Source: a candidate division Kazan bacterium GW2011_GWA1_50_15 (GTDB lineage: Bacteria > Patescibacteriota > Kazan-3B-28). Taken from it: 64,000 nucleotides of DNA. The position numbers and the translations under genes are program-made. Where the stretch lies: NCBI GenBank assembly GCA_001029795.1, contig CP011216.1, forward strand, positions 211,398 to 275,397, written 5' to 3'. Under the pieces are notes generated by a model. It was not told where the DNA came from, made no database searches, and saw only the letters and a list, made by a program, of their open reading frames with translations. Of the stretch, positions 1 through 64,000 are shown in pieces; the first letter of the stretch is position 1, and every line of letters begins with the position of its first letter.

Positions 1-1
1 G

Positions 2-2188
2 AAGAAGGACTTTAAGACAGCATTCGTTAAAGGACTGACCGGACTGGCTTCCGAGGTGGTACGAGGGGCTTTGAGCGGCCAGCCACCGGTGCCGGCCGTG
101 CCGGGCAAAGTGGAATTGCCTCCCGGGGTGGATGAGGTCTTAAAGCGGATAGAAGAAAAAAGCAACAAGCTTGGCTTTCAGGTGCGGATCCGGATAGTGG
201 CGCTGGATCAGACCGCCGCCGCCGCCCGTCAGAAGCTGGACTTGGTGGTGGGCTCGTTTAAACAATTCAACACCACTAATCTAAATGGATTCGCCGCGGT
301 GCCAGTGGCGGCACCGGCGGAAGTTATTTTGCGCGACTACGAACATCGGGGGTTTGGCGGTAAGGGCGCCATCTTAAATGTGGCCGAATTGGCCAGCATT
401 TATCATCTGCCGAGTAAGACCGTGACCACCCCGCACATTGTTTGGGCGGGCTCCAAAAAAGGGGAACCGCCAGCCAACTTGCCGTTGGCTGATGAGATAC
501 CGTCTGAAGAGCTGACGAATTTAGGGATCACGGATTTCCGCGGCAGTACAGAAAAATTCGGCATTAAAATTAAAGACCGCCGCAGGCATGTCTATATCAT
601 CGGGAAAAGCGGTGTAGGCAAATCGACACTCTTAGAAAATATGACGCTGGACGACATTCGCGAACGCCGCGGCGTGGGCGTGGTGGATCCGCACGGCGAG
701 TATGTCGACTATGTTTTGGAACGCATCCCATCATATCGGATGAACGATGTTATCGTATTTGACCCGGGCGACCGCAGTTTCCCGATCGGATTTAATGTGT
801 TAGAGGTGGATACGCCAGACCAGAAAGTGGTCACGGCCTCCGGGGTTGTGGGCGTATTTAAAAAGATATTCGGTGAGTCGTGGGGGCCGCGGCTGGAGTA
901 TTGGCTCTCTTCGGCCATCCTGGCGCTGTTGGACTATCCGGACGCGACTTTGATGATGGTGCCGCGGTTGTTTACCGACGATACTTTTCGGGCCGGAGTG
1001 ATCGATGCGGTCAAGGATCCGGTCATTAAACAACGGTGGCTGAACGAGTATGACCGGCTTGACCAGCGCCAGCGCAACGAGACCATTTCGCCAATTTTGA
1101 ATAAAGTAGGACAGTTCCTGTCCAGTTCCGTTATCCGCAACATCGTCGGTCAGCCCAAGAGCTCTATTGATATGCGGGAGGTGATGGACGAGGGTAAGAT
1201 CGTGCTGATCAAACTGGCCAAAGGATTGATCGGGGAGGACAACGCGGCGCTTTTAGGGGCGCTGATGATTACCAAGCTGCAGTTGGCGGCGCTGTCGCGG
1301 GCGGATGTGGAGGAAGCCAAGCGGCCGGACTTTTTCTTGTATGTTGATGAGTTCCAAAACTTTGCTACCGATTCATTCGCCACGATTTTGTCGGAGGCAC
1401 GCAAATACCATTTGAGTTTGACGCTGGCCAACCAATATATGAGCCAGCTGTCGGATACGGTCAAGAACGCTATCTTTGGCAATGTGGGGACGCTGGTATC
1501 GTTCCGAGTGGGCGGTGATGATGCCGGATTTTTGACCAAAGAGTTCGCGCCAGTGTTTGACGAACAGGATTTGGTGAATTTGGATATCTTTAAAGTTTAT
1601 TTGAAGCTATCGATCGACGGGTTAACGGCGAATGCGTTCTCGGCCGTGACCCTGCCGCCTTCCACTGACCAGAACCAGAATAGTGAGAAGATCATCAAAT
1701 TGTCGCGCGAACGCTACGCCAAGGATGTGAAGTTCGTGGAGGGTAAGGTACTGTCTAGCGCTGATGTCAGCGCCGCACTGGCCTCTGCCCCCAAGACTGC
1801 GCCGTGGGCTGGTCAGAAACCGTCTCAGTACGGCCAGCGGCCCCCGCAAGGGCAAGGGACGAGCCGTCCGCCGATGAGTAGTGGTTCTCGGCCGCCGCTG
1901 AGGCCCAGTGCGCCCGTCCAGCGGACCGGGCCCAAGATCGACCTATTGAAAAATCTCATCTCCAAAGTTGAGCGTCAGAAACAAGCGCCATTGAGTGAGG
2001 GTGAGAAAGAGGATGTGGCCAAGACCTTAATGAACGATCTCAAAGATGCGACTGGTTCGATGAAGGATGCATTGGACCGGGCCCGGCAGCAGCGCGAGGA
2101 AGAACAGAAACAATCAAGTGAGTTAAAGCCCAACGAGCCGATCAAGTTGGATGAGGACGATTACGATCCACATAACGAACGTCGGTAA
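2..2188 (+). CDS. TraD/TrwB/VirD4-like type IV coupling protein-like ATPase, 5' truncated by the window edge; Pro/Gln/Gly-rich acidic C-terminal tail
   Basis: The frame is open back to position 2 and the listed start at 56 is GTG. Walker A (GKSGVGKST), a VDPHGE box, Walker B-like FLYVDEFQN, and ARKY...QYMSQL arginine-finger region as in TrwB/TraD. It aligns to the paralog at 10684..13092 from that protein's residue ~230. Confidence 0.7.
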   Translation, partial: KKDFKTAFVKGLTGLASEVVRGALSGQPPVPAVPGKVELPPGVDEVLKRIEEKSNKLGFQVRIRIVALDQTAAAARQKLDLVVGSFKQFNTTNLNGFAAVPVAAPAEVILRDYEHRGFGGKGAILNVAELASIYHLPSKTVTTPHIVWAGSKKGEPPANLPLADEIPSEELTNLGITDFRGSTEKFGIKIKDRRRHVYIIGKSGVGKSTLLENMTLDDIRERRGVGVVDPHGEYVDYVLERIPSYRMNDVIVFDPGDRSFPIGFNVLEVDTPDQKVVTASGVVGVFKKIFGESWGPRLEYWLSSAILALLDYPDATLMMVPRLFTDDTFRAGVIDAVKDPVIKQRWLNEYDRLDQRQRNETISPILNKVGQFLSSSVIRNIVGQPKSSIDMREVMDEGKIVLIKLAKGLIGEDNAALLGALMITKLQLAALSRADVEEAKRPDFFLYVDEFQNFATDSFATILSEARKYHLSLTLANQYMSQLSDTVKNAIFGNVGTLVSFRVGGDDAGFLTKEFAPVFDEQDLVNLDIFKVYLKLSIDGLTANAFSAVTLPPSTDQNQNSEKIIKLSRERYAKDVKFVEGKVLSSADVSAALASAPKTAPWAGQKPSQYGQRPPQGQGTSRPPMSSGSRPPLRPSAPVQRTGPKIDLLKNLISKVERQKQAPLSEGEKEDVAKTLMNDLKDATGSMKDALDRARQQREEEQKQSSELKPNEPIKLDEDDYDPHNERR

Positions 2189-2193
2189 AAATC

Positions 2194-2222
2194 TTGACCT
2201 AGAGCGCAGGATGGGATAGATT
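2194..2222 (+). promoter_or_regulatory. Candidate sigma70 promoter (TTGACC, 17 nt spacer, TAGATT) upstream of ORF 2256
   Basis: Spacing and hexamers read directly from the sequence. A GGAGGTG RBS precedes the ATG at 2256. Confidence 0.35.
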
Positions 2223-2255
2223 ACACCTATCTTTCTTGTTCTTTGGAGGTGAAAA

Positions 2256-2615
2256 ATGAACGGTGCGATGATGCCTCCTCCGCCAGCATTAGCGGAGGTA
2301 CGCGCAGCATATATCGAGGCGCTCGTGGAAGACGACATTGCTCGTGCTCACCGGCTGGCCGAGAGTGCCAATATCGACGCCAACACAGTGACGCGGTGGA
2401 TATGCGCGGCCATTGGTCTGCTCGTTGATGAGTGGAGGTTCAGACAAGCGCTAACCCTGGCCATTGGTTGTAATCTGCCGATGCATGTAACCCGACACAT
2501 TATCGTAGAGTGGCGCAAAGCCGATGTCGTGCCGGGGACTCGGGATACAGCCATCGTTGACGTGCTCTGCGACCATCCGGCGCTGGCCTATTTATTCCCG
2601 GATGAGGAGGGTTAG
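2256..2615 (+). CDS. Hypothetical protein (119 aa)
   Basis: ORF with a good RBS (GGAGGTGAAAA-ATG). No recognisable motif. Confidence 0.4.
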   Translation: MNGAMMPPPPALAEVRAAYIEALVEDDIARAHRLAESANIDANTVTRWICAAIGLLVDEWRFRQALTLAIGCNLPMHVTRHIIVEWRKADVVPGTRDTAIVDVLCDHPALAYLFPDEEG

Positions 2616-2618
2616 CCG

Positions 2619-2798
2619 ATGCCGTGTTCAGCTTGTGGCGAAAGCGCCGTGAATATGTGTCCCCATTGCGGATGGCCGTTCTGCACCGAGCATATGCAGG
2701 AGCACAACTGCTGGCCGGATGCCGGCCGCCCATTGGTCGCTTTTCCCGATAAGGTCGGGGAGGATGCCGGTGACCGACCGTCTCATCAGAGTCCTTGA
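2619..2798 (+). CDS. Small Cys/His-rich zinc-ribbon-like protein (59 aa, below the ORF-track cutoff)
   Basis: ATG lies 4 nt after the stop of the previous ORF. Translation MPCSACGESAVNMCPHCGWPFCTEHMQEHNCW carries CxxC...CxxC...CxxH...C spacing. Read manually from the DNA. Confidence 0.35.
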   Translation: MPCSACGESAVNMCPHCGWPFCTEHMQEHNCWPDAGRPLVAFPDKVGEDAGDRPSHQSP

Positions 2799-2885
2799 AT
2801 TTTATAAAGCCAACCCTTGCGGTTGGCTTTTTTCTTGCTCTGGGAGCGGGTTAGGAATAGAATTAAAGTGAAGTAGAATACTCTT

Positions 2886-6158
<3,273 letters not shown>

Positions 6159-6159
<1 letters not shown>

Positions 6160-6545
6160 TGGACCTACGGCGATTGAAAAATAGTTTTGTTTACGCCATG
6201 CGCGGAATTGGTGAATTGTTTCGCGGTCAGCAGAACTTTCGCATTGAAGTTATTGGTGCGGTAGTGGTGATAGCTGTCGCTTATGCTCTGCAAGTGCGGA
6301 CGATCGAAAAAGCCATTTTAACTTTGGTTATCTTGTTGGTCTTAGCAGCCGAAGCGACTAACAGTGTGTTGGAACGGGTTTTGGATGGGGTGAACAAGGA
6401 GATTAACCCGCACTTCCGCGCGGCCAAAGATATGATGGCGGGTCTGACCCTGTTGATGGTTATTGGCGCCATCGTGGTCGGATTCATCATTTTTTATCCA
6501 TATCTGAAACCGATACTTTGGTCCCCTAGTCGGTTGGCCGGGTGA
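6159..6545 (+). CDS. dgkA: Diacylglycerol/undecaprenol kinase family membrane protein
   Basis: Three TM helices and the conserved EATNSVLERV...D motif of the DgkA family. 128 aa. Confidence 0.7.
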
Positions 6546-6585
6546 TGTGATGCAGTAAAGCGTTTGATTCCGGGCGGTTTTTTCT

Positions 6586-6927
6586 TTGTCTGAAGCTCTC
6601 TTTTTCAGCTATAATGGCAGTATGCCTCTGCCCAAAGACCAGGTAGAGTGGGTGGCGCGGCTGGCTTACATCGAGCTGACCAAGGCCGAAACATCCAAAT
6701 ATGCCGAAGAACTGTCGGCGGTTTTAGGGTATGTGGATGAGTTGCGGGAAGTAGATACCTCTACGGTTGACGGTAATCCGCCAGCTGGCGGACAAATTAC
6801 GGGTTTGAGCAATGTCTTGGCGGCTGATGCCGTGTCACCATCTGAGATCACTCGGGAGGAGTTTTTGGAGCGGGCGCCGGCATCGGAAAAAGGCTATATC
6901 AAGGTGAAGAGTGTCTTTAAGAAATGA
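6586..6927 (+). CDS. gatC: Asp/Glu-tRNA amidotransferase subunit C; the true start is probably the internal Met near 6622
   Basis: LAYIELTKAE...YVDELREVDT pattern typical of GatC. Immediately upstream of gatA. Confidence 0.8.
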   Translation: MSEALFFSYNGSMPLPKDQVEWVARLAYIELTKAETSKYAEELSAVLGYVDELREVDTSTVDGNPPAGGQITGLSNVLAADAVSPSEITREEFLERAPASEKGYIKVKSVFKK

Positions 6928-6951
6928 CAAATTAAAAATTACAAATAACAA

Positions 6952-8304
6952 ATGGAGATTAGAGAGGCGGAAAAACTGGGGATTGAGAAGGCGACGGAGG
7001 AGTCGTTGAAGATTATTAAATCCAAGAGCGAGCTCAATGCGATTTTGTCTGTCAACGACAAGCCGAAACTGTCCAAAAGCGGAAGTTTGAATGTTCCGTA
7101 TATCTGCAAAGATAATATCGTCACTAAAGAACTGCCGACTACGGCTGCCTCCAAAATCTTGGAGGGATTTGTTTCTCCGTATGAGGCAACCGTGGTGATG
7201 AAACTGCGAGAGGCCGGGGCGGTGATGGTGGGCAAATCCAATTTGGACGAGTTCGCTATGGGTTCCAGCACTGAAAATTCAGCTTTTGGTCCAACTAAGA
7301 ATCCACATGACCCAACTCGGGTGCCGGGCGGCAGTTCCGGTGGCTCAGCTGCGGCCGTAGCGGCCGGTATGGCCTCATTTGCCTTGGGCAGCGATACGGG
7401 TGGCTCCATCCGTCAGCCAGCCAGTTTTTGCGGGGTGGTGGGACTAATGCCAACCTACGGCCGAGTTAGTCGGTATGGGCTAATCGCTATGGCCAGTTCG
7501 CTGGACCGGATCGGTCCGATTACCACCAACGTGAAAGATGCGGCGAGAGTTTTGCGGGTAATCGCTGGACATGACGAACATGATTCCACCACAATGGCTA
7601 TCGAAGTGCCAGATTATGTGGCAGCGCTGGATGGCGACATTAAGGACTTAAAGATAGGTGTCCCTAAGGGATTTTTTGACGAGGGCGTAGACGCGCCAGT
7701 AGCGCAAGCAGTGCAAGCGGCGGTCGATAAATTACGACAGTTAGGAGCGATCGTGAGCGAGATAGAATTGCCACACGCAAAATTTGCTCTTGCGACTTAC
7801 TATATTCTTCAGCCCTCCGAAGTATCGGCTAATTTGGCGCGGTATGACGGCATTCGGTATGGGTTAAGTGCCTCTGATGCTAAAAATTTGTGGGAAGTTT
7901 ACGATAAATCTCGAGCTCAAGGATTTGGGGCGGAGGTGAAACGGCGGATAATGCTTGGGACTTACACGCTCTCGGCAGGTTTCCGCGATGCCTACTACGA
8001 CAAAGCCCAGCGGGTGCGGACACTCATCAAACAGGATTTTGATAAGGCGTTCAAGCAGGTGGATGTTATTATCACGCCGACTACCCCGACGGTGGCGTTC
8101 AAGCTCGGGGAGCGGGCCAAAGATCCGTTGAGTATGTACAAGGCGGACTTGCTGACCACGCCGGCCAGCTTGGCGGGTATTCCAGTTATCTCGGTACCGT
8201 GCGGAGAGGTGGAGGGACTACCGGTGGGATTACAAATTATGGGTCGGCAGTTCGACGAAAAGACCATTTTGCGGGTGGCCTACGCATATGAACAGAAGCA
8301 GTAA
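6952..8304 (+). CDS. gatA: Asp/Glu-tRNA amidotransferase subunit A
   Basis: Amidase signature [14 protein letters not shown] and Ser-cisSer-Lys triad context. 450 aa. Confidence 0.9.
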
Positions 8305-8325
8305 AAAGTTTACGTCCCTTCTCGC

Positions 8326-8360
8326 CACTATTCATAATTCACTATTCATCATTCATTCTT
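8326..8360. repeat. AT-rich inverted repeat (left arm) built from ATTCAT/CACTATTCAT units, flanking the inserted ORF 8365..8778
   Basis: Left arm cactattcataattcactattcatcattcattc; the right arm at 8780..8812 reads gaatagtgaataatgaatcatgaattagg, an imperfect reverse complement sharing attcactattc. Confidence 0.45.
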
Positions 8361-8364
8361 TCAA

Positions 8365-8778
8365 ATGATTTACGGCTGGATACTATTTATCGTAGTGGTA
8401 CTGGGCGGAGGCATGATGCTTTACGCGATGTCTAAGAAGCGGGCCTTGTCCGATATTGATCGGGACAAGGTGCGTTCCGCTTGGGCCAATATCGAACTTC
8501 TAGTGGAGGGTGATAATGACTCAGAGTGGGTCAAGGCAGTGTTTGAGGCCGATAAACTTTTGGATTTTGCATTGGTCCAGCGCCGAGTGGCGGGCGAAAG
8601 TTTGGGTGAGCGTTTAAAGAATGCTAAACCATTATTTGGCAATATCGATGCGGCTTGGCAGGCGCATAAGGTGCGCAATGAGTTAGCTCACAATATGAAC
8701 GCTCAACTGACGCGTCCACAGATCGAACGGGCGATGGATAATTTTAAGCGGGCGTTGAGGCGGTTGGGAGCGCTGTGA
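8365..8778 (+). CDS. Membrane-anchored small protein with a HEPN-like R-x4-H motif (KVRNELAH), inserted between gatA and gatB
   Basis: N-terminal TM helix (ILFIVVVLGGGMMLYAM) followed by a ~110 aa region containing RNELAH. Flanked by AT-rich inverted repeats. Confidence 0.4.
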   Translation: MIYGWILFIVVVLGGGMMLYAMSKKRALSDIDRDKVRSAWANIELLVEGDNDSEWVKAVFEADKLLDFALVQRRVAGESLGERLKNAKPLFGNIDAAWQAHKVRNELAHNMNAQLTRPQIERAMDNFKRALRRLGAL

Positions 8779-8779
8779 A

Positions 8780-8812
8780 CGAATAGTGAATAATGAATCA
8801 TGAATTAGGAAT
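8780..8812. repeat. AT-rich inverted repeat (right arm) flanking ORF 8365..8778; overlaps the gatB RBS and alternative start
   Basis: See the left arm at 8326..8360. Confidence 0.45.
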
Positions 8813-10220
8813 TATGGAAGAGGCGGACGCAAAATATGAGGCGGTGATCGGGCTGGAGATCCACGTCCAGCTAAGGACTGTGTCCAAGATGTTTTGTCGG
8901 TGCGATAACGATTCTGACAAGGCTCGGCCGAACACTAATGTCTGCCCAGTGTGTATGGGTTATCCGGGGACATTGCCGGTAACGAACGAGCAGGCCATAG
9001 ATTGGGGCATTAAAACCGCGTTGGCGCTGGGTTGCGCGGTGAATCCATTGCAGCGGTTTGATCGCAAGAACTACTTCTACCCGGACCTGCCAAAAGGTTA
9101 TCAGATTTCACAGTTCTTTTATCCGGTAGGCGAAAAGGGCAATGTGGATGTGGACTATTTGGCGTCTGATCGCAAGACCAGAAAGGAGTTTTCGGTCGGG
9201 ATAACACGGCTGCACCTTGAGGAGGATGCTGGCAAACTTATCCATACCCAGGACGGTACGCTAGTGGACTTGAACCGGTGTGGGACACCCCTGATAGAGA
9301 TCGTGACCGAGCCGGATATTAAATCGCCGGAAGAGGCCAAGGCGTTTATGCAAGAGTTGCAAAGGATGGTCAGAAGCCTCGGCGTATCGATGGCTGATAT
9401 GGAAAAAGGACACTTACGGGTGGACGCCAACGTGTCGGTCAGACCGATCGGCCAAGACGTCTTAGGAGCGAAGGTGGAGGTCAAAAACATGAACTCATTT
9501 AAGTTTATGGAAATGGCCTTGAAATTCGAGGTTGAGCGGCAAACGGCGATGCTAGAAAAAGGGGAGGTGATCGAACAAGAGACCCGGGGGTGGGATGAAA
9601 AGACCAATTCAACCGTATCTCAGCGGACTAAGGAAGGTTCGGTTGATTACCGGTATTTCCCCGAGCCGGACCTGCCCCCTATCTATATTGATCAAGATAA
9701 GATAGACGGAACTAAGAATCAATTAGCAGCGTTGCCGGCTGAGTTACGGTCGCGGGGCGAGGCGAGCGGTCTGCCGTATGCGCGGGTGGTCGAGTTGCAG
9801 GACTTGGGTAAAATGTCCGAGTTCGTGCAATTAACAACAGACTATAACGATATTGACCCGGTGCTGTTGGCTAACTGGATCACTAAAGACTTTGCCAGCA
9901 CTAAAGACCTGCGCGAGTTTGTGATAATTGTTAAATTAGAAGGTCTGTCTAACGCAGCGGCGCAAAAACTGTACGCTCTAATGCAGACCAAGAAGCTGCC
10001 GCCGCAGGATCTGGTTGGGCAGATCCAGATGGCGGATAAAGATGAACTAACCGGCCTAGTAAAACAGGTTTTGGCGGAGAACGCCGACGCAGTGGCCAAA
10101 TTTAAAGCAGGCAATACCCAGGTTTTGGCCTATCTAACGGGGCAGGTGATGAAGAAGAGTGGGGGAAGGGCAGAACCCGCTCTGGCACAGCAAATTTTGC
10201 AATCCCTCTTGACAGATTAA
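8793..10220 (+). CDS. gatB: Asp/Glu-tRNA amidotransferase subunit B; the likely true start is the ATG at 8814
   Basis: YEAVIGLEIHVQL...CRCDN...CPVCMGYPGTLP motifs classic for GatB. 475 aa. Confidence 0.9.
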   Translation: MNHELGIMEEADAKYEAVIGLEIHVQLRTVSKMFCRCDNDSDKARPNTNVCPVCMGYPGTLPVTNEQAIDWGIKTALALGCAVNPLQRFDRKNYFYPDLPKGYQISQFFYPVGEKGNVDVDYLASDRKTRKEFSVGITRLHLEEDAGKLIHTQDGTLVDLNRCGTPLIEIVTEPDIKSPEEAKAFMQELQRMVRSLGVSMADMEKGHLRVDANVSVRPIGQDVLGAKVEVKNMNSFKFMEMALKFEVERQTAMLEKGEVIEQETRGWDEKTNSTVSQRTKEGSVDYRYFPEPDLPPIYIDQDKIDGTKNQLAALPAELRSRGEASGLPYARVVELQDLGKMSEFVQLTTDYNDIDPVLLANWITKDFASTKDLREFVIIVKLEGLSNAAAQKLYALMQTKKLPPQDLVGQIQMADKDELTGLVKQVLAENADAVAKFKAGNTQVLAYLTGQVMKKSGGRAEPALAQQILQSLLTD

Positions 10221-10237
10221 AGGAAGTATGGTATAAT
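10209..10237 (+). promoter_or_regulatory. Near-consensus sigma70 promoter (TTGACA, 17 nt spacer, TATAAT with TG extension) overlapping the gatB 3' end
   Basis: TTGACAgattaaaggaagtatggTATAAT read directly. Positioned to drive ORF 10279 and the coupling-protein paralog at 10684. Confidence 0.5.
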
Positions 10238-10278
10238 GGAAGTGAGAGCTAAAAAACTTTTAAATCTGCCTTCTAGGA

Positions 10279-10665
10279 ATGGCAAACTCTAATTCTAACG
10301 GGGGTAGAAAGGTTCGAGAGATGAATACTAAACCTTTTGGGGATGGCGAGCGGATCTTATCCCAAGATTCCGTTCAGCACGAGCTACCAGAAGCGGATCA
10401 GACAGAACTAACCCGTTCGGCCGAACAGCCGATCTTAGACGATGAAGACAATGCGGATGTGGCCGTTCCGTTCGTCGACGCTGATGTTGTTGGTCAAGTT
10501 TACAGCCCGGAGGCGACAGTTAAGGCTATGGCAGCGAGTGCGATAGCTGGTAGCCGAAAGGGCGGCGATAGGGCACACGAACTGATCGAGCGTGTTTTTC
10601 AGAGTGATTTGGCTAGCGATAGCGGTGCGTTGAATCGAGTTGTGCAGGTGTTAAACCAACGTTAA
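10279..10665 (+). CDS. Hypothetical acidic protein (128 aa)
   Basis: ORF only. Acidic N-terminal half with no recognised motif. 18 nt upstream of the coupling-protein-like gene. Confidence 0.35.
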   Translation: MANSNSNGGRKVREMNTKPFGDGERILSQDSVQHELPEADQTELTRSAEQPILDDEDNADVAVPFVDADVVGQVYSPEATVKAMAASAIAGSRKGGDRAHELIERVFQSDLASDSGALNRVVQVLNQR

Positions 10666-10683
10666 CGGATAGGGGAGATACTA

Positions 10684-13092
10684 ATGATCTGGCTGGGGAT
10701 AATAATTTTTATGGTTGTGGCCGCCGTTGGCGGGTTTATTTTTGTGCGAGTCCGCAAACCCGCGGTTAAATCGGATGATGTGCGGACGCGGGTCAACTTG
10801 ATGATCACAGTCCCGCGCGGTAACAAGGAAGAGGCCCAAAAAGAGACTAAAGCGCTGGTCGCCCCAATGGAGGTGATCTTGAACAACCTAACTGGCGTAG
10901 CGGAAGTTATCGGCGAGCGCCACCTAACTTTCGAGATCGCCACGGAAGGGGAACTGATCACATTTTACGTCACCGTGCCGGACAGCCTGGTAGATTTTCT
11001 AGAGAAGCAGATTACTTCGCAGTATCCGGAAGCGGCAGTGGAGCGGGCTCCGTATCCAAACATTTTTCCCAAAGAGGGGAAGGTGGCCGCGGTTCAGCTA
11101 AAGTTACAAAAAGATAGTTGGCTGCCCCTCGTAACATATGAAAAATTGAGTGCTGACGGACTTAACGCGCTGACCAATGCTTTAAGCAAACTGGTAGATA
11201 TGCAGTCTGGCGCCGCTATCCAGATCGCATTCCGGCCAACCACCCGAACCAGCTGGCAGACTAAGGCCCACAGTATCGCTAGAAGCATGCAGCAGGGCAA
11301 GGAGGCGGGGAGCATCGGTCAAGGCGTGGTGAAGGGTCTGGGTGGGCTAGTGACCGGCCCAGAGAGTAAAGATAAGAGCAGCGAGCCGCCTAAGAAACTT
11401 ACTCAACTACAAGAAGAAGTGATCGCTCGAATAGAACAGAAAGCCTCTAAACCAGGGTTTGATGTGGTGGTCCGGTTGATAGCAGCGGCGCCGGACGAAG
11501 CTCAGGCTCGGATGCATCTGCGGTCGCTGTCAGATAGTTTTTTGCAGTTTGGCTCGCCAGAGATGAATCGATTTGTGGTCGCCACGGAGCCGGAGTCGGA
11601 AGTGGTGCGCAACTATGTTTTGCGTCAGTTTGGAGATGTGAAGGGGAGTTTCATTTTGAATGTAGAGGAACTGGCGACCGTGTTCCATATTCCCACAGCT
11701 CAGATCGATACGCCTAACGTGCGATGGCAGAAAGCCAAACGATTGCCGGCGCCGGATAATTTGCCGGTTGATGGGGTGATCTTGGGCAAGAATGTATTCC
11801 GGGGTGTGGACAAAACGGTACGGATAAAAACTGATGACCGGCGCCGGCATGTCTACACCATCGGTAAAACCGGGACAGGGAAGACTACTTGGATGCAGAA
11901 TTTAGCTCTGCAGGATATCGTTAACGGCGAGGGGGTGGCTGTCATTGATCCGCATGGCGATATGATCGAGTGGTTGCTGCAGCGCATCCCCAAAGACAGA
12001 GTGGATGACGTGATCTATTTCTATCCGCCGGACGTGGAGCGGCCATTGGGGCTGAACCTGCTGGAGGCTAAGACCGCTGCGGCCAAAGATATGGTTGTGG
12101 TTGAGATGATAGCGATATTTTATAAACTGTTTGACCCGCAGAGTTCGGGTATTGTTGGTCCGATATTTGAGCACTACATGCGCAATGCCATGTTGCTGCT
12201 GTTGGCTGATCCCGAGGATGGAGCGACTTTGATTGATATCCCGCGAGTGTTCACCGACAAGACTTTCCGGGAGCGTAAACTCCAACACGTCTCTGATCCC
12301 ACTGTGCTGCGATTCTGGAAGGAAGAGTTTGCCCAGGCGGAAAAAAGTAATCAGGTGGGGGAGTTGTTCTCCTACATTGTTTCCAAAGTAGGACGGTTTA
12401 TCAGCAACGAGATGATGCGGAATATTGTGGGCCAGACCAAGAGCGCCTTTGATATCCGTGACATTATGGATAACAAAAAGATCCTGCTGGTTAATTTGGC
12501 CAAAGGTCTGACCGGCGATATCAACAGTAATTTGTTGGGCTTTATCATTGTCTCGAAACTGCAGATGGCAGCGTTGTCTCGAGCGGATGTATCGGAGATG
12601 AACCGACCGGACTTCTACCTCTATATCGACGAGTTCCAAAACGTAACGACGGATTCTATCTCCACGATCTTGTCGGAGGCCAGAAAGTATCGTTTGAATC
12701 TAACGATCGCGCATCAGTTCGTGGCACAGCTGGAAGATAAGATCCGCGACGCGGTTTTGGGTAACGTCGGTTCGATCGTAGCGTTCAGGATCGGCGCACC
12801 GGATACGGATGTGATCGGCAAAGAGTTCGCGCCAGAGGTCAGCGAGAACGATTTGGTGAATATCGAGAGTCGCAATGCGTACGTAAAACTAATGATCGAT
12901 GGCGCGGCCAGCAAACCGTTCACTATGCAGACCTTGCCGCCGATGGGCCAAGATAATCCTAAGATCGGTTCGGCCATCAAGCAATTATCCCGCTTGAAGT
13001 TTGGGAAGGACCGTCGGATGGTAGAGCTGACCGTGGCAGAGCGGATTAAGTATGTGAAAGATATTGACCTGTCTGGGGACTTGCTGAAATAG
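10684..13092 (+). CDS. TraD/TrwB/VirD4-like type IV coupling protein-like ATPase, full length, with an N-terminal TM anchor
   Basis: TM helix at residues 1-22, Walker A GKTGTGKTT, VIDPHGDM (compare TrwB VDPNGD), Walker B LYIDEFQN, and ARKYRLNLTIAHQFVAQL. Paralog of ORF 2..2188. Confidence 0.75.
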   Translation: MIWLGIIIFMVVAAVGGFIFVRVRKPAVKSDDVRTRVNLMITVPRGNKEEAQKETKALVAPMEVILNNLTGVAEVIGERHLTFEIATEGELITFYVTVPDSLVDFLEKQITSQYPEAAVERAPYPNIFPKEGKVAAVQLKLQKDSWLPLVTYEKLSADGLNALTNALSKLVDMQSGAAIQIAFRPTTRTSWQTKAHSIARSMQQGKEAGSIGQGVVKGLGGLVTGPESKDKSSEPPKKLTQLQEEVIARIEQKASKPGFDVVVRLIAAAPDEAQARMHLRSLSDSFLQFGSPEMNRFVVATEPESEVVRNYVLRQFGDVKGSFILNVEELATVFHIPTAQIDTPNVRWQKAKRLPAPDNLPVDGVILGKNVFRGVDKTVRIKTDDRRRHVYTIGKTGTGKTTWMQNLALQDIVNGEGVAVIDPHGDMIEWLLQRIPKDRVDDVIYFYPPDVERPLGLNLLEAKTAAAKDMVVVEMIAIFYKLFDPQSSGIVGPIFEHYMRNAMLLLLADPEDGATLIDIPRVFTDKTFRERKLQHVSDPTVLRFWKEEFAQAEKSNQVGELFSYIVSKVGRFISNEMMRNIVGQTKSAFDIRDIMDNKKILLVNLAKGLTGDINSNLLGFIIVSKLQMAALSRADVSEMNRPDFYLYIDEFQNVTTDSISTILSEARKYRLNLTIAHQFVAQLEDKIRDAVLGNVGSIVAFRIGAPDTDVIGKEFAPEVSENDLVNIESRNAYVKLMIDGAASKPFTMQTLPPMGQDNPKIGSAIKQLSRLKFGKDRRMVELTVAERIKYVKDIDLSGDLLK

Positions 13093-13193
13093 CCCCCAGG
13101 GAGTATACTCGGGCATACAAAACAATTACAAATTAAAAATGACAAATTACAAATAAATCCGAAATACTAAATTAAAAAAAGAGGAGAAATAAA

Positions 13194-13724
13194 ATGGAAG
13201 ATAAATCAAAAATCGAAGTCGTCAAACAACTCTTAGAAACCGCTACCGCCAACTTGGCTTCGGCCAAGCAGATTTTGGGTGAGCTGCTAGGGACCTCTTT
13301 TGACGATTTGCCTGCCAAAGTCGCCGGCTTGAAGTCCGAGGGCAATGTAGTTGAGGGCGTGTTTAACGGCGAACATATGCTCGATAAGGACGGTAGGAAG
13401 TATCCAGTGCCGGCCAACTATGCTAGTAAGTCTAAACTGGTGGCTGGCGATGTGTTGAAGTTGACCATTCAAGCGGATGGTTCATTCATTTTTAAACAGA
13501 TCGGACCAGTTGAGCGTAAAAAGTTGATCGGTACGGTCGTCTACGAAAATGATGAGTATAAGGTCGTAGCTGGCGGCAAATCGTATGCCGTGCTGATGGC
13601 CTCGGTAACGTACTTCAAGCTCAAGCCAGGGGACCAGACCACCATCCTAGTGCCGGAGAATGACGACAATGCCCACTGGGCCGCTATTGAAAGTGCGGTC
13701 ATCTCGCCGGGGAGTGAAGGATAG
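13194..13724 (+). CDS. Hypothetical protein (176 aa) with two internally repeated beta-rich segments
   Basis: ORF with a GAGGAG RBS. No recognised motif. Confidence 0.4.
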   Translation: MEDKSKIEVVKQLLETATANLASAKQILGELLGTSFDDLPAKVAGLKSEGNVVEGVFNGEHMLDKDGRKYPVPANYASKSKLVAGDVLKLTIQADGSFIFKQIGPVERKKLIGTVVYENDEYKVVAGGKSYAVLMASVTYFKLKPGDQTTILVPENDDNAHWAAIESAVISPGSEG

Positions 13725-14035
13725 GAAGAAGTATTCAGTAGTTAGCATCTAGGGGTGGTGATTGGGTTGTCCTGCTTAGAGGGTCGTACAAGATACATTG
13801 TGCGACGTTATCTACCCCGGGCGGTAGGGGCCGGTTCCGCCGGTGGGCGGACTTCCCTGCCGGTATTTAAATATGTTCGCCATGCCGATAAAACAAATGT
13901 GGACAAGTTCAGTCCGCCAGCTGGCGGAGACAAAACGCCACCACTCCCCCGCTTATGGATGTCGCCCATAAAAAAACTGCTCTGGAAGCAGTGATTTTAT
14001 ACTTTATATCTGTTGGCTATCTAAAAACTAGCTAA

Positions 14036-15718
14036 CTATAGCTTAGTCGTACTGGACAGGGTTGCAGGAGAGTTCAAAGGGTTATGATAGGTTACTTTTT
14101 TCACAGTCTTGCCGCTGAATGAATCGTAAATGGTCAAACTAGAATTGTTGCCAAAGAACTGTGTAGCCGTATAGGTCTTGGTGGGGTGGTTAGTGAATTC
14201 TGCTGTAATATAGGCGCCAGCCGGCGGCTTCTGATTGCTGACTCCCGTAAATCCGCCATTGAGGTTAGTACCGGAGAGAGTTAATGCTATCGATCCGGCC
14301 TGAAATCCAGCCAGACTGGCAGTCAGGGTACTGGGGGTGCGGTTGGGCGGATTAACCGTAATCGAGATGGCTGAAGAGGTGTATTTAGTGCCTTGGTATG
14401 TAAAGTTGACATAGACTTTGACCATGCCAGCGCTGGTGGCCTTAAAGCGTGCCACTCCCGGGCTGACATAAGACAGTGTGCCGCGATCGTCGGAAGTATT
14501 ATCGGCATAGTTCCATCCATAGCCGATTTTAGTAGATGCAACCTCCTTGCCATTCTCTTTGAGCGCGGCGGTCAGGGTGGCAGTTTCCCCGACCTTTATA
14601 GTGGTAGGGTTAGCCAAAAGGGTGGTAGTGAATTGAACGCCGGGGGTCTGGGACGAGGACGAATCGTTAGTTGGCAGCTGAGCAGGTTGTTGGAACTGAA
14701 TAGCCAACCACCGGGTCGGTCCAGGGAGATCGCCTGCGGAATAGGTCATGGCCGGTATCCTTCGTTCCTCTAAAGGCCCTTGGGTGGGCTTGAGCCACTG
14801 TTCGCGCGGTAGCAGGTACTGGGAGCCGCGAGCGCCCGAGTAGGTAAAGATAAATCGTCTCTCGTCGGCAGGGGTATAGATGGCTGGGTGCGCTAGTGAA
14901 CTGCGTGATTGGAGTACTGGAGCCATCACGAACCGTAACTTGTTAGTGGGGATGGAATATTCAAAAATATTGTCGGCGATTAATCGCACCGGGGTTAGGC
15001 GGACGCCGGGGGTTCTGACCACATAGAGACTATCCTGCCGGGAGCTATTGCCAGCCGTAACAAATTGGTTTTCTGCTAGATAGATCGGTGGCAGAGTGTA
15101 AGAAGTGTTGTTGGATGTGATTTTCGTGTTCTCGATGGCATGGGCATTGGGGGTTAGAGGTTTAAGAGTATTGCTGCTGACCGCTTCTGTCATATATTTC
15201 TTGAACCACTCAGATATTTTGGTGAACGAAGTGAGACGATGCCAAATTTTGTAATTTCTCAATTGGGTCACCCACTCGGTTTTGTCGGCCGGATTACCAG
15301 TAGATGCGGGGGCAATGCGGAACTGCAATCGGAGTTCAGAAGCGTTGGGATTGATGGTAAGTGTCTGAGGGTTCTTGAGGGCGTCGTAGGTGGTATTCAC
15401 GCCTCCCTCGGTGTAGTAGGGGTTAAGTAGCGGCCCGTTGGCATTTATTAGCTTAACCGATGGATAGTAGGTGGCACTGGATTGCGGGCCGCTCAATGAT
15501 CCCCCGGTCGTGACACTAATTAGTTGGAGGCCAAAACGTTCATTCGCGTAGACATCCGTAGCTAGTTCGTTGGGGTTAGTAAACACCGGGAAAGCGCCGC
15601 TACCGCCGATAGCCATCGTCAAAATTACCGCCGCGATAACTATCCCGGCGAACAACACCACTCCTCGATAGCGAGGGTGAAAAATATTTGGGACTGCGGA
15701 TGAGCGACGGCGTGCCAT
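14036..15718 (-). CDS. Membrane-anchored extracellular protein with a C-terminal bacterial Ig-like (Big_2-type) domain
   Basis: N-terminal signal-anchor (VLFAGIVIAAVILTMAIG). C-terminal IKVGETATLTAALKENGKEV...VKVYVNFTYQG resembles a Big_2 fold. Confidence 0.5.
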   Translation of the reverse strand: MARRRSSAVPNIFHPRYRGVVLFAGIVIAAVILTMAIGGSGAFPVFTNPNELATDVYANERFGLQLISVTTGGSLSGPQSSATYYPSVKLINANGPLLNPYYTEGGVNTTYDALKNPQTLTINPNASELRLQFRIAPASTGNPADKTEWVTQLRNYKIWHRLTSFTKISEWFKKYMTEAVSSNTLKPLTPNAHAIENTKITSNNTSYTLPPIYLAENQFVTAGNSSRQDSLYVVRTPGVRLTPVRLIADNIFEYSIPTNKLRFVMAPVLQSRSSLAHPAIYTPADERRFIFTYSGARGSQYLLPREQWLKPTQGPLEERRIPAMTYSAGDLPGPTRWLAIQFQQPAQLPTNDSSSSQTPGVQFTTTLLANPTTIKVGETATLTAALKENGKEVASTKIGYGWNYADNTSDDRGTLSYVSPGVARFKATSAGMVKVYVNFTYQGTKYTSSAISITVNPPNRTPSTLTASLAGFQAGSIALTLSGTNLNGGFTGVSNQKPPAGAYITAEFTNHPTKTYTATQFFGNNSSLTIYDSFSGKTVKKVTYHNPLNSPATLSSTTKL

Positions 15719-15750
15719 AAGTTATTTCCAGTATATCAACGCATTGGAAT

Positions 15751-15780
15751 AAAAAAAGCCCCGGACGTATAGTCGGGGCT
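15751..15780 (-). terminator. Rho-independent terminator for the M23-peptidase operon
   Basis: aaaaaaAGCCCCGgacgtatagtCGGGGCT: A-tract on the plus strand equals a U-tract on the minus transcript. Confidence 0.6.
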
Positions 15781-15819
15781 AAGCAATGTACAGGGCGCTA
15801 ATTTGTGAGTTCTCTTCCA

Positions 15820-16203
15820 TCACTGGTCAAACTCAAGGGCGGGTTTGGGGCGTTGGGGCGGAGGAGGCGCTGGGTCAATGTGGAACTCCCGCGGCGAGCG
15901 AGCTTTGAAGGCACCCCGGATCCATCCCCGCAGAGCCTCTATTTGAGAATCTTCTGAATCAGCCGGAACAGACGTAAGCAGTCGCTCTAGCAGGTAACCG
16001 ATGTGATTGTTTGGCTTTTGATCAGGTTGCCCCGCCGCAATAGTTAACTTCGTAAGTCCTGGCTTGTAGGCGATCTTCATATAGGTGAACTCAACTCCCT
16101 CAACGATGATCTGCGGTTGATCGGTCTCGTCTCTCAATTCGCCAAAGATCCAGGCCATGACCTGGTCAATCGCAGCTTCGCGGGCCTTTTCTTCGCTAGT
16201 CAC
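15820..16203 (-). CDS. Hypothetical protein (127 aa), Pro-rich C-terminus
   Basis: ORF whose start overlaps the stop of the upstream ORF by 8 nt (translational coupling). Confidence 0.4.
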   Translation of the reverse strand: MTSEEKAREAAIDQVMAWIFGELRDETDQPQIIVEGVEFTYMKIAYKPGLTKLTIAAGQPDQKPNNHIGYLLERLLTSVPADSEDSQIEALRGWIRGAFKARSPREFHIDPAPPPPQRPKPALEFDQ

Positions 16204-16453
16204 AATTTATCGCCCCCCGCTGATCGGCGATCGAGGACACCGTGTCAAACGGAATGTTTCCAAGTTTGCCGCGAAACATTAGCACGGGGTACTTGGGATT
16301 GGTGTCGTATCCCATAAAGTCTACGCCCTTAAACATCCAGACGGCTCCGTCCTTCTCGATCAGGGTGAACTCTTGGTCAGACGGGAATTTACCAATGTAG
16401 GCCTTGACCGCTTCACCGCTGGCACGCAACTTTTCCGGGTGATGCGAGATCAT
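16196..16453 (-). CDS. Hypothetical protein (85 aa)
   Basis: ORF with an AGGAGG RBS. Coupled to the downstream ORF. Confidence 0.4.
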   Translation of the reverse strand: MISHHPEKLRASGEAVKAYIGKFPSDQEFTLIEKDGAVWMFKGVDFMGYDTNPKYPVLMFRGKLGNIPFDTVSSIADQRGAINCD

Positions 16454-16514
16454 TTTGCAGCCACCTCCTTGAAGATTTTTAAAGTGCGGGGCGCGTAGGT
16501 AGGATTCAGTATTC

Positions 16515-16913
16515 CTAGCTCCAGCTAGCCTTCAGCTGGACTCGTCCATCTTTATAATGACGGACGCTCGAACGAATGCGAACATTCCGGAACGTGTACT
16601 GGTGGTCTTGTCCGCATTCCCCACAACCTTCGATGGTGATGGTTTTGACGTCATGTAGGTCGATAACGACCGGGTCGAGCCAGGGTTTCTTCGCGTTTCC
16701 CAATGGTCGCACGACGATGGAGGCAGCGGAATTAGGAACTTTATCAACCAAGAGAGCTCCCGATACGATCTTCTTGTTCTCCAGCTTGACAGTGCAGGTC
16801 GCAAGAGAAAGACCATCACTCATCTTCCGGAAACTACTGGCCAAGTGAGCCAAGCTGTGGTGACCTATTACAACCTCATGCTCTGAACATGGGCGGGTTG
16901 ACCCTATTCCCAT
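16515..16913 (-). CDS. Hypothetical protein (132 aa) with a CGECG motif
   Basis: ORF with a GGAGG RBS, 24 nt downstream of the M23 peptidase gene. Confidence 0.4.
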   Translation of the reverse strand: MGIGSTRPCSEHEVVIGHHSLAHLASSFRKMSDGLSLATCTVKLENKKIVSGALLVDKVPNSAASIVVRPLGNAKKPWLDPVVIDLHDVKTITIEGCGECGQDHQYTFRNVRIRSSVRHYKDGRVQLKASWS

Positions 16914-16937
16914 ACTAATTACCTCCTCAAGAGTAAT

Positions 16938-17744
16938 TTACCAGCGGAAATCTTCCGCTAAAAATTTTAAAGTACCATCTTTGTACCGGTTAGCCGGTAC
17001 ATCAGGCATAATAGCACTTTCAAGCTCTGGGAACAAGTATTTGGCGGGGTTAATCGCCCACCGCTCACCGTTAATGATTCGGTCAATTTGGAAATGCAGA
17101 TGCGGGTTGATGGTACCGGAGTTGCCGGTGTACCCAATTACCTGGCCCCTTTGGACCCTCTCCCCTACCGCTACGGAAATTTTACTTAAGTGGGCGTAAG
17201 TAATTTGAAAACTATTTGTTTGCACAATGATAGTGTCGCCGGCTTTGGTTCCGATGAAGGTCACTCCCCCATCGCTAGCCGAAACGACGGGAGTGCCGGT
17301 TCTTGTTGCAATGTCGATACCATTGTGCCGATTGCCCCAAGCGGGGTATTTGATATTATAGTCTTCGTCGATGGCTTTGAAATGGCCGAATAGGCCATAA
17401 ACGAACCAGGTATCACCGGGTTGATAAATAAACTTGCCATCCACTACGCCGTAGATTGAAATGGAGTCGTTATTGATATCGGACCACGAGAAAGTGTCGG
17501 CGGGGCCGATGTGGTTGGTGTGGATGGATGGGCCTTGGAGCGGGAAGATCAAGTTTAATGGTAGCCCCTCGGTTCCTCGGGGTAACATTAATTCAGCTGG
17601 GTCGGGAGCAACCAGAACCTCTCGGCTATCGATAATCTCGCCGGCAGTGGTCGGTTGAGCAGGAGCTTGGGCTTGGACTGGCGAGAATAGGAAAAACAGT
17701 CCCACCCCAGAAGCTAAAATTAGGCGAAAATGATTTCTCATCAC
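16938..17744 (-). CDS. Secreted M23/LytM-family metallopeptidase
   Basis: Signal peptide. HNGIDIA...D and GNSGTINPHLHFQI (HxH) zinc-binding motifs of peptidase M23. Confidence 0.8.
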   Translation of the reverse strand: MMRNHFRLILASGVGLFFLFSPVQAQAPAQPTTAGEIIDSREVLVAPDPAELMLPRGTEGLPLNLIFPLQGPSIHTNHIGPADTFSWSDINNDSISIYGVVDGKFIYQPGDTWFVYGLFGHFKAIDEDYNIKYPAWGNRHNGIDIATRTGTPVVSASDGGVTFIGTKAGDTIIVQTNSFQITYAHLSKISVAVGERVQRGQVIGYTGNSGTINPHLHFQIDRIINGERWAINPAKYLFPELESAIMPDVPANRYKDGTLKFLAEDFRW

Positions 17745-17844
17745 TAGGCCCCCATTAGGTCTAGATCGGTTTATTTTCGCCCCAGGTTTACCTACCGAAG
17801 GCAGGTTCGGTTCGAGAGTAGCAGAAAATTAGTTTCAGAACAAG

Positions 17845-17875
17845 AAAAAACCCTCTGGGGACCAAAGGGTTTTTA
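17845..17875. terminator. Bidirectional rho-independent terminator downstream of ORF 17888..18694
   Basis: aaaaaACCCTctggggaccaaAGGGTttttt: A-tract and T-tract on both sides. Confidence 0.55.
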
Positions 17876-17887
17876 GGTATGCGCAAA

Positions 17888-18694
17888 TTACGTTTCGAGG
17901 GTGGCGCCGAGCTGACGGAGCTTGTCGAGCAGTTTTTCTCCATCCGGCATTTCCTTGAGCGCCTCCTGAAAGCTAGCGCTAACGGTAAGCGACGTCTGGA
18001 GGGTAACAGTTTCGCCGGGTTCGCCTGGAGAAAGTGCCTGTTGTTGGTGTGGCTCCAACACCGACCATGCCAGAGCGTTGTAGGTCTTGGGAAAGCTGCG
18101 AAAGCAGCTGTCGCAGAGTAAGAACATCGCATCTAGCTCACGTAAGGCAGTGAACTGGTAGGCGCCACTTATGCCAGGACGGGACTCGGCGTAAACCGGG
18201 TCAAGCATGACCCCAACAAAGAAAGGGGCCAAAGAATCCGATACTGGGGTCTGGCAGAGCACACATTGGCATGTGGGGTGGAGCTCTGCATGTAAAGCGT
18301 GGACGCTGTCCAATAACACCGCGTGGGCGTCAGACCACTCCTTGTACTCTCTGACGGGCAGCATCTTCCCGTTCATGTGGTGATGGCGCAGTGCGAGCAG
18401 CGTCTGGACACTTAGGTACTGGAAGAGCTTATCCCAGACCTCGGAGTAGTTGAAACATCCCCGCAAGCACACATAGCAAAGCGCTTGGTTGTCTTCGCTG
18501 ACGACTCGGCCGAGCGGCGGCCAGCTTTGAGGGGTGTCCTCGCCAATCGGCGGGAATGTAACGGCTGGTAAGTAGGGGTGGATGAAGAGCCCTTCGTTGA
18601 CGCTCAGTAGCGCATCTCGGACGTCCGTAACACTTTCTGAATCAAGGGGAATTGGGTAGACCAATTTCCCACACTCACAGCAAGACAAGCTCAT
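17888..18694 (-). CDS. Cys-rich hypothetical protein (268 aa) with several CxxC pairs
   Basis: CCECGK, CYVCLRGC, CQCVLCQ and CDSC clusters suggest multiple zinc-binding sites. No family recognised. Confidence 0.45.
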   Translation of the reverse strand: MSLSCCECGKLVYPIPLDSESVTDVRDALLSVNEGLFIHPYLPAVTFPPIGEDTPQSWPPLGRVVSEDNQALCYVCLRGCFNYSEVWDKLFQYLSVQTLLALRHHHMNGKMLPVREYKEWSDAHAVLLDSVHALHAELHPTCQCVLCQTPVSDSLAPFFVGVMLDPVYAESRPGISGAYQFTALRELDAMFLLCDSCFRSFPKTYNALAWSVLEPHQQQALSPGEPGETVTLQTSLTVSASFQEALKEMPDGEKLLDKLRQLGATLET

Positions 18695-18769
18695 GGTAAA
18701 ACCCTCCTTTGAGCTAGATATGTCAACAATACAAGATCAGGAGTATTCTAGCAGAAAAGTGGCTCTGGG

Positions 18770-21700
18770 TCAAGTTTTCTTGATGTTGCCGATGAGTGCG
18801 GTCAGGGCCTCTAACCAATCCGTTGAGGCGAGGTCCGTGTGCGGGAAAGAGATGTATTTCTCCCCTACTTCCAAATGCGACGCCAGTTTAAGCAAGGGTT
18901 CCAACATCTTTGGTTTGGGCGGAGTGGCTAGATGAATAGTAATTTGATACTTGGGCGCCACATTACTGGGATGAAGGTTTTTGGCGGCAATGGAAGTAAT
19001 TTGCTGGGTAGCGAGAGCGGCTAGTTTTAGGCGTAGAAGTTTTTTTAGATTAATGACTTCAACTGGCAATTTGCCGTGGTTTTCTTCAATCCGTTTGAAT
19101 TCATCTTCCAACTCACGAGTATTTTCAATTACGCCAAGGGTTTGATAAATTTTTAGGCGCTGACTCTCGGCGTCGACGTATTTGACCGGCAAATAGGCGG
19201 CTACCGGTAGGTCGATAGTAACATCCGAGACATCGATCTTGTTGCCGGTGCGCATCTCCTCGATAGCCTTGTTGAGTAACTTGGTGTACAAACTCAAACC
19301 AATGGCAGTAATGTGGCCGTGTTGTTCGCGTGACAAGACTCCGCCAGCGCCGCGGATTTGCATATCTCGCATCGAGATATTATAACCACTACCCAGCTCG
19401 GTATTCTCTTGAATGGTTTTCAAGCGTTCCAATGCCTTGGGGCTCAGCTTGCCTTTGTTGTAGAGGAAATAGGCGTAGGCCTGCACCTTACCTCGACCAA
19501 TTCGGCCACGGAGCTGATGTAATTGACTCAAGCCAAAGTGGCCGGCGTCATCCACCAGTAGGGTGTTAACATTCGGGTTATCTAAACCGTTCTCGATGAT
19601 CGTCGAGGCGATCAGTACGTCGTACTGGTTCTGATTGAACGACTGCATGATCTTGGCCAGCAGCCGTTCGCTCATCTGCCCGTGGGCGTGAATGAATTTG
19701 ATCTCGGGCATTAACTTTTCCAGCTTGTGCTGAACGGTATCAATGGTCTGTACCCGATTGTGGACGAAATAGACCTGCCCGCCGCGCTTAATTTCTTTTT
19801 CGACAGCCTGTTGGATGATGTCGGGGGTGTACGGAGAAACGGTGGTGATAATGGGGAGACGATTCGTCGGCGGGGTCTCAATTATGGAAATGTCGCGGAT
19901 GCCAGACAAGGCCAAGTTCAGGGTCCGCGGGATAGGTGTGGCGGTCAAACTCAACACATCCACTTCGCTCCGCAGCTGCTTAAGTTTTTCTTTGTGGGCT
20001 ACACCAAACCGCTGCTCTTCGTCAATGACGACCAGTCCGAGATTTTTGAACTTGATGTCTTTGGACAAAAGCCGATGGGTGCCAATAACGATATCTACCT
20101 CGCCCAGCTTCAGTTGGGCTACCACTTGGTCTTGTTCACCCTTAGACTTGAACCGGCTGAGGGCGGCCACCCGCGTACTGAAGGGCTTCAAGCGCTCGGT
20201 GAAGGTCTTGTACTGCTGTTCCACTAGAATGGTGGTAGGTGCCAGGTATGCCACCTGGTAGCCGGAGGTGATGGCCTTGAACGCCGCGCGGATCGCCACC
20301 TCGGTTTTACCAAAACCCACATCGGCGACGAGCAGACGGTCCATCGGCTTGTCTTTTTCCATATCCCGCAATATCTCGTTGATGACCGACTCTTGATCGG
20401 GGGTTTCTTCGAAAGCAAAGGTGTCGGCCAATGCTTTTTCCCAAAGCTCTTCGGAGTTAAAACTAATGCCTTGATTCAACTGCCGCTTGGCGTAGAGGTC
20501 TAAAAGCTCTTTGGCGAACTTATGGGACTCTTTGCGAATGCGGCTGATGACCCGTTTCCAGGACTGGCTGGAGAGCCGAGTCAGTTGCGGCGGTCGGCCG
20601 TCAACCGAGATGTATTTGCTGACCTTGTCGATCTGGTCGATAGGCACATACAGCTTGTCGCCCTTGGCGTATTCGACGATCAGGTACTCTCTTTCAACAC
20701 CATTGAGCTGGAGTTTTTGGATATCAAGGAGGCGGCCGATGCCGTGGTCGTTGTGAACGATGTAATCGCCTCTAGCGATCTCGGCTAAGAACAGTCTTTG
20801 TTGTTTGCCGGTGGCGCTACTTTTAATATCCGCGGTGATGGCGAATATCTCATCGTCAGTCAAAAGCATGAGTTGCAGGGATGGGCTAATTGTGCCGATG
20901 CCAGCCACGGGGGCTAGGGCGGCCGGACTGGAGTCGAGGGTGATATCAGCTTCTTTTAAGAGCTGAGTTAAGGATTTGGTCTTGTCGGTGCTGATGCCGA
21001 TCTGCCAACGGTCGGACAGATGCTTTTGGATATCTTTAGTTAAACGATCCATCTGTGAAGCGTAGATGGGTGGTTCGAAGAAATCAAAATCAATTCGTTC
21101 GATATCGCCAGAAGCGATAGCCTCAATTTTTACAAGCGGCAGGTCGTCGAGGGCTTTGTTGATGGTAGCTAGCCGAGTGTTTTCGCTGGCGACGAACATC
21201 TCATAGAGAGACTGCATGATCTCATCAGTGTGGTCCAGAACAACTATGGTTTTATCTTTGACCTCACCGAGATGCTCGACTAGGCTTGGCGCGAAAGCTT
21301 TGATTTTGATGGCGGCTAGGGTGACTTGGGCGACAGAGTCGATCTTAGTGCCGTTGATCGGCTCGAAGCTGTATATTTTTTCGATCCGATCGCCCGCAAA
21401 AGTTATCCGTAGCGGATGATGTCCAAAAATCGGGAATACATCTACAACTTCCCCACGCTGAGAGACTTCGCCGGCTTGGAAAGTTTTAGTCTGACGCTCA
21501 AACCCCAGCCCGATTAGTTGGGTAACCAGTTGAGTGGGGCCAATGGTTTGATCGACCCGAAGATCCAAAGATGCCGCAGGGGCCGTTAGAGGTTCAATCA
21601 GATGTTTGCCGGTAAAAATGGTTATCTGTTTAGGCTGGGCCAATTGCTCGCTCATCGTCACTCGAGTTTTGAAGTTCTCGATAAACTCTTCGCGGTTCAA

Positions 21701-21976
21701 AGAACTAGACCTAAGCGGCGGGTAGATGTTGGCCGCAATACCCCACAGATCTTGCATCAGCCGGTGGAGTGCGAACTGGTCCTGCTCGCTTTTAGTGATG
21801 AAAACAATGGACTTATCTTGGATAGAGGTGAGAGCCGCTAATAGCAAAGACCGCCCAAACTGGTTGAGCCCGGTTAAAGTAATTTTTTGCTTGCCAATCT
21901 GTCCCCTTAGTGTCTTGAAACTATCTCTGGCAGCAAACTTTTCGCGGATTGAGGCGTAGAAATCCGAGTCAGCCAA
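18770..21976 (-). CDS. mfd: Transcription-repair coupling factor
   Basis: 1068 aa. DEAD-box helicase motif I (DVGFGKTEVA), DEEQRFG motif II, UvrB-homology N-terminus and TRG region. The start codon is TTG (read from the DNA). Confidence 0.9.
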   Translation of the reverse strand: MADSDFYASIREKFAARDSFKTLRGQIGKQKITLTGLNQFGRSLLLAALTSIQDKSIVFITKSEQDQFALHRLMQDLWGIAANIYPPLRSSSLNREEFIENFKTRVTMSEQLAQPKQITIFTGKHLIEPLTAPAASLDLRVDQTIGPTQLVTQLIGLGFERQTKTFQAGEVSQRGEVVDVFPIFGHHPLRITFAGDRIEKIYSFEPINGTKIDSVAQVTLAAIKIKAFAPSLVEHLGEVKDKTIVVLDHTDEIMQSLYEMFVASENTRLATINKALDDLPLVKIEAIASGDIERIDFDFFEPPIYASQMDRLTKDIQKHLSDRWQIGISTDKTKSLTQLLKEADITLDSSPAALAPVAGIGTISPSLQLMLLTDDEIFAITADIKSSATGKQQRLFLAEIARGDYIVHNDHGIGRLLDIQKLQLNGVEREYLIVEYAKGDKLYVPIDQIDKVSKYISVDGRPPQLTRLSSQSWKRVISRIRKESHKFAKELLDLYAKRQLNQGISFNSEELWEKALADTFAFEETPDQESVINEILRDMEKDKPMDRLLVADVGFGKTEVAIRAAFKAITSGYQVAYLAPTTILVEQQYKTFTERLKPFSTRVAALSRFKSKGEQDQVVAQLKLGEVDIVIGTHRLLSKDIKFKNLGLVVIDEEQRFGVAHKEKLKQLRSEVDVLSLTATPIPRTLNLALSGIRDISIIETPPTNRLPIITTVSPYTPDIIQQAVEKEIKRGGQVYFVHNRVQTIDTVQHKLEKLMPEIKFIHAHGQMSERLLAKIMQSFNQNQYDVLIASTIIENGLDNPNVNTLLVDDAGHFGLSQLHQLRGRIGRGKVQAYAYFLYNKGKLSPKALERLKTIQENTELGSGYNISMRDMQIRGAGGVLSREQHGHITAIGLSLYTKLLNKAIEEMRTGNKIDVSDVTIDLPVAAYLPVKYVDAESQRLKIYQTLGVIENTRELEDEFKRIEENHGKLPVEVINLKKLLRLKLAALATQQITSIAAKNLHPSNVAPKYQITIHLATPPKPKMLEPLLKLASHLEVGEKYISFPHTDLASTDWLEALTALIGNIKKT

Positions 21977-21979
21977 CTA

Positions 21980-22008
21980 TTGACAAAAAATGAAATATAT
22001 GGTACAAT
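21980..22008 (+). promoter_or_regulatory. Consensus-like sigma70 promoter (TTGACA, 17 nt spacer, TACAAT) pointing into the ORF-free region 22010..22445
   Basis: Read directly. It is divergent from the mfd start and no plus-strand CDS follows. Confidence 0.45.
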
Positions 22009-22035
22009 GAAATGATAATCGAATCCCCTATCGGT

Positions 22036-22190
22036 GTCATCCTGAACTTGATTCAGGATCCATTCCCCTCTCCTCTTTCGTCATTCCAGCGGAGGTGGGA
22101 ATCCAGGCCGGATAAGAATAATTTTTCTTTTTCTGTCTGGACCCCGGGTCAAGCCCGGGATGACAGAAAGATGTGGTCGGGATGACGAAG
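22036..22190. repeat. Cluster of GC-rich palindromic repeat units (GTCATCCTGAACTTGATTCAGGATCC; CGTCATTCCAGCGGAGGTGGGAATCC; CTGGACCCCGGGTCAAGCCCGGGATGAC; GGGATGACGAAG)
   Basis: Each unit is an inverted repeat with GTCATYCC / GGRATGAC termini. Related copies are at 29134..29224, 41268..41352, 54479..54557 and 62105..62130. Confidence 0.55.
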
Positions 22191-22421
22191 AAGGAAATGG
22201 TTTGCAACTTGTCACTTATGACCTTTAACTTTTCACTGGTTCAGCGATAGGTGGGAGGGTCTTGCTCGTGAATGACTGTTCTACCCTCCTTGAACAGCGC
22301 TTTGCGAGCAAAACTCTCCCTGCTTATTCTACCGGTGTCCCATCCCATTAAATCTCACCTTCTGGGATTGGTACAAAAGCCGAATGGCTGATACCGGGAT
22401 TCTGGGGAGAAAATTGCAAGA

Positions 22422-22447
22422 GGAAGGCATCGTCCTTCCTTTTGCTT
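22422..22447 (+). terminator. Plus-strand rho-independent terminator (GGAAGGcatcgtCCTTCC + TTTTGCTT) ending the ORF-free region
   Basis: Stem-loop followed by a T-tract on the plus strand only. Overlaps the pth stop codon. Confidence 0.5.
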
Positions 22448-22970
22448 ATAAAAGCATCTCGATTACCTGGGGTAAGACCGCTTTGACGGCGGTCATTTCT
22501 TTTGCGGTGAACTGGCGCAGGACGAATTCGGCTGTGTCGATATTAGGCGAACCAATTCCGATCTTGAGGCGAGAGAGGTTGGTAGTTTGTAGCTGGTCGA
22601 TGACGGACTGCATCCCCTTGTGTCCGGCGCTACTCCCCTTCTCCCGCAGGCGCAGTTCCCCCAAGGGTAGGTCGACATCGTCATAGACCACTGTCAGGTT
22701 CTTCTGGGGGATATTGAAATGCTTTAACAGCCGCGTCACCACGCTGCCCGAATTATTCATCAGTTTAGTGGGCTTCGCAAGGATTATCTTGTCAGCCCGG
22801 ACGATGCTAGCGCCGAGCTTTTTGTCCTCCCGCCACTTGAGTTTTAATTCCTTAGCCAAAAAATCCACCGCCAGATAGCCGGCGTTGTGTCGAGTGCGTT
22901 CATATTGTTTGCCCGGGTTGCCCAGGCCGACTATCAGTTTAGTCATCGTCTTCGGTTTCTGGACGGTCAT
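22446..22970 (-). CDS. pth: Peptidyl-tRNA hydrolase
   Basis: LIVGLGNPGKQYERTRHNAGY motif. The likely true start is the internal Met MTKLIVGLG at 22946. Confidence 0.85.
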   Translation of the reverse strand: MTVQKPKTMTKLIVGLGNPGKQYERTRHNAGYLAVDFLAKELKLKWREDKKLGASIVRADKIILAKPTKLMNNSGSVVTRLLKHFNIPQKNLTVVYDDVDLPLGELRLREKGSSAGHKGMQSVIDQLQTTNLSRLKIGIGSPNIDTAEFVLRQFTAKEMTAVKAVLPQVIEMLL

Positions 22971-23142
22971 CCTTCAGTGCCTCGAGGAGTTCCTTGGCCT
23001 CCCTCGAGATCTCAACCGTATCTTCATGGTAATGACGGTCAGGGGTGACCTCTTCTACCCTCTCAACCTTCTTATTCTTCTCTTTGCGATAGAAAAAAGG
23101 AGGAACCCCCTCGCCGGGGTTAATTTTTCCAATCTCGTTCAT
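22939..23142 (-). CDS. Small acidic hypothetical protein (67 aa)
   Basis: ORF only. Overlaps the annotated pth start; acidic C-terminus. Confidence 0.3.
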   Translation of the reverse strand: MNEIGKINPGEGVPPFFYRKEKNKKVERVEEVTPDRHYHEDTVEISREAKELLEALKDDRPETEDDD

Positions 23143-23153
23143 ACGACAATAGT

Positions 23154-23399
23154 TTAGGCGTATACTTCCGTGCCTTCTTTGACCGGCTCCTTGGTCTGGA
23201 TGCCGACCACGTCGCCCTTTTTAGCCGCGTCCACGCTCGCCCGCTCTATCTGCATGGACTCCACCGGCTGGCTGAACTCCACTTCACCTTTCTTGAAGGT
23301 GAGCGTGTCGCCTAGCTTGACCGAGCTGTTTAAGGACACAATCGCTACTCCGATCTTGTCGTAGTAGTGTGTGACCTTACCGACTGGTTTATCCGCCAT
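23154..23399 (-). CDS. Small conserved-looking beta-barrel protein (81 aa)
   Basis: GGGAGG RBS and a TGcTATAAT extended -10 upstream. The pattern GKVTHYYDKIGVAIV...GD...G resembles small EF-Tu domain-2-like proteins (inference). Confidence 0.45.
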   Translation of the reverse strand: MADKPVGKVTHYYDKIGVAIVSLNSSVKLGDTLTFKKGEVEFSQPVESMQIERASVDAAKKGDVVGIQTKEPVKEGTEVYA

Positions 23400-23431
23400 A
23401 ATATCCTCCCGTGGGTTAGGACTATGACTAA

Positions 23432-23445
23432 TATATTATAGCACC
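23432..23445 (-). promoter_or_regulatory. Extended -10 promoter (TGcTATAAT on the minus strand) for ORF 23154..23399
   Basis: The reverse complement of 23432..23445 reads cggTGcTATAAT. Confidence 0.4.
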
Positions 23446-23781
23446 GAGGGGAAGTATCCCCTCAAACCCCTCTTTTCTTTTTTCTTTCAAGCGTTCACGC
23501 CCCGCTTGATCGGGGCCAAGACGAGCGCCGCATCGCGCTCGACGATGGGCACTTTGGCTTGTCAAAGTGCCATAAATCGCTTACGCAGTCGCTCTCGTTA
23601 TTCATCTCAAGCAATTGCCTTACCGCTCTCGCCAAACTTTCCCGGCAAGCCGGGATTCGAACAGCTGGCTCCGCGATGGCAATTGCTTGGATTCAGGACA
23701 CTCGAGCTCCAATGCTTGGCGGCGAAAGAGTACGCGCCTCCGACGAAGGGCCGGTAGAAGAAACGTCATTGAATAGATAAT

Positions 23782-23805
23782 AAAAAAGCCCTGTGACCCG
23801 GGGCT
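23782..23805 (-). terminator. Minus-strand rho-independent terminator inside the ORF-free region
   Basis: aaaaaaGCCCtgtgacccgGGGC: hairpin with an A-tract on the plus side (a U-tract for the minus transcript). Confidence 0.5.
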
Positions 23806-24298
23806 TGTGCTACACTGTAGCTGGCTAATGGCCGATCGGGTCCTTGAGAACCAGGCCTGTATCTGACCGAGAGGGTATGGAGTGCTGACACCTGCTCTGC
23901 AAGGTGGTTCTGACCGGTTAAGACATCAACTGGCGATTGACGGATACTGACCCGCAAGCCCGACAATTGGTCCTCCCCGACTGCTTGCCCGCTTGCGAGT
24001 CGGAGGGTATTGCGTCTTTACGCTGGGAAGCACAGAGATTGAGCAAGTTTCTATGCTTATGTTTAATACCTCCTGTCTTCTGGTGCAAACGCGGACTCGG
24101 CTTTTCTGGAATGGTTCTTAGGATGCCGGTGGGTTGTCTGCCGGGGCCCCGGTGATCCCTCACACCATCGGCGAGGTAACAGAGCAATAGTGATTGCTAA
24201 CCATTCTGGCTCGCAGGCATGCGGGGCCTAGCCCCGGGGAGGGGGTAAAAAGATGGTGAGGCAATCTGCGCCTCGTTACCTGGACTCATTGTTCTTTT

Positions 24299-24329
24299 TT
24301 TCTAACTCTGGCCCGGAGTATAAACGGGC
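24299..24329 (+). terminator. Plus-strand rho-independent terminator 5 nt from the der stop
   Basis: GCCCGgagtataaaCGGGC + TTTTTTATTTT. T-tract only on the plus strand, so it does not terminate der. Confidence 0.5.
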
Positions 24330-24333
24330 TTTT

Positions 24334-25665
24334 TTATTTTGTGGAACTTTTGATTAAGACGAAGCGGATGGGGGTGCCGGTGAAGTCCCAGAGGTTGCGG
24401 AGTTGCTTGTCGAGATACCGCAGATAAGTGAAGTGAACATCCTCGGGGTGGTTGGTTTTTAGTTGGATGATAGGCGGATTAACTCCGACCTGACGGACAA
24501 AGTAGATCTTGGGTGACTCGCGGCGGCCTTTGGGCGGCAGTTCGCGGACGGCCTTTAAGATAGTCCGGTTGAGGTCTTTGCTGGATATTTTTAAGTTCCG
24601 GGCCTGCCAGACCTGCAGGATGAGATCTTTGATCCTATCGACCCGCTGGCCGGTCAGGGCCGAGACATATAGGCGAGGCACCCAGGGGGCGAATTTATAT
24701 TTTTGGTCCAAGTATTTCTCGAATTCGGCGGTAATACTGGCGGATTTTTCCACTAAGTCCCATTTGTTGACGATCAAGATCGGGCTTTTGTAGTTGTCCA
24801 ATATCATCTGCATCACATGCATATCCTGCGCCAGCACGCCTTCGTGGCCTTCCATTAAAAGGAGGCAGATGTCGGCATTTTGGATGGAACGCAGAACATA
24901 CAGGGCGCTGACTTTTTCGATACCCACCTCAACTTTGCCGCGGCGGCGCAGACCGGCGGTGTCGATGAACTCAATGGTTTTGTCTTGATACGGGATGCTC
25001 TGATTGATAGCGTCCCGGGTGGTACCGGCGGTACTGCTGACCAAACTGCGTTCTTTGCCCACTAGTTTATTGAACAGGGTGGATTTGCCAACGTTGGGCC
25101 GGCCCAAAACCGCTACGCGCATAGTTTCAGTATCCTTTTTTCTGGTTCCGGTTTTGACCAATTTTATTTTTTTGAGCTGTTTCACCAGAGTATCCAACAT
25201 ATCCCCTACTCCCTTGCCGCTTAAACCGGAGGTGGCGAAGAGATGTGGGAAACCTAGCTTCAGGAAATCAGAGATGTTGGCTTCAGCGGCTTTGCTGTCG
25301 GTTTTGTTGACTAGCAGAATCACCGGTTTACCGAATCGACGGATAAGTTGAGCGGCTTCGGTGTCTTGGGGGTTCAACCCGGCCTTGGCGTCCACCATAA
25401 ACAAGATCAGGTCGGATGACTCCAGTGCCGTCTTGGTCTGCAAGAGGACGCTCTTGGCTATCTCGGATTTTTCATTCTGTTCAATACCAGCTGTGTCGGC
25501 CACGGTGAAAGTCAGCCCGTTCCAAGCCACATCGCCGAACAGCACATCTCGGGTGGTGCCGGCAATGTTCGACAAGATCGCCCGTCGTTCGCCGATCAGG
25601 CGGTTGAACAGGGTCGATTTGCCCGTATTCGGGCGACCGACAATTGCGACGAGATGCTGGGGCAT
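24334..25665 (-). CDS. der: Ribosome-associated GTPase Der/EngA (two tandem GTPase domains plus KH-like C-terminus)
   Basis: Two G1 motifs (GRPNTGKSTLFN; GRPNVGKSTLFN), DTAG in both domains, NKxD motifs. 443 aa. Confidence 0.9.
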   Translation of the reverse strand: MPQHLVAIVGRPNTGKSTLFNRLIGERRAILSNIAGTTRDVLFGDVAWNGLTFTVADTAGIEQNEKSEIAKSVLLQTKTALESSDLILFMVDAKAGLNPQDTEAAQLIRRFGKPVILLVNKTDSKAAEANISDFLKLGFPHLFATSGLSGKGVGDMLDTLVKQLKKIKLVKTGTRKKDTETMRVAVLGRPNVGKSTLFNKLVGKERSLVSSTAGTTRDAINQSIPYQDKTIEFIDTAGLRRRGKVEVGIEKVSALYVLRSIQNADICLLLMEGHEGVLAQDMHVMQMILDNYKSPILIVNKWDLVEKSASITAEFEKYLDQKYKFAPWVPRLYVSALTGQRVDRIKDLILQVWQARNLKISSKDLNRTILKAVRELPPKGRRESPKIYFVRQVGVNPPIIQLKTNHPEDVHFTYLRYLDKQLRNLWDFTGTPIRFVLIKSSTK

Positions 25666-25740
25666 AAATTAAAAATTAAAAAACTGTCTGATCTTGCCAT
25701 TTGGAGTTTGGCCTTTGTTTGTAATTTGACATTTGTAATT

Positions 25741-26673
25741 TTACTGAAGGGGTTCTATCCAAGAGTAGGCCTTCAGGGCCCAATCCAGGGCCTCCTTGCC
25801 TTCAGTGAAGCGATCCGGGCTATCTAGTAGTACCACGATTACCTTCTGGCCGCTATCCCCGATGGCTGAAGCTACCAGCGAAGCGCCGGCCTCGTCGGTG
25901 GTGCCGGTTTTGACTCCAATAACATTATCGTAGCGGCCGATGAGTTTGTTGGTGTTGTCGAGGGGATGGCGGAACTTGCCGGTGACATCCCTGGCGACGG
26001 TGGTTTTAACGGCAACGATCTCTGCAAAGGTGGTGTTAACTAGAGCAACTCGAGTCAGTTCGCCGAGATCACGGGCGGTGGAGTAGTGATCTGGGTCATC
26101 GAACCCGACTGGGTTAATAAAGTGGGTGTTAAATAATCCCAAAGTTTGGGCTTTAGAATTCATAAGTTGGGCGAAGTTGTCTTGACCTCCAGCGATATCA
26201 TAAGCGAAGGCTAGCGCAGCATCGTTGGCGGAGTGAATGAGGAGACCCTTGAGCAGGTTGAGTACCGTAATGCGTTCGCCTGAGTAGAGGTACATTTTAG
26301 AACCAGAGGTTTGGGTGGCTTCGGCGGGGACGATGATGACGGTGTCCAGATGGCTGCCGTATTTGTCCAAGACTACCAAGGCGGTCATGATCTTGGTGAT
26401 GGAGGCCATGGGCAGACGTTCGTCGTCGTTTTTGGCGAATAGGACACGGTTACTATCCTGGTCAAGAATAACCGCCGACTTGGTTTTTAGCTGAAGGTCG
26501 GGGTAGCTAGGGTTGCGCACAGGGCCGATTAGTACGTTAAGATTACGCGCGAACTGTTCGAGTGAGTAGTTGCGGTTGAATATATCAAATACCCCCAGTA
26601 GTTGAGACTGGACGGCATCCAGGGCACCCGTGAAGAATTGGGCAACTATCAGCAGAACGGACAGGGCTTGCAT
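25741..26673 (-). CDS. D-alanyl-D-alanine carboxypeptidase (PBP5/S11 family)
   Basis: Signal peptide. SxxK (ASITK), SxN (HSAND) and KTG (KTGTT) active-site motifs. Confidence 0.8.
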   Translation of the reverse strand: MQALSVLLIVAQFFTGALDAVQSQLLGVFDIFNRNYSLEQFARNLNVLIGPVRNPSYPDLQLKTKSAVILDQDSNRVLFAKNDDERLPMASITKIMTALVVLDKYGSHLDTVIIVPAEATQTSGSKMYLYSGERITVLNLLKGLLIHSANDAALAFAYDIAGGQDNFAQLMNSKAQTLGLFNTHFINPVGFDDPDHYSTARDLGELTRVALVNTTFAEIVAVKTTVARDVTGKFRHPLDNTNKLIGRYDNVIGVKTGTTDEAGASLVASAIGDSGQKVIVVLLDSPDRFTEGKEALDWALKAYSWIEPLQ

Positions 26674-26676
26674 CAG

Positions 26677-28068
26677 CTACTTCTTGATTAAATCTAAACC
26701 TAACTCTTTCAGCGTAGCGGCATCAGCAGTTTTTGGTGAATCCATCATTGGATCGCGGGCTTTGTCGGTCTTGGGGAAAGCGATAACCTCGCGGATATTA
26801 GGCTCGTTTTGGAGTAACATCACCAGCCGATCAATGCCCGGAGCGATACCGCCATGCGGCGGAGCGCCGTATTTGAAGGCGGTTAACATGTGGCCGAACT
26901 TGGCTTCAGCGGTCTTGGCGTCGATGCCGAGAATCATAAATATTTTCTGCTGAAGGGCAGAGTCGTGAATTCTTAGCGAGCCACTGCCAACTTCGTAGCC
27001 GTTTAAGACCAAGTCATATGAGGTGGACAGGACTTTTTCTGGTTTTTTGTCTAAAAGTTTAATTTGGTCTGGCTTGGGAGCGGTGAATGGGTGGTGTTCG
27101 GAAGTGAGCTTGCCGCCGTCTTTAGCGAACAGCGGGAAATCGGTGATGAAGCAGAAAGCCAATTCGTCTTTATTGGTTTTGTCTTTGCGGAGGTCGGGCT
27201 TGTCGGATTTATATTTGGCTTGGGCCTCGGCATAAGTCAGGCGCGGGAAGGGCTTGGTGAGTTTTTTATCAGGATAGAGTGTCTCAACTAGCTGGGTCAT
27301 TAATTCCTCGGTCAGTTGCAAAACATCTTCCTCGGCGACGAAAGACATCTCCAAGTCGAGTTGCGTGAACTCCGGCTGGCGATCGCCGCGAGAATCTTCG
27401 TCGCGCATACAGCGGGCGATCTGGTAATAACGCTCGAAGCCGGCCACCATCAAAAGTTGTTTGTATTGTTGCGGGCTTTGTGGGAGTGCGTAGAAAGAAC
27501 CCGGGTATTTGCGACTGGGTACGACATAGTCCCGCGCGCCTTCGGGCGTGGGGGCGGTCAAAATGGGGGTTTCTATCTCGACGAATTTACGTTCGTTAAG
27601 GAAATTGCGGATAAAGTTAACGACTTGGTGGCGCATCAGCAGGTTTCGGTGGATACGGTCGTGGCGCAGGTCGAGATAGCGATATTTGAGCCGGAGCTCT
27701 TCCTCCACGCCTTTGTCTTGGTCAATTTCAAAAGGCGGGGTCTCGGCCTCGGTTAGAACCTCCAGCCCGGTGGCTTGGACCTCAACTTTGCCAGTCGGAA
27801 TTTTTTCGTTGACGGCCTTACCGCCACGTTCAACCACTTGACCAGTAATACGAACTACAGATTCGATTTTCAGGCCCTCTGCCGTCTCGCGGGCGGGGTT
27901 TTTGGTATCAAAGACCACCTGCACCAGCCCAAAGCCGTCCCGCAGGTCCACAAAGACGATCTGGCCCATATTCCGCTTGGCGTGGACCCAGCCGTATAAA
28001 TTAACGCTCTCCCCTACTTTCTGGGGAGTATCAGCGGTAAAAGTCCGGTCTTGGTTTGGTTTTCCCAT
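26677..28068 (-). CDS. aspS: Aspartyl-tRNA synthetase, short archaeal/eukaryal-type lacking the GAD insertion; probably non-discriminating given GatCAB
   Basis: OB-fold N-terminus, class II motifs (FRNFLNERKFVEIETPIL; GAPPHGGIAPGIDRLVMLL). 463 aa. Confidence 0.85.
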   Translation of the reverse strand: MGKPNQDRTFTADTPQKVGESVNLYGWVHAKRNMGQIVFVDLRDGFGLVQVVFDTKNPARETAEGLKIESVVRITGQVVERGGKAVNEKIPTGKVEVQATGLEVLTEAETPPFEIDQDKGVEEELRLKYRYLDLRHDRIHRNLLMRHQVVNFIRNFLNERKFVEIETPILTAPTPEGARDYVVPSRKYPGSFYALPQSPQQYKQLLMVAGFERYYQIARCMRDEDSRGDRQPEFTQLDLEMSFVAEEDVLQLTEELMTQLVETLYPDKKLTKPFPRLTYAEAQAKYKSDKPDLRKDKTNKDELAFCFITDFPLFAKDGGKLTSEHHPFTAPKPDQIKLLDKKPEKVLSTSYDLVLNGYEVGSGSLRIHDSALQQKIFMILGIDAKTAEAKFGHMLTAFKYGAPPHGGIAPGIDRLVMLLQNEPNIREVIAFPKTDKARDPMMDSPKTADAATLKELGLDLIKK

Positions 28069-28111
28069 AGGCCAAAAATCCTCCTTAGCATACCAGAAAA
28101 TCTTGAGGTAA

Positions 28112-28138
28112 GAAAAAGCCCCGCATTAAGCGGGGCTA
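28112..28138 (-). terminator. Rho-independent terminator after membrane-protein gene 28136..28711
   Basis: aaaaAGCCCCGCattaaGCGGGGCT, overlapping the stop codon. Confidence 0.5.
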
Positions 28139-28711
28139 TAATACATCAGGGGGAGGTTTCTGCTCCTGCTTTTGGCTCGCGTCCATAGCTATGCTGCTCA
28201 ACTCAATACCAATGATGATAACGGCGAAGAACGCTGAACCGGCCGCAAAAGCCCACAACAAGGTATGGGCGTAATCAGTTAGACCACCGGTGGTGGCGAG
28301 GGCGAGAGCGATGAAATTTTCCGGTACAACCATGACCAGATTCGACAGCATAGCGCCAAGCACAAATGGCAATAAGACGGTGCTGGCAATGACCACAAAC
28401 CACCAATCTGCCCTACTAAGAGACTGAGGCGGAGTACGAAGCTTGTAGGTTCCGTTTTCGATATCCCTGATCGCCAGACAAGATATCGTCTGGAAAAAGG
28501 CCCAAACCGCCCGCAATGCGCACCAACCGAAGAGAAGTTTTAAACCACTCAGCATCTGCGAAATGGTCTCAGCTCGTTCAGGACTGACCGGCAGTATACC
28601 TTTGGGAAAGTATACAGACCAGAACGAGTGGTCGTGGCCGAGCATAACGTAAAGTACTCCAACTCCGATCCAAAGCAAAAACCAAACAAAGAGTTTGCGT
28701 TGGGCGCTCAT
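28136..28711 (-). CDS. Hypothetical polytopic membrane protein (191 aa)
   Basis: Multiple hydrophobic helices. Confidence 0.45.
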   Translation of the reverse strand: MSAQRKLFVWFLLWIGVGVLYVMLGHDHSFWSVYFPKGILPVSPERAETISQMLSGLKLLFGWCALRAVWAFFQTISCLAIRDIENGTYKLRTPPQSLSRADWWFVVIASTVLLPFVLGAMLSNLVMVVPENFIALALATTGGLTDYAHTLLWAFAAGSAFFAVIIIGIELSSIAMDASQKQEQKPPPDVL

Positions 28712-28786
28712 AGCGACCCCCCTTTTAGTTAAAGATCAAAAAGACACCTCAGCATAGCGCAGGGGTGAGATATAGACAAGTTCTAG

Positions 28787-29104
28787 TTAGCCGAGCGGTT
28801 TTCCAACCAAAAGAATGGTCAGTGAGTCGAAGATGTTTTTGAGAAGTGGGAGAATCCCAGGGAACAGGACGACTACCACAATCAACCAGAGCCAATTTTT
28901 CTGAATAAGTCGGAACAGGGCTGAAGCAATCGCTAGAACCAAAATCAGCGACACGATCCACTGATACTGTTCGGGAAAGATACTGATAAAACTGTTGTAG
29001 ACATCAAATAGCCGTTCAACAAAGCCCTTGGCTGCGGTATTGGCCGCCTGCTTGGCTTGGTCGGCGACAGCGTTCGTGAGCGTATTGGCTATCTCATTTC
29101 CCAT
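28787..29104 (-). CDS. Hypothetical small membrane protein (105 aa)
   Basis: Two hydrophobic helices. Confidence 0.4.
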   Translation of the reverse strand: MGNEIANTLTNAVADQAKQAANTAAKGFVERLFDVYNSFISIFPEQYQWIVSLILVLAIASALFRLIQKNWLWLIVVVVLFPGILPLLKNIFDSLTILLVGKPLG

Positions 29105-29133
29105 CTCAAGTTTATTTTAGCATAAGTTTTTGT

Positions 29134-29224
29134 TGTCATCCCGGGCTTGACCCGGGATCCAGATAGAAACAGGAAAATATTTTTTAGCAGGTCTAGATCC
29201 CGGCTCGGTGGCCGGAATGACGGA
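29134..29224. repeat. GC-rich palindromic repeat element (GTCATCCCGGGCTTGACCCGGGATCCAGA ... GGCCGGAATGACGGAG)
   Basis: Near-identical to the reverse complement of 22138..22164. Terminal GTCATCC / GGAATGAC inverted ends. Confidence 0.55.
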
Positions 29225-29233
29225 GAAAGGTGA

Positions 29234-30232
29234 TTATTTTAGGAGTGCTTTAAAATCCTCGACTAGCTTGACTGGGGTGGGATCGATTCCCATTCTCTGT
29301 GCCAAGTAGTAAGAGCTCCAGTCCATTACGCCTAAGGTTGAAAATATCTTCTCGAGGCGGGAACGGCCCATCATATCCCAAATGGTAGCCTTTAACCCAA
29401 TACCCTGCCCGCGGAGGACCTCGGCGGTGATTTCCATCCGTTTATTCGCCCGTGGGTCATCGTCTGGGTCGCGGAGGATAACTACGCGGTAGTTATCTCG
29501 GGTGTTGGTGAAACCGACCATCTCGTTATGGTTGATTTCGGGAAAAGTATTCCAAAAAGCCGGGATTTTTGAGTTCTCGTTCAGTTTTATTTTAGCGATA
29601 CGCGCCACCGGCCAGTAGGCGTCTGACGCGTATACAAGTGGGATAGTCCCAAATAAACTTTCACCAAGTTGTTTCCCGGGTAGTTCAGTGTTGACGGATG
29701 CAAGCCAGTCAGCCATCTCGCGGACCTGTTTTTCGGATACCCATGGCAAGTGACCGGCCTTGATCAACAGGGCGGTGAGAATCGCAAATATATAGCCAGA
29801 GGACATGCGTGGTTGAAAATCGGACGATTCTTTAATGGTTTTAATGTACTGTACACCATCTTTCATCGCGCGTTCCAACAACCGCCCGCCAGAAGCCATA
29901 GCGATAACTTGTGCGCCAGATTCGAGCGCTTGATCGTAAGCCGAGAGAGTTTCTTCGGTATTACCCGAGAATGAATTGGCGATAACCAAGGTTTTGTCGT
30001 CCAGCGGGAACGGAATGGTGTAGTTCCGGCTAATCAGCAGCGGTGTGGTGATGTCCTCGGCGAAGGCGGCGTTCACTAAATCTCCCGCCAGGGCGCTGCC
30101 ACCCATCCCGGTTAAAATAACTCTTTCGACTGGAGTGCGGACTTCGGTTTTTAGCGCTAAATCAAAGCCCTTGGCGAACTGGAGGGGGAAGTCCGCTATC
30201 ATTCGGTGCATGTTGGAGGGGTCTAAAGTCAT
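29234..30232 (-). CDS. Bifunctional phosphoglucose/phosphomannose isomerase (SIS-domain, archaeal-type PGI/PMI)
   Basis: SIS-domain motifs (ILTGMGGSALAGDLV; IANSFSGNTEET). 332 aa. Confidence 0.7.
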   Translation of the reverse strand: MTLDPSNMHRMIADFPLQFAKGFDLALKTEVRTPVERVILTGMGGSALAGDLVNAAFAEDITTPLLISRNYTIPFPLDDKTLVIANSFSGNTEETLSAYDQALESGAQVIAMASGGRLLERAMKDGVQYIKTIKESSDFQPRMSSGYIFAILTALLIKAGHLPWVSEKQVREMADWLASVNTELPGKQLGESLFGTIPLVYASDAYWPVARIAKIKLNENSKIPAFWNTFPEINHNEMVGFTNTRDNYRVVILRDPDDDPRANKRMEITAEVLRGQGIGLKATIWDMMGRSRLEKIFSTLGVMDWSSYYLAQRMGIDPTPVKLVEDFKALLK

Positions 30233-30278
30233 AAATGACTAAATTACAAAATTACAAATGACAAACAAATTCTAAATT

Positions 30279-31127
30279 CTAATTTTGGGCTAGGTGTTTG
30301 AGGGCGCGGATGTCTTTGAGGTCTTGCTTTGGGTCGCCTGTGCGGGGGGTCTCGAGAATGAACGGCAGATGTTTCAATTTACCGGCGTGGAGAAGATTTT
30401 TGAACCCTTCTATGCCGATCTCGCCTTTGCCGATGTTGGCGTGACGGTCTTTTTTGGAACCCAGCGGGAAGAGGGCGTCATTGGCGTGGATGAACTCGAG
30501 GTGCTTCAGACCTATCAGTTTATCAAATTTGGCGAGCAGCGCCGAAATATCCTTTTTCGTCCGCACATCAATACCCGAAACGAAGAGATGGCAGGTGTCG
30601 AGGGTAAAACCGAAACGTTTTTTGTTTTTGAGGCCTTTCCAAATAGCGCCAAGCTCTTCGATGGTATCGCCGATGCGGTTGCCGGCGCCGGCGTCGTTCT
30701 CCAGGATTAGTTTCACCGGCCATTTATCGTTCGTCAGCTCGGCTAAGCGGTTGAGAGTGATGATAGCATTAGCGATACCTTCGTTTTCACCCTCTTGATT
30801 ACTGCCGCAGTGGAAGTTATAACCGTCGGCTTGGATCGCGTAGGCCAGCTTGGCCTCATCTTTCATCTTTTTTAAGCTCAAGTTGCGCAAAGACGCCTTG
30901 TGGCTGGAGGGATTGGGCAGGTAGGCGGAGTGGACTAAAACTTTTTTGACCGGCGAATTTTTCCAGGCAGTTTTGAACTTCTCAACTTCTTTATCTGAAA
31001 CTGCCGGAGTAGCCCACATCTGGGGCGAGCCGACGAAAATCTGGATAGCGGTGGCACCTAATACCTCGGCTTCGGCAAAACATTTGTGGAGACCTCCGGC
31101 GGTAGAGACATGATATCCGAAAAGCAT
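30279..31127 (-). CDS. nfo: Endonuclease IV (AP endonuclease family 2)
   Basis: N-terminus MLFGYHVSTAGG, TIM-barrel Zn-ligand pattern (HSAYLPN; HANDA; DTCH). 282 aa. Confidence 0.85.
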   Translation of the reverse strand: MLFGYHVSTAGGLHKCFAEAEVLGATAIQIFVGSPQMWATPAVSDKEVEKFKTAWKNSPVKKVLVHSAYLPNPSSHKASLRNLSLKKMKDEAKLAYAIQADGYNFHCGSNQEGENEGIANAIITLNRLAELTNDKWPVKLILENDAGAGNRIGDTIEELGAIWKGLKNKKRFGFTLDTCHLFVSGIDVRTKKDISALLAKFDKLIGLKHLEFIHANDALFPLGSKKDRHANIGKGEIGIEGFKNLLHAGKLKHLPFILETPRTGDPKQDLKDIRALKHLAQN

Positions 31128-31167
31128 ACAGCCATTATATCAGGCGCTGGACCTACACCAACCAGTA

Positions 31168-32106
31168 TCAAGCCTCCTTTTTAACTAGGTTGGCGGGTTT
31201 GTCATCGCGTAGACCCAGGTAGACCGGTGCGCGGAGAATGTTATCGTTGGTCCACTCTAGAAATTTGAACTGGCCGACCAACTGCGGTTTAATCCAGGTG
31301 GTACCAGTATTGTCTAAGTCGTCTGCAAATGGCGAACGGGCAGTTTTGAGCCGACCCATGATTAGTTTCAGGCGGCGGCGTTCTAGCTGGGTGAACCCGG
31401 TTCCGACCTGACCGGCAAATTTCAGTTTGCCGCGGGCATAATAGCCGACAAGAACAGCGCCGAAGGTACGGGCGACTTTACCATAACCGCGGGTGAAACC
31501 GCCGATCACCAGTTCTTGTTCGTTGTGAGCTTTGATCTTCACCCAGCCGTATCCCCGCTTCCCCGGCAGATACTTGCTATCCTTCTTTTTGCCGATAATC
31601 CCTTCCCAACCGGAGCGCTTGGCCTTGGCGAACAGAGCCACACCTTTGCCATCAACGCCCTCGAGATATTTAATCCGAACGCTTTTAGCGATCCGCTTCA
31701 GCAGTTTTTTTCTGGCCACCAGTGGCTGGTTCGTAACTGACTTACCCTCCAGTGCCAAAATATCAAAAGCGTGATAAACGACCGGCACGGTGCGAGCTAA
31801 CCTGGCGATGATAGCCGGATTAGTTTGCTGCATCCGCGGCTGGAGGGCTTGGAACGAGCTCGCCACCCGTTTAGTGGCGGCCAATTCGCCATCCAACACC
31901 ACCGAGATTGTCGGCAGTTTGCGAGCGACCTCAACTATTTCCGGAAATTGGCGGCTCCGGTCAATTCCCCGGCGGGTAAATAGTTTGATGTTTTGGCGGT
32001 GTTTGACTAGAATAATGCGAGTGCCGTCTATCTTGCACTCAAAGAGCCAGTCCTTATCGTTGAAGGGTTTGTCTACTGGCTTACACAGCATAGGTGAGTA
32101 TCGCAT
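31168..32106 (-). CDS. ATP-dependent DNA ligase (compact LigD-ligase-domain/phage-like, 312 aa)
   Basis: Motif I KIDGTR (ECKIDGTRIIL), motif III/IV pattern, and a C-terminal OB region. Confidence 0.75.
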   Translation of the reverse strand: MRYSPMLCKPVDKPFNDKDWLFECKIDGTRIILVKHRQNIKLFTRRGIDRSRQFPEIVEVARKLPTISVVLDGELAATKRVASSFQALQPRMQQTNPAIIARLARTVPVVYHAFDILALEGKSVTNQPLVARKKLLKRIAKSVRIKYLEGVDGKGVALFAKAKRSGWEGIIGKKKDSKYLPGKRGYGWVKIKAHNEQELVIGGFTRGYGKVARTFGAVLVGYYARGKLKFAGQVGTGFTQLERRRLKLIMGRLKTARSPFADDLDNTGTTWIKPQLVGQFKFLEWTNDNILRAPVYLGLRDDKPANLVKKEA

Positions 32107-32170
32107 CGCTTTTATTGTAATACCTATTGGACTTGCCCGATAACCTCTGATAGGTTAGAATCGTTGGCGA

Positions 32171-32245
32171 GGCGCCATCGTCTAACGGTTAGGACGCAAG
32201 ATTCTCATTCTTGTAATCGGGGTTCGATTCCCCGTGGCGCTACCA
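32171..32245 (+). tRNA. tRNA-Glu (anticodon CTC), CCA encoded
   Basis: Manual fold: acceptor GGCGCCA/TGGCGCT (G1-U72), D-stem GTCT/GGAC, anticodon stem CAAGA/TCTTG with loop TTCTCAT, T-arm CGGGG-TTCGATT-CCCCG, discriminator A. Confidence 0.8.
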
Positions 32246-32249
32246 ACGG

Positions 32250-32274
32250 AAAATCGGGCTTGACCCGATTTTTT
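32250..32274. terminator. Bidirectional rho-independent terminator after tRNA-Glu; the hairpin core CGGGCTTGACCCG matches the palindromic repeat family
   Basis: AAAATCGGGcttgaCCCGATTTTtt. Confidence 0.6.
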
Positions 32275-32395
32275 GGTGGGCGTCCTGGGATTGAACCCTC
32301 GCGAAGCGGAAGGTTCGCTCACGAGGCCGCCTTATAAGATGTTGGGTTTACCATAAAGCGGCGAGTGGCGGGGCCCCACAGTAGTGGGGATACAC

Positions 32396-32413
32396 TTCCC
32401 CGTGGCGCTACCA
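32396..32413 (+). repeat. Exact 18-nt direct duplicate of the tRNA-Glu 3' end (TTCCCCGTGGCGCTACCA), att-scar-like
   Basis: Identical to 32228..32245 and lies 150 bp downstream. The interval 32275..32395 contains a tRNA-like 3' fragment on the minus strand (ends GGGTTCAATCCCAGGACGCCCACCA) that does not fold into a complete tRNA. Confidence 0.6.
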
Positions 32414-32430
32414 CATCAGGATAGGTGCAA

Positions 32431-34302
32431 CTAGTCGAAGATGCCTTTAACCCCGCGTTCGCGGGCTTTTTCGAGCAGCTCTTCGCGCCGCGACCGAGGC
32501 GCAGGAAGGCTCTCGGGTTCAGCCGCAGGCATCGGTGCTTCGGATTGGTAACGATCCTCTCTGATCGGCGGGGGTAAGGTCTCTGGTTCATCATCCTCGA
32601 TCAAACTATCAGCCGATGTACTGACTTCATCCTCGACAACAGTTACGAGCGGCATCGGGGTTTCTGTGGTTTCGTTTGTCTCGTTATCCCGGGTGTCCCA
32701 TCGGCTAACGCCAGTTTCTCGGCATTGGGCCAAAATGGCGGAGCAGGCTCGTAATTCCCTAACGATACGTTTGCGAATGGCATATCTTTTTAATTTATCG
32801 AAGGCTTCGGCCTCGATCTGCCGAATGCGCTCGCGAGTAACATTTAATATTTCACCTACCTCCTGTAAGGTTTTCTCGTCCTTCCCGCCAATGCCGTAGC
32901 GCTCGATTACCACCACCCTCTGGCGCTCATTTAGACCAGCGGATCTGATCCACTGCATGACCTGCTCCCTGGCGGCATGGTAAGTAGCCACTTCTTCTGG
33001 TGAGGGGCTACTGTTATCGGGTAGCCACTCCCCTAAGGCGGTGGCCTCCTCCGTCCATCCACCCCGGGTGCTTGAACTAATCGGGGCGTCGAGTGAAACT
33101 GGCATCTGGATGTGCTCGAGCAGATCATCTAGCTTTTCTTCGGTCATCCCCAATTGTTTAGCGATTTCATCCTTGCTTAGGGGCTGGCCGTCATCATCAA
33201 CAAGTTTTCTGATACGATGCATCGTTTCGTGCACATGCACTGGCTTGCGGGATAGATCCTTTTCATTCATCAGCCCTCGTCCAATGGCTTGACGGATCCA
33301 CCAGGTGGCATAGGTGGAGAACTTGTAACCCTTCTCGGGATCGAATTTCTCTACTGCTCGGATAAGCCCGAACTGACCAAAAGAAATGAGGTCGGCAAGG
33401 GGCATGCCCCTGTTAATGAACTTTCTAGCGTAATGGACGACCAGACGGAGGTTGGCTTCGATAAAGTGGTTCTTCGCCTCTTGGTCGCCATTTTGGACCC
33501 GGCGAGCCAATACCACCTCTTCGTCTTTAGTTAACAAGGGAACCTTAGCGATTTGATGAAGATAGGCCAAATATTCGTTCTGGAGGGCGAGTTGTTCTTG
33601 GGCTTTACGTTCGGGGTCGCTTATCTTTTCTTCTCCGAAATCGACTATCTCTGCTTCTTTTGCTTCGGCTTTTTCGATGGGAATAACTTGGGTCGTTTCA
33701 CGAGCAGAAGCTTTAGCGGGCCGGAGGATTGGTTCGGCAACCACCGTGGGCACGATCTCCTTTGGGGTATCGTGATAGGCTGCTTCCACGGACTGATAAG
33801 CCCCTAAAAGCTCTAACAGCTCGGGAGAAAAGAATTCACCGTCCTTGTAGGTGCGTTGCCACTCGGGGTGGGCTTCAAGATGTGGCTTGATAATATGCGC
33901 CGCCATTTCACTATCCGTAGCAAGCCAACGAGACAACTCATCCATGTCCCGCCAATCCATCGGGGCAGACCGGGTGACCGCGTCCAATTCTCCCTTAAGA
34001 TGTTCAACGATCATTATTGAAACCTCGGTGTTACAACCCTTACCGTTGCCTCTAAACGCCTCGGGGTGGGCGGTATGATATTTATTTAAAAGCATGGTTA
34101 ACTCTAGCTCGACGCGGTCGAAAAGTTCTGGCAGATCATCCAAAGGCACCCACCGGGTTTCGGCACACGCTTGTTCTTGTCGGGCGATCCGTTCGACCGC
34201 GACCCCGTTTAAAAATTCATCCCAATCCTCGGCCGGGGTCAGTCGGCGGGGCGAGTCTTTAGCCACTGGGATTTGGGTTTTGGTTAATTCAAATTTCCGC
34301 AT
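32431..34302 (-). CDS. rpoD: RNA polymerase sigma-70 factor RpoD with an unusual ~110 aa acidic/Pro-rich C-terminal extension
   Basis: Region 2 (IEANLRLVVHYARKF...YATWWIRQAI), region 3, and region 4.2 (TLQEVGEILNVTRERIRQIE). The ORF continues ~110 aa beyond region 4.2. Confidence 0.9.
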   Translation of the reverse strand: MRKFELTKTQIPVAKDSPRRLTPAEDWDEFLNGVAVERIARQEQACAETRWVPLDDLPELFDRVELELTMLLNKYHTAHPEAFRGNGKGCNTEVSIMIVEHLKGELDAVTRSAPMDWRDMDELSRWLATDSEMAAHIIKPHLEAHPEWQRTYKDGEFFSPELLELLGAYQSVEAAYHDTPKEIVPTVVAEPILRPAKASARETTQVIPIEKAEAKEAEIVDFGEEKISDPERKAQEQLALQNEYLAYLHQIAKVPLLTKDEEVVLARRVQNGDQEAKNHFIEANLRLVVHYARKFINRGMPLADLISFGQFGLIRAVEKFDPEKGYKFSTYATWWIRQAIGRGLMNEKDLSRKPVHVHETMHRIRKLVDDDGQPLSKDEIAKQLGMTEEKLDDLLEHIQMPVSLDAPISSSTRGGWTEEATALGEWLPDNSSPSPEEVATYHAAREQVMQWIRSAGLNERQRVVVIERYGIGGKDEKTLQEVGEILNVTRERIRQIEAEAFDKLKRYAIRKRIVRELRACSAILAQCRETGVSRWDTRDNETNETTETPMPLVTVVEDEVSTSADSLIEDDEPETLPPPIREDRYQSEAPMPAAEPESLPAPRSRREELLEKARERGVKGIFD

Positions 34303-34393
34303 ACATGTTAGTCTTGTTCATCATACAAAATAATGGCCGCTACGGGTGAAGCGCCCGCAACGGCCATAAGTGGACGGTGTCGCGTGAGACTGA

Positions 34394-34939
34394 TCAGTCA
34401 TCACCGTCGGCGATGTGGGAGAGTTTGGCCTTGAGAGCTTCATACTTCTCTTGGTATGGAAGAAGTGCCGCGATGACCGCCTCATAGTTCTCAAAAGCTA
34501 GCGCGGTTAGCTTCCCGATGGTTTTGACCTCATTGACGGCATCCCTGGCCTCCTGAAGCTTGGCTGGGGTATCGGTCTCTTGCCCCCTCTTGGTTGCGCG
34601 AGGAGGGGTAGGTGTAGACGAACTAAGCCCTAACTGCTTCCTGAGCGGGTAAACTATGGTCCCAACGCTGTTGGGAGTGGTGTTGAAACCCTTTTCGTTA
34701 GCCAACTCGGCCAATCTGTCGACGATCTCTTTGACCTCTCCTTTGCCGGTTATGTCCCGCCTCTCCCTATCGCGGGCAACCGCCTTCGCCGCCCTTTCGT
34801 AGTTGGCTTCGACAAACGCCCTAAGTGTCATCTGGTCACCTCTTGAAGCCATAGTCTGATCCTCCTGAGGTATTGAAGTAAAGAGCATTCGCCATAAGAC
34901 GAACAGGACAGCATACCATATACCTGAAGTTACAAACAA
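34394..34939 (-). CDS. Hypothetical protein (181 aa)
   Basis: ORF with an N-terminal hydrophobic segment. No motif recognised. Confidence 0.4.
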   Translation of the reverse strand: MFVTSGIWYAVLFVLWRMLFTSIPQEDQTMASRGDQMTLRAFVEANYERAAKAVARDRERRDITGKGEVKEIVDRLAELANEKGFNTTPNSVGTIVYPLRKQLGLSSSTPTPPRATKRGQETDTPAKLQEARDAVNEVKTIGKLTALAFENYEAVIAALLPYQEKYEALKAKLSHIADGDD

Positions 34940-34978
34940 GAAAAAGCGGTCGCCGTAGCGACCGCTTTGGGTACAAAA

Positions 34979-36448
34979 TCAGACTATTTCTCGCTTATTG
35001 TTAGGTACCGGCATGGGGTACTTACCGGTGAAGCAAGCCGTGCAAAACCCTTGATCTCCCAGAACCCTCATGCTGCCTTCCAGCGAGAGGTAGTGGAGAA
35101 CATCTAGCCCAGGAACGGCTTCCAAGATTTCTGCTTCGGTTCGCCCATGAGCGATTAGAAGTTTGCTCTCGGGAGTATTTAGTCCAAAAAAGCATGGAAA
35201 CCGGTACGGTGGAGCGGTGACCGCGTAGTAGACCGCCCTGGCCCCACGGTTTCTTAGCTCTGGGCAGACCCATCTAGCTTGGTCCGCTCTGACGATCGAG
35301 TCATCCACCAGAAGAATGGCCTTACCGTGGACCGGCTCGGGGATGATGTCTAGGTTCGCCCGAATTCGGTCAGCTCGATCGCTTAACTTCGACATGAACG
35401 CTCGGCCGAGGCCGTGACGATTCTTATACACCACATTGCGTCCCCGCGTATTAGCCTCTTTCCTGATGCCCTCAATAAAGCCCTGGGCTGCCGGACCGCC
35501 AGAGAATGGCATAGCCGCGACAATGTCTGGAATTGGCTTTCCCGATGCGAACCATTCGCGAGCCGTCTCCTCTCCCAAGCGATAGCGCAGTTCGTCAAAC
35601 GATACTCCCTTGTATTTACTGTTGGGTTGGGAAAAGTAGTAGATCTCCATAAGACAAAAGCTGGGTTGAGCCGGTGCGAATCTTTGAATACTGACATCTT
35701 CTTCCCCGTTATCAGAGATAACGATAAGCGTACCCGGTTCAACTTCATGGACTTCGTCAAATTCTGATGCCATCACTGACGATTCAGAACAGATCATTGC
35801 CCCGTCCTCGTTCCTAGCCCAAAACATTGGACGGAAACCCCAAGGGTCGCGCATACCGACCAGTTTGCCGCTGGGGGTCATCCCCACTAGCGAGAATGCT
35901 CCCTCCAGCGTACTGCCGACTTGGGCGAAAGCGGCAATCTCATCCATGCCTTTCTCAAAGATCTCAACACCGATCAGATTAACGATAAGTTCAGCATCGC
36001 ACTTAGACGCGAATCGGCATCCATACTGGCGAACAATTCGGCGGCGCAATTTTGTATAGAGCGGGATATCGCCGTTCGAAGCGATGACCACACTCCGGCC
36101 TCCATGCTTGAACCCGTGCGGCTGAGCCGCTTCATTACTACTCTCACCCGCGGTGGTATAGCGAACATGCACTATGCCGAGATTACCCTTATACCGTTTA
36201 ATCAGGGTATCGGCCTTGGCCTCACTATCCTTACCGAATAGGGCGCTGGCCGATCCTATCTTCTTCCAGGGCACATACGGCTGTTCAAGATAGCTAAACC
36301 CAACAACGAAGCCCGTCGCCTGCTGACCCCGATTTTGCAACTGGATAGCATCGGATAGGAGGGAGGCGGTTACGTGTCGTTTACCAATGGGCATGCGCCG
36401 TTTACTGGGTTTGCAGCGATAATAGATCCTGCCACTAACTCCGCACAT
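34979..36448 (-). CDS. purF: Amidophosphoribosyltransferase (class II glutamine amidotransferase + PRTase)
   Basis: N-terminal MCG (Cys1 nucleophile). By eye it aligns to E. coli PurF over several blocks (CLMEIYYF...REW; LLVDDSIVRA; YRFPCFFGLNTP...LIAHGR). 489 aa. Confidence 0.75.
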   Translation of the reverse strand: MCGVSGRIYYRCKPSKRRMPIGKRHVTASLLSDAIQLQNRGQQATGFVVGFSYLEQPYVPWKKIGSASALFGKDSEAKADTLIKRYKGNLGIVHVRYTTAGESSNEAAQPHGFKHGGRSVVIASNGDIPLYTKLRRRIVRQYGCRFASKCDAELIVNLIGVEIFEKGMDEIAAFAQVGSTLEGAFSLVGMTPSGKLVGMRDPWGFRPMFWARNEDGAMICSESSVMASEFDEVHEVEPGTLIVISDNGEEDVSIQRFAPAQPSFCLMEIYYFSQPNSKYKGVSFDELRYRLGEETAREWFASGKPIPDIVAAMPFSGGPAAQGFIEGIRKEANTRGRNVVYKNRHGLGRAFMSKLSDRADRIRANLDIIPEPVHGKAILLVDDSIVRADQARWVCPELRNRGARAVYYAVTAPPYRFPCFFGLNTPESKLLIAHGRTEAEILEAVPGLDVLHYLSLEGSMRVLGDQGFCTACFTGKYPMPVPNNKREIV

Positions 36449-36542
36449 CTAGCATCAACCTCCTTAGATTTTTAAGTTGCAAATCCGTCAAATGGCGGAG
36501 GGGTACACCCCCGCTCACAAATCATTGTACACGACAGCACCC

Positions 36543-36573
36543 AAAACGCCTCAGAGAGAATCTGAGGCGTTTT
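36543..36573. terminator. Bidirectional rho-independent terminator (13 bp perfect stem) downstream of ORF 36594..36788
   Basis: AAAACGCCTCAGAgagaaTCTGAGGCGTTTT. Confidence 0.65.
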
Positions 36574-36593
36574 GATTACCGAAACTACAGGCC

Positions 36594-36788
36594 TTATTTG
36601 GCGAGAATGGGAAGTCCGGTCCGAGAACTCTCCTTGACCCGATAACCCTCTGGCAAAGCATCGATAGCGCCAGGCTTGATCTCCTTGGCAAAGTAGTAGA
36701 TCCGCTGCTTCCGCCCACCCTTCAGGGTGACTTCTTTGGAGTGCAAGTAGTAAGTCTTACCCTTGCTGTTCGTATGACTATAGGCCAT
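36594..36788 (-). CDS. Small basic hypothetical protein (64 aa)
   Basis: ORF with its own terminator. Pattern KTYYLHSK...LKGG...IYYF. Confidence 0.4.
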   Translation of the reverse strand: MAYSHTNSKGKTYYLHSKEVTLKGGRKQRIYYFAKEIKPGAIDALPEGYRVKESSRTGLPILAK

Positions 36789-36891
36789 GTGTCTCCTAAC
36801 TTTTAGTAATATGACTACTCCTATATTCTACTAAGGCCCTTCTCCTATGTCTAGGTGTAAACCACCTATGGCAGTTTTTTGGCGCTGGAGG

Positions 36892-37404
36892 CTAGCTTAA
36901 GGTGACGTCCCCCGGCTGCCAATCGGCTGGGCAGGAGCGGTTCGTTTGTAGAGCGCGGAGCACGCGGATCAGCTCACCAGTACCTCGTCCGACCTGGCCA
37001 GACAAGATATTAACCCAGCGGATAGTCGTATCCGGGTCAATTACAAAGGTAGCTCGCATCGCAGTCCCAGACTCTTCATTCAACACTCCGTACTGGTGGG
37101 CGACGCGTTTATTAAAGTCGGCGAGCAGCGGAAAGGGTAGTTCGCCTAGTTCTTTGGCCCACGCCCGATGTGAGTTAATGCTGTCAGTGCTGACCGCCAA
37201 TAGTTCAGCGCCGGTCTTGCGCAGGTCCTCCCATTGCTTGGCCAATGCCGTTATCTCGGTCGGACAAAGCGTAGAAAAATCGGCAGCATAGAAAAACAAA
37301 ACTACCCATTTGTTTTTGTAGTTTTGTAGTTTAAACGTTTTAATATCGTCAGCCAGATAACCGCTAAGGGAAAAATCTGGGGCCTTGTCTCCGATTGTGA
37401 TCAT
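36892..37404 (-). CDS. Peroxiredoxin (AhpC/TSA thiol peroxidase family)
   Basis: Peroxidatic Cys motif FSTLCPTEI (compare consensus FTFVCPTE). 170 aa. Confidence 0.8.
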   Translation of the reverse strand: MITIGDKAPDFSLSGYLADDIKTFKLQNYKNKWVVLFFYAADFSTLCPTEITALAKQWEDLRKTGAELLAVSTDSINSHRAWAKELGELPFPLLADFNKRVAHQYGVLNEESGTAMRATFVIDPDTTIRWVNILSGQVGRGTGELIRVLRALQTNRSCPADWQPGDVTLS

Positions 37405-37530
37405 ATTGACCTCTACAACTTAATTTCTATTGCCTGGCCCGTAGAGCAATCTTGGGAGTGACTCCCTTTCATCGGCATAGCCGATCCAAAATTCTTCTAC
37501 GGGGTACGTTCCATTATAGCAGTTCAGACA

Positions 37531-37557
37531 AAAAACAGCCCCGACCGTGTCGGGGCT
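37531..37557 (-). terminator. Rho-independent terminator
   Basis: aaaaacAGCCCCGACcgtGTCGGGGCT. Confidence 0.5.
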
Positions 37558-37580
37558 TAAAAAGTGCTTCATAGGAGCGG

Positions 37581-37766
37581 TTAGCCACCGCGGGGCGAGC
37601 GATAGTCGCCCGGGTTGTGCGGCCCACGGCGTGAGGCGCTGCGATTGACCCGTTCTAGCGCTTTATTCGGGGGTTGTTCGTTACCGTTGCCGTTAATCTT
37701 GCCGACATCATGCAACCCTTTGCCGCGATGGTTTTTACTGCTTTTACCGTTGCCCTTTTTACCCAA
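37581..37766 (-). CDS. Small very basic Gly/Lys-rich hypothetical protein (61 aa)
   Basis: ORF followed by a terminator. Low-complexity sequence, so a weak call. Confidence 0.25.
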   Translation of the reverse strand: MGKKGNGKSSKNHRGKGLHDVGKINGNGNEQPPNKALERVNRSASRRGPHNPGDYRSPRGG

Positions 37767-37853
37767 AGGAGCAACCTCCTATGAAAATGAATTTCAGCCC
37801 CCACGGACTGATGGCTATATACTAGCACACTCCAATAATTTTGCCGGTGGTGA

Positions 37854-38231
37854 CTATTTTCTGACCCGCTTCAAACTCAAGCCCAAAAACAGAGCAGCGG
37901 TAAATAGTAACGCGCCGTATAAACAGGTTGCCGTCCAAGGCGTAGCATTAGGACAGTTGAGAGGACAAACTCGATTTTGGTAGTAGCTCCAAGTAAAGAG
38001 AATCCAGTTAGCCCAAGCAAATAGTGCCCCGGCGGCGAGCCACCAGTTCAGATAGCTACCCAGTCGCTTTTGCATGACACCGGCAGCGACCAGTAGAGCG
38101 ATCAAAAAAGCTAAACCACCATAGATACAAGTGGTTGTGAATGGGTTAATACCTAGACCGACCTCGCGACCAACATTAAAAGCCGCAAAGATAACCCCAA
38201 CCCCCAACACTCCGATCAGATAGTTGCGCAT
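37854..38231 (-). CDS. Hypothetical membrane protein (125 aa, four predicted helices)
   Basis: Hydrophobicity pattern only. Confidence 0.45.
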   Translation of the reverse strand: MRNYLIGVLGVGVIFAAFNVGREVGLGINPFTTTCIYGGLAFLIALLVAAGVMQKRLGSYLNWWLAAGALFAWANWILFTWSYYQNRVCPLNCPNATPWTATCLYGALLFTAALFLGLSLKRVRK

Positions 38232-38402
38232 GGGTTTATCTTAGACGAGCAGCCCTTCGTTTGCCAAGTAGTTTAATCGTTAGCCTTTCGGCTCCCGGAC
38301 ATGGACCCGCCCCGTACCGGCATACCGCTGAAATTATGGCAGTAATTTCCGGTTTGTCTGGTATCGGGGTTCGAACCCAAGGGCTCCCGATAGGTTTTGC
38401 GT

Positions 38403-38476
38403 TGGCTGGGGCGGTAGGATTCGAACCTACGATCATGGAGCCAGAATCCATTGCCTTGCCGCTTGGCTACGCCCCA
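38403..38476 (-). tRNA. tRNA-Gln (anticodon CTG), CCA encoded
   Basis: Manual fold of the reverse complement: U1-A72 acceptor TGGGGCG/CGCCCCA, T8A9, anticodon stem ATGGA/TCCAT with loop TTCTGGC, T-arm GTAGG-TTCGAAT-CCTAC, discriminator G. Resembles E. coli tRNA-Gln. Confidence 0.8.
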
Positions 38477-38578
38477 AAAACACTAGTCGCAACTGGATTA
38501 TAGGTAATGGCTATGGGACTGTCTAGTAATTCGCTCTGGTATAAAAAATCCTCCGGGTGGGTCCCGGAGGAATAACGC

Positions 38579-39568
38579 TTAATTCTGGGTTGGAAGGAAC
38601 ACTTCGGCCAGCATACAGCGGACACTGCCCCCGCCGTATTTCTCGATGGTGGGGATGCGGAGCGGCAGAAGCCGACCATGCTTAGCCAAACGATCCTCTT
38701 GTTCGTACGTGAATGTTTGGTAAGCGGCATGCGACAAGGCGATGAATGGATGGTCTTTGGTGCTCCGAAGTTCGAGAAGGTTGGCTCCGAATTGAGCCAT
38801 CTGTTTGAGGGAAATAAGGATAACCTCCCGCCCGGAGCTGTAGAGAGAATCTAGAACCGTTTCACGTTCGTCGGCGCTAATGAAAGCTTCCGCGCACACC
38901 ACGGCGAATGAGGAGCCGAGCGACATCACCACATTGGTGTGGTAGATGGGTTGACCTTTTTCGTCCACCGCCTCGAAAATAATACTGGCGCATCCCATCC
39001 GCCTGGTGAAATCGAGGAGTACTTCCGGATTGGTCCGGCCCGAGCGGCAAGCGTAGGCGATCCGCCTCACGCGATCCAACACCAGGCTACCTGTCCCCTC
39101 GAGAAACTTTTTGTGACCCTCCCATCCGGTCAGATCAACTCGCTGGGTAATCGCGCGACCGCTCTCGGTCAGAACGGCAGTAACACTCTCGAACAGTTTA
39201 CGCTCGGCGCGGCGATTAGGCGCCATCATGGGGTACAACACCACCACCCCCTCTTCGGTGTCCATGGTGTTGTCGTAGGTGTGATGGAAGGAAATCCAGT
39301 TATTGGGGAAGATCGAGTCGGGAGTCCAGGGTTCACGAGTATCCTCCACTACAGAGACCTTGATGTCGGCTGCACGGAGTTCTCTCACTACGCTTTCGAA
39401 CTCGTTTCTCGCGTTCACCTGGATGTCCCGGCTAGCCGTCACCTCATCCCGTGATTGGAACGCGTTGGTGGCCAAAGTGTCTGGGTTTGAACCAAAGGCA
39501 ACTGGCGCGATCATCAGCACATGGTTGGTGGTCTGCTGATCACGATGCGACATGAAAATGTTACGCAA
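38579..39568 (-). CDS. Amidinotransferase-superfamily enzyme (DDAH / arginine deiminase / citrulline-hydrolase-like) with a C-terminal catalytic Cys
   Basis: C-terminal GGGSVRCM nucleophile motif typical of this fold. 329 aa. Adjacent to ornithine aminotransferase. Confidence 0.55.
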   Translation of the reverse strand: MRNIFMSHRDQQTTNHVLMIAPVAFGSNPDTLATNAFQSRDEVTASRDIQVNARNEFESVVRELRAADIKVSVVEDTREPWTPDSIFPNNWISFHHTYDNTMDTEEGVVVLYPMMAPNRRAERKLFESVTAVLTESGRAITQRVDLTGWEGHKKFLEGTGSLVLDRVRRIAYACRSGRTNPEVLLDFTRRMGCASIIFEAVDEKGQPIYHTNVVMSLGSSFAVVCAEAFISADERETVLDSLYSSGREVILISLKQMAQFGANLLELRSTKDHPFIALSHAAYQTFTYEQEDRLAKHGRLLPLRIPTIEKYGGGSVRCMLAEVFLPTQN

Positions 39569-39575
39569 CGTTACA

Positions 39576-40799
39576 TTACCTCCTTAGGGGATGTCTTAGA
39601 ACTTGTTCAATGCGCTCCATTGCCCAGTCGAGCTCGTTCTGCTCGATGATTAATGGAGGAGCGAAGCGGATGACGTCATCGTGGGTCTCTTTACACAGAA
39701 GACCCTCGGTCATTAGCGCCTCGCAGTAGCGCCTGGCGCCGCCAGCCTCCGGAAAAAGCTCCACACCGATAAACAGTCCCTTCCCTCGGACTTCTTTTAT
39801 CAGCGGGTTCTTGATAGTCCGCAAGTCTTTTATGAGCAGGTTTCCAAGCCGATCTGACCGCCATGGCAACTCTTCCTCGACCGTGACCCGCAATGCCTCT
39901 CTGGCCACGGCGCACGCCAGCGGATTGCCGCCGAACGTTGAGCCGTGATCGCCCGGACGAAACACCCCGAGTATCTTGCGCGAAGCCAGCACAGCTGAGA
40001 TCGGCATCAGGCCGCCCCCCAGCGCCTTGCCGACGATCAACACGTCGGGCTTGATCCCTTCGTGCTGATAACAGAACATTTTACCGGTGCGGCCAAAACC
40101 GGTCTGGATCTCGTCTACCATTAGTAAAATGTTGTGCTGACGACAAAGCTTCCTGACTTGTTTCAGATACCCTTTTGGCGGGACCCTGACACCAGCCTCG
40201 CCCTGGATAGGCTCGACCAGAAACGCCACTGTGTTGTCAGTGATGGTTCGCTCGAAATCCTTGATGTCGCCATAGTGGATAGTTTTGAAGCCTGGCGTAA
40301 AGGGACCAAAGCCGTCCCGATACTGCGCTTCGGAAGAGAATCCAACGATGGTAGTAGTACGCCCGTGAAAGTTACCCTCACAAACGATGATCTCGGCCTG
40401 CTCGGCCGGGACGTTTTTGTGAGTATAGCCCCACTTGCGGGCAGTTTTGATGGCCGTCTCCACCGCCTCGGCGCCAGTGTTCATCGGCAGGGCCATCTGC
40501 ATTCCGGCGAGCTCACAGAGCTCCTGCAGAAATGGACCCAGTTGGTCGTTGTGGAAAGCCCGTGAGGTCAGAGTGACCATGCCGGCTTGCTGACGCAACG
40601 CTTTGACCAACCGAGGATGGCAGTGCCCTTGGTTAACGGCCGAATAGGCACTAAGCATATCGAGATAGCGTTTGCCGTCCGTATCCCACACCCAGATACC
40701 TTTAGCCCTAGATATCACCACTGGTAAGGGGTGATAGTTGTGGGCACCGTAATGCTCGGTCAGTTCAATGAGTGTTGCTCCATTAAGCAAATTTAACAC
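39576..40799 (-). CDS. rocD: Ornithine aminotransferase (class III PLP aminotransferase)
   Basis: [13 protein letters not shown] motif diagnostic of OAT. PLP-lysine region. 407 aa. Confidence 0.8.
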
Positions 40800-40899
40800 C
40801 TCCCTTAAAGTGACTAGTTGGTAAGCAACAAAAGCAAGCCCAGACTACTCAGAAATTGGCTTTCAGTCAATAAAACCAGATGTAGGGGGTCGGACCGGA

Positions 40900-41214
40900 C
40901 TAGTAGAAATAAACCAGGATACCAGCTAAGACGATTAACCAGATAAGAGTCCATCCAATTAGCCAGAGGGCTTTGGGCCAGTGTTTGTTGAGCGCTAGAT
41001 AGATAGGATGCCCTAACACGGCACCAACAGACAGAACGGCCGTAACGATAAAAGTAATTGGGATAATAAGAAAGGCCGGCAGGGTTGGTTCGGGTGTTTC
41101 GGCGATCAACTGATTCATATTGGTCATCAATGTGGTCCAACCCCACAAGACTAAACTAGCCCCGACAGCCTGCAGGAGACCGAGAGCCCAAAGAGCAGTG
41201 ACGGATTTTTTCAT
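40900..41214 (-). CDS. Hypothetical small membrane protein (104 aa)
   Basis: Three hydrophobic helices. The overlapping ORF 40814..41146 in another frame is judged spurious. Confidence 0.4.
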   Translation of the reverse strand: MKKSVTALWALGLLQAVGASLVLWGWTTLMTNMNQLIAETPEPTLPAFLIIPITFIVTAVLSVGAVLGHPIYLALNKHWPKALWLIGWTLIWLIVLAGILVYFY

Positions 41215-41267
41215 ACGACAGATATGTAATAATATGCCGTCCTCGAGCCGTCCTGCGTTCAGCAGAA

Positions 41268-41352
41268 CGACATCGGGGATCCAGAAAGGAAAATTAAAAT
41301 CTTTTTCTGGCTGGATCCCCGGGCCCTACCGGAGGTAGTCCCGAGGATGACG
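41268..41352. repeat. Diverged copy of the GC-rich palindromic repeat element (GGGGATCCAGAAAGG ... CTGGATCCCCGGG ... GAGGATGACGAAGGG)
   Basis: Shares GGATCC/CCCGGG cores and the GGATGACGAAG terminus with 22138..22190 and 29134..29224. Confidence 0.45.
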
Positions 41353-41361
41353 AAGGGAAAA

Positions 41362-42495
41362 TTATTGAAACAACCCGCTGTAAACCTCTTCGGTGCGGTC
41401 AATCATTCGGTCGGCCGAGAACTTCGGCAGAGTTGCAGCGCCATTGTGGGCTAACTTGGTCTGCAGTTTCCGGTCGTTTAATAGTTTCATTAAGACGCCA
41501 GCCAGTTGTTTGGAGTCCTTAGGCTCGACCAACAGACCGTTGTGATTCTGGGTGATGATTTCGGGAATGCCGCCGACTTTGGTCGCCACCACAGGCACCT
41601 CGGCTTTCATCGCCTCTAGAATAGTGATACCAAAGGCCTCGGACAGCGAAGGCAGAACAAAGATACGAAAGGTCTTAAGGGCTGGGAGGACATTGTCTAG
41701 GGCGCCGGTAAAAACTACTCGTTCCTCTAAACCAGATTTCTTGACTAACGTTTCTAACTTGAACTTCAAGGGGCCTTTGCCGACCAGGACTAATTTTATT
41801 TTTGGCCATTTTTTGACCATCCGCGCCACAGCTCTAATTAACGTGGCAGTGTCTTTAGCCTGGTTGAAAGAGCCAACCGTACCGATAATGACATCATCCG
41901 GCACGATCTTATATTTATCTTTGAATTTTTGGACATCTTCTTGGCTAACCTTACGGCTTAGCGGGGTAATCCCGTTGTAAATTGTTACGACTTTTCCCGG
42001 CTTGGTGATGTGCGAATCTATAAGAAACTTACGGACGGCGTTGCTGACGGCGATGACTTTGTCCGTGCCGCTATCCAACATCCGCATGATGCGCAGATGG
42101 GTCCAATGCAAAATGGGATTGGCCAACCTAAACTCATGTGTGTAAGTGTGTTCGGTATGGACGCGCTTAAAGGGCATCCCCTTGGAGGACATCCGACCGA
42201 TCAGACCAGCGCGCTGACCGTGAGTGTGAATGACATCGGGGTCGTATTTCTTCAAGAGTTTGGTGACGGCGCTAACGGCCACCATATCCGCCCGTCCGCG
42301 CATCGGGACCTGGAATACTGGGATTTTCCGTTTCTTGAGTTGCTCCACCAATGGTCCGGGCGGAGCAATGACGGTAATGCCAAACCGATGGCTGTTAATG
42401 CCGGAAATCAAAGTCAGCAGGTGCCGTGGAGCGCCTGTCAGAGAACTATCGGCAATGATTTCGAAGATACTGATTTTTCCCGGTTTACGCATCAT
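41362..42495 (-). CDS. Glycosyltransferase family 4 (GT-B, group 1)
   Basis: C-terminal EAFGITILEAMKAEVPVVAT motif (EX7E-like). 377 aa. Confidence 0.75.
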   Translation of the reverse strand: MMRKPGKISIFEIIADSSLTGAPRHLLTLISGINSHRFGITVIAPPGPLVEQLKKRKIPVFQVPMRGRADMVAVSAVTKLLKKYDPDVIHTHGQRAGLIGRMSSKGMPFKRVHTEHTYTHEFRLANPILHWTHLRIMRMLDSGTDKVIAVSNAVRKFLIDSHITKPGKVVTIYNGITPLSRKVSQEDVQKFKDKYKIVPDDVIIGTVGSFNQAKDTATLIRAVARMVKKWPKIKLVLVGKGPLKFKLETLVKKSGLEERVVFTGALDNVLPALKTFRIFVLPSLSEAFGITILEAMKAEVPVVATKVGGIPEIITQNHNGLLVEPKDSKQLAGVLMKLLNDRKLQTKLAHNGAATLPKFSADRMIDRTEEVYSGLFQ

Positions 42496-42525
42496 GAAGG
42501 GAGTAGTGAAAAGTTGCGGTAGGTC

Positions 42526-43818
42526 TTATACTAATTTATTAATAGCGGTTTTAATTCTAGAAATTGATTCGGTTTTTCCCAAAGCTTCCAAAAGTTCCAC
42601 CGGACTAGGACTTCCCTCTTCCCCCGACAGCGCCACTCGCACCGGCCAAAACATATCGCCCGGTTGGAGACCTTCAGCCGATAGTGTTTCATCCAATATC
42701 TGTTGTAGCTTGACTTGGTTCCAGTCGGTGTCCTCCAGAGCCTCCAGGACGGTCAGGGTGGCATTCAGGCCCTTACCTGTCTGTTCGGGACTGCTTTTCT
42801 TGAACACCAGTAGATTGGCCTCGTAGTCGGGGGTTTTAAAGAAATATTCAATAAGTCCCGGGATCTCCGACAAGGTCTGGGCACGGTCCTGGATGAGCGC
42901 GAGCGCAAACCGCCCCATCAGTTCGTCACCGGAGAGATGGGCAATAAATGGCTTGGCTAATTCAATGTATTCGTCCAAACTCTTTCGCATTAAGTAGTGC
43001 TGGTTGAGATGGTTGAGACGCTGTAGGTCAAAGACGGCGCCGGCCTTCTGCACGCGTTCTAGAGAGAATTTCTTTACCAACTCATCAAGCGGTAAGAAGT
43101 CCTGTCCGTCAGGATCGGACCAGCCCAGTTGCGCCAAGAAATTGAGCATCGCCTCCGGCAAATAGCCGGCCCTGCGATAGTCATCCACCGCTGTATCACC
43201 AGTACGTTTGCTCATCTTGCTCCGATCAAGATTCAACAGGAGCGGTAAGTGAGCGAAGCGCGGAATGGGCGCGGCAAAGGCCTCATAGAGCAGGATGTGT
43301 TTTGGAGTGTTGCTTAAATGGTCCTCGCCACGAATAACATGGGTGATACTCATATCAATATCGTCCACTACGTTGGCGAAGTTGAAGGTAGGTGTGCCGG
43401 TTTTTTTCATTAAGACGATATCGTCGAAGTTCTTGGAGTTGAACTCGACTTTGCCGCGAATAATATCATCCACCACGACGACGCGTGGTTCGGCGGGTAG
43501 TTTAAAATATACTCCGCCGTCCTGTTCGTACGTCAGACCCTGGGATGTCAGTTTCTCTAAATACCGCCGATAGACATCAGCGCGTTTACTTTGGTAGTGG
43601 TCTTCGTCCCAATTCAGCCCCAACCATTTCAGACCATCCGTAATACTCTCTTCAAAAACAGATTCGTTGCGTTCGGTGTCGGTATCCTCGAACCGCAACA
43701 CGAAAACTCCCCCAGCGTGCTTGGCATACAAGTAGTTAAACAGAGCGGTTCTAGCACCGCCAACATGCAGAGGCCCCGTGGGACTGGGCGCGAAACGCAC
43801 CCGCACTTTTCCTTCCAT
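42526..43818 (-). CDS. gltX: Glutamyl-tRNA synthetase
   Basis: Class I HIGH-region RFAPSPTGPLHVGGARTAL and KMSKR. 430 aa. Confidence 0.85.
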   Translation of the reverse strand: MEGKVRVRFAPSPTGPLHVGGARTALFNYLYAKHAGGVFVLRFEDTDTERNESVFEESITDGLKWLGLNWDEDHYQSKRADVYRRYLEKLTSQGLTYEQDGGVYFKLPAEPRVVVVDDIIRGKVEFNSKNFDDIVLMKKTGTPTFNFANVVDDIDMSITHVIRGEDHLSNTPKHILLYEAFAAPIPRFAHLPLLLNLDRSKMSKRTGDTAVDDYRRAGYLPEAMLNFLAQLGWSDPDGQDFLPLDELVKKFSLERVQKAGAVFDLQRLNHLNQHYLMRKSLDEYIELAKPFIAHLSGDELMGRFALALIQDRAQTLSEIPGLIEYFFKTPDYEANLLVFKKSSPEQTGKGLNATLTVLEALEDTDWNQVKLQQILDETLSAEGLQPGDMFWPVRVALSGEEGSPSPVELLEALGKTESISRIKTAINKLV

Positions 43819-43970
43819 GTATCCATTTTAACACGACAAAGCCCCGCCAACCGGCGGGGCTTTGGTAGTTAGAGAACCTAGTCATCTTCGGTACCGTGGC
43901 AGTTGCCAGAGGTACCGCTCAGACCCTCTTCAGTGTCTTTCAAACCTTCCGTATCCATGATGATATGAAA

Positions 43971-44837
43971 TTACTTGTTGTTGAGTTTATCATATCTGAC
44001 CGCCCGCATAAAATCTATCGTGGCAATTTTAATACGCTGACGCCGCCAGGGTTGGATCATAAATCGCCATAACCATTCTAACCCATGCCGCTGCCACCAC
44101 TCCGGAGCGCGCTTGGCCGGTGAGGTTGCCGTAGGGGCATTCAGGGCCGTAGTCCCGGCGATAAAGTCCAATGCACCCCCCACACCCATAGCGACTGCGC
44201 CGGAGAGTTTGGGAAGCTCAGTCTCAAGCCAATCCATTTGCTGATCAGCGGGTAGAGCCAATAAGACAAATTTAGGACGACTGGTGCTGATGTTCCGCAA
44301 GACAGTGACCGTATCATCATAAGGCTGACCAGCTACCGCGCCTGCCAGCCGTAGGCGCGGGTACATTTGTTGTAAGAGACTACCAGCCGTCGAGGCTACC
44401 CCAGGCTGCCCGCCCAAAAGAAAGATCGATTGGTCGCGTTCACTGGCTAGTTTAGCGATTTCCCAGACCATATCGGCGCCGGTTAAGCGCTCGGGAATAA
44501 TATCAAGCGCCTTAGGAGCTAGCACGATGGCAGCACTGGTCCAGATAAACTGCCAGAACTCCTGGATATCCCGTAGGCCTGAGATGGTAGTGAGCGGCAG
44601 TGAGAGATACTTAGCCGCCCACAGCAGGCCAAAGCCGTCTACCAGCGAGAGCGAGGCGCGATTAAGCGTCTCGCGGAACTCCGGGCAAGTGCGGGCGTAC
44701 ATCACCATCTCCGGATTGGGAGTGACAATGTAATGGTTCTGGTCATCCTGCGCCATCTCGTCAATTGCTCGCAGGGCCTGCGCTAAGGTTATCGGATTCA
44801 CACTGACCCCCAAAATCTCTATAGTTTGCCGTCCCAT
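43971..44837 (-). CDS. WecG/TagA/CpsF-family glycosyltransferase (GT26)
   Basis: N-terminus IEILGVSVNPITLAQALRAI and length (288 aa) typical of GT26. Confidence 0.7.
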   Translation of the reverse strand: MGRQTIEILGVSVNPITLAQALRAIDEMAQDDQNHYIVTPNPEMVMYARTCPEFRETLNRASLSLVDGFGLLWAAKYLSLPLTTISGLRDIQEFWQFIWTSAAIVLAPKALDIIPERLTGADMVWEIAKLASERDQSIFLLGGQPGVASTAGSLLQQMYPRLRLAGAVAGQPYDDTVTVLRNISTSRPKFVLLALPADQQMDWLETELPKLSGAVAMGVGGALDFIAGTTALNAPTATSPAKRAPEWWQRHGLEWLWRFMIQPWRRQRIKIATIDFMRAVRYDKLNNK

Positions 44838-44863
44838 GGTTGTAAGCTGTAAATGGTTGTGTA

Positions 44864-46093
44864 CTACAGAGAACGGCCGTTCACTGTAGCGCTATTTTGT
44901 TTGCGGGCCCAACACTGATCAACCAGCCCGCCAATGGCGGATTGGAAGTTGGCTTTACTAAACTGTTCGGCGTGACGGCGAATAGCGGAGCCATCCCAGA
45001 GTCCTGTCTGATTGATAAATTTTTCTACCGCGCTCTTCAAACTCGGAACGGTCTGGTCGTCAAAGAATAGACCGGTTTGGCCTTCGATAACCGTTTCCAA
45101 CAGACCACCCTTGCGGAAGGCGATAATGGGCTTACCGGCGGCCATGGCTTCAACGGGGACGATGCCAAAGTCCTCTTCGCCGGGGAAGATAAGGGCGCGG
45201 GCGCCTTGAAGGTATTTAATTTTTTCCGTATCATCCACCCAGCCAATGACCTCGGTGGTCGGACCAGCTAATTTGCGCAAAGCCGATTCTTCCTCACCGG
45301 TACCAACAACCTTTAGCGACAGCTTTAATTCATTACAGACGGCGATAGCCAAGTCCACTCGCTTGTAGCGACTTAGGCGCGACACAACCAAGAAGTAATC
45401 TCCTGGCTGGCCGAGGGATATCTTATCTACATCCACCGGCGGGTAGATAACCTGCGAATCGCGACGATAGTATTTGGCGATGCGATTGCGGACATTGTGA
45501 GAATTGGCGACAAAAATATCCACCCGCGAGGCGCCAACTTTATCCCAAATACGGATCTGGCTCAAAATGCGCCGAATTGTCGCGCTTAAGGCCCGGCCTA
45601 AATTCTGCTCGGCGATGTAGGTGTGCCAAGTGTCCCAAATATAGCGCATTGGTGAGTGGATGTAGCTGATGTGTGTGGTCTGCGGCCGGGTAATAATATT
45701 TTTGGCGAATGAGTGACTGCTGGAGATAACTATATCGAAATCATCTAGATCGAAACTCTCGACAGCCAAGGGATAGAACGGTAGGAGTAACTTGGCCGGA
45801 ATCCTTGCCCATCGCTGGAGATGAGCCCATTTTTGCAAGTAAGAGGTGACAATTTTCTTGTCGCCAAAATATTTATCCAGCTTTGAATTGTAGGTTAGGG
45901 TGTAGATAGGGGCGTCGGGATAGAGTTCACTAATAGCTAAAGTCACCCGTTCGGCACCACCGAGCGACTGGAGAAAATCGTGAACAATGGCGATCTTGGG
46001 CCTGCCTACTGTCATCCCGAATTTATTTCGGGATCCATCGATGGATTCTGAAACAAGTTCAGAATGACTATCTGGGTTAGTTTCTTCGTTCAT
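44864..46093 (-). CDS. Glycosyltransferase family 4
   Basis: GT-B C-terminal domain (EDFGIVPVEAMAAGKPIIA). 409 aa. Confidence 0.7.
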   Translation of the reverse strand: MNEETNPDSHSELVSESIDGSRNKFGMTVGRPKIAIVHDFLQSLGGAERVTLAISELYPDAPIYTLTYNSKLDKYFGDKKIVTSYLQKWAHLQRWARIPAKLLLPFYPLAVESFDLDDFDIVISSSHSFAKNIITRPQTTHISYIHSPMRYIWDTWHTYIAEQNLGRALSATIRRILSQIRIWDKVGASRVDIFVANSHNVRNRIAKYYRRDSQVIYPPVDVDKISLGQPGDYFLVVSRLSRYKRVDLAIAVCNELKLSLKVVGTGEEESALRKLAGPTTEVIGWVDDTEKIKYLQGARALIFPGEEDFGIVPVEAMAAGKPIIAFRKGGLLETVIEGQTGLFFDDQTVPSLKSAVEKFINQTGLWDGSAIRRHAEQFSKANFQSAIGGLVDQCWARKQNSATVNGRSL

Positions 46094-47163
46094 AGTGAAT
46101 TGATGAGATCAAGTAGTTGTTGAGCTGAGCGTTCCCAGGAAAAATCGGATAAACGTTCCCGTCCCATCGCCACATACTGCGCTTTGGTGTTGGAATTGTC
46201 CAGGAGCCGCCGAATGCCGCCCGCGATACTGCTGGACGAGGTCGGCTCAACCAAAACTGCCGCTTGGCCAGCTATCTCTTGAAGGGCGCCCGAGTTGCTG
46301 GTCACCACGGGCAGGTCATGGGCAAAAGCTTCGAGGATAGGCAGACCAAACCCCTCATAGAGCGAAGGGAATAGTAACAGCAGGGCTCGACTGTAGAGAT
46401 AGTTCAGCCCCACCTCGGTGACAAAGCCCAGCCAGTGAATATGGTGATTGAGACCGTATCGGCGCGCCAGCCCCTCTGCTTGGCCGGCGTGACGCCCAAG
46501 TGGCCCAGCAAAGACCAAATGCAAATCAGGATAACCGGCGGCCAGCTCCGCGAAGGCGTGGATAATATTGAACGGGTTTTTGCGCGGCTCCACTCGACCG
46601 ACTACCAATAGAAATTTTTCGGGGACAGACAGGCCAGTTGGTTCGAGATTCGCAACCGTGAATGGGAGGGCGTTGTAGATGACTGTTATCTGTTCTGGCA
46701 GAGTGTGAAAATATTTGATTAGATCGGTTTTGGTCTGCTGACTAACCGTGATGATCTTGGTCGCGAAGCGGCGAGCCCGTTTGACCGTTAGCCATGAGCC
46801 CAGCCAACTGCGCCAAGAATAAGCTCGCGGGAATTTCATAAACGCCAGATCGTGAACCGTGGCTAAAACTTTAACGGGCAGTTTGCGGGGGAGAATATTG
46901 CTAGGCGACCAGAAGACGTCTAAATTATCGCCAGCGATAGCATCCGACAGTGCGGTCTGAGTCCAGAACTTTGCCGGCGGGATGATGCGGTTAATAACGT
47001 TGGGGAACCCTTGAAACCGCTGAGGTAGAGCCGCTGGAGCGTATAGAATGTATTGCTGATCATGATCTAGCTGCAAAAGGGCGTAAATCAGTTCCCGCGT
47101 AGCCACCTCCACGCCAGTGGATTGGGGGTTAGTAAGAGCTGAACCGTCAATGCCGATACGCAT
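46090..47163 (-). CDS. Glycosyltransferase family 4
   Basis: EGFGLPILEAFAHDLPVVTS motif. 357 aa. 4-nt overlap with the downstream gene. Confidence 0.7.
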   Translation of the reverse strand: MRIGIDGSALTNPQSTGVEVATRELIYALLQLDHDQQYILYAPAALPQRFQGFPNVINRIIPPAKFWTQTALSDAIAGDNLDVFWSPSNILPRKLPVKVLATVHDLAFMKFPRAYSWRSWLGSWLTVKRARRFATKIITVSQQTKTDLIKYFHTLPEQITVIYNALPFTVANLEPTGLSVPEKFLLVVGRVEPRKNPFNIIHAFAELAAGYPDLHLVFAGPLGRHAGQAEGLARRYGLNHHIHWLGFVTEVGLNYLYSRALLLLFPSLYEGFGLPILEAFAHDLPVVTSNSGALQEIAGQAAVLVEPTSSSSIAGGIRRLLDNSNTKAQYVAMGRERLSDFSWERSAQQLLDLINSL

Positions 47164-47190
47164 TTACTTGGAGAAGAAGTTAAACTATTA

Positions 47191-48711
47191 TTGGTAGGAA
47201 ACGGGCAATGGATCAATCGAGGTAACCCATGGCCGGTTGTGGTTGGTTTTGTGCCTGGGGACGAGATTTTTAGCCGCTACCCTATTTTAACCCATATGGC
47301 GTATCAAAAGAATTGGCCTACCCTGCTTGCCTATACGGTTGCCGTGATCGGATTTTTTGCGTTGGCGGCATATGCGGTAATGTATGCCACTGGCTATCGT
47401 TTAGATATCGAGACTTGGACCATAAAGAAGACGGGGGTATTGGCGATCACCAGTAAGCCTAGCGGGGCCACGGTCACGATCAATGACATGACCCCCTCGC
47501 GCAAGACTCCGCTGACACTGCGTAATGCTTTGCCAGGGGCTTATCATATTAAACTCACTCTCGATGGATATCAGCCGTACGAAAAAGATGTAGAAGTCAT
47601 CTCTAATCAGGCCACCGAAGAGCACAATATCGATATGGTGTTGGCAGAGATCAAGTCAACCTCCGTGGCGAATGATATTACTGCGGTATTAGACGTTGAT
47701 ACTGAGATCTGGGCGTTCACCCAGACGAAGCATTTTGTCAAACTAGGTCCGTCCGCAACTGACCTAAATATTGATAAGATGCCCACTAATGTAAAAACTG
47801 TGTTAGCCCAGACCACTGGTTTGTATTTAGCCAAACGGCATGAGACAAGTAATAATATCGCTCTTGGGATAATGGTGGGTAGCAAACGCTGGTTAGCGAT
47901 CATCGACCCTGCTGGTTACCGCGGGCAGTTGTTTGGGACGCCGCTCAATCAGGTCAGCCCCGAGAATCTATCTTGGATCGACGCCGATAGATTAATGTTA
48001 TTGATCGGCAGTTCTCTATATACCCTCGATCTGGCACTAAACCAAACCAGCCTGTACGCTAAGTCGGTGACCGGAGCGACCTACACCAACGGCAAGATGT
48101 ACTACATCACTCGCGACTCCCATGGACAATTCGTGCTCTATCGCGACTCTAATCCATTTGATGAGCGCCCGGCCGAATCCATTTTCACGAATCTACCGGT
48201 GGCTAGAGCTCATGAGATATTGGTAACCCCTGAGGACGAAATTGCGGTCCTGGCGGTTAATCCAAGCAGTCGAGGGCTCTGGCTGTTAAATAAATCTGAT
48301 GCCGCCGCTGATCTACGATTGAGCAAACTGGCTAGCAATGTGCAGGGGACGCTGTACGACTATCTAGGCGAACAACTTTTCTTCGTGGTAGGACGCATGG
48401 TCAATGCGTATGATTTCGCCAAACAAACATCAACCGCTCTGCGTCAGTTCGCGGACACACCCACTTTGATCGGCAAACGCAACGAGAGCGTGTTTATAAA
48501 AAGTACTGACAAGTTTTTTGTCACCGATCCTAGCTTTAGCAACGTCTATGAATTGGTTGGCGCCAAAACCGGGATGCTACTGTTGGGTCTCGATTCGCAC
48601 CAAGTTTGGCTACTGGTCGGCACACAGCTAAGCGAACTCACCCTGCGCCATCCGGGCCAGGGGTTGTTCGGTGCGCTACCCGGCTGGCTGATGACTACCG
48701 CCGGGAGCTAG
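47191..48711 (+). CDS. PEGA-domain membrane-anchored protein; the true start may be the internal Met near 47296
   Basis: TM helix followed by a PEGA-like beta domain (ITSKPSGATVTINDMTPSRKTPLTLRNALPGAYHIKLTLDGYQPYE). 506 aa. Confidence 0.55.
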   Translation: MVGNGQWINRGNPWPVVVGFVPGDEIFSRYPILTHMAYQKNWPTLLAYTVAVIGFFALAAYAVMYATGYRLDIETWTIKKTGVLAITSKPSGATVTINDMTPSRKTPLTLRNALPGAYHIKLTLDGYQPYEKDVEVISNQATEEHNIDMVLAEIKSTSVANDITAVLDVDTEIWAFTQTKHFVKLGPSATDLNIDKMPTNVKTVLAQTTGLYLAKRHETSNNIALGIMVGSKRWLAIIDPAGYRGQLFGTPLNQVSPENLSWIDADRLMLLIGSSLYTLDLALNQTSLYAKSVTGATYTNGKMYYITRDSHGQFVLYRDSNPFDERPAESIFTNLPVARAHEILVTPEDEIAVLAVNPSSRGLWLLNKSDAAADLRLSKLASNVQGTLYDYLGEQLFFVVGRMVNAYDFAKQTSTALRQFADTPTLIGKRNESVFIKSTDKFFVTDPSFSNVYELVGAKTGMLLLGLDSHQVWLLVGTQLSELTLRHPGQGLFGALPGWLMTTAGS

Positions 48712-49484
48712 ACCGGAAGAATGTTGGGCAGTGTGGGGATTTGTTGGAAGGGCGTAAAGGCGCTGGCATCGACGGGCGGACGGCCAATGAGGTCGGCCTG
48801 AATTATTAGTCGGCGAAGATTCGTACCGACTGGCGTACACGTCATAAGGGTCAAGATCGGTTTATCGCTAGCGTTGAGGACATCGACTTGGTCTGGGTTG
48901 ACCACAAACGCGCGACTAACCCGATAGCTGTATCGACCGCCTTGATAATAGACATATATCAGATCACCGGTAGCCAACTTGTCTAATAGAGCAAAAACTT
49001 GATTATACTTCCCGCCACTCCACCAGTAATACGAGCTGTGGCCGGTCAAGAAAACGTTGCCAACCCGACCGGGCAGAGCGGTGTTGGGATAGTGAGCCAC
49101 ACCTTCTTTGATGGCTTCAAGGATGGCCGCATTATCGCGCTGGTCGGGATAAACCAGAGGGGCAGTAACGTTAATCTTAGGAATTAAAATCGTGTCTTGG
49201 GACGGAACGGATATCTTTTGATCGAGCGCGCTTGTAACATCTTGGATGGCTTGCAAGTCGTCCGTTACCGAGACTGGCAGTTCGTACTTTTGTGAGTAAT
49301 CGGTCGAGGGCGCTGTGAAGTAGTATGCTATTTTCGTATAGATGGTTGGTCCCATCACGATCAGGGTCAGCAGAACAAAGAAAAATGCGAACAGACCGAG
49401 AAACTTGAACGGCCTGCCCCAAAACCGCCTGCGACGATGCGGCGCTGGTGGGTACCAATTGGGTTGGACGTTGAACTGCTCCAT
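48708..49484 (-). CDS. Sortase-family transpeptidase
   Basis: N-terminal TM. Catalytic His (LTGHS) and the TLxTC motif (LTLMTCTP). 258 aa. Confidence 0.7.
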   Translation of the reverse strand: MEQFNVQPNWYPPAPHRRRRFWGRPFKFLGLFAFFFVLLTLIVMGPTIYTKIAYYFTAPSTDYSQKYELPVSVTDDLQAIQDVTSALDQKISVPSQDTILIPKINVTAPLVYPDQRDNAAILEAIKEGVAHYPNTALPGRVGNVFLTGHSSYYWWSGGKYNQVFALLDKLATGDLIYVYYQGGRYSYRVSRAFVVNPDQVDVLNASDKPILTLMTCTPVGTNLRRLIIQADLIGRPPVDASAFTPFQQIPTLPNILPV

Positions 49485-49493
49485 AGTCGGTGG

Positions 49494-49886
49494 CTACTTA
49501 GTGGTTGGTTGATATCGGCTCTTTTGAGCAAGCTGTTCGTAGGTCATTACGCCAACGACCCGACTACCGTCGGGGAAAACCCAAGTCGGATAGCCGGTGA
49601 TGTTGGCGGCTTTGGCCGCCTCTGTTTGGCCTTTGCCGTCCGGGGTGGAACTTTCGATGTAGGTAATATATTGGAACGCCGACCCGAACATTTCTTTCTG
49701 CTTCTTACAGTGGTTACACCAAAACGCGCCGTACTCCACTACACCTTGCTCGGTTAGATGTTTGGCTAACCCCTCCCAGTCCTGAGCTTGTCCTCGAGTA
49801 TAGTTATACCAACCCGCCACCAGCGCGGCGGCAATGAGAATAACTAAAACTATAATAAGCGGACGAATGTGTGGCCTAGCTAACAT
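49494..49886 (-). CDS. Membrane-anchored thioredoxin-fold thiol-disulfide oxidoreductase
   Basis: N-terminal TM. CxxC active site WCNHC. 130 aa. Confidence 0.65.
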   Translation of the reverse strand: MLARPHIRPLIIVLVILIAAALVAGWYNYTRGQAQDWEGLAKHLTEQGVVEYGAFWCNHCKKQKEMFGSAFQYITYIESSTPDGKGQTEAAKAANITGYPTWVFPDGSRVVGVMTYEQLAQKSRYQPTTK

Positions 49887-49894
49887 ATGATCGA

Positions 49895-50482
49895 TTAGGT
49901 TGATGTGAGATTTATCGATTCGGTAATCTTATCGACGACGTAACGATATTGGTTCACTGCCCCTTGTAGAATATTGCCGCGAATCACAACCAACATACCA
50001 GACTGCTCACCAAACCCGCCTATCTCTTTGAATCTCCACTCTTGGTCATTCTCGGAGTAGCTACCAGCCACCGCGTAGCCAGACTTAACGTCCGGAGTTG
50101 TGCCCGGACTGCTATCGAAGAACTCTACTGTGTGATTGGGGTCGTCGCGAAAAGTTTCTTCAATGGTCTGTAAAACTACCTTTCTGCCCTCCACGTCGGT
50201 CAGACGCGCGTCAGATAGCGTCGACACAAACACCATAGCCATTCCGTCCGGACTGGCTATCACATCCGTCGGAAAAGTTTGTTGACTATCATCAAACGTC
50301 CAGTCGGCTGGATGATCTATTTGATAGTTATAAACCCGGCTGGTACTCGTGACCCACTTCGGCCCAGTTGGATGCAGTTGCACCCAAACCAGCCACCCAA
50401 CCGCCACGACCGCTAAGCCTACCGCCCCCCACAGCCATTCTTTTGAAATAGCTTCTTTGGTAGTCGTCATAATAATTACCAT
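49895..50482 (-). CDS. Hypothetical membrane-anchored protein (195 aa)
   Basis: N-terminal TM helix. No motif recognised. Confidence 0.4.
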   Translation of the reverse strand: MVIIMTTTKEAISKEWLWGAVGLAVVAVGWLVWVQLHPTGPKWVTSTSRVYNYQIDHPADWTFDDSQQTFPTDVIASPDGMAMVFVSTLSDARLTDVEGRKVVLQTIEETFRDDPNHTVEFFDSSPGTTPDVKSGYAVAGSYSENDQEWRFKEIGGFGEQSGMLVVIRGNILQGAVNQYRYVVDKITESINLTST

Positions 50483-50629
50483 TAAGAATTATACTTGTCA
50501 AATAAACTTTCAAACGGGGTACCCCTGTTATGACGGTAGCGTCACATGCGGGGTAAACTCCCCCCACACGATGGCGTCTGTTCGCCAAAGCCATAGGTGT
50601 CGGTGGAAGTCGTGCGTGTCTCGCGCCTG

Positions 50630-50715
50630 TGGTGGCCGAGGAGAGAGTCGAACTCTCATGCCCTTGCAGGCACACGATTTTGAGTCGTGCGTGTCTACCA
50701 TTCCACCACTCGGCC
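50630..50715 (-). tRNA. tRNA-Leu (anticodon CAA), type II long variable arm, CCA encoded
   Basis: Manual fold of the reverse complement: acceptor GGCCGAG/CTCGGCC, anticodon stem CACGA/TCGTG with loop CTCAAAA, long variable arm, T-loop TTCGACT. 86 nt. Confidence 0.8.
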
Positions 50716-50752
50716 ACCACAGAAACAAGACATTTAACCCAATATGTTAATT

Positions 50753-51967
50753 CTATTTGATCGGAAACTTTTTTGTTAAGACCGCCACTTCCTTTTTCAC
50801 CGCCGATAGTACTGCCGAACTAGTGGGTTTGTCTACTACTTTCGCGATCATCATGGCAACCTCTTGCATCTCTCGCTCCCCCATCCCTCGGCTGGTTAGA
50901 ATAGAAGTTCCTAGCCGCATGCCCGACGGGTCGAAGGGACTGCGAAGATCGCCTGGGATCATATTCTTGTTGGTGATGATACCGACCTTCTCTAGCGCTC
51001 GCTCCGCTTTCATCCCAGTAATATTTTTGGATGTAAGGTCAACTAGAAGCATGTGGTTATCTGTGCCACCAGTGACCAGTGTGAAACCAAGTTTTTGTAA
51101 GCTAGTGGCTAGGGCCTTGGCATTAGCTACAACTTGAGCGGCGTAGCGCTTAAACTCTGGCTTGGCGGCTATCTGGAGACAGATCGCCTTGGCGGCAGTA
51201 ATGTTATCGTGCGGACCACCCTGCAGCCCGGGGAACACGGCCTTATCGATAGCTTCTGCCAGAGAGTTTTTACATAAGATAACCGCGCCCCTTGGCCCTC
51301 TTAAAGTCTTATGGGTGGTAGTAGTTACCACATCGGCATGTGGAAATGGCTGAGGGTGAACTCCGCCAGCCACTAACCCCGCGATATGCGAGATATCGGC
51401 CAGTAAGTAGGCACCAACCTTTTTAGCGATCTTCCCAAATCGCCCGAAGTCGATCTCCCGCGGATAGGCGGTGGCCCCGCAGACTATCAGTTTAGGTTTA
51501 AATATCTTAGCTTGGGTTTCGATCTCGTCATAGTTCAATAACCCTGTTTCCGGATCAACGCCGTACTGAATAAATTTATAGGCTTTCCCGCTGAAATTCA
51601 CTTTGTGCCCGTGGGTGAGGTGACCGCCATGTGGCAGACTCATCCCCATCACTGTGTCACCGAACTGCAACAGAGCGGTGTAGACCGCGATGTTGGCCGG
51701 GGAGCCGGAGTAGGGCTGGACATTGGCGTGCTCGGCGCCAAACAGTTTCTTAGCGGCGGCCTGAGCCATCACCTCGATCTGGTCGATGATCTCGTTCCCG
51801 CCGTAGTAGCGTTTGCCCGGGTAGCCCTCAGAGTATTTATTCATCAAAACCGACCCAGTCGTCTCGCGAATCTCTTTAGGGGCGATATTCTCCGAAGCGA
51901 TCAGAGACAGAGTGTTCTGCTGACGTTTGGCCTCATCTTTGATGAGCTGGGATATACTTTTTGCCAC
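50753..51967 (-). CDS. glyA: Serine hydroxymethyltransferase
   Basis: LIASENIAPKEIRE, the PLP-Lys region TTTTHKTLRGPRG. 404 aa. Confidence 0.9.
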   Translation of the reverse strand: MAKSISQLIKDEAKRQQNTLSLIASENIAPKEIRETTGSVLMNKYSEGYPGKRYYGGNEIIDQIEVMAQAAAKKLFGAEHANVQPYSGSPANIAVYTALLQFGDTVMGMSLPHGGHLTHGHKVNFSGKAYKFIQYGVDPETGLLNYDEIETQAKIFKPKLIVCGATAYPREIDFGRFGKIAKKVGAYLLADISHIAGLVAGGVHPQPFPHADVVTTTTHKTLRGPRGAVILCKNSLAEAIDKAVFPGLQGGPHDNITAAKAICLQIAAKPEFKRYAAQVVANAKALATSLQKLGFTLVTGGTDNHMLLVDLTSKNITGMKAERALEKVGIITNKNMIPGDLRSPFDPSGMRLGTSILTSRGMGEREMQEVAMMIAKVVDKPTSSAVLSAVKKEVAVLTKKFPIK

Positions 51968-52046
51968 TCCCTTATTCTACCTGATTGGGGTTTGCAGGGG
52001 AACCAGGAAAAAGATATACTGGGTCTGTTGTTTTAAGCTCCCAGGG

Positions 52047-53324
52047 ATGAAAAAATACGCTTTTCTACTGGGATCTCACCCGTTGATCAGTTTTCTTGAG
52101 ATCCTAAATATTTTAACTGTGGAGAAAGTCCCCCACGGCTCGATCGAGCGGATGGGTGAGATTTTAATCATTCAGCTTAAGCTGACAGCCGCCAAGCTGA
52201 ATAAGCTACAAGATATTTTGGGCGGGACCATCAAGATTATCGAAATCGTTGATGACTATCGGGGGACCATCTTCCAACTGGACAAGATTCTGACCCGGGA
52301 GAATTTGCTAAACAACTACTTCGCCCAACACAGCAGCAAAATTAATTTTGGCATCTCGGTCTACACCACCAAGTCGTTAGTTTACGCTGAGATCAACTGG
52401 CTCCGGAATTTTGCCTACCAATTGAAGCGTCGATTCAAAGACCAGTACAGTATCCGCTACGTCGATGAAAAGAACTTTGAACTGAGTTCTGTGATGGTGG
52501 CCAACAATAAGCTAGTTGAGACTGGCGCCGAAATCGTCATCATTAAACAAGAAAAGAGTTTTTTGGTCGGGCGCACCCGTACGGTGCAGGACTTTCGCAG
52601 TTACGCCCAGCGGGATATGGAGAAGCCCAGCCCGAACCCCAAATCCGGGATGCTGCCGCCCAAACTGGCTCAGATGCTTTTGAACCTGTCGCGCGACACC
52701 GGCCAGACCCAAGTGTTCGACCCCTTCTGCGGCAGTGGGGTGCTATTACAGGAAGCCCTCCTCCTAGACCTGGACGTGCTGGGGGCGGATATCGACGAGG
52801 AGGCGGTCAAAGACACGATTGAGAATCTAGAGTGGTTAATAAAGACTTACAACGCCGCCGCGCCAAAATTAGGCCAAGATAAAATAAAAAAAATCTCTGT
52901 TGCTGGACGAGTGCGAGTGGCAGACGCCACCCGCTCACGCTGGGAGAAAGCCAACCAAGCCAATACCTTTATAGCTACTGAACCATACCTCGGACCGCCG
53001 CAGCGCGGACCCGTCTTGATCCATCACGCTAGGGAAATCTCCGCCGAACTGGAAAAATTGTATTTGGGATTTTTTACCAACCTAAAAAAGAACTTCAGTA
53101 AGGTTCGGCGGGTAGGGATTGTTTTTCCGGTGATTAAAACCAACGAGGGACTACTGTATTTGAATATTCTGGAAGATATCGAAAAACTAGGTTATATCCG
53201 CCGCCCGTTTCTGCCGGCCGAGGAGGCCAAAAAAGAGGCGCTGGCCAGCCATCGCGGCAGCCTACTGTACTCCCGCCCAGATGCCTTTGTTCTGCGAGAA
53301 ATATTTGTATTCGAGAAAAAATGA
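52047..53324 (+). CDS. Putative SAM-dependent RNA methyltransferase (UPF0020/Trm14/RlmKL-like, N-terminal THUMP-like region)
   Basis: Methyltransferase motif I VFDPFCGSGVLL and motif IV-like region. Start moved to the internal ATG at 52047 (MKKYAFLLG), which has a GGGA RBS, because the longer ORF overlaps glyA. Confidence 0.5.
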   Translation: MKKYAFLLGSHPLISFLEILNILTVEKVPHGSIERMGEILIIQLKLTAAKLNKLQDILGGTIKIIEIVDDYRGTIFQLDKILTRENLLNNYFAQHSSKINFGISVYTTKSLVYAEINWLRNFAYQLKRRFKDQYSIRYVDEKNFELSSVMVANNKLVETGAEIVIIKQEKSFLVGRTRTVQDFRSYAQRDMEKPSPNPKSGMLPPKLAQMLLNLSRDTGQTQVFDPFCGSGVLLQEALLLDLDVLGADIDEEAVKDTIENLEWLIKTYNAAAPKLGQDKIKKISVAGRVRVADATRSRWEKANQANTFIATEPYLGPPQRGPVLIHHAREISAELEKLYLGFFTNLKKNFSKVRRVGIVFPVIKTNEGLLYLNILEDIEKLGYIRRPFLPAEEAKKEALASHRGSLLYSRPDAFVLREIFVFEKK

Positions 53325-53367
53325 TTCCCGCATCTGTGTTGTAACTTAAAAATTTGGGAGGTGGTGG

Positions 53368-53760
53368 TTGATGAAAACGCATTGGTTCACAATCGAAACC
53401 GGATACTCGGTTCTCCCTTGTCGTCTTAGGAGTGGTGGTACTTCTGATGTACGGCTGTTATTTTGGACACCTTTTCCTAACGCTCAAGGAAGGGATCTGT
53501 CCGGTAGTAGTGACCGCGGAACTGTTCTGCTGATGGAAATCGCTTTCTTGGCGTTGATAACGGCCCTTGAGATACAGACGGTCTGGCTATCGGCGCCTGA
53601 GTGGCGGGGTTTACCTTACCCCGCTTGGGCGGGCGAGCTGGGACTACTACTGTTAGGTATATATTGCTTGCTTTACACTGGCAGTCAATCTTTACGGCAG
53701 AGAGATATGGTCCAAAAACTCGGCCCAAAGCCAGAGTCGGCGGGAGGTGATGCGGAGTGA
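53368..53760 (+). CDS. Hypothetical membrane protein (130 aa)
   Basis: ORF with a GGGAGG RBS and hydrophobic helices. Confidence 0.35.
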   Translation: MMKTHWFTIETGYSVLPCRLRSGGTSDVRLLFWTPFPNAQGRDLSGSSDRGTVLLMEIAFLALITALEIQTVWLSAPEWRGLPYPAWAGELGLLLLGIYCLLYTGSQSLRQRDMVQKLGPKPESAGGDAE

Positions 53761-54041
53761 GCGCGCCCAGTAACAAAGAAACTCCCGTCGAGAGGATGGA
53801 GCGGTTAGCAGGGGTACTCCGATCTCTGTATGCCCTATGCGCCACTTGGCGTAAATGGGTATTTTGGGGGATGCTGTTCGGGTTCGCTGACATAGCGCTC
53901 GTTGTCGCTTACCACTATCCGCCTGGAGACATTCTCCTACGGATTCGCCTAGTAAGCCCCGTCGTCCTGACCTTTTTACTCCTTTCAGGGGGTATGTACA
54001 TGGTTAAGCGCACCTTAGGTGACAAATTTGCCCCCGGTTAA
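53757..54041 (+). CDS. Hypothetical membrane protein (94 aa); GTG start overlaps the upstream stop (GTGA)
   Basis: Two TM helices. Followed by a terminator. Confidence 0.35.
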   Translation: MSAPSNKETPVERMERLAGVLRSLYALCATWRKWVFWGMLFGFADIALVVAYHYPPGDILLRIRLVSPVVLTFLLLSGGMYMVKRTLGDKFAPG

Positions 54042-54058
54042 TCCGGGGGCTTTTTCTT
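54031..54058 (+). terminator. Rho-independent terminator
   Basis: CCCCCGGttaatCCGGGGG + CTTTTTCTT. Confidence 0.6.
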
Positions 54059-54199
54059 GTCCGCTTGACCTGGGGAGCCGAATACGCTAATCTGGTCGGG
54101 TACTAAGTCGGTATCTGGGGGGCTAGCATCTAGTAGCTAGATGATCCCACCCCCGCCTCCCTATAGATACTGCATACTAGATACTAATTTGTCTTTTTT

Positions 54200-54472
54200 A
54201 TGGCTCATGTAAAAGCCGCCGGAACCAGTAAAAACCTCAAGGACTCCAAGCCAAAGATGCTTGGGGTTAAGATCTACGGTAACCAATTCGCTAAGACCGG
54301 CGATATTATCATTCGCCAGCGCGGTCAGAAGTACCGCTCGGGCGACAATACCCAGATGGGGAAAGACCACACTATCTTTGCCATGAAGCCAGGTAAGGTA
54401 AACTTCCAAGTTAGGCGAGTCAACAAAGACGGTATCCGCACGGCGACGGCAACCTTCGTTAGCGTTACCTAA
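54200..54472 (+). CDS. rpmA: 50S ribosomal protein L27
   Basis: MAHVKAAGTSKNLKDS...LGVK...IIIRQRG...DHTIFA pattern of bL27. 90 aa. No rplU upstream in this window. Confidence 0.85.
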   Translation: MAHVKAAGTSKNLKDSKPKMLGVKIYGNQFAKTGDIIIRQRGQKYRSGDNTQMGKDHTIFAMKPGKVNFQVRRVNKDGIRTATATFVSVT

Positions 54473-54478
54473 TCGCCG

Positions 54479-54557
54479 CTCGTCATGCTGAATTAATTTC
54501 AGCATCTCAGATGAGATCCTGATCCGCCAACTGGCGGAAAGTTCAGGATGACTGATT
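54479..54557. repeat. Palindromic repeat element downstream of rpmA (GTCATGCTGAAATTAATTTCAGCATC ... GATCCTGATCCGCCAACTGGCGGAAAGTTCAGGATGAC)
   Basis: The reverse complement begins GTCATCCTGAACTT, matching 22036..22061. The inner core CCGCCAACTGGCGG also recurs at 13916..13931 (CCGCCAGCTGGCGG). Confidence 0.5.
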
Positions 54558-56217
54558 AAACAGTAATTGTTTGGACTCCGCGGTCTAGGCCCTGCAAGAG
54601 GGAACTTTCGCGAATCACTGCCCCGATAAATTCACGAAAGAGGGGATGGGGCCGATTGGGTCGGGATTTGAACTCAGGATGGAACTGAACCCCCACGAAC
54701 CATGGGTGGTCTTTTAGTTCGATGATTTCGATCAATTCATTGCTCGGTGAGATACCGGACAGAATCATACCCTGTTTTTCAACATCCTTACGATATTGGT
54801 TGTTAAACTCAAACCGGTGGCGGTGACGTTCGGAGATGGGACTATGTTTATAGGCGTCATAGGCCCGGCTGCCTTTTTTTAGTTCGGCCGGATAAGCGCC
54901 TAGCCGCATAGTGCCACCTTTGTTGATGATAGTTTTTTGGTACTCCATAATATGGATAATCGGATGTTTAGTCTCTTCATTAAACTCGGTACTGTTGGCA
55001 TCGTCCCAACCCAGGACATTGCGGGCGAATTCAACGACGGCGATCTGTATACCCAAACATAGACCCAAGTAGGGAATTTGATTCTCGCGGCAGTACTGGG
55101 CGGCCCTGATCTTGCCTTCGATGCCGCGGATGCCAAAGCCGCCGGGTACAACATAGCCGTCACACCCGCGCATGGCCTCACTCACATTGGTGTTGGGACT
55201 GCCCAACTCTTCGGCGTCGATCCAGCGGAGCTTCACATCTACATTGTGATACCAGCCGGCGGCGCGCAGGGCCTCGAACACGCAGATGTAGGTATCTTCC
55301 ATCGTAGTGTACTTGGCGACGATGCCGATATTCAGCTGACGTTTGTCGGATTTAATTTTGCCGACTAGTTCTTTCCATTCTGCCAAGTTAGGGGACTGGG
55401 GCGTCAAATTTAGTCGGCTCTCGATAACCTCGCCTAGGCCGTAGTTTTCGAGTGTCAACGGCACTTCATAGACAGTATCAGCGGTCTCCAGCGGTACGAT
55501 GTTCTTAATGGGCAAGTTTCCGGCCCGAGCGATCTTGTCTAACGCAGCTCGCGAGATGGGGTGGTCCGAGCGGCAGAAGACAGCGTCCGGGGCGATGCCG
55601 AGGCCCTGCAGATCGCGAATACTGTATTGGGCGGGACGGGTTTTGACCTCCTTGGTCACACCCAAATACGGTAAGAAGACGGTGTGGCAATACATCACAT
55701 TATCTTGTCCCAGTTCGTTGCGCATTTGACGAATAGCCTCCAAATAATGGAATCCTTCGTAGTCCCCTACCGTTCCGCCAACTTCGACAACAGCGATGTC
55801 CGCACCAACCTTAGAGGCACCTGTTAGAATTAGGCTCTTAACTTCATCAGTGAGGTGGGGGATAACCTGGACAGTCTTGCCTAGAAAATCTCCCCTCCTC
55901 TCCTTGTTAATCACATCGCTGTATACCCGGCCAGTCATGATCGATGAATCTTGGGTAAGGTTCTCATCGATGAATCGTTCGTAGTGTCCAAGGTCTAGAT
56001 CAGTCTCGGCGCCATCATCCGTTACGAACACCTCGCCATGTTCGCCGGGATTTAAAGTCCCCGCATCATAGTTGATGTACTGGTCTAGCTTCTGCATAAA
56101 TATCTTGTAGCCCCGGGCCTTCAAGATGTTGCCGATAGAAGCGGCGGCTATCCCCTTGCCCAGCCCCGAAAGGACCCCGCCCGTCACAAAGATGAATTTG
56201 ATAGTTTTGTTCATCAC
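54556..56217 (-). CDS. pyrG: CTP synthase
   Basis: N-terminus KFIFVTGGVLSGLGKG, glutaminase domain GLCLGIQ with catalytic Cys. 553 aa. Confidence 0.9.
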   Translation of the reverse strand: MMNKTIKFIFVTGGVLSGLGKGIAAASIGNILKARGYKIFMQKLDQYINYDAGTLNPGEHGEVFVTDDGAETDLDLGHYERFIDENLTQDSSIMTGRVYSDVINKERRGDFLGKTVQVIPHLTDEVKSLILTGASKVGADIAVVEVGGTVGDYEGFHYLEAIRQMRNELGQDNVMYCHTVFLPYLGVTKEVKTRPAQYSIRDLQGLGIAPDAVFCRSDHPISRAALDKIARAGNLPIKNIVPLETADTVYEVPLTLENYGLGEVIESRLNLTPQSPNLAEWKELVGKIKSDKRQLNIGIVAKYTTMEDTYICVFEALRAAGWYHNVDVKLRWIDAEELGSPNTNVSEAMRGCDGYVVPGGFGIRGIEGKIRAAQYCRENQIPYLGLCLGIQIAVVEFARNVLGWDDANSTEFNEETKHPIIHIMEYQKTIINKGGTMRLGAYPAELKKGSRAYDAYKHSPISERHRHRFEFNNQYRKDVEKQGMILSGISPSNELIEIIELKDHPWFVGVQFHPEFKSRPNRPHPLFREFIGAVIRESSLLQGLDRGVQTITV

Positions 56218-57362
56218 TTATAAATACGTTCAATATGTGCCGGTAATCGGGCGACAACCTCGTAGTTAATGGTTCCGGCCCAATCAGCCACGTCGGTAGC
56301 AGTGATCTCTTTGGTGTGACTGCGACCGATCAAGACCACCTCGTCCCCCACCTTAGCGCGTGGGCGACGGCTAACATCTAAAATTGTCATATTCATACAC
56401 ACCCGGCCGACAATGGGAACTACCGCGCCTTTAAGCAGGGCAAAGCCCATGTTACTTAGACTTCTGGGTAATCCTTCGGCGTAACCGACAGGGATAACAC
56501 CGATGGTCATGGCTTGTGGCGCTTGGAAAGCGTTGCCGTAGCCGATGTATGCGCCAGCTTTGACTCGTCTAACATGAACCAGACGGGTCTTATAAACCAA
56601 GGCTGGCCGCAACTTAAAGCCGCGTGTTTTCTTGCTCCTCTTACACCAAAGTTCCACCCCCCTGCTCGGCCAAAGGCCGTACATTTCTATTCCTATCCTA
56701 ACACAGTTGAATCGACTCTCTGGGAGCATAACAGCGGCGGCTGAAGCGGCTAGCGATACTAATGGGACCTTGATCTTCAGGTCGGCCAATTTGGCCAAGG
56801 CTCGTTCAAATATGCGGATCTGATCGTTGGTGTAGCTTTGGTTGAGCTCCTCAACGCTAGCCAGATGTGAGTAAACTCCCTCAAATTCGAAGTAGCGGGG
56901 CCGAGCTGTAATAGTCTTTGCGACCTTAACAAACTCATCTACCGTGGCAAAACCTAGACGGTTGATACCGGTGTCTAGCTTTAAATGCACAATGACCTTC
57001 TTGTTCAGAATTGATACCGCACGACTGAGGGTACGATATGACTCGGCATTGTAGATCGTCACGGCGACTTTGTTTTTAATCAGGGCAGGCAAGTCATCTT
57101 TACTGACCGCGCCCAAGATGACGATGGGGTGCAGTACCCCTCGTCGCCTAAGTTCCAATGCCTCCGTAGCTGACACCACTCCTAAATGGCTGGCCCCGGA
57201 CCGCAGGGCCTGACGAGCCACCTCAAACAGCCCGTGCCCGTAAGCATTGGATTTCACTACCGCGATTATTTTGGTGCCGGGTTTGAATAGTCCTTTAATC
57301 TGCTTGATATTGTGATCAATTGCTTTCAGGTCAATTGTCAGCGCATATAGCGGACTACTCAT
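56214..57362 (-). CDS. alr: Alanine racemase
   Basis: PLP-Lys motif AVVKSNAYGHG. 382 aa. Confidence 0.85.
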   Translation of the reverse strand: MSSPLYALTIDLKAIDHNIKQIKGLFKPGTKIIAVVKSNAYGHGLFEVARQALRSGASHLGVVSATEALELRRRGVLHPIVILGAVSKDDLPALIKNKVAVTIYNAESYRTLSRAVSILNKKVIVHLKLDTGINRLGFATVDEFVKVAKTITARPRYFEFEGVYSHLASVEELNQSYTNDQIRIFERALAKLADLKIKVPLVSLAASAAAVMLPESRFNCVRIGIEMYGLWPSRGVELWCKRSKKTRGFKLRPALVYKTRLVHVRRVKAGAYIGYGNAFQAPQAMTIGVIPVGYAEGLPRSLSNMGFALLKGAVVPIVGRVCMNMTILDVSRRPRAKVGDEVVLIGRSHTKEITATDVADWAGTINYEVVARLPAHIERIYK

Positions 57363-57676
57363 ACAACTACAACTTTATTCAAAGGCAAAGTCGACACCCT
57401 TGTCGTTGTATGTCCCACCCCTGAAACATACCTTTATATAGTACTACAAAATTCCCTCTTGAAGGTGGGGACGGGAGTGGGTAGCTAAGCTCTTAATATG
57501 GAGGGGAGCAGCGAACCTGTTCCGTTCTCTCTTAAGGGTGGAGTGGGGAGCAGACGGCTAGCCCAAGATGACAAGCGAGGGTTGGCTTTTGCCAACCGCC
57601 GATGAGGGGAGAACACACCCTCGTTCTCCACTCATGGTTGTTAGGGGGGAACCCACTGGTGCCCCCTCGAGTTATT

Positions 57677-59731
<2,055 letters not shown>

Positions 59732-59818
59732 TCAATAAGTAGAGCCGCGGACGTGAGATATTGGACCGCTTTTCACCTGCTTCATTATAGCCAAAATCTT
59801 CCTCCTTAACAAGAGATT

Positions 59819-62077
59819 CTATTCGTCACGCAAGCGAGCTTTATGCCGCTCTAGGAGCATGTTTTTTATCACTTCGTTCACCTTGTCCCGATCCTCTTTT
59901 GTGAGGGTCCGAACATTAGAGCGAAGTTGGACATGGAAAGCCGCGCTCCGGCCCCGATCGGGCGAGCGGAAGATGTCAAAAAGTTCAACTGCGTCCACCA
60001 ACGGATCAGCGGCCCAAATATCTTTGATCAAGTCAGCGATCCGGACCCGGTCGGGAATGAAAAACGCCATATCCATTTTTACAACTGGGTATTTGGGTAG
60101 CGGCCGGTACTCCCGCGTCCATCGCACTTGCGGTGCAATGGCGCTCAAATCCAGAGCAAAAGTGGCCTCGCTCCCCCACCGCCTCAACTCGCCGACCATC
60201 TCCTGACCCCGCACCAACCTAAGACCGTCAACTCCAGCGACCTCGCGCCAATCCGTTCCAGTGAGACCCAGTTCGCCCAGTAGTGTATCGGCAATGCCTC
60301 GGGCCACGCGATAGGCGTCCGGCTCACTGATGCGCAGCACTAGCTGCTGACGCTCCTCCGGGAAGACGGTTTTGGCTTTAGCGAATACTGTACCAACTTC
60401 AAAAATACGAAAATCAGACCGACCGGCTTCTAGCTGCCGCAGACCTTCAGTGAGGTCAGTTTTGAGGTGAGTGGCGACGCTGCTAAGCGGATTATCCAGC
60501 TCGACTGCGCTCTCGCCACCAACGTCAAAGGGGTGAAGATAAACCTCGAACAGACCAAGGCGGGCCAGGGTCTCTCTGACGCGAGTCAACACTCGGCGCA
60601 GGTCGGGTTGGGTCGGCAGGGCCAGCGGCAAAGCCGGCATGACTAGCGGGACCTGGTCGGTGCCGTAAATTCTTAAGATCTCTTCAGCAATGTCGGCCAT
60701 CCCGTCAATATCGGAGCGGTCGTGGGGAACGGCGATGGACAGTCTGTCACCATTAACTGTGGTCGAAAGGTCCAGGCGATTTAAAATATCTGCCATTTCA
60801 CCGGTGGGAATAATGATACCCAGCAGGCGATTGATCGCCTCGGCGCTAACTTCTAATAAGCGACTGGCAGGCGGGAGCTTCTGATGCACATCGATAGTAT
60901 CTTTGCCGACTTGAGAATCGGGGCAAAGTTGTTGAATTAACTTAATTACCCGGCGCAGAGCGAGTTCTGGTAGAAAAACATCCAGTCCTCGCTCAAACCG
61001 GTTGCTAGCATCGGTGCGAAGACCCAGTCGGCGGGAAGTGTTGCGAATAGATACAAAGTCAAAGTTAGCCACCTCGACGGCGACAGCGGTGGTGCTCTCC
61101 CCCACCCCGCTAGTTTCTCCGCCAATCACGCCGGCAATCGCGAGCGGACCAGACGAGTCGGCGATAACCAAGGTTTGGACGTCAAGCGGACGAGTGACCC
61201 CGTCCAAGCATGCAAGAGTCTCCCCTACTTTGGCGGAACGAACGATGATAGACCGATCTTTTACTTTATTTAGATCAAACGCATGGATGGGCTGACCGGT
61301 CTCCAACATGACATAGTTAGCTGCATCGACAATGTTATTGATTGGTCGCAGACCAACTGCGGTCAGCGTTTGCTGGAGCCACTCAGGTGAAGGCCCAACT
61401 TGGATATTTTGGATAATGCGAGCCATATAGCGTGGGCAAGCAACAGGATCTTTGACCTCCACCCGCAGTTCCGCTTCGGTAGCCGATGCGCCCCTAACTC
61501 CAGCGATAGCCGGCGGCTGCCAGTCCTGCCGCAATACTGCAGCGATCTCCCGAGCCAGCGATCGGTAGCTAATGTAGTCTGGCCGATTAGCCAAAATCTT
61601 GAGATCCAAGATGCTGTCGCCGTCATCGCCGAGTAGCTCACTTAAGGATGTCCCGGGCTGACGCTTTGTATCCAACAACCTAATACCTGAGGCATCGCCA
61701 GTTAAGCCTAGCTCGGCGCTACTGCATAGCATCCCATCTGAGGGTTCGCCGCGGATAACGGCCTCACGAATGATCGTACCGTCAGGTAACTTTGCTCCCA
61801 CTAGGGCCACCGGCACATGCTGGCCTACCGCAATATTGTGAGCCCCGCAGACGATACCCAAGACCCGCCCGCCAACATCAACTTGGGTTAAGGAAAGTTT
61901 GTCGGCATTAGGATGGGGTTTGATCGCTAGGATCTCTCCCACTACAAAGTTGGCCCACTTGCCGTGCGTCTCAACTGATTCGACCTCAGTAATATGCAGA
62001 TAGATCAAATCACTCAGCTCCTGCGGGGAAAGCTTGAAGTTCAGCCAAGACTTTAAAAGTTGGTAAGAAAACTTCAT
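59819..62077 (-). CDS. pheT: Phenylalanyl-tRNA synthetase beta subunit
   Basis: N-terminal tRNA-binding OB (MKFSYQLLKSWL...), B3/B4 and FDX-ACB-like C-terminus. 752 aa. Confidence 0.9.
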   Translation of the reverse strand: MKFSYQLLKSWLNFKLSPQELSDLIYLHITEVESVETHGKWANFVVGEILAIKPHPNADKLSLTQVDVGGRVLGIVCGAHNIAVGQHVPVALVGAKLPDGTIIREAVIRGEPSDGMLCSSAELGLTGDASGIRLLDTKRQPGTSLSELLGDDGDSILDLKILANRPDYISYRSLAREIAAVLRQDWQPPAIAGVRGASATEAELRVEVKDPVACPRYMARIIQNIQVGPSPEWLQQTLTAVGLRPINNIVDAANYVMLETGQPIHAFDLNKVKDRSIIVRSAKVGETLACLDGVTRPLDVQTLVIADSSGPLAIAGVIGGETSGVGESTTAVAVEVANFDFVSIRNTSRRLGLRTDASNRFERGLDVFLPELALRRVIKLIQQLCPDSQVGKDTIDVHQKLPPASRLLEVSAEAINRLLGIIIPTGEMADILNRLDLSTTVNGDRLSIAVPHDRSDIDGMADIAEEILRIYGTDQVPLVMPALPLALPTQPDLRRVLTRVRETLARLGLFEVYLHPFDVGGESAVELDNPLSSVATHLKTDLTEGLRQLEAGRSDFRIFEVGTVFAKAKTVFPEERQQLVLRISEPDAYRVARGIADTLLGELGLTGTDWREVAGVDGLRLVRGQEMVGELRRWGSEATFALDLSAIAPQVRWTREYRPLPKYPVVKMDMAFFIPDRVRIADLIKDIWAADPLVDAVELFDIFRSPDRGRSAAFHVQLRSNVRTLTKEDRDKVNEVIKNMLLERHKARLRDE

Positions 62078-62104
62078 TCTTGTGTCGTTCCTATATTCTC
62101 TTTT

Positions 62105-62130
62105 GTCATTCCCGCGGAGGCCGGAATGAC
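62105..62130. repeat. 26-bp palindromic repeat unit GTCATTCCCGCGGAGGCCGGAATGAC between pheT and pheS
   Basis: Inverted ends GTCATTCC/GGAATGAC. Homologous to 22079..22104 (CGTCATTCCAGCGGAGGTGGGAATCC). Confidence 0.55.
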
Positions 62131-62134
62131 GATT

Positions 62135-63115
62135 TTAGAACTCCTCTAAGAAATCCAACTTGCCGGAGAGGAATAAGCGGATATCATCGATGCCGTATTT
62201 CAGCATGGCGATGCGGTCCAGCCCCAGCCCAAAGGCGAAGCCAGAAAATTCATTGGCATCGATGCCGCCGTTGGCGAGGACGGTCGGATGGACCATGCCG
62301 CAGCCCATCAGCTCTAGCCAATGACCCTTAAACCAAACGTCTACTTCAAAACTTGGTTCAGTAAACGGGAAAAAGCTAGGGCGCAGACGAGACTTCACAC
62401 CTTCCCCCAGCAAACCCTTCACCATCAGATCGATGACGGCCTTCAGGTGCGCCACAGTAATACCCCGATCAATAAGCAGGCCCTCCAGTTGATAGAAGAC
62501 CGCACTGTGCGTGGCATTCTCGGCTTCATAACGGAAGGTGCGTCCCGGAGCGATGATGCGAATGGGCGGGCGGTGGTCCTGCATATATCGGATCTGTACC
62601 GGCGAGGTGTGGGTACGTAGCAAAGCCCGTTCTTTGGCGCCCTTGTCTGGTTTTATCCAGAAGGTATCCCAAGCGTCTCTAGCTGGATGGTTGGCTGGGA
62701 TGTTCAACAAATTAAAGTTGTAGTCCTCAGTTTCGACCTCGGGCCCCTCAGCCACCGAGAAACCCAAGCCCTGGAAAAGTTCGATTAACTGATCGGTTGT
62801 TTGGGTTAACGGATGTAGTCGGCCGAGGCGTTGGGTCAACCCCGGGATAGTAGGGTCAAAAAGATCGTCGGCTGGTTTAGCTTGCCGGCTCACAAGCTCC
62901 TCTAGACGCCGAGTGAGTTCGGCCTTGATATGGTTCCCCAGTTCTCCTACCGCGGCCCGCTCAGCCGAAGGCAGTTTGGGAATATCGCCCAGCAGCTGAT
63001 TCAGTTCGGACTTGCGGCCCAGGTATTTCGTACGCAAAGTCTCGCCATCGGCCGGAGACGCGGCGGCGATCTCGGCTTGAGCGGTCAGCCAAAGTTGTTT
63101 TAGTTTGTCTTCCAT
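62135..63115 (-). CDS. pheS: Phenylalanyl-tRNA synthetase alpha subunit
   Basis: Class II motifs (FRYEAENATHSAVFYQLEGL; GFAFGLGLDRIAML). 326 aa. Confidence 0.9.
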   Translation of the reverse strand: MEDKLKQLWLTAQAEIAAASPADGETLRTKYLGRKSELNQLLGDIPKLPSAERAAVGELGNHIKAELTRRLEELVSRQAKPADDLFDPTIPGLTQRLGRLHPLTQTTDQLIELFQGLGFSVAEGPEVETEDYNFNLLNIPANHPARDAWDTFWIKPDKGAKERALLRTHTSPVQIRYMQDHRPPIRIIAPGRTFRYEAENATHSAVFYQLEGLLIDRGITVAHLKAVIDLMVKGLLGEGVKSRLRPSFFPFTEPSFEVDVWFKGHWLELMGCGMVHPTVLANGGIDANEFSGFAFGLGLDRIAMLKYGIDDIRLFLSGKLDFLEEF

Positions 63116-63132
63116 TATTCAGATCCCTGCAC

Positions 63133-63564
63133 CTACTCCACTTTAACCCGAAAATAGACCTCCAGAACCACGGCGGCCAGGGCTGCTAATCCGATGTTCC
63201 ACCAGCTCAACATGTGATAGACCTGCAAGATCAGGCCTCCGATGCCGACCAGCCCCAGTAGAGTCCCCTCGCGAAGAGCTATCCAAAACCTATCGGTTCG
63301 ATCGGCCACGTAAAAGTATAGACCATAGAACAGCATGGTGAGCAGGCCGATCGCCGCCACCCCTAGACTAACCAGAAACAAGACCAGGCCGATTGGTCCA
63401 GCGGTTCCCGGGTCAAAATAGACCAGCACCATCCCCCACGCACCTGCGGCGAGTATAGTAGTAACAGCGACCCCTACCAAATAACTAGTAACTGGCATAG
63501 TTCCAGTATAGCCAAAACCAGATACAAAAACATCCGTCATCTGACGGATGGCACAGATATCCAA
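63133..63564 (-). CDS. Hypothetical membrane protein (143 aa, four helices)
   Basis: Hydrophobicity only. Confidence 0.4.
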   Translation of the reverse strand: MDICAIRQMTDVFVSGFGYTGTMPVTSYLVGVAVTTILAAGAWGMVLVYFDPGTAGPIGLVLFLVSLGVAAIGLLTMLFYGLYFYVADRTDRFWIALREGTLLGLVGIGGLILQVYHMLSWWNIGLAALAAVVLEVYFRVKVE

Positions 63565-64000
63565 ACAAAGTTTAAAGGCCGCTCATGCGCCCGTAAATAT
63601 TGAATTTATGGCGTGGCGGCCTTTAAAAAGGTGCAAATACCGAACCGTCCCGCCGACGCAAATGACCAGCATCTGCTATCGAATATTTTGGAGACTAGGA
63701 ACAAAATCAACTTTTGTTTTTGTTTTCCAACACGGGACAGTGTCGGAAAGCGAAGCACCACTGGGGGGAGTGATACCTCGCTTCCCGACACTCTCTCTAT
63801 CGCTTATTGTCAAAGGCCTGCACCAAATTATATTACTGTACCACAAGCTAAACCACACGTCAATACCCGTAGCTAGCAAATGCGGTATTGTCGGCTCCTG
63901 AGGCGCAAACTTTTTTAGTTATCCCCACTCCCATCGACCCTGGTTATTCGATGATACGGTCAGACCCTTGAGGCACTATTGTGAAATCTAACAACGCCGC

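Follow-up and report, generated by a model that had tools for sequence, protein, structure and literature searches.

In this Kazan bacterium, the open reading frame between gatA and gatB (hereafter X) is not an insertion; it is a chromosomal gene that has been inherited vertically as part of the gatC-gatA-X-gatB operon found in Patescibacteria. Our results support the view that its product is a membrane-anchored protein with a HEPN-type fold and a canonical Rx4H motif, and they point to an unstudied partner of the essential tRNA amidotransferase. The reading that we favor, with modest confidence, is that X is a vertically inherited, membrane-tethered housekeeping HEPN partner of GatCAB, which may bind or cleave tRNA, and that the repeats around the gene would form an mRNA stem occluding the start of gatB. 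HEPN domains are mostly known as toxins, as abortive-infection or CRISPR effectors, and as RNA-surveillance nucleases of eukaryotes. Here, a HEPN protein whose catalytic-type motif is intact has stayed between gatA and gatB in all of the sampled classes of Patescibacteria.

The features of the locus in the window (the whole stretch of 64,000 nucleotides that was analyzed) are listed in Table 1. gatC, gatA and gatB stand in the usual order, downstream of ligA, and are apparently co-transcribed; X separates gatA from gatB, as the initial annotation had described. No terminator-like site was found in either of the two spacers that flank X, and the gatA-X spacer contained one promoter-like site only, a weak match of 9 of 12 positions at 8309-8338, of a type not more frequent than in shuffled sequences. 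An Rfam scan of positions 6000-10800 (E ≤ 1) detected no RNA family. The GC content of X (0.505) and its GC3 (0.565) were equal to those of gatA and gatB in the window. In model bacteria, gatA and gatB are normally adjacent and GatCAB is regarded as a three-subunit enzyme. Compared with this canonical operon, the order gatC-gatA-gatB is the same and X is an extra conserved gene between the last two. The adjacency from which the initial annotation had started is that of model bacteria, whereas the Patescibacteria loci that we fetched had the order gatA-X-gatB or a close variant of it.

Table 1. Features of the gat locus (positions are counted from the first letter of the window)
Feature	Position	Strand	Description and basis
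gatC	6586..6927	+	First gene of the amidotransferase operon; ORF list; Pfam GatC at the equivalent place in homologous loci; tblastn matches across loci
gatA, amidase-family subunit	6952..8304	+	Directly 5' of X; ORF list; 81% identity to the Amidase-domain gene of the Kazan relative
gatA-X spacer with left heptamer array (ATTCAYN, 4-5 copies)	8312..8364	+	5' arm of the predicted long-range mRNA stem
Gene X, 137 aa	8365..8778	+	Single-pass membrane protein with cytoplasmic minimal HEPN domain; member of a Patescibacteria-wide family
Codons of TM helix (residues 3-23), then KKR	8371..8433	+	AlphaFold2 helix 3-23
HEPN-fold domain, residues 30-133	8452..8763	+	Helices 30-48, 52-72, 80-91, 95-109 and 117-133
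Codons of R104-N-E-L-A-H109, the Rx4H (RN-x3-H) HEPN motif	8674..8691	+	Conservation in the family
End of X, X-gatB spacer and first gatB codons, with right (inverted) heptamer array	8775..8830	+	3' arm of the predicted stem; holds the gatB AGGAA and both candidate starts
gatB	8814..10220	+	ATG at 8814 favored by homolog length; in-frame ATG at 8793 is the alternative of the gene callers

The family of X is large and deeply diverged. A first search returned at least 321 homologs, all of them from CPR bacteria wherever the source was named, and homologs are present in at least 535 GTDB species genomes; the carriers span Saccharibacteria, Woese-, Nomura-, Uhr-, Peri- and Berkelbacteria and Paceibacterota, and the family comprises 3217 clusters at 50% identity (E ≤ 1e-3). 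gatA lies directly upstream of X in 106 of 124 deduplicated loci, while gatB follows directly in 89 of 119 and is one gene away in 15 more. Since these loci were chosen by way of X, and every fetched Patescibacteria locus had the arrangement or a close variant, the counts do not give its frequency among all Patescibacteria gat operons. In contigs of the Saccharimonadia type, X overlaps both of its neighbors by 4 nt, and such start/stop overlaps indicate that it is co-translated with them. About 10% of the family members are located outside gat operons. One of them (locus L121) adjoins a phosphoglucomutase gene and another (L144) adjoins thioredoxin/DsbD and fasciclin genes. Other genes may also enter the operon, an example being a His_Phos_1 gene between X and gatB.

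X diverged together with its neighbors. An all-against-all Mantel test on 66 loci gave r = 0.71 for X versus GatA and r = 0.74 for X versus GatB (p = 0.001), at a mean pairwise distance of X of 0.59. This test replaced a correlation based on identity to the window only (rho 0.48 with GatA, about 0 with GatB), because most of the loci are equally distant from the window. The close relatives retrieved all carry X, and their retrieval went through X itself; a metagenome scan for further close relatives added a single new locus, with 69% identity.

The TM helix and the RNELAH motif reported by the initial annotation were both confirmed. The protein begins with MIYGWILFIVVVLGGGMMLYAMS, followed by KKR, and a hydrophobic 19-mer was present at the N-terminus of 215 of the 260 full-length family members. 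In 207 of these 215, lysine and arginine were richer after the helix than before it, which, by the positive-inside rule, assigns a cytoplasmic location to the HEPN domain. The AlphaFold2 model (pLDDT 86.5, pTM 0.75) is an all-alpha up-and-down helical bundle with HEPN topology, of about 105-110 residues. When the model was submitted to Foldseek, the leading matches included 1wty (rank 2), 8xdj and 2hsb, with E-values that were not significant (≥ 0.13). Across 144 diverse members, D63, H101, R104 and N105 were invariant and H109 was conserved in at least 90%; the pattern AH-x2-RN-x3-H was found in all but 3 of 266 members. The HEPN RNase site has been defined as Rx4-6H with N, D or H after the arginine and an upstream conserved acidic residue, typically in Ex3[KR] (PMC3710099). 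R104-N-E-L-A-H109 fits the Rx4-6H part of this definition, with a polar residue after the arginine. In helix 2, the motif EADKL has an invariant D63 and E61 and K64 conserved in at least 90%, but its spacing is E-x2-K, compared to E-x3-[KR] in the definition.

The expectation of a HEPN-like protein was thus borne out by the modeled fold and the motif, but not by the sequence families. No curated HEPN model reached its threshold with X or with the scanned members, and DUF4145 (PF13643) was neither in the Pfam hit table of X nor among the 25 most frequently matched families listed for each of the scans of 35 members (E ≤ 1) and of 144 members (E ≤ 0.1). The best Pfam match of X was HEPN_Swt1 (E 0.012; 16.3 bits against a cut-off of 27.5), and the best ones among the 35 and 144 members were RiboL-PSP (2.9e-4) and Hypoth_Ymh (1.9e-4), which were judged sub-threshold by E-value. 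The Pfam families matched most often were all HEPN families and all sub-threshold. An NCBIfam scan gave no match, and searches of PDB with profiles of 35 and 144 X sequences recovered no HEPN protein, only a weak bS20 (E 0.03).

The families matched repeatedly by members of the X family were solely Swt1-like (PF18731), RiboL-PSP (PF18735), pEK499_p136 (PF18736), Hypoth_Ymh (PF09509) and Cthe_2314 (PF18730), with alignments over the RN-x3-H helix and the last helix. They occur in conflict systems or eukaryotic RNA surveillance and not in gat operons, and because all of the matches lie under the curated cut-offs, X is not a member of these families as they are now defined. The closest comparison among toxins is with the HepT/DUF86 proteins of HEPN-MNT modules, such as Shewanella SO_3166 (PDB 5yep) and the HEPN toxin of Aphanizomenon (PDB 7ae2, 8xdj). 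Their sequence identity to X is only 7-11%. In contrast to HepT, X has no tyrosine of the RX4HXY type (the AMPylation site): N-M follows H109 in X, while its family has E or D and then a residue that varies, so that position +2 shows no conserved Y. X also has no adjacent MNT gene, and it possesses a TM anchor, a place in a housekeeping operon, vertical inheritance and a positional counterpart apparently required for growth. Csx28, a membrane protein accessory to Cas13b, has the same architecture as X, an N-terminal TM helix and a small divergent HEPN-like domain. However, Csx28 adjoins cas13b, forms an antiviral membrane pore and has a degenerate HEPN motif, whereas X belongs to a translation operon and its motif is invariant.

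The proposal of a toxin or defense cassette was rejected. No NTase (MNT) domain or antitoxin was called in the flanks of X, which adjoins gatA and gatB in most loci as it does in the window, and PADLOC models gave only noise (E 0.0013-0.022) that was inconsistent between members. No significant CRISPR-related match to X was obtained. In our literature search, no paper mentioning gat genes or the transamidosome was found to mention HEPN as well, and the 2013 census of HEPN proteins makes no mention of GatB or amidotransferase (PMC3710099).

A positional counterpart of X exists in Southlakia epibionticum. SEML1_0535 is a hypothetical gene of 420 bp (139 aa) that lies between GatA and GatB and overlaps both (Wang et al. 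2023, PMC10633639). It occupies the same position as X, has nearly the same size (139 and 137 aa) and shows the same architecture; we infer homology from position, size and fold, rather than from sequence alignment. The gene was flagged as a core family and as Patescibacteria-enriched (PMC10633639, Tables S1 and S2), and in Tn-seq it was classified GD/GD/ES, a range from growth-defective to essential, with insertions falling from 8 to 5, 3 and 1 (PMC10633639). This phenotype could be a polar effect on gatB. DPAM assigned residues 26-135 to the HEPN-type ECOD domain e1wtyA1 (PMC10633639). The PDB entry behind this domain, 1wty, is also the one that Foldseek placed at rank 2 for the model of X. 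SEML1_0535 appears only in the supplementary tables, where it is called 'hypothetical protein' and ProtNLM suggests 'DUF4145 domain-containing protein'; gat genes, HEPN and tRNA go unmentioned in the main text (PMC10633639).

The most likely function of X would be that of a housekeeping accessory of the tRNA-dependent amidotransferase pathway of GatCAB. Operon adjacency, 4-nt overlaps and co-divergence in the Mantel test, as expected of an accessory subunit, were all found; operon membership by itself is no proof of a functional link to GatCAB. The protein would consist of a short N-terminus on the outside, a single TM helix and a minimal cytoplasmic HEPN domain of about 105 aa. By analogy with other HEPN proteins, X would probably act as a dimer, and it may bind RNA and possibly cleave it without a metal, the most plausible substrates being tRNA(Gln) and tRNA(Asn) or their mischarged forms. 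The anchor would keep the RNA activity, and perhaps GatCAB too, at the membrane. A motif-intact HEPN protein kept in the gat operon, with a positional counterpart apparently needed for growth in the one genetically tractable species, suggests an undescribed accessory step in making or policing Gln-tRNA and Asn-tRNA in bacteria with reduced genomes, or a "conflict" nuclease fold that has turned to housekeeping. In the most specific version, which we consider quite improbable, the CPR transamidosome would have X as its fourth component, tethered to the membrane, and X would be an active HEPN RNase with a housekeeping role that polices indirect aminoacylation, for instance through cleavage of Glu-tRNA(Gln) or Asp-tRNA(Asn) that has escaped amidation or through trimming of the 3' ends of tRNA. 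If this were true, X would be an essential HEPN nuclease without a role in conflict, acting in translation quality control and specific to about one quarter of bacterial diversity. The hypothesis is directly testable, because Saccharibacteria can now be transformed and the soluble domain is small.

Two other functions have to be weighed against that of an accessory which may act on RNA. X might be a non-catalytic adaptor, in which the HEPN fold would bind protein, nucleotide or tRNA and tether or organize GatCAB (the transamidosome) at the membrane with no cutting of RNA, and precedents are known in the HEPN substrate-binding domains of nucleotidyltransferases and in sacsin. HEPN domains that serve purely for substrate binding have typically lost the Rx4-6H motif (PMC3710099), whereas the X family shows no variation at R104, N105, H101 and D63 and very little at H109. 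The kept motif is a signature of a retained active site and argues against the adaptor, which we regard as rather unlikely, although it is the more probable of these two functions. The other is that X is unlinked to GatCAB, being a general membrane-associated factor of RNA processing or decay, or some other housekeeping factor, which has been carried in a stable ligA-gatCAB cluster since the CPR ancestor. The members in unrelated contexts and the entry of His_Phos_1 into an operon would agree with this. However, the adjacency to gatA and gatB persists through very deep divergence, the start/stop overlaps indicate co-translation, and conservation of gene order to this extent would be unusual for functionally unrelated genes; we take an unlinked X to be unlikely.

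The AT-rich inverted repeats that had been noticed on both sides of X are real and not random. The left array consists of the heptamers ATTCATA, ATTCACT, ATTCATC and ATTCATT with a period of 7 bp, and the right array carries the ATTCAYN unit on the minus strand. A repeat search found arms of 36 nt at 8325-8360 and 8782-8817 with 78% complementarity and an 18-nt core at 94%. With at most one mismatch, ATTCATNATTCA occurred 6 times in the window, all within the two arrays, compared to an expected 1.05, and none of 100 shuffles reached 6. The complementarity reaches past the ends first reported, with arms at approximately 8313-8363 and 8776-8829, and its non-repeat part pairs CGUCCCUUCU with GGAAGAGGCGGACG. 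As had also been proposed, the right arm supplies the ribosome-binding region of gatB, and it includes AGGAA (8807-8811) and the candidate starts at 8793 and 8814. No direct duplication resembling a target site was visible by eye beside the arms.

The distribution of the arrays is narrow. The left array is identical in a twin with 99% identity (L151). The 69% relative has a left array only, which is shorter (TTCATAATTCATAATTCA) and whose unit overlaps the junction of the gatA stop and the X start, and no inverted repeat flanks X in the Kazan relative with 68% identity. Within the window, the arm motifs occurred only at the X locus, and among 153 loci only in the twin. When the flanks of 119 loci were surveyed for duplexes, the median z was -0.19 and 116 loci were at background; z below -3 was obtained only for the window, the twin and one other locus. 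The inverted arrays are a species-level peculiarity of two spacers, and their probable origin is slippage at the gatA-stop/X-start junction, with ATTCATA as the unit.

From these observations, the initial annotation had proposed a mobile or selfish cassette of about 490 bp, with terminal inverted repeats as its ends, which would have entered the operon between gatA and gatB and brought in a toxin or defense gene of the HEPN RNase type. The inverted arrays that flank X, a HEPN fold with an Rx4H motif typical of toxins and abortive-infection proteins, and the variable spacers of the clade, with an X-gatB spacer of 283 bp in one locus, would be compatible with such an element. However, X holds a fixed place across the classes of the phylum, and the repeats do not travel with it, being absent in the 68% relative and one-sided in the 69% relative. 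The divergence of X follows that of GatA and GatB, its GC and GC3 are native, no extra copies of the arms exist in the window, and the positional counterpart appeared to be needed for growth and not dispensable. The annotation had itself named a conserved ORF at this position without repeats in related genomes as evidence against an insertion, and since this is what the relatives contain, its reading is refuted on its own terms. A mobile cassette or MITE was accordingly rejected, with the arm-motif searches, the relatives, the flank survey and a tblastn search of phage and plasmid collections, which found no X homolog, all speaking against it; we consider it hardly credible. The case carries a caution for genome scanning, in that inverted repeats around a small ORF in an operon can be a lineage-specific feature of spacers or mRNA and not the ends of a mobile element.

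In both the MFE and the centroid fold of the mRNA at 8290-8850, the spacers on the two sides of X pair with each other (z -3.84), with a predicted duplex of -40.7 kcal/mol. The ensemble contained 35 expected cross pairs, compared to 13.8 when the left spacer was shuffled, and the probability of pairing of the gatB SD and AUG was 0.90, versus 0.61 ± 0.11 after the same shuffling. The arrays may thus pair as a stem of about 42 bp that would bury the ribosome-binding site and start codon of gatB together with part of the initiation region of X. Such a stem would occlude the gatB start, so that ribosomes ending gatA or translating X might be needed to open it, and this coupling would replace the 4-nt start/stop overlaps of other lineages. 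The predicted stem is common to a single near-identical twin; the other relatives are without it, and covariation gives it no support.

There is nearly an even chance that the arrays have no function, being low-complexity spacers made by slippage that are complementary because one AT-rich unit expanded on both sides of X. Their restriction to one species and its 99% twin, the left unit at the gatA-stop/X-start junction of the 69% relative as a plausible seed for slippage, and the lack of covariation, of an Rfam family and of promoter- or terminator-like sites above shuffles agree with this explanation. On the other hand, the shuffles indicate that one heptamer is unlikely to have expanded by chance, independently and in opposite orientations, on either side of a single gene. 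The complementarity also continues into the non-repeat sequence, and the strong predicted duplex covers the gatB start exactly. Spacers at this place are variable within the clade, and the X-gatB spacer of L152, the one of 283 bp, is unrelated in sequence.

The 137-aa ORF between gatA and gatB, here called X, is very probably not mobile but a conserved member of the operon whose product has a HEPN fold. The initial annotation had taken it for a mobile HEPN cassette, which is wrong: the ORF is conserved at the same operon position, diverges together with the operon, has a native GC content and matched no phage or plasmid. A homology search with X retrieved 321 proteins of 120-212 aa, originating, where a source was named, from Kazan, Saccharimonadales, Uhrbacteria and "Patescibacteria group" bacteria. 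An exhaustive profile search over 1.84 billion representatives gave the X family 3217 clusters (50% identity) at E <= 1e-3, 2569 of them at E <= 1e-10, and nearly all were 130-165 aa long. Scanning GTDB with a single genome for each species confirmed at least 535 X loci, and the 80 loci kept belonged to Saccharibacteria (oral Nanosynbacter, Nanosyncoccus and Nanoperiomorbus among them), Woesebacteria, Nomurabacteria, Uhrbacteria, Peribacteria, Berkelbacteria and Paceibacterota. A few kept loci were evidently mis-binned; those titled Magnetospirillaceae, Gammaproteobacteria and Nanoarchaeia (L051, L064 and L084) have X adjoining a gatA of CPR type (43-55% identity to that of the window) and look like Patescibacteria contigs mis-binned in public MAGs.

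When GatA, GatB and GatC of the window were used as tblastn queries against all fetched loci, deduplicated, 106 of 124 evaluable loci had gatA at most 400 nt upstream of X, and 89 of 119 had gatB at most 200 nt downstream; in 15 further loci one gene separated X from gatB. GCA_001771185, a Kazan genome whose X is 68% identical, is syntenic with the window (ligA-DAGK-...-gatC-gatA-X-gatB-small ORF-ATPase). A Saccharimonadia-type contig carries gatC-gatA-X-gatB with 4-nt overlaps at both X ends, and a second one has the order gatA-X-His_Phos_1-gatB. The pairwise distance matrices of 66 loci were correlated (Mantel-Spearman r of 0.71 for X and GatA, 0.74 for X and GatB and 0.90 for GatA and GatB; p = 0.001 each), and thus X diverged together with the operon. 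The X region is not compositionally foreign, with GC/GC3 of 0.505/0.565 in X, 0.525/0.572 in gatA and 0.514/0.614 in gatB. No homologue of X was found by tblastn in 50,697 phage and 72,556 plasmid records, and the PADLOC defence models gave no meaningful match. A minority of more divergent members occur outside gat operons, one adjoining a phosphoglucomutase gene and another flanked by thioredoxin/DsbD-like genes on one side and a fasciclin-domain gene on the other.

Coordinates of the features discussed, in the window or in the fetched homologous loci (L numbers)
Feature	Sequence	Positions
ligA	window	4183-6159
DAGK_prokar gene	window	6159-6545
gatC	window	6586-6927
gatA	window	6952-8304
Left inverted arm	window	8325-8360
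X, 137-aa ORF	window	8365-8778
Internal GGAGG in X	window	8407-8416
Right inverted arm	window	8782-8817
gatB	window	start ATG 8793 or ATG 8814, end 10220
Sigma-70-type promoter match	window	10209-10237
128-aa conserved ORF, 3' of gatB	window	10279-10665
T4SS-coupling-like/DUF8128 ATPase gene	window	10684-13092
283-bp X-gatB spacer	L152	467-749
283-bp X-gatB spacer	L087	~2597-2880
gatA-X spacer with hairpin	L001	4899-4986
X-gatB spacer with direct repeat	L001	5415-5455
Histidine-phosphatase gene	L006	5438-6022
X-family member outside gat operon	L121	2411-2815
X-family member outside gat operon	L144	2351-2767

With the second of the two possible gatB starts, the N-terminus has the length found in the Kazan homologue, and AGGAA stands just before it. 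The 128-aa ORF and the ATPase gene are closely preceded by a sequence in the 3' end of gatB that matches a sigma-70-type promoter perfectly (TTGACA, 17 nt, TATAAT, extended TG). A strong internal GGAGG lies ahead of Met17 and Met18 of X, and a gene caller annotated the X of L151, a groundwater contig with 99% identity in X, as a 120-aa protein from this site. A soluble isoform might conceivably arise from the internal start. Because homologues have Leu at the Met17/Met18 positions and conserve the upstream hydrophobic residues, we prefer the 137-aa form with a TM helix.

The TM helix and the R-x4-H motif of the HEPN type, which had been read into the ORF earlier, are both present: X begins with the hydrophobic segment MIYGWILFIVVVLGGGMMLYAMS followed by KKR, and carries R104-N-E-L-A-H109. 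An N-terminal hydrophobic 19-mer occurs in 215 of 260 full-length members, with the basic residues after and not before it in 207 of these 215, which predicts an N-out, C-in topology with a cytoplasmic domain. In an alignment of 35 sequences, A62, D63, L65, L70, G81, R83, L84, W98, H101, K102, R104, N105, H109 and L134 were invariant; among 144 diverse members, D63, H101, R104 and N105 were still so, and H109 was conserved in at least 90%. The exact form HK[VLI]RN..[AV]H was found in 228 of 266 retrieved members, and all but three of the others have a close variant of AH-x2-RN-x3-H.

AlphaFold2, run with the alignment, gave a model (pLDDT 86.5, pTM 0.75) in which residues 3-23 form the TM helix and further helices span 30-48, 52-72, 80-91, 95-109 (bearing the motif) and 117-133. 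Its closest structural similarities were to HepT SO_3166 (5yep, 11.7), AF0298 (2hsb, 11.6), a HEPN toxin (7ae2, 10.6), YutE (1ylm, 10.6), an AMPylated HEPN toxin (8xdj, 10.5) and TTHA0636 (1wwp, 10.4), followed by the C-terminal domain of kanamycin nucleotidyltransferase, Csm6, sacsin HEPN and HI0074. The top Foldseek matches were the same proteins plus 1wty, ranked second, with E-values that were not significant. No curated sequence model exceeded its threshold for X; the best Pfam match, HEPN_Swt1, aligned to residues 98-134 (E 0.012, 16.3 bits against a cut-off of 27.5), and NCBIfam gave no match. The most frequent Pfam matches of the 35 and 144 members were all HEPN (Swt1, RiboL-PSP, Hypoth_Ymh, Cthe_2314 and pEK499_p136). 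The DUF4145 identity proposed for checking was unsupported by HMM. Unlike HepT-type toxins, X has neither an MNT neighbour nor a tyrosine two residues past the histidine, and this identity was rejected as well. From fold and motif, X is therefore filed under the HEPN superfamily and under no existing HEPN family; the family it forms is undescribed, has a membrane anchor and sits in a conserved housekeeping setting that is unusual. PDB profile searches with the family returned just a weak match to bS20, an RNA-binding helical bundle (E 0.03). This match is reproducible, spans helices 1-2 (window residues about 27-87) and is probably compositional, from a lysine-rich helical hairpin.

The AT-rich inverted repeats on which the cassette reading had leaned do exist. 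The 7-bp unit ATTCAYN is arrayed in both spacers of X in opposite orientation, and a repeat search gave inverted arms of 36 nt with 78% complementarity and an 18-nt core at 94%. The dodecamer ATTCATNATTCA (at most one mismatch) has 6 copies in the 64-kb window, all at the two array sites, against 1.05 expected, and 6 were reached in 0 of 100 shuffles; together with the arms, this non-random count establishes the repeats as real. They are lineage-specific. L151 differs by one base over the aligned 8280-8850, both arrays included. In L087 and L152 (X 69% identical), a shorter array CTTCATAATTCATAATTCAA lies directly 5' of the X start, overlapping the gatA stop codon, and the 283-bp X-gatB spacer is unrelated sequence without an inverted copy. 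That spacer, unrelated to the 35-nt spacer of the window, is GC-rich and partly palindromic (ccgtcattccgg...ccggaatcc), and the X-gatB junction seems to be a hot spot of spacer turnover or small insertions. The Kazan relative L001 has neither arm, but a local 21-nt hairpin in the gatA-X spacer and the direct repeat AATCTAATCAAT, present twice, in the X-gatB spacer. The structured spacers on the two sides of X seem to be particular to each lineage. The four-unit pattern was in no other fetched locus. Relatives thus hold a conserved ORF at the same gatA-gatB position without the repeats, an outcome that the initial annotation itself had named as refuting a cassette.

In the predicted fold of 8290-8850, the two spacers pair with each other in both the MFE and the centroid structure (z -3.84, equalled in 0 of 100 shuffles), with the best duplex between 8313-8363 and 8776-8829 at -40.7 kcal/mol. 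Over the ensemble of 8250-8900, 35 pairs are expected between the spacer regions versus 13.8 (maximum 21) with the left spacer shuffled, and the AGGAA and AUG of gatB are paired with a probability of 0.90 versus 0.61 +/- 0.11 in these controls. When 65-nt stretches around the gatA and X stops were paired by RNAduplex in 119 loci, the window and L151 gave -38.6 kcal/mol (z about -4.6, matched by 0 of 200 shuffles); the median z was -0.19, and just one other locus fell below -3. No terminator-like site adjoins X, no Rfam family matched in the region, and the gatA-X spacer offers a single promoter candidate, matching weakly at 9 of 12 positions; sites of this kind were no commoner in the region than in shuffles. 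Such a long-range stem would make gatB initiation, and partly X initiation, dependent on ribosomes coming from gatA or X, and would locally replace the start/stop overlaps of other lineages. We regard this coupling as a rather doubtful hypothesis; that the arrays are functionless products of slippage is about equally likely.

A positional counterpart is on record in the saccharibacterium Southlakia epibionticum, in which SEML1_0535, a 420-bp "hypothetical protein" gene, lies between GatA (SEML1_0536) and GatB (SEML1_0534), overlaps both, and is flagged "core family" and "Patescibacteria enriched" (Tn-seq, Table S1; PMC10633639). Table S2 gives it no Pfam match and the ProtNLM name "DUF4145 domain-containing protein", and DPAM assigned residues 26-135 to ECOD e1wtyA1 (PMC10633639). 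From position, size and fold, we infer that it is orthologous to X. Against 8 insertions in the input DNA, the gene had 5, 3 and then 1, with HMM calls GD, GD and ES, compared to GD/ES/ES for gatA and gatB and GD/GD/GD for gatC (PMC10633639); a polar effect on gatB may account for the fitness defect. Public tables already contain the X family, there an unnamed core family enriched in Patescibacteria and a gene scored growth-defective to essential. Gat genes, HEPN and tRNA are absent from the main text of that paper (PMC10633639), GatB and amidotransferase go unmentioned in the 2013 HEPN census (PMC3710099), and none of the papers listed by our literature searches couples HEPN with GatCAB, interprets the X family or links it to GatCAB.

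We suggest, as the reading with the most support, that X is a housekeeping, membrane-tethered, cytoplasm-facing HEPN protein made together with GatCAB. Because the adjacency is deeply conserved and start and stop codons overlap, there is perhaps an even chance that X works in the GatCAB pathway; a competing model is that X is functionally unlinked to the gat operon. HEPN-MNT toxins cleave the acceptor end of tRNA. The HEPN nucleases PrrC and RloC also act on tRNA (PMC3710099), and this precedent and the invariant motif make an active RNase, with tRNA the likely substrate, conceivable for X, albeit improbable. A rival model makes X a non-catalytic adaptor. In HEPN domains serving substrate binding alone, the motif is typically lost; by the published definition, the active site has Rx4-6H in which N, D or H follows the R, together with a conserved acidic residue further upstream (PMC3710099). 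The X family retains the motif and, with D63 as the candidate acidic residue, would fit the definition. In a subset of Saccharimonadia-type operons (L006; also L049, L073 and L075, with an X-gatB gap of ~570-590 nt), a histidine-phosphatase gene (PF00300 His_Phos_1, E 1.5e-31) stands between X and gatB. As the products of the putative RNase would carry cyclic-phosphate ends, a phosphatase beside it may not be there by chance.

Follow-up and report, generated by a model that had tools for sequence, protein, structure and literature searches.

What occupies the roughly 930 bp between der and an 81-aa EF-like gene in a candidate division Kazan bacterium, an interval bounded by two opposed terminator-like hairpins? 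The genomes of candidate-phyla-radiation bacteria are very small and compact, and to our knowledge almost nothing is known of their non-coding DNA. The interval spans positions 23400-24333 of the analysed stretch of 64,000 nt (hereafter, the window), and a preliminary description treated it as a single terminator-bounded unit, possibly a single-copy non-coding RNA (ncRNA) in the order pth - small ORF - X - der. Our analysis indicates otherwise: the interval is composite, not one gene, and splits into two, and its conserved part, here termed element B, is a dispersed mosaic repeat found at many unrelated loci.

The longest open reading frames (ORFs) of the interval encode 89 aa on the minus strand and 83 and 72 aa on the plus strand. 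The longest ORFs yield no Pfam match and the 89-aa frame finds nothing among 1.84 billion representative proteins, in agreement with the earlier statement that the interval holds no convincing coding sequence. Scanning the whole window with Rfam 15 at the gathering score returns only three tRNAs, all outside the interval, and a search of 23300-24450 at E ≤ 10 recovers only terminator-like fragments, none above 24 bits where the cut-offs are 33-71. ARAGORN finds no tmRNA in the interval. The earlier failure to match RNase P RNA, tmRNA or SRP RNA by eye is upheld by these searches, and no known RNA family, 6S RNA included, matches the interval in the Infernal/Rfam search.

The features of the interval are given below, with the sense of element B defined as the plus strand of the window.

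23400-23463, minus strand: leader, putative extended -10 box and upstream hairpin of the 81-aa EF-like gene
Reverse complement of 23435-23443: putative extended -10 TGCTATAAT, assigned as a promoter by reading the sequence and not by a tool
23446-23463: upstream hairpin GAGGGGAAGTATCCCCTC of the 81-aa EF-like gene
About 23470-23760, plus strand by definition: element B as a whole, the left third of the interval, which holds the 12-bp repeat
23470-23487, plus strand: T-rich tract CTCTTTTCTTTTTTCTTT, directly 5′ of B in the B sense
23488-23547, plus strand: two tandem a-b-a′-b′ overlapping-hairpin modules, with covariation of both stems in every subfamily
Module 1, plus strand: CAAGCG 23488-93 with CGCTTG 23503-08, and GCCCC 23499-503 with GGGGC 23512-16
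Module 2, plus strand: CGAGCGC 23522-28 with GCGCTCG 23535-41, and CATCG 23531-35 with CGATG 23543-47
23548-23571, plus strand: hairpin P1, GGCACTTTG gcttgt CAAAGTGCC, whose CTTG loop core is conserved family-wide
23572-23724, plus strand: long irregular arm P4-P3-P2, from covariance model R1 and per-helix pair counts
Roughly 23577-23590 with 23715-23724, plus strand: helix P4
23591-23598 with 23700-23707, plus strand: helix P3, carrying a tandem TC/TC mismatch
23608-23619 with 23678-23689, plus strand: helix P2, the 12-bp repeat, extended by ATC/GAT
Inside P2, plus strand: P2b/P2c, CGC..GCCA with TGGC..GCG
23641-23654, inside P2, plus strand: variable tip hairpin
23737-23760, plus strand: optional 3′ accessory module CCTCCGACGAAGGGCCGGTAGAAG, 92% identical to L007 7739-7762
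23782-23806, minus strand: intrinsic-terminator-like hairpin, AAGCCCCGGGUCACAGGGCUU then UUUUUAUU, with a U6 tail (-9.4 kcal/mol)
23807-24309, no strand: segment A, orphan non-coding DNA located where relatives carry small cargo ORFs
24310-24329, with tail to 24340, plus strand: intrinsic-terminator-like hairpin with tail UUUUUUAUUUU, U6AU4 (-10.6 kcal/mol)

The outermost segment, 23400-23463, belongs to the 81-aa EF-like gene and not to the inserted element. Its leader/-10 region is 87% identical over 39 nt to the comparison loci L098/L099, where it directly follows the der stop, and it is also conserved in L007, L094, L100, L140 and L143. Among more distant Kazan genomes, the distance from der to the 81-aa gene is 80 nt in L096/L097 and 42 nt in L098/L099. 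Other relatives carry diverse cargo at the site: a 91-aa ORF and B in L007 and L094, a truncated 91-aa-like ORF without B in L140, and ORFs of 231 and 122 aa together with B in L100. Given that the gap measures 40-80 nt elsewhere and that the cargo differs, the interval is best read as inserted, lineage-variable DNA, and the der/81-aa junction appears, from these locus comparisons, to be a hot spot for variable small cargo genes.

Both bounding hairpins lie at the positions first reported, with the folding energies listed above, and each combines a G+C-rich hairpin with an adjoining U-run in sequence and predicted fold. The loops of both measure 9 nt, which exceeds the limit of the consensus scan and explains why that scan does not list them. 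The plus-strand hairpin had been placed 5 nt from the der stop; its T-tail in fact overlaps the stop codon TAA at 24334-24336. The two hairpins have in common a perfect 13-nt inverted repeat (AATAAAAAAGCCC / GGGCTTTTTTATT), and since the AATAAAAAAGCCC string also starts the terminators in L007 and L100, we read it as a local terminator consensus. A homologous minus-strand-type hairpin occupies the same place beside B in L100, downstream of the 122-aa ORF, and the position of the plus-strand hairpin corresponds in L007, L140 and L100 to the terminator of a small ORF that converges on der. Overlapping the plus-strand terminator is a weak promoter-like match on the minus strand (TCCACA-17-TATACT, 24345-24317).

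For segment A, between the two hairpins, searches of the fetched loci with blastn, nhmmer and tblastx detect no homolog. Six assemblies of the same species carry it unchanged, and its core of about 500 nt is absent from all relatives examined, even those whose Der is 88-89% identical. Within 23806-24300 the longest stop-free stretch measures 92 codons, against a shuffled mean of 93, and the segment folds no better than shuffled sequence (z = -0.37 on the minus strand, -0.92 on the plus strand). By these measures segment A appears to be unique to the species and non-coding, with no sign of function. Descent from a decayed 91-aa ORF or from the L100 cargo was rejected, as tblastn of the L007 91-aa ORF against the interval returned nothing and no tblastn/tblastx match was obtained for either candidate. 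We also rejected a mobile element ending in 13-nt inverted repeats, given that the 13-mer is a generic local terminator start and that no second copy was found. The lack of conservation in relatives that the preliminary description named as grounds for abandoning a functional interpretation is therefore observed for the roughly 500 bp between the terminators, but not for 23470-23760.

That conserved portion is defined by covariance model R1, whose seed alignment (A9) excludes the window copy. R1 aligns to 23520-23726 on the plus strand across positions 1-214 of 214, with 99.2 bits and E = 4.5e-25. In A9, a plain MAFFT alignment, 87.6% of the cells pair, compared with 35-48% when the partners are slid; 25 of the 53 pairs have changed on both sides, and none of 500 shuffles reaches this level. 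Extending the alignment to 48 distinct copies (A10) gives 88.2% pairing against 33-49% with partners slid, with 50 of 53 pairs and 473 cells changed on both sides. Changes on both sides are seen in all pairs of helix a (6/6) and helix b (5/5) and in 9 of the 10 pairs of P1, which is paired in 98.9% of cells, while P2 is 96-98% paired, with 8 of 15 (A9) and 14 of 15 (A10) pairs covarying. The B fold is kept by compensatory changes, and the covariation is very strong. Its strandedness is less clear-cut: among about 2000 paired cells, 1742 are Watson-Crick, 44 G-U and 49 A-C, so that G-U and A-C are about equally rare and the count reveals no strand preference. The loop-closing pairs of P1 are mixed and carry no strand signal, and the "sense"-strand composition of the unpaired columns, poor in G and rich in C, leans towards the antisense strand.

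The 12-bp inverted repeat that first drew attention to the locus is exact, and its interpretation as a sign of real conserved structure proved correct, the repeat being helix P2 of element B. After dinucleotide shuffling, 18 of 2000 versions of the interval contain a perfect repeat of 12 nt or more whose gap does not exceed 100 nt. The 90-nt hairpin around the repeat has a plus-strand folding energy of -37.7 kcal/mol (z = -4.8) and a minus-strand one of -43.5 kcal/mol (z = -5.1). The inner hairpin reported within it, CCCGGCaaGCCGGG, is present at 23641-23654. So is the TTCGAA sequence; its palindromy, however, is without meaning, because it is merely the window copy's version of the family motif TCaaACA.

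As a unit, B measures about 190-290 nt and comprises at least six helices (up to 7-8). Within its 5′ modules, the spacer between a′ and b′ is only 1-2 nt, which we judge too short for stems a and b to form simultaneously; from this geometry, the two stems probably constitute alternative, mutually exclusive 5′ hairpins. An H-type pseudoknot was rejected on the same geometric inference, as a linker of 1-2 nt between a′ and b′ would have to span a stem of 6-7 bp. A similar tandem arrangement of hairpin modules is seen in L126. The conserved unpaired motifs of the long arm are TATTCA, CAAACT, TCGAACA, TTCAGGAC and CTCCAATG, and the accessory module (CGCCGAAGGGCCGRT...) also lies 3′ of B in L113, L119 and L132. 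An alternative pairing of TTCATTGG with CCAATGG was discarded, since it is not kept in the window-type subfamily, which has CATCTC.

Searching 411 kb of Kazan/Patescibacteria loci with R1 yields 47 genuine matches, with none in L096/L098, and a pattern scan of metagenomes points to 39 loci, nearly all of which nhmmer confirms as members. At least ten copies reside on a single 700-kb Kazan contig, all of them intergenic; L132 carries four in 11 kb, one per gap between gene blocks, and copies cluster in certain genome regions. Family membership and multi-copy dispersal are established by these results. Rfam at E ≤ 1 reports nothing at nine other copies in four loci, and full-text literature searches turned up no description of a B-like element. 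In candidate division Kazan bacteria, B forms an undescribed, elaborately folded intergenic family with many copies.

The window copy shares 85% identity with a non-syntenic copy of the L007 genome (97% over the 5′ part) but only 53% with the syntenic L007 copy, and the best match of its 5′ part differs from that of its 3′ part. Comparison among copies shows that they are modular and mosaic, with sequence exchanged between loci. A phage origin of B or of segment A was rejected, as scans of viral contigs recovered neither, a looser pattern giving chance matches only. The consensus ends of B (5′ ttnaAgcG..., 3′ ...CTCCaATGgcng) are not mutual inverted repeats, and in the sole presence/absence case, the PGI / 105-aa gap of L007 compared with the window, the window holds a different insertion. 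No transposase, terminal inverted repeats or target-site duplication were identified for B, and we hence infer its mobility from distribution and mosaicism only.

Genes downstream of B encode a Mur ligase, RecJ, dCTP deaminase, HisRS, UbiA, sigma-70, a PD-(D/E)XK nuclease and many hypothetical proteins. Of the 20 downstream proteins scanned, those with a Pfam match belong to unrelated families and the rest match none, revealing no common function or pathway. In about 32 of 40 copies B points in the same direction as the downstream gene, and roughly one copy in five is antisense to its neighbours; the copies in the window, L007, L094, L100, L143 and L108 run antisense to the genes that flank them. 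The upstream flank of B is T-rich, its last 25 nt averaging 46% T compared with a background of 26% and reaching at least 60% T in 15 of 42 copies, and the sequence before it forms a more stable fold than shuffled sequence. Downstream of B, 13 of 44 copies have an extended -10 motif within 100 nt on the sense strand, versus none of 44 on the antisense strand. A consensus promoter/terminator scan of L132 gives weak support and leaves most of the flanking signals recognized by eye unflagged; the motif count across copies supports those signals statistically. In L126, where copies sit within tight gene pairs with flanks of 27 and 18 nt, B must be co-transcribed. No candidate mobility enzyme was found near B copies; a single IS110-family transposase (L119/L124) lies 519 nt from B, with another ORF start intervening.

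We assign a probability of about 0.5 to the reading of the interval as a composite inserted at a hot spot, in which B is a REP/BOX-like structured repeat and segment A is functionless filler or a remnant of lost cargo. Copies of B would be spread or homogenised by recombination or gene conversion, and would mark the borders of transcription units, preceded by a terminator-like hairpin and T-tract and followed by a promoter. Read-through transcripts, operon mRNAs or transiently single-stranded DNA could each allow the fold to form, and it may act as a boundary or RNA-end-stabilising structure and not as a gene-specific regulator. Segment A, if transcribed at all, would presumably be so as der 3′ UTR up to the terminator at 23782-23806. 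Counting against the REP/BOX-like reading, the fold of B is far more elaborate than that of any REP, BOX or Correia element, and its unpaired junction motifs are as conserved as its stems; conserved unpaired junction motifs are typical of RNAs with biochemical function. It is possible, though we lean against it, that B is a new class of functional nucleic acid specific to Kazan-type Patescibacteria. It could be an RNA with its own biochemistry (self-cleavage or processing), a switch between the two covarying 5′ hairpins or a scaffold for a lineage-specific protein, or else the single-stranded structure recognised by a novel mobility mechanism that places terminator - B - promoter cassettes at gene boundaries of these minimal genomes. 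The interpretation of the whole of 23400-24333 as one long ncRNA gene or structured der 3′ UTR draws on the terminator-like hairpins at both ends, the weak promoter-like match at 24345-24317 and z-scores of -3.0 and -3.4 for the folding of 23776-24340. These scores fall to -0.4 and -0.9 once the terminators are trimmed, the 500-nt core has no counterpart even in relatives with nearly 90% identical Der, and the conserved part, B, lies outside both terminators and recurs at unrelated loci; conservation is lacking, which largely refutes this highly improbable reading.

A functional RNA of a new class (ribozyme, RNP scaffold or cis-acting switch), used by many units and with mobility secondary, would account for the multi-helix architecture with its strong covariation, for the high conservation of the junction motifs TATTCA, TTCAGnAC, CTCCAATG, CAAACT and TCaaACA, for the switch-like covariation of both alternative hairpins a/a′ and b/b′, for the co-orientation of about 80% of copies with the downstream gene and for the co-transcribed copies of L126. 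It is rendered rather doubtful by G-U pairs no commoner than A-C, which is unusual under strand-specific RNA selection, by downstream genes without common function, by the exchange and mosaicism of copies and by the lack of an Rfam relative. Many copies, moreover, have a promoter-like box separating B from the gene and a terminator-like hairpin with T-tract upstream, which would often leave B outside both mRNAs. The same placement between terminator-like and promoter-like signals suits a purely DNA-level role, with hairpins in single-stranded DNA serving an HUH/RAYT- or IS200/IS605-type enzyme or a recombinase, or cruciforms upstream of promoters, and the RNA fold incidental. Nearly all pairing is Watson-Crick with symmetric mismatches, as if both strands or a DNA process maintained the palindromes; both orientations relative to neighbours occur, copies cluster regionally and the family is mosaic. 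We consider such a role quite unlikely, however, as the only transposase near a copy is the distant IS110-family one and no candidate enzyme was seen, neither terminal inverted repeats nor a recognisable cleavage motif were identified in B, six helices with conserved junctions exceed the needs of known HUH substrates, and the orientation bias to the downstream gene is left unexplained unless it mirrors replication direction.

Comparison with known systems places the REP/BOX-like reading in context. Like B, the REP/BIME repeats of Enterobacteria and Pseudomonas, which are associated with RAYT transposases, are multi-copy, extragenic, palindromic and mosaic, with stems that pair despite drift; they occur at gene 3′ ends and inside operons, and can be transcribed and fold in mRNA or single-stranded DNA. 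B shares their multi-copy extragenic dispersal but not their short-palindrome unit: a REP is a single imperfect palindrome of 20-40 nt with a conserved GTAG end, whereas B has many helices, overlapping hairpins and junction motifs. REP/BIME also have a RAYT gene, while no RAYT-like gene was seen near B copies. An 11-nt string, GGCGTGAACGC, is shared with the E. coli REP consensus, which we take to be a coincidence, there being no further sequence similarity between B and REP. BOX of Streptococcus pneumoniae, Correia/NEMIS and NIME of Neisseria and ERIC/IRU of enterobacteria resemble B as modular, non-coding intergenic repeats of 100-300 nt with variable numbers of sub-modules and a stable predicted fold; they lie beside promoters or terminators, can alter neighbour expression and differ in distribution between close relatives. 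B is unrelated to BOX, Correia and ERIC in sequence and belongs to a different phylum, neither the terminal inverted repeats nor the TA duplications of Correia elements were identified in it, and these families have no documented fold with covariation at the level of B or with alternative hairpins.

T-box and riboswitch leaders share with B a length of about 200 nt, several helices, conserved junctions, alternative pairings and many divergent copies per genome, usually upstream of a co-oriented gene. B departs from them in that its downstream genes share no function, a promoter-like box often separates B from the gene, about one copy in five is antisense to its neighbours, and no such model matches the window copy (E ≤ 10) or the four other loci (E ≤ 1). 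Integron attC arrays, in turn, also alternate a structured repeat with co-oriented, often hypothetical genes (as in L132, L120 and L126), fold as single strands and mark hot spots with variable cargo, of which the der/81-aa junction would be an example. An attC site, however, is a single imperfect hairpin of 57-141 nt with 7-bp core sites and requires an integrase, whereas B is longer and branched, has no such cores by inspection and no integrase in sight, and is separated from the next copy by blocks that include housekeeping genes with their own promoter-like signals.

Occupying gaps between many gene blocks, B yields a covariation signal that ranks among the clearest to be had from about 50 copies. 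If active as RNA, it would represent a new large structured RNA class of an uncultivated lineage; if active as DNA, it would point to repeat-driven building and exchange of transcription-unit boundaries in reduced genomes. Model R1 lets annotators label long, puzzling intergenic regions of Kazan genomes.

Two smaller observations concern individual positions of the fold. On the minus strand, GUUCGAAUC of the window copy resembles a T-loop, and a tRNA-like or Y-RNA-like reading was considered on that basis and rejected; the family consensus at this position is TCaaACA, which makes the resemblance incidental. The tandem TC/TC mismatch of P3 corresponds to a stable tandem G-A pair if read on the other strand.

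The interval at 23400-24333 lies in a groundwater genome of candidate division Kazan (Patescibacteria/CPR), and the genes flanking it are all on the minus strand.

Genes around the interval
24334-25665, minus strand, der, flanking the interval
23154-23399, minus strand, gene for an 81-aa EF-Tu-domain-2-like beta-barrel protein, flanking the interval
22939-23142, minus strand, 67-aa ORF between the 81-aa gene and pth, overlapping the pth start
near the interval, minus strand, pth, flanking gene
near the interval, minus strand, mfd, flanking gene

An identical der product is encoded on six public assemblies (GCA_003484385.1 among them), and the interval is unchanged in all six. The nearest other species are Kazan RIFCSPHIGHO2_01_FULL_44_14 (locus L007; Der 89% identical) and that of locus L008 (Der 88% identical). 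The 67-aa ORF keeps its position in L007, L093 and L145, is replaced or absent in L096, and has only sub-threshold Pfam matches (weak FlgM-like, E = 0.24). Ahead of the 81-aa gene, its leader and -10 region (TATAATATATTAGTCATAGTCCTAACCCACGGGAGGATATTATG; 23400-23445) show 87% nucleotide identity to L098/L099 9960-9998, although the 81-aa proteins of these Kazan lineages share only about 70% identity; for a 5′ leader such conservation is unusually strong.

The preliminary description had recognized no convincing coding sequence in the interval, and the analysis concurs: a search of 1.84 billion representative proteins brought up no relative for the largest ORF (89 aa), no ORF of the interval matches Pfam, and the longest stretch of 23806-24300 without a stop codon is just as long as in shuffled sequence. 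RNase P, tmRNA and SRP had not been found by eye, and scans with Rfam 15 (gathering, E<=10) and ARAGORN likewise returned no known RNA in the interval. The 12-bp inverted repeat (23608-23619 and 23678-23689) is exact and encloses a hairpin as described; dinucleotide shuffles yield a repeat of equal quality in 0.9% of cases. Both terminator-like hairpins said to bound the interval exist, on the minus strand at the left (-9.4 kcal/mol) and on the plus strand at the right (-10.6 kcal/mol), and were passed over by a consensus scanner because their loops are 9 nt long; the right-hand one had been placed 5 nt from the der stop codon, which its T-tail in fact overlaps.

The inverted repeat is genuine and has meaning as helix P2 of a multi-copy, mosaic, highly structured and previously undescribed intergenic element, here termed B (about 23470-23760).

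Anatomy of element B in the window (sense, plus strand)
23470-23487, T-rich tract
23488-23516 and 23522-23547, two tandem modules, each with interleaved stems a-b-a′-b′
23548-23571, hairpin P1, with conserved CTTG loop core
about 23577-23590 with 23715-23724, P4 of the long irregular arm
23591-23598 with 23700-23707, P3 of the long arm, always with a tandem TC/TC mismatch
23604-23619 with 23678-23692, P2 of the long arm, containing the 12-bp repeat
within the long arm, inner helices P2b and P2c
23641-23654, variable tip hairpin of the long arm
unpaired in the long arm, conserved motifs TATTCA, CAAACT, TCaaACA, TTCAGnAC and CTCCAATG
23737-23760, optional 3′ module

The TTCGAA palindrome noted earlier is present, as the local form of the family motif TCaaACA (TCGAACA in the window copy). 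Since just 1-2 nt link a′ to b′, we infer that a/a′ and b/b′ form mutually exclusive hairpins, not a pseudoknot.

With a probability of about 0.9, B is a family of structured repeats scattered over many loci, and the interval consists of inserted DNA made up of more than one part. A BLAST search of 23400-23780 against L007 unexpectedly returned a second, non-syntenic match, between PGI and a 105-aa ORF, and comparison of first three and then five copies revealed compensatory changes in P1 and in the 12-bp stem. Scanning metagenome contigs with a degenerate two-block pattern yielded 39 loci, nearly all confirmed with nhmmer, and the sources of the proteins encoded beside the copies label them candidate division Kazan or Patescibacteria. 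A covariance model built from 16 seed copies, leaving out the window copy, gives 47 genuine matches in 411 kb and none in L096 and L098, two Kazan loci that lack B; it recovers the window copy at full length (99.2 bits) as the sole copy in the 64 kb. Ten copies had no match in Rfam, and neither literature searches nor a scan of viral contigs brought up anything on B. A single 700-kb Kazan contig carries at least 10 copies (7 of the 39 loci, the two L007 copies and extra within-locus copies), clustered at 37-84 kb and 603-695 kb. This contig (Ga0155180_11 / METB01000001; loci L007, L110, L113, L116, L120, L122, L126 and L139) bears 9 of 10 located copies on the same strand, in a pattern search that may have missed other subfamilies; if the contig is a circular genome, the two clusters form one region of ~180 kb.

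The fold is supported by two alignments, A9 made with MAFFT alone, without fitting to structure, and A10 comprising 48 distinct copies fitted to the model, whose covariation result carries the usual caveat of such fitting.

Pairing statistics of B (paired cells; partners slid; pairs with changes on both sides; shuffles)
A9: 87.6%; 35-48%; 25/53; 0/500
A10: 88.2%; 33-49%; 50/53 (473 cells); 0/500

Stem b shows double changes in 5/5 pairs in both. Strand-specific RNAs normally contain far more G-U than A-C cells; pairs in B are nearly all Watson-Crick (1742, with 44 G-U and 49 A-C). Indications of the folding strand point both ways. Read from the other strand, the P3 mismatch would become a stable tandem G-A pair, and the unpaired columns would be rich in G and poor in C, as RNAs commonly are. 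In favour of the sense strand, ~32 of 40 copies share the orientation of the downstream gene, and some must be co-transcribed, because their gene pairs are too tight for separate signals. The window copy and its orthologs run antisense to both neighbouring genes, der and that for the 81-aa protein. A dedicated RNA function of B seems rather unlikely, and we regard action solely as DNA as improbable. A pathway-specific riboswitch is excluded by the functionally unrelated genes downstream.

A boundary-repeat mechanism, in which B would act as a structure at the borders of transcription units, stands at even odds. Most copies follow a stable hairpin and then a 20-25-nt T-rich tract; the hairpin is often of the GTCATTCC...GGAATC type, which is repeated in these genomes in its own right. 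Of 44 copies, 13 have an extended -10 motif within 100 nt downstream on the sense strand and none has one on the antisense strand; TTGACT-17-TATAAG-type promoters were seen by eye at several copies, and a simple consensus scanner supports few flanking signals. Locus L132 has, within 11 kb, four gaps separating gene blocks, every one of them filled by a copy of B. B behaves like REP/BIME, BOX and Correia-type repeats but appears to lack the defining structural features of each, and we thus consider it a new variant, not a member.

Copies combine tandem a-b-a′-b′ units, tip hairpins and 3′ modules variously, and B presence varies among close relatives. The window copy is 85% identical (97% in its 5′ part) to the non-syntenic copy of the L007 genome versus only 53% to the syntenic one, and its nearest relatives differ between its two halves. 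Neither a transposase, terminal inverted repeats nor a clean empty site was found for B. In L119 (253-1401; same sequence in L124), a B copy is followed, 519 nt downstream, by a transposase of the IS110 family (Pfam Transposase_20, E = 9e-8), with an apparent HIT-like ORF start between them; the transposase's element may have interrupted that ORF. Repeats are known targets of IS110 elements; no connection of this transposase with B emerged.

More distant Kazan genomes have just 42-80 nt between the der stop and the start of the 81-aa gene, whose leader and -10 region are kept there. In nearer lineages other DNA occupies this junction.

Content of the der / 81-aa junction
L007, L094: 91-aa ORF convergent on der, and B
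L140: truncated 91-aa ORF, without B
L100: 231-aa and 122-aa ORFs, and B
L143/L144: B, its 3′ modules repeated in tandem
window: B, followed by segment A (23807-24309), 500 nt absent from all relatives

The 91-aa cargo ORF of L140 (1190-1475; 81-aa protein 89% identical) is probably a pseudogene, given an in-frame stop after ~42 codons. In L143 (530-720; also L144), ~2.5 tandem ~80-nt units derived from B 3′ modules (...GGCCCTTTGG...GGTCGTCTTGG...CCGCCATTGGAGGAGGGTCATC...) adjoin a full copy.

Absence from relatives, which the preliminary description would have counted against the interval, applies to segment A, which has no DNA or translated homolog in any fetched locus or viral contig; the B part belongs to a multi-copy family. 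Segment A shows no coding signal, and with the terminators trimmed its folding energy cannot be told apart from that of shuffles (z = -0.4 and -0.9), the apparent structure of the untrimmed segment being due to the terminators and their shared 13-mer, AATAAAAAAGCCC. Because this 13-mer also begins terminators in L007 and L100, it was rejected as a transposon end and represents a local terminator consensus. Segment A occupies the place of the relatives' cargo ORFs, and the terminator on the plus strand next to der probably survives from such a gene. Read on the minus strand, segment A would make up a 3′ UTR of der that ends at 23782-23806. A weak promoter-like sequence occurs at 24345-24317. 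No evidence of function emerged for the 500 bp between the terminators, which we regard as filler or remnant.

A second, shorter repeat family consists of GTCATYCC...GGRATGAC palindromes, located in the window at 21977-22445 (mfd-pth gap), 29104-29234 (gap between PGI and the 105-aa ORF) and 62105-62130; in the window, GTCATYCYSG occurs 7 times, where 1.1 occurrences are expected. Hairpins of this kind with a T-tract lie directly upstream of many B copies at other loci, and the repeat is probably a terminator-like module. On the Kazan contig, B is in several instances followed by short tandem heptamers, GATTCAT / GATTCGT (3-5 units; L120 4740-4800 and 6850-6880, L126 4500-4560), and then by a shared module, GGTTCGATGGGTCyCAC...GGCACTAA.
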